Source of the DNA: Candidatus Woesearchaeota archaeon
Lineage (GTDB): Archaea; Nanobdellota; Nanobdellia; Woesearchaeales; SKGA01
Assembly (NCBI GenBank): GCA_016926395.1
Contig: JAFGOT010000008.1
Coordinates: 1-20,734 of the forward strand
DNA length: 20,734 nt
Reading direction: 5' to 3'
Shown here: piece by piece, positions 1 through 20,734 of the stretch
Numbering within the stretch: the stretch's first letter is position 1
Layout: each line of letters begins with the position of its first letter
The notes under the pieces: generated by a model
What the model saw: only the letters and a program-made list of their open reading frames with translations
The model's database searches: none
Told to the model about the DNA's origin: nothing
Position numbers and translations under genes: made by a program

Positions 1-49
1 AACGTTTTCTACGCTTGTCTAGTGTCAAATAGGGGCAAAAACAATAAGG

Positions 50-57
50 TTTAAATA
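50..57 (+). promoter_or_regulatory. TATA box (TTTAAATA) of histone gene
   Basis: TATA-like octamer with purine-rich upstream sequence, implying a TSS near 81 and a leader of about 55 nt. Confidence 0.5.
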
Positions 58-120
58 GAAATGAATGCAATTATTGATTTAGAGGTCAAAAAACGCTTTT
101 TTAGCATGAATGTGACCTAT

Positions 121-126
121 AGGAGA
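121..126 (+). promoter_or_regulatory. Shine-Dalgarno site AGGAGA of histone gene
   Basis: AGGAGA 9 nt upstream of ATG 136. Confidence 0.6.
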
Positions 127-135
127 TAATACAAA

Positions 136-339
136 ATGAAACACGCAATTCCTTTAGCTGCAATGGAAAGAATTTTGAAAAATACTGGTGCTCACCGAGT
201 TTCAGAAGAAGCAAAAGTTGCACTAAGACAAGTTCTAGAAGACATTGCTATGGAAATTGGCGAAGAAGCTACTAAATTAGCATCTCACGCTGGTCGAAAA
301 ACTGTAAAAGCAGAAGACATCCGTCTAGCAAGCCACTAA
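136..339 (+). CDS. Archaeal histone (HMf/HMt-like), 67 aa
   Basis: Histone-fold signature IPLAAMERILK..GA.RVSEEA...L...LE......EA.KLA.HAGRKTVKAEDI.LA. Confidence 0.96.
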   Translation: MKHAIPLAAMERILKNTGAHRVSEEAKVALRQVLEDIAMEIGEEATKLASHAGRKTVKAEDIRLASH

Positions 340-356
340 TTAAAAAATTACAATTC

Positions 357-383
357 TAAATAGCTCTTTAATAGAGTTATTTA
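357..383 (+). terminator. Hairpin terminator or 3' stem of histone mRNA
   Basis: TAAATAGCTCT-TTAAT-AGAGTTATTTA forms an 11-bp stem with one G-U pair valid on the + strand, followed by a T-rich run. It lies between convergent genes. Confidence 0.5.
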
Positions 384-863
384 TCTATTATTTTTAATAT
401 TGTGAGATTTTACTTTTTTATACAATTGTTCCATCCCATTTGCAATAGTATCAACAGTTTTTACAACAAAATGTTCTAAACTAGAATAAGTACCATAAGC
501 TTCATCATCATCTTCCAAATCAGATTTAACACCATACGCCAATTCATTAAATAAAAAAGAGTCAACACCAAAATTTTGTTTCACAAAGTTTTGATGATTT
601 TTGGTCATACAAATTATAACATCTGATTTATCTATCATTTCTTGAGTTAATTTTTTTTGATAATAACTTTCAAAGTTCACACCATAAAACAATAATCTCT
701 CTTTTGTCTGGGAATACAGCCCCCATCTATCTGTGGCTTTTGTTCCAGCAGATAAAACGTTAATAGAATCATCTTGTTTATCATCCAACAATTTTGTTAA
801 TAATAACTCACTACTAGCGCTTCGGAATAAGTTTTCTGTGCAAATAAATAATACAGTTAACAT
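381..863 (-). CDS. Low-molecular-weight protein tyrosine phosphatase family protein
   Basis: N-terminal P-loop VLFICTENLFRS (CX5R-S), SAGT motif, DVIICMTKNH motif, acidic loop followed by YG near the C-terminus. Confidence 0.85.
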   Translation of the reverse strand: MLTVLFICTENLFRSASSELLLTKLLDDKQDDSINVLSAGTKATDRWGLYSQTKERLLFYGVNFESYYQKKLTQEMIDKSDVIICMTKNHQNFVKQNFGVDSFLFNELAYGVKSDLEDDDEAYGTYSSLEHFVVKTVDTIANGMEQLYKKVKSHNIKNNR

Positions 864-870
864 TTTAATT

Positions 871-1782
871 CTAGAAAGGCAAATCTAATTTCATCAAATC
901 ATAAGCACATTTCGTATTTTCAAACAAATCTTTAGCTTCAGATTCTAGTTCTTCTACATCTTTATATCTGATAGAAAAATGTGTTAAAATTAATTCTTTA
1001 GCACCACATTCACTAGCAAGTTTTGCTGCTTGATGAGCAGTCATGTGTTTGTATTCTTCTGCTTTATTTACTAAATCATGTTTATACACTGCTTCACTCA
1101 CCAATAATTCAGAATTATCTGCTAATTCATAACAAGCATCACATAATTGAGTATCAAAAATAAAAGATACTGCTTTAGAGGAATCTATCACAGTCACTTC
1201 ATCTGCTTTAATTTGTTTTCCTTCATAATTAATATCTTTACCTTGTTGTAAGTCTTTTAGATGCGGACCCTGAGAAACACCAAGCTCTTTTAACTTTTTA
1301 AGTTGAATATTTCGTTTTTCTTTTCTTTCAAATCTAAAACCCAAAGTAGGAACAGAATGTTCTAAATTAATTGCTTTAAGTTCATAATCATCATTTTCAT
1401 AGAAAATTTCTAATTTTTTTAAGTCAAGTTCAGTAACTTCAATATTAACCCGTGACTCAAAAATACAACTATTCATTAAATGATTAAGATGCTCTTTAGT
1501 TCCAATTGGACCATATAATTGTAAAGTTTTCTCATGATCACCAGCAAAGTTCCCCACAGTTTGAATTAAACCAACCAATCCAGAAACATGATCTCCATGC
1601 CAATGACTGATTAGCACTCGTTTTATCTTTTGAGCATTAAGACCGGCTAATTGAATCTGTCTTTGAGTACCTTCACCACAATCCAAAAGTATTCCATCTC
1701 CATTATACTCTAAGTAAATGCTCTGAACGTTTCGTTCTTTTGTGGGCACCATACCCGATGTTCCAAGGAATACTAATTTCAT
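871..1782 (-). CDS. rnz: Ribonuclease Z (tRNase Z); start corrected from 1806 to ATG 1782
   Basis: LGTSGMVPTKERN, LLDCGEGTQRQ, SHWHGDH (HxHxDH), exosite GVSQGPHL, HMTA and LTHFSIRY motifs. Confidence 0.95.
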   Translation of the reverse strand: MKLVFLGTSGMVPTKERNVQSIYLEYNGDGILLDCGEGTQRQIQLAGLNAQKIKRVLISHWHGDHVSGLVGLIQTVGNFAGDHEKTLQLYGPIGTKEHLNHLMNSCIFESRVNIEVTELDLKKLEIFYENDDYELKAINLEHSVPTLGFRFERKEKRNIQLKKLKELGVSQGPHLKDLQQGKDINYEGKQIKADEVTVIDSSKAVSFIFDTQLCDACYELADNSELLVSEAVYKHDLVNKAEEYKHMTAHQAAKLASECGAKELILTHFSIRYKDVEELESEAKDLFENTKCAYDLMKLDLPF

Positions 1783-1805
1783 AACAAGAGTAAAACAAGA
1801 ATTCA

Positions 1806-1813
1806 TTTATAAA
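1806..1813 (-). promoter_or_regulatory. TATA box (TTTATAAA) of the rnz-phosphatase operon, leaderless
   Basis: Palindromic ATTTATAAAT (1805-1814), 23 nt from ATG 1782. Confidence 0.55.
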
Positions 1814-1901
1814 TGTGCTCTCGATAAAAAGAAAAAGTAATTACTTGAAAGTGGTTAAAAAAGAAACATTTAAAAATAAACACAATATACCAATAAAAGA
1901 A

Positions 1902-2276
1902 ATGAAACTAAAAGAAATCATCAAACAACATTTTGGACACCAAGTTCAAAAAAAACCAGAAATATCATATGATGACAATTTTTATATGAATAAAATATTT
2001 ATTGATAAATATGGAACGATATACAAAGTACGAGGAGCAAACAGTGAAATTAAAGAAGGCGTTTCAATCCCATTTGCAATAACTATCGAAGCATATCAAG
2101 TAGACAAACCAGTTATTTATTCAAGAGAATGCACAATCTCCCCGCCAAAAGATGATTTTATACTAACTCCAGATAATTACAAAGAAGTAATAAATTCACT
2201 AAATCTTAACACAACAAAAGAGCTAGCAAAAATATATTTGTCATTAGCTAAAACTCAAAAAATAAACACCAATTAA
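1902..2276 (+). CDS. Hypothetical protein (124 aa from ATG 1902; ORF open from GTG 1815)
   Basis: Open frame filling the gap between two minus-strand genes. TTTAAAAA lies 25 nt upstream of ATG 1902. The stop overlaps the convergent gene at TTAA 2273-2276. No recognisable motif. Confidence 0.6.
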   Translation: MKLKEIIKQHFGHQVQKKPEISYDDNFYMNKIFIDKYGTIYKVRGANSEIKEGVSIPFAITIEAYQVDKPVIYSRECTISPPKDDFILTPDNYKEVINSLNLNTTKELAKIYLSLAKTQKINTN

Positions 2277-3295
2277 AATGTTTTAATGATCAAACCTTGA
2301 TATTCTTTTTTCATCATAACAAGACTTTTCTTTGTAAATTCGCCGTTTGTTAAAAACAAACATTGCAAGTCTTTTTGTTTAGCTTTTAGAAGTGCAGGAG
2401 CAACATCCCCCTCATTTAATTTCTTTTTATTTCTTGCTCTACAATAATAATTAATAGTTCCTATAGCACTTGGAACAGTTATAACAAATTCATATTCTTT
2501 ATCTTTAGCAACCATGCTTTCTTCCAATACATTTATGTTTTGCTCCTCAAAGAATTTCCAAACTGAATCATAAAAAGGAGTTCGCTGCAAACCAGGACTT
2601 GTTGTCAGTTGTTGTTGTGAAACGGAACTATTTTTTTCTGTTTGAAGAGGTTTAGGGATTGAAACAGGTTTACGTATATTAGGATGATTAAGTTCTTTTT
2701 GTTCTTCTTCAACAACAGAGCTATTTTCCTCTTTAATTTTATCAATAGATTTTTTTTCTTCATTTAATTCTTCAGTTACTTGTTCTTTTTCTTCTTGAAG
2801 TGTTTCAGTTATTGCTTCTTTTACTTCTTCTTGAACAGGCGTTTTTGGTTTGTTATATCTTTCTTTTAGTATTTCTAATGCATCGTGTTCGCTAACTAAA
2901 TAGTATCTCCAAAAAAGCATTTCTCCATCACTAGTACTTACTTTCATCTCTTTGGCATAATCTTTTATTTTTCTTACTGAGACTCTTTGAAATAATTCTA
3001 AGTTTCTATCAAATACAACTTTTTGTGTTTTTAGAAATTGTACTGTTGTTTGATCTTTTGGATTTAAAAATTCAACAAAATTTTCTAGTTGTGCTTCTTG
3101 ACCTGGAAGATAATATAATGGACTTCCTCCTTTTTTCAAATCAGCTATTTTTACCATCCCTCGAGAAGATAATTCAGAAAGTATAGCACCAAATATCATG
3201 GTGTCGCCTTTTATTATTTTTTTCAGGTCATTCGGAACTAAAGGCCCTTTCGCCTTAAGCACCGCCATTATTTGATCTCTAGAATCAGGTCCCAT
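2273..3295 (-). CDS. Hypothetical protein: N-terminal winged-helix domain(s), acidic linker, C-terminal restriction-endonuclease-like (Mrr-like) domain, probably inactive
   Basis: wH pattern LSELSSRGMVKI..LKKGGSPLYYL and an E/K-rich linker. The C-terminal LFLTNGEFTKKS resembles the Mrr-type ITT..FT..A. Start taken at ATG 3295, with a TATA-like TATAAAAA at 3326-3333. Confidence 0.6.
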   Translation of the reverse strand: MGPDSRDQIMAVLKAKGPLVPNDLKKIIKGDTMIFGAILSELSSRGMVKIADLKKGGSPLYYLPGQEAQLENFVEFLNPKDQTTVQFLKTQKVVFDRNLELFQRVSVRKIKDYAKEMKVSTSDGEMLFWRYYLVSEHDALEILKERYNKPKTPVQEEVKEAITETLQEEKEQVTEELNEEKKSIDKIKEENSSVVEEEQKELNHPNIRKPVSIPKPLQTEKNSSVSQQQLTTSPGLQRTPFYDSVWKFFEEQNINVLEESMVAKDKEYEFVITVPSAIGTINYYCRARNKKKLNEGDVAPALLKAKQKDLQCLFLTNGEFTKKSLVMMKKEYQGLIIKTF

Positions 3296-3360
3296 TTTTC
3301 TACACAACAAGTAACATTGCAAGGGTTTTTATAGCTTACTAAAAAGAATGAAAAAGAAAT

Positions 3361-3421
3361 CGCAGTTCACTTCCGTTCCCTGCTTTCGGTTTTGCCGTGA
3401 CAAATTTTGCAAAGCAAAATT
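3361..3421 (-). repeat. Triple-hairpin, REP-like or terminator element in the endA 3' UTR
   Basis: Perfect 8-bp inverted repeat AATTTTGC-N3-GCAAAATT (3403-3421), then CGG-CAAAA-CCG, then GCAG..CTGC with a purine-rich internal loop, then U-rich runs. Confidence 0.5.
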
Positions 3422-4055
3422 AAGGTCTTACCCACTTAATTTCCCAGTAAGTCACATCATTCTCATCGTCAACAACACCCATCATCAGACGTTTTTTAGT
3501 TGAATGAGCAACTCTGTTTTTTGCTGCAAAATCAAACCAAGTATATTTTTCACCTTCATGAACAGGGTATACAATCCATCTAGCATGATCTTCGCCTGGT
3601 TTTATTCCTCGGTCATACACTCGAAAGTCTGCTCCAAATTTTAGTGCTGTTTTAACTACATATCCTCGATTTCTCATGTCTTTAAAAACAGCGTATCTAG
3701 TCCAGAAACTTGGTTCTACTCGTCCTGCTTTTCTCACAAAAGAATCAAAATCTAGTTGTTTGTTTCTACCATCAAAGATAACTACTCGCTTTTTTTCCAT
3801 TAAATAAAGAGCTTCTGTTAAGGATAGCTGAAGTTTTCCTGAATCAAGCATTGACCCATAGCTTCCTTGGTTGTTTAAGTCTCTAGCGGCATCACATTCT
3901 TCAGCAATCACTCGCTCTCGTGTAAACACTGCTTTTACAACTTTTGCTCTCTTTATTTTTTTAGCGGCATTATCAACGACTTCAACCAATGCACTCGAGG
4001 AATTTTCCTCAGAAAGTGTTTCATTAGATTTTTTAGTTGTTTTCTTATTAGCCAT
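3420..4055 (-). CDS. endA: tRNA-splicing endonuclease, single-unit (alpha4-like) type; start corrected to ATG 4055
   Basis: LSLTEALYL, YAVFKDMRNRGYVVKTALKFGADFRVY, with the catalytic Tyr, His (Tyr+10) and Lys (HSTKK) intact. Confidence 0.95.
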   Translation of the reverse strand: MANKKTTKKSNETLSEENSSSALVEVVDNAAKKIKRAKVVKAVFTRERVIAEECDAARDLNNQGSYGSMLDSGKLQLSLTEALYLMEKKRVVIFDGRNKQLDFDSFVRKAGRVEPSFWTRYAVFKDMRNRGYVVKTALKFGADFRVYDRGIKPGEDHARWIVYPVHEGEKYTWFDFAAKNRVAHSTKKRLMMGVVDDENDVTYWEIKWVRP

Positions 4056-4078
4056 ATTGTTATACAATTTAAAAGATG

Positions 4079-4096
4079 TTTAAAAAGCTTTTTATA
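4079..4096. promoter_or_regulatory. Compact bidirectional promoter for endA and fen
   Basis: TTTAAAAAGCTTTTTATA contains the palindrome AAAAAGCTTTTT (4082-4093). Each TATA octamer is 23 nt from its ATG (4055 and 4120). Confidence 0.6.
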
Positions 4097-4119
4097 GTAT
4101 CTTTAGGTCTCAAATACGT

Positions 4120-5154
4120 ATGGGAGTAGCATTTGGAGAGCTTATAAATGGAGAAGAGGTTACAATAGAAGCATTACAAGGCAAGATTATCGCTATTGAT
4201 GCTATGAATATGCTTTATCAATTTGTCACAACCATCCGCCAGCATGATGGTACTCCTTTAAAAGACAGTCATGGCAACATTACTAGTCATTTAACAGGAT
4301 TATTTGCTCGTTGTTCTAGACTCATGGAAAAAGGTCTAAAATTAGTTTTTGTTTTTGATGGTGAAATGCCTCCTTTAAAAAAGTTGGAGCGTGAACGTCG
4401 TCAAAAATTAAAGGAAGAAGCTGCAACGTCATTTGCGGAGGCTGAAGCATCCAATAATCTTGAAGAAATGCGTAAGTTTGCTTCTCGTTCTGCTCGTGTC
4501 ACAACTGAAATGATTAATGAGTCCAAAGAATTACTCCAAGCGTTAGGAATTCCGGTCGTAGAAGCTCCTAGTGAAGGGGAAGCTCAAGCAGCTTACATGG
4601 TTGCCAAAGGCGATTGTGATTACGTTGCAAGTCAAGATTTTGACTGTTTAATTTACGGCGCCCCTCGAGTAGTGCGTAATCTTAGTTTGTCTCAAAAAAG
4701 AAAGAAAATCAATGCTCTCACTTACAAAACAATCCTTCCTGAAATTGTCACTCTTGATAAAACATTAAAAGATTTAAAACTTAATCTGGAACAACTACGT
4801 TCTCTTTCAATAATTATAGGAACTGATTTTAACATTGGCGGTGTTAAAGGTCTTGGTCCTAAGAAAGGCTTGAGTGTTGTCAAGGAGTTTAAAACACCAG
4901 AGAATATTTTCAAGAATATTAATTTTAGTGAAAGTTTTCCCGACGTTACGTGGCAAGAAGTATACGATACCATTTCTAAAATGCCAAACACTGACAACTA
5001 TTCTCTTGTTTGGAAAGACATTGATGAAGATAAAGTTAAAGACATTCTTGTTAAAAAACATGATTTTTCAGAGAGTAGAGTTCTTGGAGGAATAGAAGCT
5101 GTAGCTCTTTCTAAAAAACTCAGCCAACAAACCAATTTAGGAAAGTTTTTTTAA
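4120..5154 (+). CDS. fen: Flap endonuclease 1
   Basis: AIDAMNMLYQF..IRQ.DG.PL.D..G..TSHL.G, FVFDG, EAPSEGEAQAA, SQDFD, GTDFN.GGVKGLGPK, and C-terminal PIP box QTNLGKFF. Confidence 0.97.
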   Translation: MGVAFGELINGEEVTIEALQGKIIAIDAMNMLYQFVTTIRQHDGTPLKDSHGNITSHLTGLFARCSRLMEKGLKLVFVFDGEMPPLKKLERERRQKLKEEAATSFAEAEASNNLEEMRKFASRSARVTTEMINESKELLQALGIPVVEAPSEGEAQAAYMVAKGDCDYVASQDFDCLIYGAPRVVRNLSLSQKRKKINALTYKTILPEIVTLDKTLKDLKLNLEQLRSLSIIIGTDFNIGGVKGLGPKKGLSVVKEFKTPENIFKNINFSESFPDVTWQEVYDTISKMPNTDNYSLVWKDIDEDKVKDILVKKHDFSESRVLGGIEAVALSKKLSQQTNLGKFF

Positions 5155-5196
5155 CAGGAAAGGTATAATTTAGTCTATTTTACAAGGTGATATTAT

Positions 5197-5661
5197 ATGG
5201 AAGAAACATTCGAACAAAAAGTTATTCGTAACGTTCAAGGTAATTTTGCAGTTTATAAAACCAGTGAAGTGGTTGGTTCTAAAAGCATCATCCCAAATCT
5301 AGAATGGGTTGAATCTGAGGAAGTTGACAAGTTCTTTGCTTTTGCCAGAAATCTTGGTGCGAAGGTAGTTTATGTTGCTGAAGGTGAAGAAGAAGATGAA
5401 AATGGCAACACTAAAACGAGTATTGTTCAAGTTGGCTTTATGCATCAAGGAGTAATGCACCACATCAACCTAGCTGAAGATGAAAGCGATAATGATGAAT
5501 ATGAGTATGAAGATGAAAGCGAGGATGAAAATGAAGACACTGAAGAAATAGTGTACGATCAAAAATTATCAAATTCTCAAAATGAATATAATCAACAACA
5601 AAGACCAAATCCAAATCCTCAGAACTTTGGTGGTGACTTTATTGCTCAAGGACCTATGTAA
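5197..5661 (+). CDS. Hypothetical acidic protein (small alpha/beta domain plus D/E-rich and N/Q/P-rich tail)
   Basis: SD AGGTGA at 5185-5190, 6 nt before the ATG. Codon style matches the neighbours. Lies 42 nt after fen. Confidence 0.8.
   Translation: MEETFEQKVIRNVQGNFAVYKTSEVVGSKSIIPNLEWVESEEVDKFFAFARNLGAKVVYVAEGEEEDENGNTKTSIVQVGFMHQGVMHHINLAEDESDNDEYEYEDESEDENEDTEEIVYDQKLSNSQNEYNQQQRPNPNPQNFGGDFIAQGPM
5475..5522 (+). repeat. 15-bp direct repeat TGAAGATGAAAGCGA (5475-5489 and 5508-5522) encoding EDES twice
   Basis: Exact duplication with a 33-nt period inside the acidic tract. Confidence 0.6.
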
Positions 5662-5666
5662 ATAGG

Positions 5667-5686
5667 TTTTATTTTTTATTTTTTTA
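5667..5686 (+). terminator. Oligo-T terminator after the acidic-protein gene
   Basis: TTTTATTTTTTATTTTTTTA directly after stop 5661. Confidence 0.5.
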
Positions 5687-5698
5687 TTGAGTATTAAA

Positions 5699-6220
5699 AT
5701 GCAAGAATTTCAAAACAATACTTTCGATTCTCAAGAATTTAAAGGAATTAATTTTTCAGATTTTGACTTTTCTAATTCTAAATTTGTTGAAGTAAAATTT
5801 ACTGATTGTAATCTTTCTAATGTTAATATTCAAAACACGATGTTTCAAGATTGTAGATTCATAAATTCCAAAATCAGGGGATTGGATTTTTCTAAAGCAA
5901 ATAATTTTTTATTAAGTTTTAGTTTTGAGGGATGCAATATTCAAAGTTCTTTTTTTAACAATTTGAAAACACCAAACACGATCTTTAATAACTGTCAAAT
6001 AATTGACTGTGATTTTTTTCATAGTAACTTCTCTAAATCTGAATTTAATAATTCTAATCTTAAAGGTTCAGTTTTTGATGAGGGTGTTTTAGAAAATGTT
6101 AATTTTGCAACAGCAGAAAACTTCGAGATAAACCCTGAAAAGAACACCATTCAAGATGCTAAGTTTTCAGAAAGTGGCGCATTATCTCTATTAAGATTTT
6201 TTAATATAAAAATAGAATAA
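5699..6220 (+). CDS. Pentapeptide-repeat protein (McbG/Qnr/MfpA-like fold)
   Basis: Regular (F/L/I)xxxx periodicity (FSDFD FSNSK FVEVK FTDCN LSNVN) with a C-terminal cap INPEKNTIQDAKFS..GALSLL. ATG 5699 preferred over TTG 5687. Confidence 0.88.
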   Translation: MQEFQNNTFDSQEFKGINFSDFDFSNSKFVEVKFTDCNLSNVNIQNTMFQDCRFINSKIRGLDFSKANNFLLSFSFEGCNIQSSFFNNLKTPNTIFNNCQIIDCDFFHSNFSKSEFNNSNLKGSVFDEGVLENVNFATAENFEINPEKNTIQDAKFSESGALSLLRFFNIKIE

Positions 6221-6246
6221 AATTATTTCTTTTTCTTAAAAAAACC

Positions 6247-6807
6247 TTAAAGAAACACATTACCACCTACTTTTCGACGTTCAAAAGAAATAACATCAAA
6301 ATGTCGGCTAAAAAAATCTTTGAAAGAATCTTCTTTCCAAAATGAAAAAAATCTCTCATCTTTTAAGAATCCTTCACCACTACCTTCAATTAAACAAACA
6401 TAAACAATACCATTTGAAGTAAGGATATTATTAAATTTTTTCAAAATACTTTCCAAGTTTGTTTTAGGAACATGAAGTAAGGAAGTAACTGCCCAAATAC
6501 CATCAAAACTTTCTTCTTCAAAATTCATTTGTTCCATATCCATTTGAATAACATTAAGTCCTTTTTGTACACAAATATTCACAAATTCTTTTGATAAATC
6601 AATGCCCGTAACATCAAGACCATTTTTTTGAAAATAAGACATGTGATCTCCAGAACCACATCCAACATCAAGCACTTTATTGCCTGAAAGAAGTCTCATA
6701 AAAGTGTTAAATTCAGGTCTTTCAAAGTCCATTTGAGCACTAAACTTTTTAGAAAAAGAATTTGCATGAGTATTGTATGCTTGAATAGTTTTATCCTTAT
6801 AGGTCAT
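6247..6807 (-). CDS. Class I SAM-dependent methyltransferase, possibly truncated by a premature TAA (frame continues to 6223)
   Basis: VLDVGCGSG (motif I), TGIDLS, FDGIWAVTSLLHVP and L..NG motifs. In-frame GFFKKKK* follows the TAA. Confidence 0.85.
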   Translation of the reverse strand: MTYKDKTIQAYNTHANSFSKKFSAQMDFERPEFNTFMRLLSGNKVLDVGCGSGDHMSYFQKNGLDVTGIDLSKEFVNICVQKGLNVIQMDMEQMNFEEESFDGIWAVTSLLHVPKTNLESILKKFNNILTSNGIVYVCLIEGSGEGFLKDERFFSFWKEDSFKDFFSRHFDVISFERRKVGGNVFL

Positions 6808-6846
6808 ATTAATAAAAATAAAAGAATAACTACTTAAAATCTTTGA

Positions 6847-9800
6847 TTATAGTTTAAGACTGGTAACCTTACTCATACCGTGCTCATTCATACTCACACC
6901 ATATAAATTATCCGCTTCACTTATTACACCGTCATTGTGGCTAATTACTATATACTGTGCTTTATCACAATAACTTCTTACAAGTTCGGCTAAACGACTT
7001 GAGTTTTTCTTATCAAGAGCAGCGTCTACTTCATCCATGATGTAAAAACTTGCTGGTTGATATTCTTGAACTGCGAATAAAAATGCAAGTGCAGTCATTG
7101 TTTTTTCTCCACCAGACAAACTTCTTATGTCCATAAACCTTTTCCCAGTTAATCTTACTTTGATTTCTACTCCACCAGCGAAAGGATCATTTTCATTCTC
7201 TAGAACAATGCTTGCATCTCCTTTCATAAGAAGGGTTGAAAATATTCTTTGGAAATTTGATTCTAATGCTTCAAACGTTCTCATAAATAGCTCTTTTTTC
7301 TTACTATCTATTTCATTCATCATTAACAAAACATCTTCTCTTTCTTTTCTTAGAGTTTCTTTTTTCTCTTGTAATTTGTGATATTCTGTTTCCACTTCTT
7401 CATATATTTCTAGCGCTCTCATATTTACTGCGCCTAGTTGTTCTTTCATTCTTTCAAATTCAGCTAATTCTCTTTTGATTATATCAGTATTTTTATCAGT
7501 ATAAGGCTCGACACCTTGATAGTCTTTATCTTCTTCTTTTAGTCCTGCAAGTTCGGCCTTTAATTTAGCATTTTCTAAGTTAAGAGCATTATTTTTTAGT
7601 TCAAACGTTCTTGCATTACTATTTTGCGTCGCTATTTTTGTTTCAGCAGAATTCACTTCATCTGATAATTTTGATCGTCTATTAAATAGTTCTTTGAATT
7701 GTTCGTAGAATTCTTTTTCTTGTTCTTCTTTTGCTTCTAATTCCTTTTGTTGTTTTGCAACTTTTTCTTTGATGTCTAGTTGTTCCTTTACAAAAGATCC
7801 TTCTTCTTTTTCGTGTTGTTTAATAATATCAAGTATTCTTCTTCCCTCAGGACCTATAACGGAATCCATCTGTCCAATTATTCCTTGTAGTTCTCCTTTG
7901 AAATTTACTATTTCAGTTTGTAATTCCAATCTTTTCTCTTCGAAAGTTTTCAATTCCGCTAATTTCGCAGGGTTTCTAAGGTCAGTTACTTTATCTCTTA
8001 GTTGTTGTCTTTGTATTTTTAATTGTGCAAATTCCCTGTTTTTTTCACTTATTGTGTCTTGTATTTCATCAATTTTAGAATCTAATTCGTGAGCTTTATC
8101 TGCTAATTTTTGTTTTTCATTTCCTTCTAAAGTTGCATCATCACCATCCAAGTGAAGTGATTTTTCTGTTTTAATTATTTCTCCTTCTAGTTCTGCTTTT
8201 AGGTTTCTTAGTCTTTGTATTAGTTGATCATTATCACTTGATTTTTGTTCTAGTGTAAAAACAACACCTTGAGAATCCGCCATGTCCGAGTTTAGTGCTT
8301 CAATTTGTTTGTTTACTTCTTCTTGTCCAAACAAACCACCTTCTTGTTTTTGCGCTCTAAATCCTCCTTGCATAGCTCCACTCATTTCTGCAATGTCGCC
8401 CGTCAGAGTTGCCATTCGTATTTTTCCAATTCCCACTCTTCTTGCAGTTTCTATTGAATCAACTACCAAGGTATTTCCAAATACGTATTCAAATACGCCC
8501 TTATATTCAGGACTAAAAGAAACTAAATCAATTGCCAAACCTTTAATTCCTGGTCCGGATATTTTTCTTGAATCATCACTTATTGGTGGAGCTCTAATTT
8601 TATTTAATGGTAAGAATGTTGCAACACCTAACTTCTTATCTTTTAGATAACGAATACATTTTGCAGCTACTTTATCATCGTCAACAACTATGCTTTTTAC
8701 TTTGTTTCCTGCGGCAATTTCTAACGCCAAGGATACATCTCCAGGAACATTTCCAAGTTCAGCTACAGTTCCATGTATTCCTGGTTCTGATTTTTTTAAG
8801 TCAAGAATTGCTTTTAGTGCACTTCCACCAGCAAGTCTTTCTAGAACTGCGGATTTTCTTGCTTCTAGTTTTGCAAGTTGTTCTTGTTTGCTTATTATTT
8901 TACTTCTTGCTGTTGCTAATTGACTTGCATACTCTGAAGATAATGCTAATGATTTGTTAAGATCGAGTGTGGTTTGTTTGAATTGTTTTTTTCTTTCTTG
9001 AAGTTGTTCAAGTTCTTTTTTGTGTTCTTCTTTTACATTTGCAAGTTTTGCTAAACGTTCATCAATTCCTTGTAGTTGCATATCTACTCTGTCTTTTTCT
9101 CGAAGAACATCTTGTTGGCTTACTCGCAAAGTGTTCATTTCTTCTTGGAGTCCTTCAAGTTGTTTGTCCATCTCATCAATTTGTTTGTCAGCATCACTTT
9201 CTGCATCTAGATTATGTTTTTTCTTAAACTCTTCAATTTTATCTTTAATACCTGATAAGTCTCCTTCTCTAATACTTATCCTTTTTTCAAGTTCGTTTTT
9301 TCTTTGTTCTAAGTTTCCTGTTTTTTCGTTAAGTTCATCGTAATCTTTTTTCAATTCACTTTGACGTCCTCGAACTTTTTCTATCTCAGTATCGATTGTT
9401 TGAAGTCTTTGTTTGGCTAAAGCCACATCAACTTTTAATGCTTCAACTTCTTTGTGAATTTTGACTTGATCTTTTTCTCCTTTCTCTTCTACTTCTTTAT
9501 TTATTGCTTCAATATCTTTTTTCTTTTGAGAAATTAATTCGCGTAGTGATTTTATTTCTTCTTCAATTTTTGTTATTTCTAAGTTATGCTTTTCTATTTG
9601 AGCATCTATTCCAGATACTTTTTCTTCTCTAGTAGAAATATCATTTACAAGTAAAGTTTTTTTGTTTCTTTTTTTCTTGTTTTCAAGATCTTTAAATTTT
9701 TGTGCTTTGTCTCGGTCTTTTTTTAATTCTTTTAAGTATGATTCTCTTTCAGCTAGAATTATATCTGCTTCATTTATTTTTTCTTCAACACGACCAATCT

Positions 9801-10344
9801 CTCGTAATGCTTTTTGTTTTTTATCTTCATAAACATTAATGCCTGCAATTTCTTCAATGATTTGTCGACGTTCATTAGGACTCATTTCAATCAGCCTAAC
9901 AATGTCTCCTTGCAAAATAATGTTGTAGCCATCAGGATTAATATGTGCAGAACCTAATAAATCAATTATTTGTGTTCTAGTAGAAGTTTTATCATTTATT
10001 TTGTAAACTCCTTGACCGTTTGATTTAATTATTCGTGTAATCTTTACTTCTTTCTCATCTATCTGTGAAAATGTGTTTTCAGAGTTATCAAACCAGATAG
10101 ATACTTCGCCTTCTTTTGCAGGTTTTTTTGTTTTTCCACCGTTGTAAATTAAGTTACTTGATTTTTCTACTCTAAGACCTTTAGCACCTGCTTTTCCCAA
10201 AACAAAACACAGACTATCAAGCACATTTGATTTTCCGCTTCCATTTGGTCCTAGAATACAGTTAAAATTATCTCCAAAATCAATATCTGTTTTTGTCGCA
10301 AAGGATTTGAATCCTTTCATCTCCATTTTGAGAACTTTAGTCAA
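6847..10344 (-). CDS. smc: Chromosome segregation ATPase SMC (TTG start)
   Basis: Walker A GPNGSGKSN, Q-loop LQGD, two long coiled coils around a hinge (GIHGTVAELG..TLTGD..SGAMQGG), signature LSGGEK, Walker B/D-loop MDEVDAALD, and switch SHN. SD AAGGGTG at 10353-10359. Confidence 0.97.
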   Translation of the reverse strand: MTKVLKMEMKGFKSFATKTDIDFGDNFNCILGPNGSGKSNVLDSLCFVLGKAGAKGLRVEKSSNLIYNGGKTKKPAKEGEVSIWFDNSENTFSQIDEKEVKITRIIKSNGQGVYKINDKTSTRTQIIDLLGSAHINPDGYNIILQGDIVRLIEMSPNERRQIIEEIAGINVYEDKKQKALREIGRVEEKINEADIILAERESYLKELKKDRDKAQKFKDLENKKKRNKKTLLVNDISTREEKVSGIDAQIEKHNLEITKIEEEIKSLRELISQKKKDIEAINKEVEEKGEKDQVKIHKEVEALKVDVALAKQRLQTIDTEIEKVRGRQSELKKDYDELNEKTGNLEQRKNELEKRISIREGDLSGIKDKIEEFKKKHNLDAESDADKQIDEMDKQLEGLQEEMNTLRVSQQDVLREKDRVDMQLQGIDERLAKLANVKEEHKKELEQLQERKKQFKQTTLDLNKSLALSSEYASQLATARSKIISKQEQLAKLEARKSAVLERLAGGSALKAILDLKKSEPGIHGTVAELGNVPGDVSLALEIAAGNKVKSIVVDDDKVAAKCIRYLKDKKLGVATFLPLNKIRAPPISDDSRKISGPGIKGLAIDLVSFSPEYKGVFEYVFGNTLVVDSIETARRVGIGKIRMATLTGDIAEMSGAMQGGFRAQKQEGGLFGQEEVNKQIEALNSDMADSQGVVFTLEQKSSDNDQLIQRLRNLKAELEGEIIKTEKSLHLDGDDATLEGNEKQKLADKAHELDSKIDEIQDTISEKNREFAQLKIQRQQLRDKVTDLRNPAKLAELKTFEEKRLELQTEIVNFKGELQGIIGQMDSVIGPEGRRILDIIKQHEKEEGSFVKEQLDIKEKVAKQQKELEAKEEQEKEFYEQFKELFNRRSKLSDEVNSAETKIATQNSNARTFELKNNALNLENAKLKAELAGLKEEDKDYQGVEPYTDKNTDIIKRELAEFERMKEQLGAVNMRALEIYEEVETEYHKLQEKKETLRKEREDVLLMMNEIDSKKKELFMRTFEALESNFQRIFSTLLMKGDASIVLENENDPFAGGVEIKVRLTGKRFMDIRSLSGGEKTMTALAFLFAVQEYQPASFYIMDEVDAALDKKNSSRLAELVRSYCDKAQYIVISHNDGVISEADNLYGVSMNEHGMSKVTSLKL

Positions 10345-10380
10345 TCAATATACACCCTTAATAGTTTCTGATTCCAGTGT

Positions 10381-10411
10381 CCTGTTCACAGTAGCAAATA
10401 GCCTATTCACA
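10381..10411. promoter_or_regulatory. Direct repeat CCTRTTCACA x2 in the smc leader
   Basis: CCTGTTCACA (10381-10390) and CCTATTCACA (10402-10411), 21-nt period. Confidence 0.35.
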
Positions 10412-10433
10412 CAGATTTACCAGTTTAGCTTGC

Positions 10434-10448
10434 TTTATAAAGATTTCG
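10434..10448 (-). promoter_or_regulatory. smc promoter (BRE CGAAAT followed by TATA TTTATAAA)
   Basis: Minus strand reads CGAAATCTTTATAAAG, implying a TSS near 10410. Confidence 0.6.
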
Positions 10449-10451
10449 TCC

Positions 10452-11282
10452 TTAAAGTACGTTTTTAAAGTGCATTTTAGCAAATTCAGACAAATCCTTA
10501 CCTAGCTCTTTTAGAAGTTTTAAAGCCTCTTCAACGTGAGTTGAGCCTTTTGGAAGAACAAACCCTGCTTCTTTACTCAAACGATTGAATTGTTCAATTC
10601 CATAATATCTTGCCACAATGCTTGCTGCCGCCACAGCCACAAAAAAAGATTCTGCTTTTTGAATCATATAATCTCCTGCTTGACATCCAGGATATTGATC
10701 AACCACTTGTTTTGCTCCAAAATATGTTTTCTTTAACTCAAACCCTACGTGGTTGTGAGCTTCGTTTAGAATTCCAGTTATTGATCTTTGTTTTGTTAAT
10801 TCATTATACTCCTTTGCTTCAATTTCATAGATTACAAATCTTTCTTTGTAGTCTTCAAGTAGTATTTTTGCAATCTTCTCTATTTGAATATCCGTTAGTT
10901 GTTTTGAATCAACAACCCCTAGTTGTTTTAAAGTATCTTCTTCTGATTTTTCAAAATATGCACCAACAACAACTAATCCTCCAAAAGTATCTCCTTTTAG
11001 AGTTTCATCACTTCCTATGCATTTCTCTATTTCTGGAAGTTTTGTATTAAGAACTTGTTTTTTTTCTTTTCCTGGTTGTAAGTTTAAGGCATGGTTGTTT
11101 TCTTTGAATTTATCAAGCAATTCATCACTTCCTTGAACAACCAGTTTTCCTGATGTATAAAGAATAAGTGTTAATCCCTCACCTCTAAAGCGGGCTTTTT
11201 CATATTGGTTTGTACCCGACTCCATTGCGTAAACTTGCGTATTTATGTCGCTTTCTTTTACACCTAAATATACTAGAGTCAT
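10452..11282 (-). CDS. rnhC: Ribonuclease HIII (bacterial-type, with N-terminal TBP-like domain)
   Basis: N-domain LILYTSGKLVVQG. Catalytic domain IGSDETLKGDTFGGLVV, GVVDSKQL, VVDQY, KAES..VAVAAASIVAR, LPKGS and AKMHFKN. Confidence 0.88.
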   Translation of the reverse strand: MTLVYLGVKESDINTQVYAMESGTNQYEKARFRGEGLTLILYTSGKLVVQGSDELLDKFKENNHALNLQPGKEKKQVLNTKLPEIEKCIGSDETLKGDTFGGLVVVGAYFEKSEEDTLKQLGVVDSKQLTDIQIEKIAKILLEDYKERFVIYEIEAKEYNELTKQRSITGILNEAHNHVGFELKKTYFGAKQVVDQYPGCQAGDYMIQKAESFFVAVAAASIVARYYGIEQFNRLSKEAGFVLPKGSTHVEEALKLLKELGKDLSEFAKMHFKNVL

Positions 11283-11283
11283 T

Positions 11284-12024
11284 TTATTTAGCTAAACCAA
11301 CCAAATTTAGTAAATCTACAAACCAGAGTTTAACATAACCAACCAGTGGAATTCTTGCCACACCTTTTCCTAAAACTTGCGATTGAAGTATTTCTTTTTC
11401 ATTAAAAGTAGTTGTAACTATTTGGAAACCATTGTGATCCCCTTTTGTTGAAAACATTTTTCCTTCACTTGTTTCTTGTATATTCACAATTCGATGAATT
11501 ATTGGATATGGTCGTGATTTTGTTGAATCAATGTTTGATAGAAAAACAAGAATATCTCCCACTTCTAATTTTTCTGGATCTGCTTTTCTTAATACTATTA
11601 CATCTCCTTTTTCAAATCCATTTTGAAGTTTAAAATTTTTGAATTCTTCTTTTGATATCCCTTTATCTTCATACCAGCTTCCACAAATAAACCAGTAATT
11701 CTCAAAAGATAATTTCTTTTTTGAAGATTGTTCTGTAGCACAAATTTCGTATCCTCCTTGAGTATAACTTATACAATCTCCTGTAAACAAAGATCTTTGT
11801 TCACAAAGAGGAGTTGGTGTGTGTGACATGCTTTCAGAGATTACAGCCACAACTGGAAGTTGAGTTCCAAGCAGAAGACCAAGAAGAGGATAAACTACGA
11901 ATTTTATTAGAATAAAAGCCAAGACAACATTTGCAATCCAACTCCATGCCGAATCATCATTCCAAATAAAATCCCACACTTTTTTTGCAGTTCCTTTAAA
12001 TTGGTTATTTTTGTGCTGTCTCAT
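11284..12024 (-). CDS. Signal peptidase I, archaeal/ER (Sec11/SipW) type
   Basis: N-terminal TM segment, AVISESM (catalytic Ser), KGDVIV, PIIHRIV (catalytic His), TKGDHN and GK..ARIPLVGYV. Confidence 0.92.
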   Translation of the reverse strand: MRQHKNNQFKGTAKKVWDFIWNDDSAWSWIANVVLAFILIKFVVYPLLGLLLGTQLPVVAVISESMSHTPTPLCEQRSLFTGDCISYTQGGYEICATEQSSKKKLSFENYWFICGSWYEDKGISKEEFKNFKLQNGFEKGDVIVLRKADPEKLEVGDILVFLSNIDSTKSRPYPIIHRIVNIQETSEGKMFSTKGDHNGFQIVTTTFNEKEILQSQVLGKGVARIPLVGYVKLWFVDLLNLVGLAK

Positions 12025-12047
12025 GAGTTAAATTGAAACTTAGAGCT

Positions 12048-12113
12048 TTTAAAAACTTTCCGTAGAAAAGAAGAACATAACAAGCAGTTCTAATTATAGA
12101 ATGTATTTATAAA
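12048..12113. promoter_or_regulatory. Divergent leaderless promoters for the signal peptidase gene (TATA 12048-12055, minus) and nmd3 (TATA 12106-12113, plus)
   Basis: Both octamers lie 23 nt from their ATG. The minus-strand one is preceded by GAAAG. Confidence 0.55.
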
Positions 12114-12136
12114 TAAAGTCACGTTTTAGTATAAAT

Positions 12137-13132
12137 ATGGTAAACCGTTTTTGTCCTAAATGTGGCGCTCAAATCAAGAAAGGTACTTTTTGTGAGTCAT
12201 GCAGTGCTGAAAAGATAAAAATAGATGTGCCTCTAATACAGATTTCCGAGTTTAATAGAACGTATCACAAAGGTTCTTGGCAACCATTTCAAGAGCTTGA
12301 AGATTTAATCATTAAAAGAATCAGAGAAGCAGCAGGTAAAGACTATCCCGTTGATGTTGAGCCTTTTGAGTTTGAAGCTAAACCTAAAGAGAAAATAATA
12401 GTTACCGCAAACGTTCTTGTTGCAGAAGATGAAGAAATTACTCTTTCAATCCCCGTCTCATATAGACAGTGTGATTATGGACAAAAGCAAAAAACCCAGT
12501 ACTTTGAAGGCATCTTGCAACTTCAAAATCCAACCGAAAAAGTTATTGATTTCATTAGTAAGCAAATGGAAAGTATGGCTCCCAAAGGAGTTTTTATTAC
12601 AAAAACAGTCGATACAAAAAAAGGCGTTGATCTTTATTTTACCAAAAAAAATCCTATGAGAATTATAGCTCAAAAAGTTGTTAGCAAATTTGGCGGTAAA
12701 ATGGATGAAAATGCACAATTATTCACCCACAATCACCTAACATCTAGAGATGTCTTTCGTCTTAATATCCATGTTCAACTTCCAGAGTTTACGCTTGGCG
12801 ATGTTATTGAGTTCGATTTGACACGTGTTCGAGGAGATGATCTTCGCCATGTTATTCAAGTTAATAAAATGGGCAAAGTAATTCAAGGAACCGATCTTCT
12901 AACAGGCAAACAGTTAGCATTTGAGTTAAAATTTGCTAAAGAAATAAAAAAAGTTAAACCCATAAAAACGACCCTTATTTCAGTCCAACCGACAATTCAA
13001 GTTCTTCATCCTGAAACATATCAAGCGCAAACTCCAAGAAACGCAGATGTTTATAAACATGATTTAAACATCGAAGATAAAGTGGATGTCGTTATGGTAA
13101 AAGAAGGTATTTTACTTATTTACGACGTCTAA
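12137..13132 (+). CDS. nmd3: NMD3-family protein (ribosome biogenesis)
   Basis: N-terminal CPKCG...CESC, YHKGSW, YFEGILQL, GVDLYF, and the FTLGDVI OB-like C-terminal region. Confidence 0.88.
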   Translation: MVNRFCPKCGAQIKKGTFCESCSAEKIKIDVPLIQISEFNRTYHKGSWQPFQELEDLIIKRIREAAGKDYPVDVEPFEFEAKPKEKIIVTANVLVAEDEEITLSIPVSYRQCDYGQKQKTQYFEGILQLQNPTEKVIDFISKQMESMAPKGVFITKTVDTKKGVDLYFTKKNPMRIIAQKVVSKFGGKMDENAQLFTHNHLTSRDVFRLNIHVQLPEFTLGDVIEFDLTRVRGDDLRHVIQVNKMGKVIQGTDLLTGKQLAFELKFAKEIKKVKPIKTTLISVQPTIQVLHPETYQAQTPRNADVYKHDLNIEDKVDVVMVKEGILLIYDV

Positions 13133-13152
13133 GAAGTTAATTTTTAGAAACA

Positions 13153-13160
13153 TTTAAATA
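13153..13160 (+). promoter_or_regulatory. TATA box of the PRC-barrel gene
   Basis: GAAACA followed by TTTAAATA. SD-like GGGGT at 13190-13194. Confidence 0.5.
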
Positions 13161-13202
13161 CTCTAATTTAATATTTAAAATTGCGAATCGGGGTTTATTA
13201 CG

Positions 13203-13466
13203 ATGGTTGATGATGAAAAAAAATTCTCAAAACAGCTTATAAATAAGACCGTTGTCTCCAAGACTGGTAAACGATTTGGAGAGGTCGGCGACATTATTTT
13301 CGAAACGTCTTCAGGCGAATTAATTCACATTGTTCTTAGAGAGCCAACTGTTTATACAAAAAAATTAGAGCTTGAAAAGACCAAAGATGGAGATAGTTTA
13401 ATTCCATTCAGTGCAGTTATTGCAATTGGAGATTTCCTTGTTGTAGCTGAAGAAGATATCATATAA
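13203..13466 (+). CDS. Stand-alone PRC-barrel protein (CdpB-like cell-division candidate)
   Basis: SKQLINKTVVSKTGKRFGEVGDIIFETSSGEL ... LIPFSAVIAIGDFLVV, a typical archaeal single PRC barrel. Confidence 0.88.
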   Translation: MVDDEKKFSKQLINKTVVSKTGKRFGEVGDIIFETSSGELIHIVLREPTVYTKKLELEKTKDGDSLIPFSAVIAIGDFLVVAEEDII

Positions 13467-13591
13467 GCAAGTTTAGCTTATTTTTCTTTTATTAATTCTT
13501 TATTCTTAAACATAAAAACAGCCACCCAGTTTAAAGTTTATTTCTCTTTTAATCATAATAATTATAAAGAAACCCTACTTTGTTAATATCT

Positions 13592-14548
13592 ATGACATCA
13601 AACATTTGGACTGAAAAATATCGTCCCAAAACATTCGCTCAAGTTAAAGGCCAATCTCACGTTGTTTCTAAAGTTGAAGCATTTGTTAAAGAAAGAAACA
13701 TGCCTCATGTTCTTTTTGCAGGTCCTGCAGGTATTGGAAAAACCACCCTATCATTAGTCATTGCAAAACAGCTTTTTGGAGATTCTTGGGAAAATAATTT
13801 CTTAGAATTAAATGCAAGTGATGAAAGGGGAATTGATGTTGTTCGTGTTAAGGTTAAAGATTTTGCTCGAACCAAAGCTCTTGGGGATGTTCCATTTAAG
13901 ATTATTTATCTTGATGAATGTGATGCATTAACTAAAGAAGCACAACAAGCTCTTCGTCGAACGATGGAGAACTATACTAACACATGTAGATTCATTTTAT
14001 CCTGTAATTATTCTTCTAAGATTATTGATCCTATTCAATCAAGATGTGCAGTCTTTAAATTCAAACCATTAAACAAAGAAGATGTTTTTGAAGTTATTAA
14101 TATGGTTGCAAAAGCTGAAGACTTAAAAATTAGTGAACAAGTTAAAGAAACAATTTTTGAAGCTAGTGGAGGCGACGTTCGTCGTGTTCAAAACATTCTT
14201 CAAAGTTCAGCAACATTTAACAAAGAAATCAAAGAAGAAGATGTTCTTGCTATTGCTTCTCTTGCTCGTCCTAAAGAACTTGATGAAGTATTCACCCAAT
14301 GTATAAAAAAAGATTTTCTAGCTGCGAGAAAAAAACTTCTCGATATTATGCTTGAATACGGTCTTAGTGGTCTTGACATGGTTATTCAATTACAAAAAGA
14401 AGTTTGGAAAATTGAAGGTTTAACCAACAATCAAAAACTTGAATTTGTAAAGAATTGTGGCGAAGTTGAGTTTCACTTAATTGAAGGTAGTGATGAATTT
14501 ATCCAATTAGAATCGTTGCTAGCAAGATTAATGCTAAGTTCAGAATAA
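13592..14548 (+). CDS. rfcS: Replication factor C small subunit; start corrected to ATG 13592
   Basis: WTEKYRP, GPAGIGKT, LELNASDERGIDVVR, LDECDALT..AQQALRR and SRC. No intein. TATA-like ATTATAAA lies 23 nt upstream. Confidence 0.97.
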   Translation: MTSNIWTEKYRPKTFAQVKGQSHVVSKVEAFVKERNMPHVLFAGPAGIGKTTLSLVIAKQLFGDSWENNFLELNASDERGIDVVRVKVKDFARTKALGDVPFKIIYLDECDALTKEAQQALRRTMENYTNTCRFILSCNYSSKIIDPIQSRCAVFKFKPLNKEDVFEVINMVAKAEDLKISEQVKETIFEASGGDVRRVQNILQSSATFNKEIKEEDVLAIASLARPKELDEVFTQCIKKDFLAARKKLLDIMLEYGLSGLDMVIQLQKEVWKIEGLTNNQKLEFVKNCGEVEFHLIEGSDEFIQLESLLARLMLSSE

Positions 14549-15364
14549 TCATTTCAAATAAGAACTTAGATTTTCTCTTAATTTTTTAGCACTATTGTAA
14601 AGTTTGTCTCGTTCTATAACATTTAGTTTAATATTTTTTATTTGAGAAATCGAACCATCAATTATTTCAAATGGAAAAGACAAACATATTTTATTTATGT
14701 CATAAAAAGCATCCACATAACAAGAAGCATATAAAGTTCCTCGTCTAGAATTAAGTGTATTAAAAAATTTAACAAATTCTAATCCTGCAAAATCATAAGG
14801 AATACCATTAACCCGTACATTTTCAAAAAGTGCGAAGTCAACTCGTTTGGATAAAGCTTCATAATCACTCTTATTTTCTGAATTAAGTAAAGGAATAGCA
14901 TCGCCGTGTAACCCCACACAATCAATATCAAATCCTAAAACTACCGAAAAACGTTTAACATCCAGTTGCATTCCAAAACCAATAACTTCTTTTTCTGGAC
15001 ATTTAATGTCAATGTAATTAACCAATTCATCTACAGGATTTGAAACAACAATTATTTTAGAATCCAATTTGTTTAATAAATCAACATAATCATCAACTAT
15101 AGCAATATTACCCTCTAATTCAGCGTGCCTCAAATCATACGTCGTACCAAGCTTTTGAGTAAGATTTTTTCTTTCCGCATCAGTTATACTAGAGAAAGCT
15201 AGAACAACATAATCGATTTCTAAAGGTAATTCATCATCATTTATTGGATTAAATTCTGTTTCTTTTTTTGATTTTGATATAAAAAATATTTCGTGGTTCT
15301 GCCTTTTTAACTGCTTAGCAATGGCTTGAGCAGTCTTTCCAAATCCAATAAATAATAGTCTCAT
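14549..15364 (-). CDS. Divergent lactate/malate dehydrogenase superfamily protein
   Basis: IGFGKTA Rossmann motif, R..EL..N..I, VVSNPVD, G.G..LD..RF and catalytic GLHGD. Confidence 0.82.
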   Translation of the reverse strand: MRLLFIGFGKTAQAIAKQLKRQNHEIFFISKSKKETEFNPINDDELPLEIDYVVLAFSSITDAERKNLTQKLGTTYDLRHAELEGNIAIVDDYVDLLNKLDSKIIVVSNPVDELVNYIDIKCPEKEVIGFGMQLDVKRFSVVLGFDIDCVGLHGDAIPLLNSENKSDYEALSKRVDFALFENVRVNGIPYDFAGLEFVKFFNTLNSRRGTLYASCYVDAFYDINKICLSFPFEIIDGSISQIKNIKLNVIERDKLYNSAKKLRENLSSYLK

Positions 15365-15427
15365 ATCTGTTCAATTTGAGTCAGTAGTAATAAATCTTTC
15401 TAGAATAATAAAAAAAATAAAAGGAGG

Positions 15428-15463
15428 AAAAAAACGTTAAATTGTAGTTTCCCACAATCTAAC
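15428..15463 (-). terminator. Hairpin plus U7 terminator of the lipoprotein operon
   Basis: GTTAGATTGTGG-GAAA-CTACAATTTAAC forms a 12-bp stem with two G-U pairs and a GNRA loop, followed by G-TTTTTTT. Confidence 0.7.
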
Positions 15464-15483
15464 AAGCATAGACAAATCAGCTA

Positions 15484-16485
15484 TTAACTTAACACACCTA
15501 CATCAGTTATTACTATACTGTCTTGAAGAGTTTCTCCATATCTATAACGCATGTCAACACTCAATAAGTCTTGATAGTAAGTTTTTGCACTTCCAGTACT
15601 TTCAACATTACAAGTTATTGTTCTTGGAGTTCCTTCAAACAAAGTTACTTCTCCTGTTGCTTCATGTCCAGATGATGTAAATCCTGCACACTGTAGGTTT
15701 GCTTCGGATTGTTCGGGTAAGTGAACTTTTACTTCAACTTTGTTTCGGTCTGGGTTTTGTAATGCATAACTACATCCATTATCGCTACCAGCCTTGAATA
15801 CATCACCAGTTCCAACATGTCCTATTTTAATAATTAAAGTAACTTTACTTCCTCCTTGAGGAATCTCATTCATTTCAATTACTTGAACTGGGCCTGCAGA
15901 GTTATAAGGTTTTTTTTGCTCATTTACTTTACAAATTTCTTGTTGTTTTTGATTAACAAGAGCTCCTGTTACATCTCCAACCATACAAATTTGTGTTGTT
16001 GATCTTGTTTCATAATCATAACAAAGATTTAGATTGTATGTTATTGGTGTATCTCCCATTGCATCAGCTTTGTAACTTAATCCTTCAAAGGTAAGTACTG
16101 TTGATTGTCCCGGTTGAATATTTCCGCCAATAATTTTTCTTGCACCCGGCAAAGGAGCATCTAATCTTTGTGTTAGATCTGCTTCAGTGATTCCAAATTG
16201 AGAAGAAGAAATTCCTGATAGTTCTAAGAATAATTCATCTCCTTTGGTTGTATCAATGTCATACTCTCCAACGTTATTTAATCGTAGTTGGATTCCAAAT
16301 GGTGAATTTCCATTATCCAGTATTGCACCAACTTCATTTGGTGGCATTCCGGGTACTTGTTCCATTTCTATTGCCTGAGTTCCTCCAATAAATGGTGCGA
16401 ATACAGGACCATTAGGTGTTTGTTCTCCACACGCAGTTAGGACCAATGCCATTGCTACGAGTGCGATTAGTAAAATTTTTTTCAT
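15484..16485 (-). CDS. Secreted lipoprotein, six-Cys beta-sandwich family paralogue 3 (333 aa, minimal core)
   Basis: MKK, hydrophobic stretch and lipobox LTAC (Cys19). Shared family motifs. SD AGGAGG at 16497-16502. Confidence 0.8.
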   Translation of the reverse strand: MKKILLIALVAMALVLTACGEQTPNGPVFAPFIGGTQAIEMEQVPGMPPNEVGAILDNGNSPFGIQLRLNNVGEYDIDTTKGDELFLELSGISSSQFGITEADLTQRLDAPLPGARKIIGGNIQPGQSTVLTFEGLSYKADAMGDTPITYNLNLCYDYETRSTTQICMVGDVTGALVNQKQQEICKVNEQKKPYNSAGPVQVIEMNEIPQGGSKVTLIIKIGHVGTGDVFKAGSDNGCSYALQNPDRNKVEVKVHLPEQSEANLQCAGFTSSGHEATGEVTLFEGTPRTITCNVESTGSAKTYYQDLLSVDMRYRYGETLQDSIVITDVGVLS

Positions 16486-16503
16486 TTTATTCTTTTCCTC
16501 CTA

Positions 16504-17847
16504 TTAATAAGATTTTTTAACAGTCATTGTTCTTTTCATTGTTTCTGCGTAACCATAAGCAACTTCCACTATTAGTGGTGTTTGGAATGCAGATCCAATT
16601 CTTTGGAAATTATAGTCATAATGACATCTTACTTCTCCATGACCATTATCAAGACGCACTCCATCCCACCTATCAGGCGTACAAGTTAGGTGTTGATTTC
16701 CTATTCTTACATCTGTTAGGTAAACTTTGTTGTAAACTCTTGTTGTCGGTCTTATTGGATAATAAGGACTACACTGTTCTATGTGTGTTGCATCATATAC
16801 TGTTCCGCCGCCCACATTGTCAATGTTAATAACAAATGTTGTTCCTTTGTTTGAAGAATCAACTTGTTCTATTGAAGTTATTTTTACTGGTGCACCAGTT
16901 CCTTTATTGTATGTTATTCTTTGTGGATAACATACTTTTCTTTCTTGACTAAATGGGTCAGGATCAATACAAACTTGCGGTGCAGCATAAGTAGCATATA
17001 AGTAACAATTTGTTACCATTATTGGAACTTCTGCTTGGTCAAGACCTTGTGGGAAGTTTCTTATTTCTCCTCTAAATAAAATAGAGTCTCTTTCTCCACC
17101 AGGATAATCAGCTAAGTCAGGCTTTAATCTATATTCTAAACCATTATACTGTCTAAAGTTAATCCCTTCTAAGTAGATTATCATCCCTCGACCATGATTT
17201 AAGTATTCAAAATTGAAATCATCATCAAATCCTAAAGATAAATGGTCTCCGCCAGGATTAGAGTCATATGCTAAGGAAATTCCGTCTAAGAAATTTGATT
17301 CAACACCAACTAAATCTAGAAAAGGCGATAAGCTATTTACTTTAAATCCCCAATCGTCAGCACTGTTTCGGTGACCTGAAACTCCCATTCCTGCACAATT
17401 CCATGCTCCAGATATACTATTCCAGAAACTTCCACCAACTGCGTTACCTGAGAAGCCTACATCAATCAGGCAATCTCCCCAATCAGCTCCATATTCTATT
17501 ATTGAAAGTGCTTGACCTTCTTCATCATATAATTCAATCATTGAAGGATCGTATCCAGAAATGTATAACGCACCTAGAGTATACGCTGTTCCTTCATTAT
17601 GTAAGTCCACAATTACATCAAATACATTGTCATCTGGAGATGCATCGCTATGATAATACATTCTTGAGGGTGGACTTGAAGGGTCACTAAACATCATCGT
17701 TACTCCTTGTGTCCCCGTATAATAGTTTCTGTTTGGATCAGCAGTTTGTTTTCTACCTGCTCCTGAAAACATATCTCCTGCGCTACACGCGCTTAATGCC
17801 AAAGTTGTAACTAGAAGAATTGCAATAAGTATTTTTGTATATTTCAT
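16504..17847 (-). CDS. Secreted lipoprotein, paralogue 2 (447 aa, core plus about 120-aa insertion); start corrected to ATG 17847
   Basis: Lipobox LSAC (Cys21). SD GAGGTG at 17858-17863. Shared family motifs. Confidence 0.8.
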   Translation of the reverse strand: MKYTKILIAILLVTTLALSACSAGDMFSGAGRKQTADPNRNYYTGTQGVTMMFSDPSSPPSRMYYHSDASPDDNVFDVIVDLHNEGTAYTLGALYISGYDPSMIELYDEEGQALSIIEYGADWGDCLIDVGFSGNAVGGSFWNSISGAWNCAGMGVSGHRNSADDWGFKVNSLSPFLDLVGVESNFLDGISLAYDSNPGGDHLSLGFDDDFNFEYLNHGRGMIIYLEGINFRQYNGLEYRLKPDLADYPGGERDSILFRGEIRNFPQGLDQAEVPIMVTNCYLYATYAAPQVCIDPDPFSQERKVCYPQRITYNKGTGAPVKITSIEQVDSSNKGTTFVINIDNVGGGTVYDATHIEQCSPYYPIRPTTRVYNKVYLTDVRIGNQHLTCTPDRWDGVRLDNGHGEVRCHYDYNFQRIGSAFQTPLIVEVAYGYAETMKRTMTVKKSY

Positions 17848-17888
17848 TAGCTTTTCACACCTCAAGTACTTTTATTTTGTTTTTTTAG

Positions 17889-17904
17889 CTTTATATAGCT
17901 TTTT
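17889..17904 (-). promoter_or_regulatory. Internal promoter for paralogues 2 and 3
   Basis: Minus strand reads AAAAAGC-TATATAAA-G in a 64-nt intergenic gap, implying a TSS near 17866 just before the SD. Confidence 0.6.
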
Positions 17905-17911
17905 ATGATAT

Positions 17912-19540
17912 TTATATATCAGCCGACTCTACCTTCGAACTCGCACCCAATCTATCTTTTACAGCATAACAAAGTTTTTGTTCGTTGTTAGCAGGTATAT
18001 CTACCACATATTGGAATCCCTCATTAGCTAAAACTCCTTTAATTTTGCTCATGTTATCAATATCTAAGCTTCCACAGTTAGTTTTTGAGTCAACAAATTG
18101 ATAGTAACCGTATTCTTCACATCCACATAGTTTTTCCACATAATATTTGTCATCAAAGTCGTTACAAACCCATGTAAATTGTATTGGATTAAGTTTGGTT
18201 CCTAAAATAGTGTGTTTTGAAACAAATGGCTTTCGGTTATTATCTCCTTGAAGACATTCAGGCCAACCACAATATGTCCCTCTCATGCATAAATCGGAAG
18301 AATTGGTTGTGCATAGCCCATCAGCATCATGACAAGAGTCAGGTGTTGAGTAAATACAAGATAAACCACTCCATTGTTGATTGTATGGTAAATCTAGTTT
18401 TTTGACTTTGTCTAAGTAAGTACTATTATGTTTTCCGTAATACTCGCAATTATCTACGCAAGTTTTAGTTTCTTGATCATATGTTTTCCATGCAGCACAA
18501 TAGCTTGGTCCAAGAGGTTTTATCATGGATATTAAATTGTCATCAGCTTGTTTTATGACTACTTCTTTTGAGAACACTTCTGTGTAAAAATATTTTAGAG
18601 TTACTCTAAGAGAGGACATATAGTTTGCTACATTTCCAGGAATTTTTGATTCTGTTAATTGACATTCTATTTTTGTTTCTCCTGCTCTTAGAACAGGTAG
18701 GGAACAATCAAGTTTTTCTTCTCCAAGATATGCATCTATTCTCATCTGATTCGGCTTTGCTTCTTTCATATCACCACAAACATGAGTTACTCCTTTGTTT
18801 GGTATTGTGACCGCATCAAGTAAGCTTTCATTAAAATTGTAAACAAGACCATTTCCTTCATTCTTTACATATATTACAAATCTTGGTTGAACTAGTGTTC
18901 CACGCGGAATCATTTGAACATCTACTGCAGTTATTGCTACAGGAGCTCCTTGTCCTTGTCCATATTTTTTATCTTCTGCTTGACACGCATCAACTCTTAT
19001 GTCTGCTTTTTGGGGGTCAGAATCTATACATATTGCCTCAGCAAATGTTGTTTGGTATGGATAACAAATGTTTAAACCAAAGTCTAAATGAGATGTTTCG
19101 AAGTTAGTTGGAACTTCTTTTGCTCTAAATCTATCAATTGCAAAATAATTTTGTTCTCCACTAGGATAATAGTATGATTTTCCAAAAAGAGATATTATTC
19201 CATCGTTGATATATGAACCTCTATAATATCCTGTTTCTAAATCGGTTATTCTCTCTACTTTTGAACTATCATAAATCAAAGATGCTTTTGCGCTATAATT
19301 TTCTGCTAATGAGAACGCACCTTTATTTGAAATAAACATTTGCACATCAAAGTCGCTAGTTTCAAACATTTCCGATGGTGGAGCTTGGTCTAAATAATTA
19401 ACTACCAATCCTTCATTTCCTACATAAAAGTTTTCTGTTGCAGCCCTATTTATTTTTCCAGGCGAGACTGCAGGCATAGTACATGAAGATGATGCTAAAA
19501 GCAATAATATAAAGATGATGAACAGATATTTTCTTATCAT
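17912..19540 (-). CDS. Secreted lipoprotein, paralogue 1 (542 aa, core plus Cys-rich C-terminal extension)
   Basis: Signal peptide ending ASSSC (Cys20). Shared family motifs. 14 further Cys in residues 331-542. Confidence 0.78.
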   Translation of the reverse strand: MIRKYLFIIFILLLLASSSCTMPAVSPGKINRAATENFYVGNEGLVVNYLDQAPPSEMFETSDFDVQMFISNKGAFSLAENYSAKASLIYDSSKVERITDLETGYYRGSYINDGIISLFGKSYYYPSGEQNYFAIDRFRAKEVPTNFETSHLDFGLNICYPYQTTFAEAICIDSDPQKADIRVDACQAEDKKYGQGQGAPVAITAVDVQMIPRGTLVQPRFVIYVKNEGNGLVYNFNESLLDAVTIPNKGVTHVCGDMKEAKPNQMRIDAYLGEEKLDCSLPVLRAGETKIECQLTESKIPGNVANYMSSLRVTLKYFYTEVFSKEVVIKQADDNLISMIKPLGPSYCAAWKTYDQETKTCVDNCEYYGKHNSTYLDKVKKLDLPYNQQWSGLSCIYSTPDSCHDADGLCTTNSSDLCMRGTYCGWPECLQGDNNRKPFVSKHTILGTKLNPIQFTWVCNDFDDKYYVEKLCGCEEYGYYQFVDSKTNCGSLDIDNMSKIKGVLANEGFQYVVDIPANNEQKLCYAVKDRLGASSKVESADI

Positions 19541-19541
19541 T

Positions 19542-20734
19542 TTAGATCACCTGAATTGGATTTTCGTATATGTGTTTTTGTTCATAGTCATACATCACGT
19601 TAAGTATTATTGATTCAGAGGACCATGCATTTGTTGGAACAAATTTATCTACATATTGTTCTTGCGCAAATATTTGACAATCAATTAATTCTTTTAAATC
19701 AACATTAAAACTGGATGAATTTGCTTCTGCTAACCATCGGTCGCCAACTTTGTTTATAGGGATTTTTTCTCCATTGTTTATTCCACTACAAGATATTTCA
19801 AGTCCTTCAGGCATTGAGAAACTTAGCGCTCTTATTGATTGAACTTCTCCTTCTAAATCTTGTGAAGATTGTTTTAGTTCAAATGTTAAATAAGATAATG
19901 GTCTTTCTGGCAAAGTATTTCTATCAACTATTAATGGATCAACATAAATCCATTGCCTATCAGCATTCTTATCATTTGCTGGATGAATAACCACAGGACC
20001 CGAACTAGCGATTATTTTTGGTTCGCCACCAATATAGTCTTTTACAGATTTATATTTTCCAGTATCAACAAAATTTTGATACAAAATATTTGATTGTTCA
20101 TAAGACATAATTCTAAGAGGCAACACAACCGAAGAATTATGACGATAATAAGATAAAATATCTATTTTGTATGACCCTCTTGGTAAATTGTCAAAAGTGC
20201 ATTCTACCCTAGGATAAAGAGTTGGAAGTAAGTCATCAGAACCCATTATCGGTCTTTGCATATCAAATGATTCAGGGTTTGTTTTTCCAGAATACTTATT
20301 CGCCATACATTCTGTTCGAAGCGTTGTTGGTTGGAATACCTTGCCCTCAAAATCAATTAGCATCGTTACTCGTTCACCTTCTTGATACGTTTGTTTTAAT
20401 GATCTAACATCAGATATTTTTACCCCTATGTATTCTGCAGTCTCTTCTTGGGGGGCAGTATTAATGTCTTCTCCACGCCCCGCATTCATAGAGTCTTCTA
20501 CCCAAGACATTATTCTGTCAATTAAATCTGCTTTTTCAACAGCAATCGCTGCTTCTGTTTGTAATTGGTCTTGTCGTGCTTGAATTTTTTCTGTGTTTTG
20601 AAATGTTCCAATCATATAAGGAACCGATACCACAAGTAAAGTTATCACTGCAAATATACCTATTGCTTTTCCTGATAAAACTCCACCAAAGTGTAAAGTA
20701 AACAAAAGCATAAAAAATAACAATATTATTTTGA
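19542..20734 (-). CDS. Membrane-anchored exported beta-rich protein, 5'-partial (frame open to the window edge)
   Basis: Two hydrophobic segments, a helical stalk, then a beta-rich region with SSGPVVI, C..C pairs and a terminal IILNVMYDY. No in-frame stop upstream of 20723. The stop is 1 nt from the next ATG. Confidence 0.72.
   Translation of the reverse strand, partial: KIILLFFMLLFTLHFGGVLSGKAIGIFAVITLLVVSVPYMIGTFQNTEKIQARQDQLQTEAAIAVEKADLIDRIMSWVEDSMNAGRGEDINTAPQEETAEYIGVKISDVRSLKQTYQEGERVTMLIDFEGKVFQPTTLRTECMANKYSGKTNPESFDMQRPIMGSDDLLPTLYPRVECTFDNLPRGSYKIDILSYYRHNSSVVLPLRIMSYEQSNILYQNFVDTGKYKSVKDYIGGEPKIIASSGPVVIHPANDKNADRQWIYVDPLIVDRNTLPERPLSYLTFELKQSSQDLEGEVQSIRALSFSMPEGLEISCSGINNGEKIPINKVGDRWLAEANSSSFNVDLKELIDCQIFAQEQYVDKFVPTNAWSSESIILNVMYDYEQKHIYENPIQVI

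Follow-up and report, generated by a model that had tools for sequence, protein, structure and literature searches.

Few uncultured archaea are as widespread as the Woesearchaeales. One end of a 20,734-nucleotide contig from a Candidatus Woesearchaeota genome (GenBank assembly GCA_016926395.1, here G000) carries a row of genes for lipoprotein-like surface proteins, and the question raised by this locus is what these proteins do together at the cell surface. The whole stretch of 20,734 nucleotides is referred to as the window. A preliminary description had read the cluster as a candidate DPANN envelope or host-contact apparatus, and this interpretation is partly supported by the analysis below. 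G000 is 82.5% complete, and absences from it are therefore weak evidence.

The window is one entire contig, and its positions 15484–20734 carry minus-strand genes (Table 1). The gene for the membrane-anchored protein Z runs off this contig, and the fifth gene of the operon, Y, is located on contig C15 of the same genome. Positions 15484–20734 thus hold the last four-fifths, at the 3' side, of an operon with the five genes Y-Z-Pa-Pb-Pc, in which Pa, Pb and Pc are P0003, P0002 and P0001, respectively. The hairpin that follows P0001 is likely the end of the transcript; it comes from a consensus scan, and terminator-like sites (4 found, shuffle mean 2.4) were not commoner than in shuffled sequence.

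Table 1. Coordinates of the operon features in the window and on contig C15.
Feature	Location	Strand	Description
Hairpin and long T-run	15425..15464	-	Directly 3' of the P0001 stop codon; consensus scan only
P0001 (Pc)	15484..16485	-	333 aa; orthogroup p3; final operon gene; lipobox LTAC; six core Cys; no add-on
P0002 (Pb)	16504..17847	-	447 aa from ATG, 453 aa from upstream TTG; orthogroup p2; lipobox LSAC; ~120-aa insertion between core halves
P0003 (Pa)	17912..19540	-	542 aa; orthogroup p1; lipobox-like SSSC; core 1–334, then ~200-aa Cys-rich tail
Z, C-terminal part (P0004)	19542..20734	-	396 aa; 5'-open ORF (19542–20732); two transmembrane segments and ~350-aa ectodomain
Z, continuation	C15:3-434	-	Z gene leaves the window contig and resumes here
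Z, N-terminal part	C15:431-1240	-	Separate 269-aa ORF

The DPANN/Woesearchaeota origin proposed in the preliminary description was borne out, and so was conserved clustering in relatives. Of 71 loci examined in related genomes, 62 have the order Y-Z-P-P-P, with Y-Z-P..P synteny in 24 of 31 loci of one sample and 38 of 40 of another; other taxonomic orders have a reduced form, Y-Z-P-P or Y-P. The operon is flanked by Pelota or Topo VI genes on one side and by RFC-S and PRC barrel genes on the other. VirB4/HerA-type ATPase genes, for which the preliminary description had suggested a check, were not found in or beside the operon, nor were T4P-type ATPase genes or a recognisable channel, and there are no S-layer family genes beside it. 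Among 301 sampled genomes of the phylum (Woesearchaeota and kin), 276 have the P family and 280 have Y, while at least 14 genomes, mainly of families f140 and f136, have neither. The operon appears to be specific to the archaeal phylum that comprises the Woesearchaeales and their sister orders, within which the genomes were sampled. Its five surface proteins form a lineage-specific set that is nearly universal there, and they provide concrete molecular targets.

P0001, P0002 and P0003 are true paralogues as judged by BLASTP (E values of 4e-9 for P0001/P0002, 1e-5 for P0001/P0003 and 4e-13 for P0002/P0003). In an alignment of 49 sequences, the lipobox cysteine C19 and the core cysteines C167, C185, C266 and C292 are invariant, C155 and C238 are conserved in at least 90%, and N71, G73, Y156, Y158, P199, Y314 and Y316 are also conserved. 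Three lipobox paralogues with six core cysteines and a series of ordered motifs, as first described, are thus confirmed. Inspection by eye revealed a signal peptide with a terminal lipobox-like xxxC in all 89 N-termini from 31 loci, and scripted scoring of 89 family members gave 51 strict and 14 relaxed lipoboxes, with 14 scored as other and 10 undetected. The proteins display the lipoprotein signature (positively charged n-region, hydrophobic h-region, invariant Cys), the SSSC sequence of P0003 being non-canonical. They are candidate lipoproteins predicted to be lipid-anchored through a short tether of ~15 residues. They are small (~33 kDa), and most orthologues have 300–350 aa.

Lipobox lipoproteins of Haloferax volcanii are substrates of AliA/AliB, and lipoproteins are predicted to be prevalent in DPANN (PMC12462473). 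The P proteins share with them a signal peptide, a lipobox of the [LVI][ASTVI][GAS]C type and the invariant Cys. However, the likeness extends only to the type of anchor. The mature P double beta-sandwich has no named relative, and its lipidation is predicted. The P family offers well-modelled predicted archaeal lipoproteins for lipidation studies outside the haloarchaea.

The P orthogroups follow gene position, p3 in 25 of 25 cases with 100% support and p2 in 25 of 25 with 87% support. On this phylogenetic evidence, the three P proteins are ancient orthogroups whose gene order is fixed across the order, and non-equivalent subunits, as the preliminary description had supposed, are upheld. It had linked the non-equivalence with the add-ons, which are present as described (none, an insertion or a Cys-rich tail) but do not account for it. 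The P0002 insertion holds its own Cys pair, splits the family HMM match in two (ORF residues 11–115 and 256–452), and is common to the p2 orthologues of four other genomes (G127, G096, G006 and G060); the P0003 tail is shared only with the orthologue from the same genus. A comparison of this tail, the P0002 insertion and the Cys-rich insert of Y revealed no mutual relatedness. The sequence comparisons show the add-ons to be lineage-specific decorations, not the source of subunit non-equivalence. G000 and G127, which belong to the same genus, are 82% identical in Topo VI and 78% in RFC, versus 53% in Y, 51/46/37% in the P proteins and 25% in Z. Z is the fastest-evolving member of the operon, and P0003 (p1) the fastest-evolving of the three P proteins.

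The AlphaFold model of P0001 (pLDDT 91, pTM 0.85) is all-beta with two domains, which fits the two beta-sandwich domains predicted earlier. Two long strands, 146–169 and 303–327, bear the YxY motifs. Pfam and NCBIfam searches gave no family for the four window proteins or for Y and Z orthologues, and PDB sequence profiles gave no match below E 0.1 for P and Y queries. A match to the bindosome protein BasC in the Pfam/NCBIfam searches (E 0.077) was attributed to chance and belongs with signal-peptide noise. S-layer families likewise gave no Pfam/NCBIfam match in the window proteins, and PF05123 was not found in G000. As far as sequence searches reach, the P proteins are a new, unnamed family that matches nothing in Pfam, in NCBIfam or among PDB sequences, in agreement with the earlier statement that they could not be assigned to a named domain. 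In public data the family forms 3,917 clusters at 50% identity.

Structural searches with P0001 (Foldseek and VIA) retrieved only generic Ig-like sandwiches at background level (Z ≤ 7.8, TM ~0.2), including integrin calf, complement MG, transglutaminase, and domain III of HAP2 and Fsx1. Identification of P0001 as a fusexin/HAP2 protein was rejected because these matches read as a common fold and not as kinship. Low-TM structural neighbours of the P fold in the Atlas include CARDB/DUF11-type domains (TM 0.31–0.33), which share a beta-sandwich and a V-x-N-x-G-type strand motif with both halves of the P core. Specific to P, in contrast, are its pattern of six Cys and the pair of long YxY-bearing strands spanning the two-domain core, and CARDB (PF07705) and DUF11 (PF01345) gave no Pfam match at E ≤ 1 for P0001–P0004.

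The preliminary description had considered the upstream transmembrane protein a relative of the lipoproteins. Comparison of the Z ectodomain with the P family by hhalign gave 72% probability and E 3.5e-5 over 191 columns with a score of 46, whereas 17 reversed or shuffled controls scored 9.7–16.6. A search of Z with the P profile by hmmsearch was not significant, and the relation appears only in profile–profile comparison. At the profile level, the ectodomain of the transmembrane protein Z is supported as a distant relative of the second P domain and would represent a remote fourth copy of the P fold.

Y, a CBM-like protein with a pilin-type signal, lies on the other contig and was beyond the view of the preliminary description; with it the unit has five genes. 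The alignment of Y orthologues revealed an N-terminus with conserved [KR][GA](Q), hydrophobic helix and LFLPPE. The [KR][GA]Q pattern is also present in the type IV pilin-like ORFs of G000, and Y has the cleavage motif and hydrophobic helix of a class III signal within its first ~30 residues. A G/A-rich spacer precedes the helix, which is atypical compared with the canonical pilins of this genome. A prepilin peptidase (Peptidase_A24) and two ATPase-plus-platform sets (T2SSE, T2SSF) are encoded elsewhere in G000, unlinked to the operon. Class III signal peptides are known from bindosome binding proteins (PMC13705601). Y shares with these and other archaeal type IV pilin-like proteins the [KR][GA]Q motif, the helix and a prepilin peptidase in the genome, but differs in its spacer, its large ectodomain and the absence of adjacent ATPase/platform genes.

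The Y ectodomain consists of tandem CBM-like jelly rolls of ~350 aa or more. Its structural matches are PNGase F (Z 11.9), BcsB (Z 11.6), and CBM35 and CBM6 (Z 8–9); Pfam matches to CBM_35/CBM-like families are weak and below the cut-off, and a PDB profile match to a CBM35 module has E 0.14. Y and BcsB/PNGase F/CBM35 have in common two consecutive galactose-binding-like jelly rolls in a membrane-anchored extracytoplasmic protein, at Z 11–12. However, identity is 4–17%, Y lacks the flavodoxin-like domains of BcsB, and it is anchored N-terminally through the pilin-like signal. Ig-like and CBM-like folds are generic scaffolds, and hhalign found no relation of Y to P or to Z.

A C-terminal murein hydrolase was found in 13 of 67 Z orthologues (19%). 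Five families are represented, namely SLT (eight proteins), M23 (two), and Amidase_2, Glucosaminidase and NlpC/P60 (one each). The other 81% of the sampled orthologues have no Pfam-recognised hydrolase domain, and a peptidoglycan hydrolase domain is absent from P0004 and from the Z protein of the same genus. Such fusions in about a fifth of the sampled relatives make the operon a candidate apparatus for contact with bacteria, and they lend indirect support to the host-contact reading of the preliminary description. The presence of five hydrolase families on one member is a testable pointer to physical interaction with bacteria. Castelle et al. 2021 (PMC8204110) interpreted large surface proteins with murein-hydrolase domains in Woesearchaeota/Pacearchaeota (fam00969, Module 98) in terms of cell–cell interaction or defence. 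Module 98 comprises 51 families that are specific to these phyla, most of them unknown. Z occurs in the same lineages and in some orthologues is likewise an extracellular archaeal protein with a lytic transglycosylase domain. Unlike fam00969, a giant of 3000 aa, hydrolase-bearing Z is an operon member of ~600–1100 aa in which the hydrolase is an optional C-terminal add-on.

The explanation preferred here, which has about an even chance of being correct, is a surface complex with a fixed set of several subunits, by which the cell docks onto the walls of foreign cells, namely bacteria. All five proteins would assemble as one membrane-proximal complex, in which Y would bind glycan strands. Through this complex the archaeon would attach to the murein of a foreign bacterium, and wherever Z bears a hydrolase the wall would be opened locally. 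Because the Z protein of G000 has no hydrolase, lysis in this genome would either not occur or depend in trans on SLT-domain ORFs of contigs C6 and C15. The lack of a recognised hydrolase in this Z and in 81% of the sampled orthologues counts against docking, as do the atypical spacer of Y, the generic nature of the CBM-like and Ig-like folds, and the location of the operon away from type IV pilus machinery. A stronger version is tentative and on balance doubtful: a hitherto undescribed, phylum-specific attachment organelle in the form of a lipid- and pilin-anchored heteropentamer that binds the peptidoglycan of bacterial partners or prey and breaches the wall in many lineages. If this were true, these very abundant uncultured archaea would have bacteria, not other archaea, as their main hosts.

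The occurrence of the operon as a near-universal single copy among housekeeping genes fits a structural envelope as well as host contact. The P proteins and their partners could instead form a membrane-proximal S-layer-like coat, or an anchor, that serves the integrity of the cell itself, with the hydrolase fusions being secondary lineage decorations. Such a module fits the syntenic single copy, the lipid and transmembrane anchors, and the ectodomains, which are all-beta, of Ig-like and jelly-roll type and with conserved Cys, as in many archaeal S-layer proteins; families f140 and f136, which lack the operon, could have another coat. It is nevertheless unlikely, as the P proteins are small with very short tethers, no S_layer_N match was found, and contig C19 of G000 encodes large CARDB-domain proteins (614–1283 aa) that would be more usual candidates for an S-layer. 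Nor would a coat serving only the cell itself readily account for five independent murein-hydrolase fusions.

Less probable still is a glycan- or peptidoglycan-harvesting 'utilisome' following the logic of the Sulfolobus bindosome or of Sus-like systems, in which Y would capture the polymer, hydrolases would cut it and the products would be imported. The CBM-like Y with its bindosome-type signal, the hydrolases fused to Z and the need of reduced genomes for external amino sugars agree with it, but none of the 71 loci has a transporter gene in or beside the operon and P0001 is all-beta, not of the alpha/beta solute-binding fold. An ABC solute-binding lipoprotein was rejected on the same two grounds.

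That the genes are co-transcribed but encode functionally independent surface lipoproteins, such as redundant adhesins, with no fixed complex, is quite improbable. The add-ons do vary by lineage and Y is unlinked from the P genes in a few genomes (G147, G020). However, at least 25 families keep the three orthogroups in an unchanged order, without the turnover expected of redundant adhesins, and Y and P are present or missing largely in the same genomes.

By analogy with lipoprotein-regulated bacterial autolysins, the hydrolase fusions could also suggest a scaffold that remodels a murein-like or pseudomurein-like wall of the archaeon itself, and a Mur_ligase_M domain occurs in one ORF in three of five hydrolase-bearing genomes. 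This is very improbable, since a single ligase-like ORF is far from a pathway, the other two genomes have none, and neither Mur ligase nor MraY was found in G000. Hydrolase-bearing genomes contain no more than one Mur-ligase-like ORF each, and synthesis of murein by the archaeon itself is not supported.

Equally hard to credit is an episymbiont channel for secretion or as a cytoplasmic bridge, an alternative raised in the preliminary description. The polytopic Z of this order (3–8 predicted transmembrane segments and a charged, coiled-coil-like cytoplasmic N-terminus) might point to it, but the locus contains no ATPase or known channel family and the polytopic part is not ancestral, given the single transmembrane segment of Z in sister orders. 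As a separate observation on Z, its Atlas model matches ~300-aa proteins of Aenigmatarchaeota, and look-alikes of the ectodomain in Aenigmatarchaeota and Parvarchaeota provide a lead outside the phylum.

The minus strand between 15484 and 20734 carries four tightly packed ORFs (Table), separated by gaps of 1, 64 and 18 bp and followed, downstream of P0001, by a hairpin and a long T-run. The window is the entire 20,734-bp contig C13 of the archaeal genome G000 (1.02 Mb, 40 contigs, 82.5% complete, ~32% G+C), and the rest of it consists of archaeal housekeeping genes (tRNA-splicing endonuclease, FEN1, SMC, NMD3, PRC barrel and RFC small subunit). A 271-aa protein encoded between RFC-S and the ORFs (14549-15364, minus strand) gave only weak matches, to F420_oxidored and an LDH/MDH C-terminal domain, and is missing from that position in most related loci. 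An RNase HII-family protein (10452-11282, minus strand) has an N-terminal match to DUF3378, an N-domain typical of bacterial RNase HIII and unusual in an archaeon.

Table. Location of the operon genes and of related features in G000.
Feature	Location	Strand	Details
P0001	window 15484-16485	minus	333 aa
P0002	window 16504-17847	minus	447 aa, counted from ATG at 17847
P0003	window 17912-19540	minus	542 aa
P0004 (Z)	window 19542-20734	minus	396 aa, ORF open at 5' end
Z, N-terminal parts	C15:3-1240, continuing into window 19542-20734	minus	two ORFs in G000
Y	C15:1251-2933		560 aa; fifth gene, next along C15 after the Z parts
SLT-domain ORF	C6:14693-15040		
1,369-aa ORF containing SLT lytic transglycosylase domain	C15:61361-65467		
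Pilin-like ORF cluster, [KR][GA]Q N-termini	C15:67457-75723		~2 kb from the 1,369-aa SLT ORF

BLASTP comparisons among the three lipobox proteins (E values of 4e-9, 1e-5 and 4e-13) show that P0001, P0002 and P0003 are true paralogues, forming the P family. In an alignment of 49 sequences, comprising P0001 homologues and paralogues from other genomes, the lipobox Cys, the six core Cys (P0001 positions 155, 167, 185, 238, 266 and 292) and N71, G73, Y156, Y158, T160, P199, G225, G227, Y314 and Y316 are invariant or ≥90% conserved, and the ordered motifs of the preliminary description coincide with these positions. Read by eye, the N-termini of all 89 P members from 31 loci carry a signal peptide that closes with a lipobox-like Cys; scripted scoring of the same set classed 51 as strict, 14 as relaxed and 14 as other, with 10 undetected. 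AlphaFold2, run with the P0001-family alignment, produced a confident all-beta model (pLDDT 91, pTM 0.85), which is consistent with the two-sandwich fold suggested earlier and in which the long strands 146-169 and 303-327 bear the CYxYxT and YxY motifs. The add-ons attributed to individual paralogues are real, but lineage-specific: the P0002 insertion is common to a subset of P0002 orthologues, the P0003 tail is shared only with the same-genus orthologue, and most P members are 300–350 aa long.

Contig C15 of G000 begins with the N-terminal parts of Z, colinear with Z of the congener G127 (780 aa); the gap between C15 and the window leaves out ~30–50 residues of Z. An ATGA stop/start overlap splits Z in G000 into a remainder and an N-terminal ORF of 269 aa, which holds TM segments and a stretch resembling a coiled coil; in G127, Z is a single ORF. 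The split could be natural or a sequencing frameshift. Y is followed on C15 by Topo VI A and B. Two sets of loci from related genomes, 71 in total, show the order Y-Z-P..P in 24/31 and 38/40 cases, usually with Pelota at one end and RFC-S plus a PRC barrel at the other. In sister orders of the class the operon is reduced to Y-Z-P-P or Y-P, and Z there has only one TM segment. At L040 (G147) and L042 (G020) only two P genes adjoin RFC-S, with Y on the same contig at a distance of 20–27 kb; the operon is broken up in some lineages. The cluster includes no ATPase, transporter or known S-layer gene, and the VirB4/HerA-like ATPases and S-layer genes for which the preliminary description proposed a search did not appear beside it.

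Searched against 1.84 billion proteins, the P profile matched 3,917 clusters (50% identity), of which 1,788 reached E ≤ 1e-30. All named matches are 'hypothetical protein' of Woesearchaeota, Nanoarchaeota or Nanoarchaeia, and Atlas neighbours are likewise from Woesearchaeota or Nanobdellota. Of 150 genomes sampled within the order, 141 were matched by P0002 as a single query; across the phylum, the P and Y profiles were found in 276 and 280 of 301 sampled genomes, respectively, and at least 14 genomes, chiefly of families f140 and f136, lack both. These tallies take in five genomes flagged unpublished (G111, G120, G131, G324 and G325), on which no locus or single claim is built. In a quick maximum-likelihood tree built from 25 loci with three copies each (75 P proteins), the proteins group according to gene position, with a P0001-type clade (25/25, support 100%), a P0002-type clade (25/25, 87%) and the fast-evolving P0003 type as a grade. 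The triplication is therefore older than the order, and the arrangement and identity of the genes have been kept, as would be expected of non-redundant subunits. Archaeal lipoproteins have been documented, and their prevalence in DPANN predicted (PMC12462473); Castelle et al. 2021 (PMC8204110) reported 51 families, mostly unknown, that are specific to Woesearchaeota and Pacearchaeota, as well as giant proteins with lytic transglycosylase domains. Our literature search found no paper describing the Y-Z-P-P-P operon.

The part of Z visible in the window has two transmembrane segments and an ectodomain of ~350 aa. The P-family HMM did not match Z. When 24 Z ectodomains were compared with the P alignment profile against profile, the match had 72% probability (E 3.5e-5, 191 columns), pairing FxFxT with CYxYxT, GPI with GPV and NxWxG with NVGxG; the score of 46.1, against 9.7–16.6 in 17 reversed or column-shuffled controls, was unchanged without the window's own sequence. 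Z is therefore a TM-anchored, distant relative of the second P domain, in support, at profile level, of the kinship proposed for the upstream protein. For P0004, the Atlas model comes closest to hypothetical proteins from Aenigmatarchaeota of ~300 aa (TM 0.63–0.65 by target), a lead suggesting that the fold may reach into other DPANN phyla.

Pfam scans revealed a murein hydrolase domain on Z in 5 of 28 and 8 of 39 orthologues (13/67): SLT in 8, Peptidase_M23 in 2, and Amidase_2, Glucosaminidase and NlpC/P60 in one each. In the four with domain coordinates it lies near the C-terminus, beyond ~residue 680; Z of the window has none. Five mechanistically different peptidoglycan hydrolases on one scaffold argue that the Z ectodomain acts at a murein wall. 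As neither Mur ligase nor MraY was found in the 82.5% complete G000, and hydrolase-bearing genomes each have no more than one ORF resembling a Mur ligase, this wall is most likely foreign. On the same contig as Y, C15:61361-75723 may encode a muralytic or pilus system that acts in trans.

The N-terminus of all Y orthologues consists of [KR][GA](Q), a short spacer rich in G and A, a hydrophobic helix with an invariant Tyr, LFLPPE(E/D)R and an acidic linker. Canonical pilin-like ORFs of G000 share the [KR][GA]Q motif, and at other loci the genome encodes a prepilin peptidase and two sets of ATPase plus platform. AlphaFold modelled Y confidently at residues 62-330 and 491-560, as tandem jelly rolls best matching PNGase F (Z 11.9) and BcsB (Z 11.6), then CBM35, CBM6 and GH35 C-terminal domains (Z 8–9); sub-threshold Pfam CBM matches agree. 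Homologues fall into length classes of ~560 aa, which is common and includes a Cys-rich insert, and ~400 aa. The insert (332-490), poorly modelled, repeats C-G-x-x-D-G-x-C-P ... D-K-D-C-C ... W-C; similar repeats occur in giant ORFs at C38:19188-24785 and C9:30103-32145.

Between G000 and G127, RFC and Topo VI are 78–83% identical, Y 53%, the three P proteins 51%, 46% and 37%, and Z 25%, a gradient typical of exposed, partner-facing proteins. The conserved operon encodes five membrane-anchored extracytoplasmic proteins of new families: four share one fold, and the fifth is CBM-like and has a pilin-type signal. We see about an even chance that the five would assemble as one complex docking onto bacterial cell walls. 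A self-directed structural coat is unlikely, though the best of the alternatives. A complex for glycan harvesting is less probable still, and lipoproteins acting independently of each other, set beside the kept gene order, are improbable. An autolysin scaffold, given a wall that is probably foreign, and a channel both seem very remote. Three large CARDB-domain ORFs (880, 614 and 1,283 aa) close together at G000:C19:1780-17694 are more conventional S-layer or adhesin candidates of this organism.
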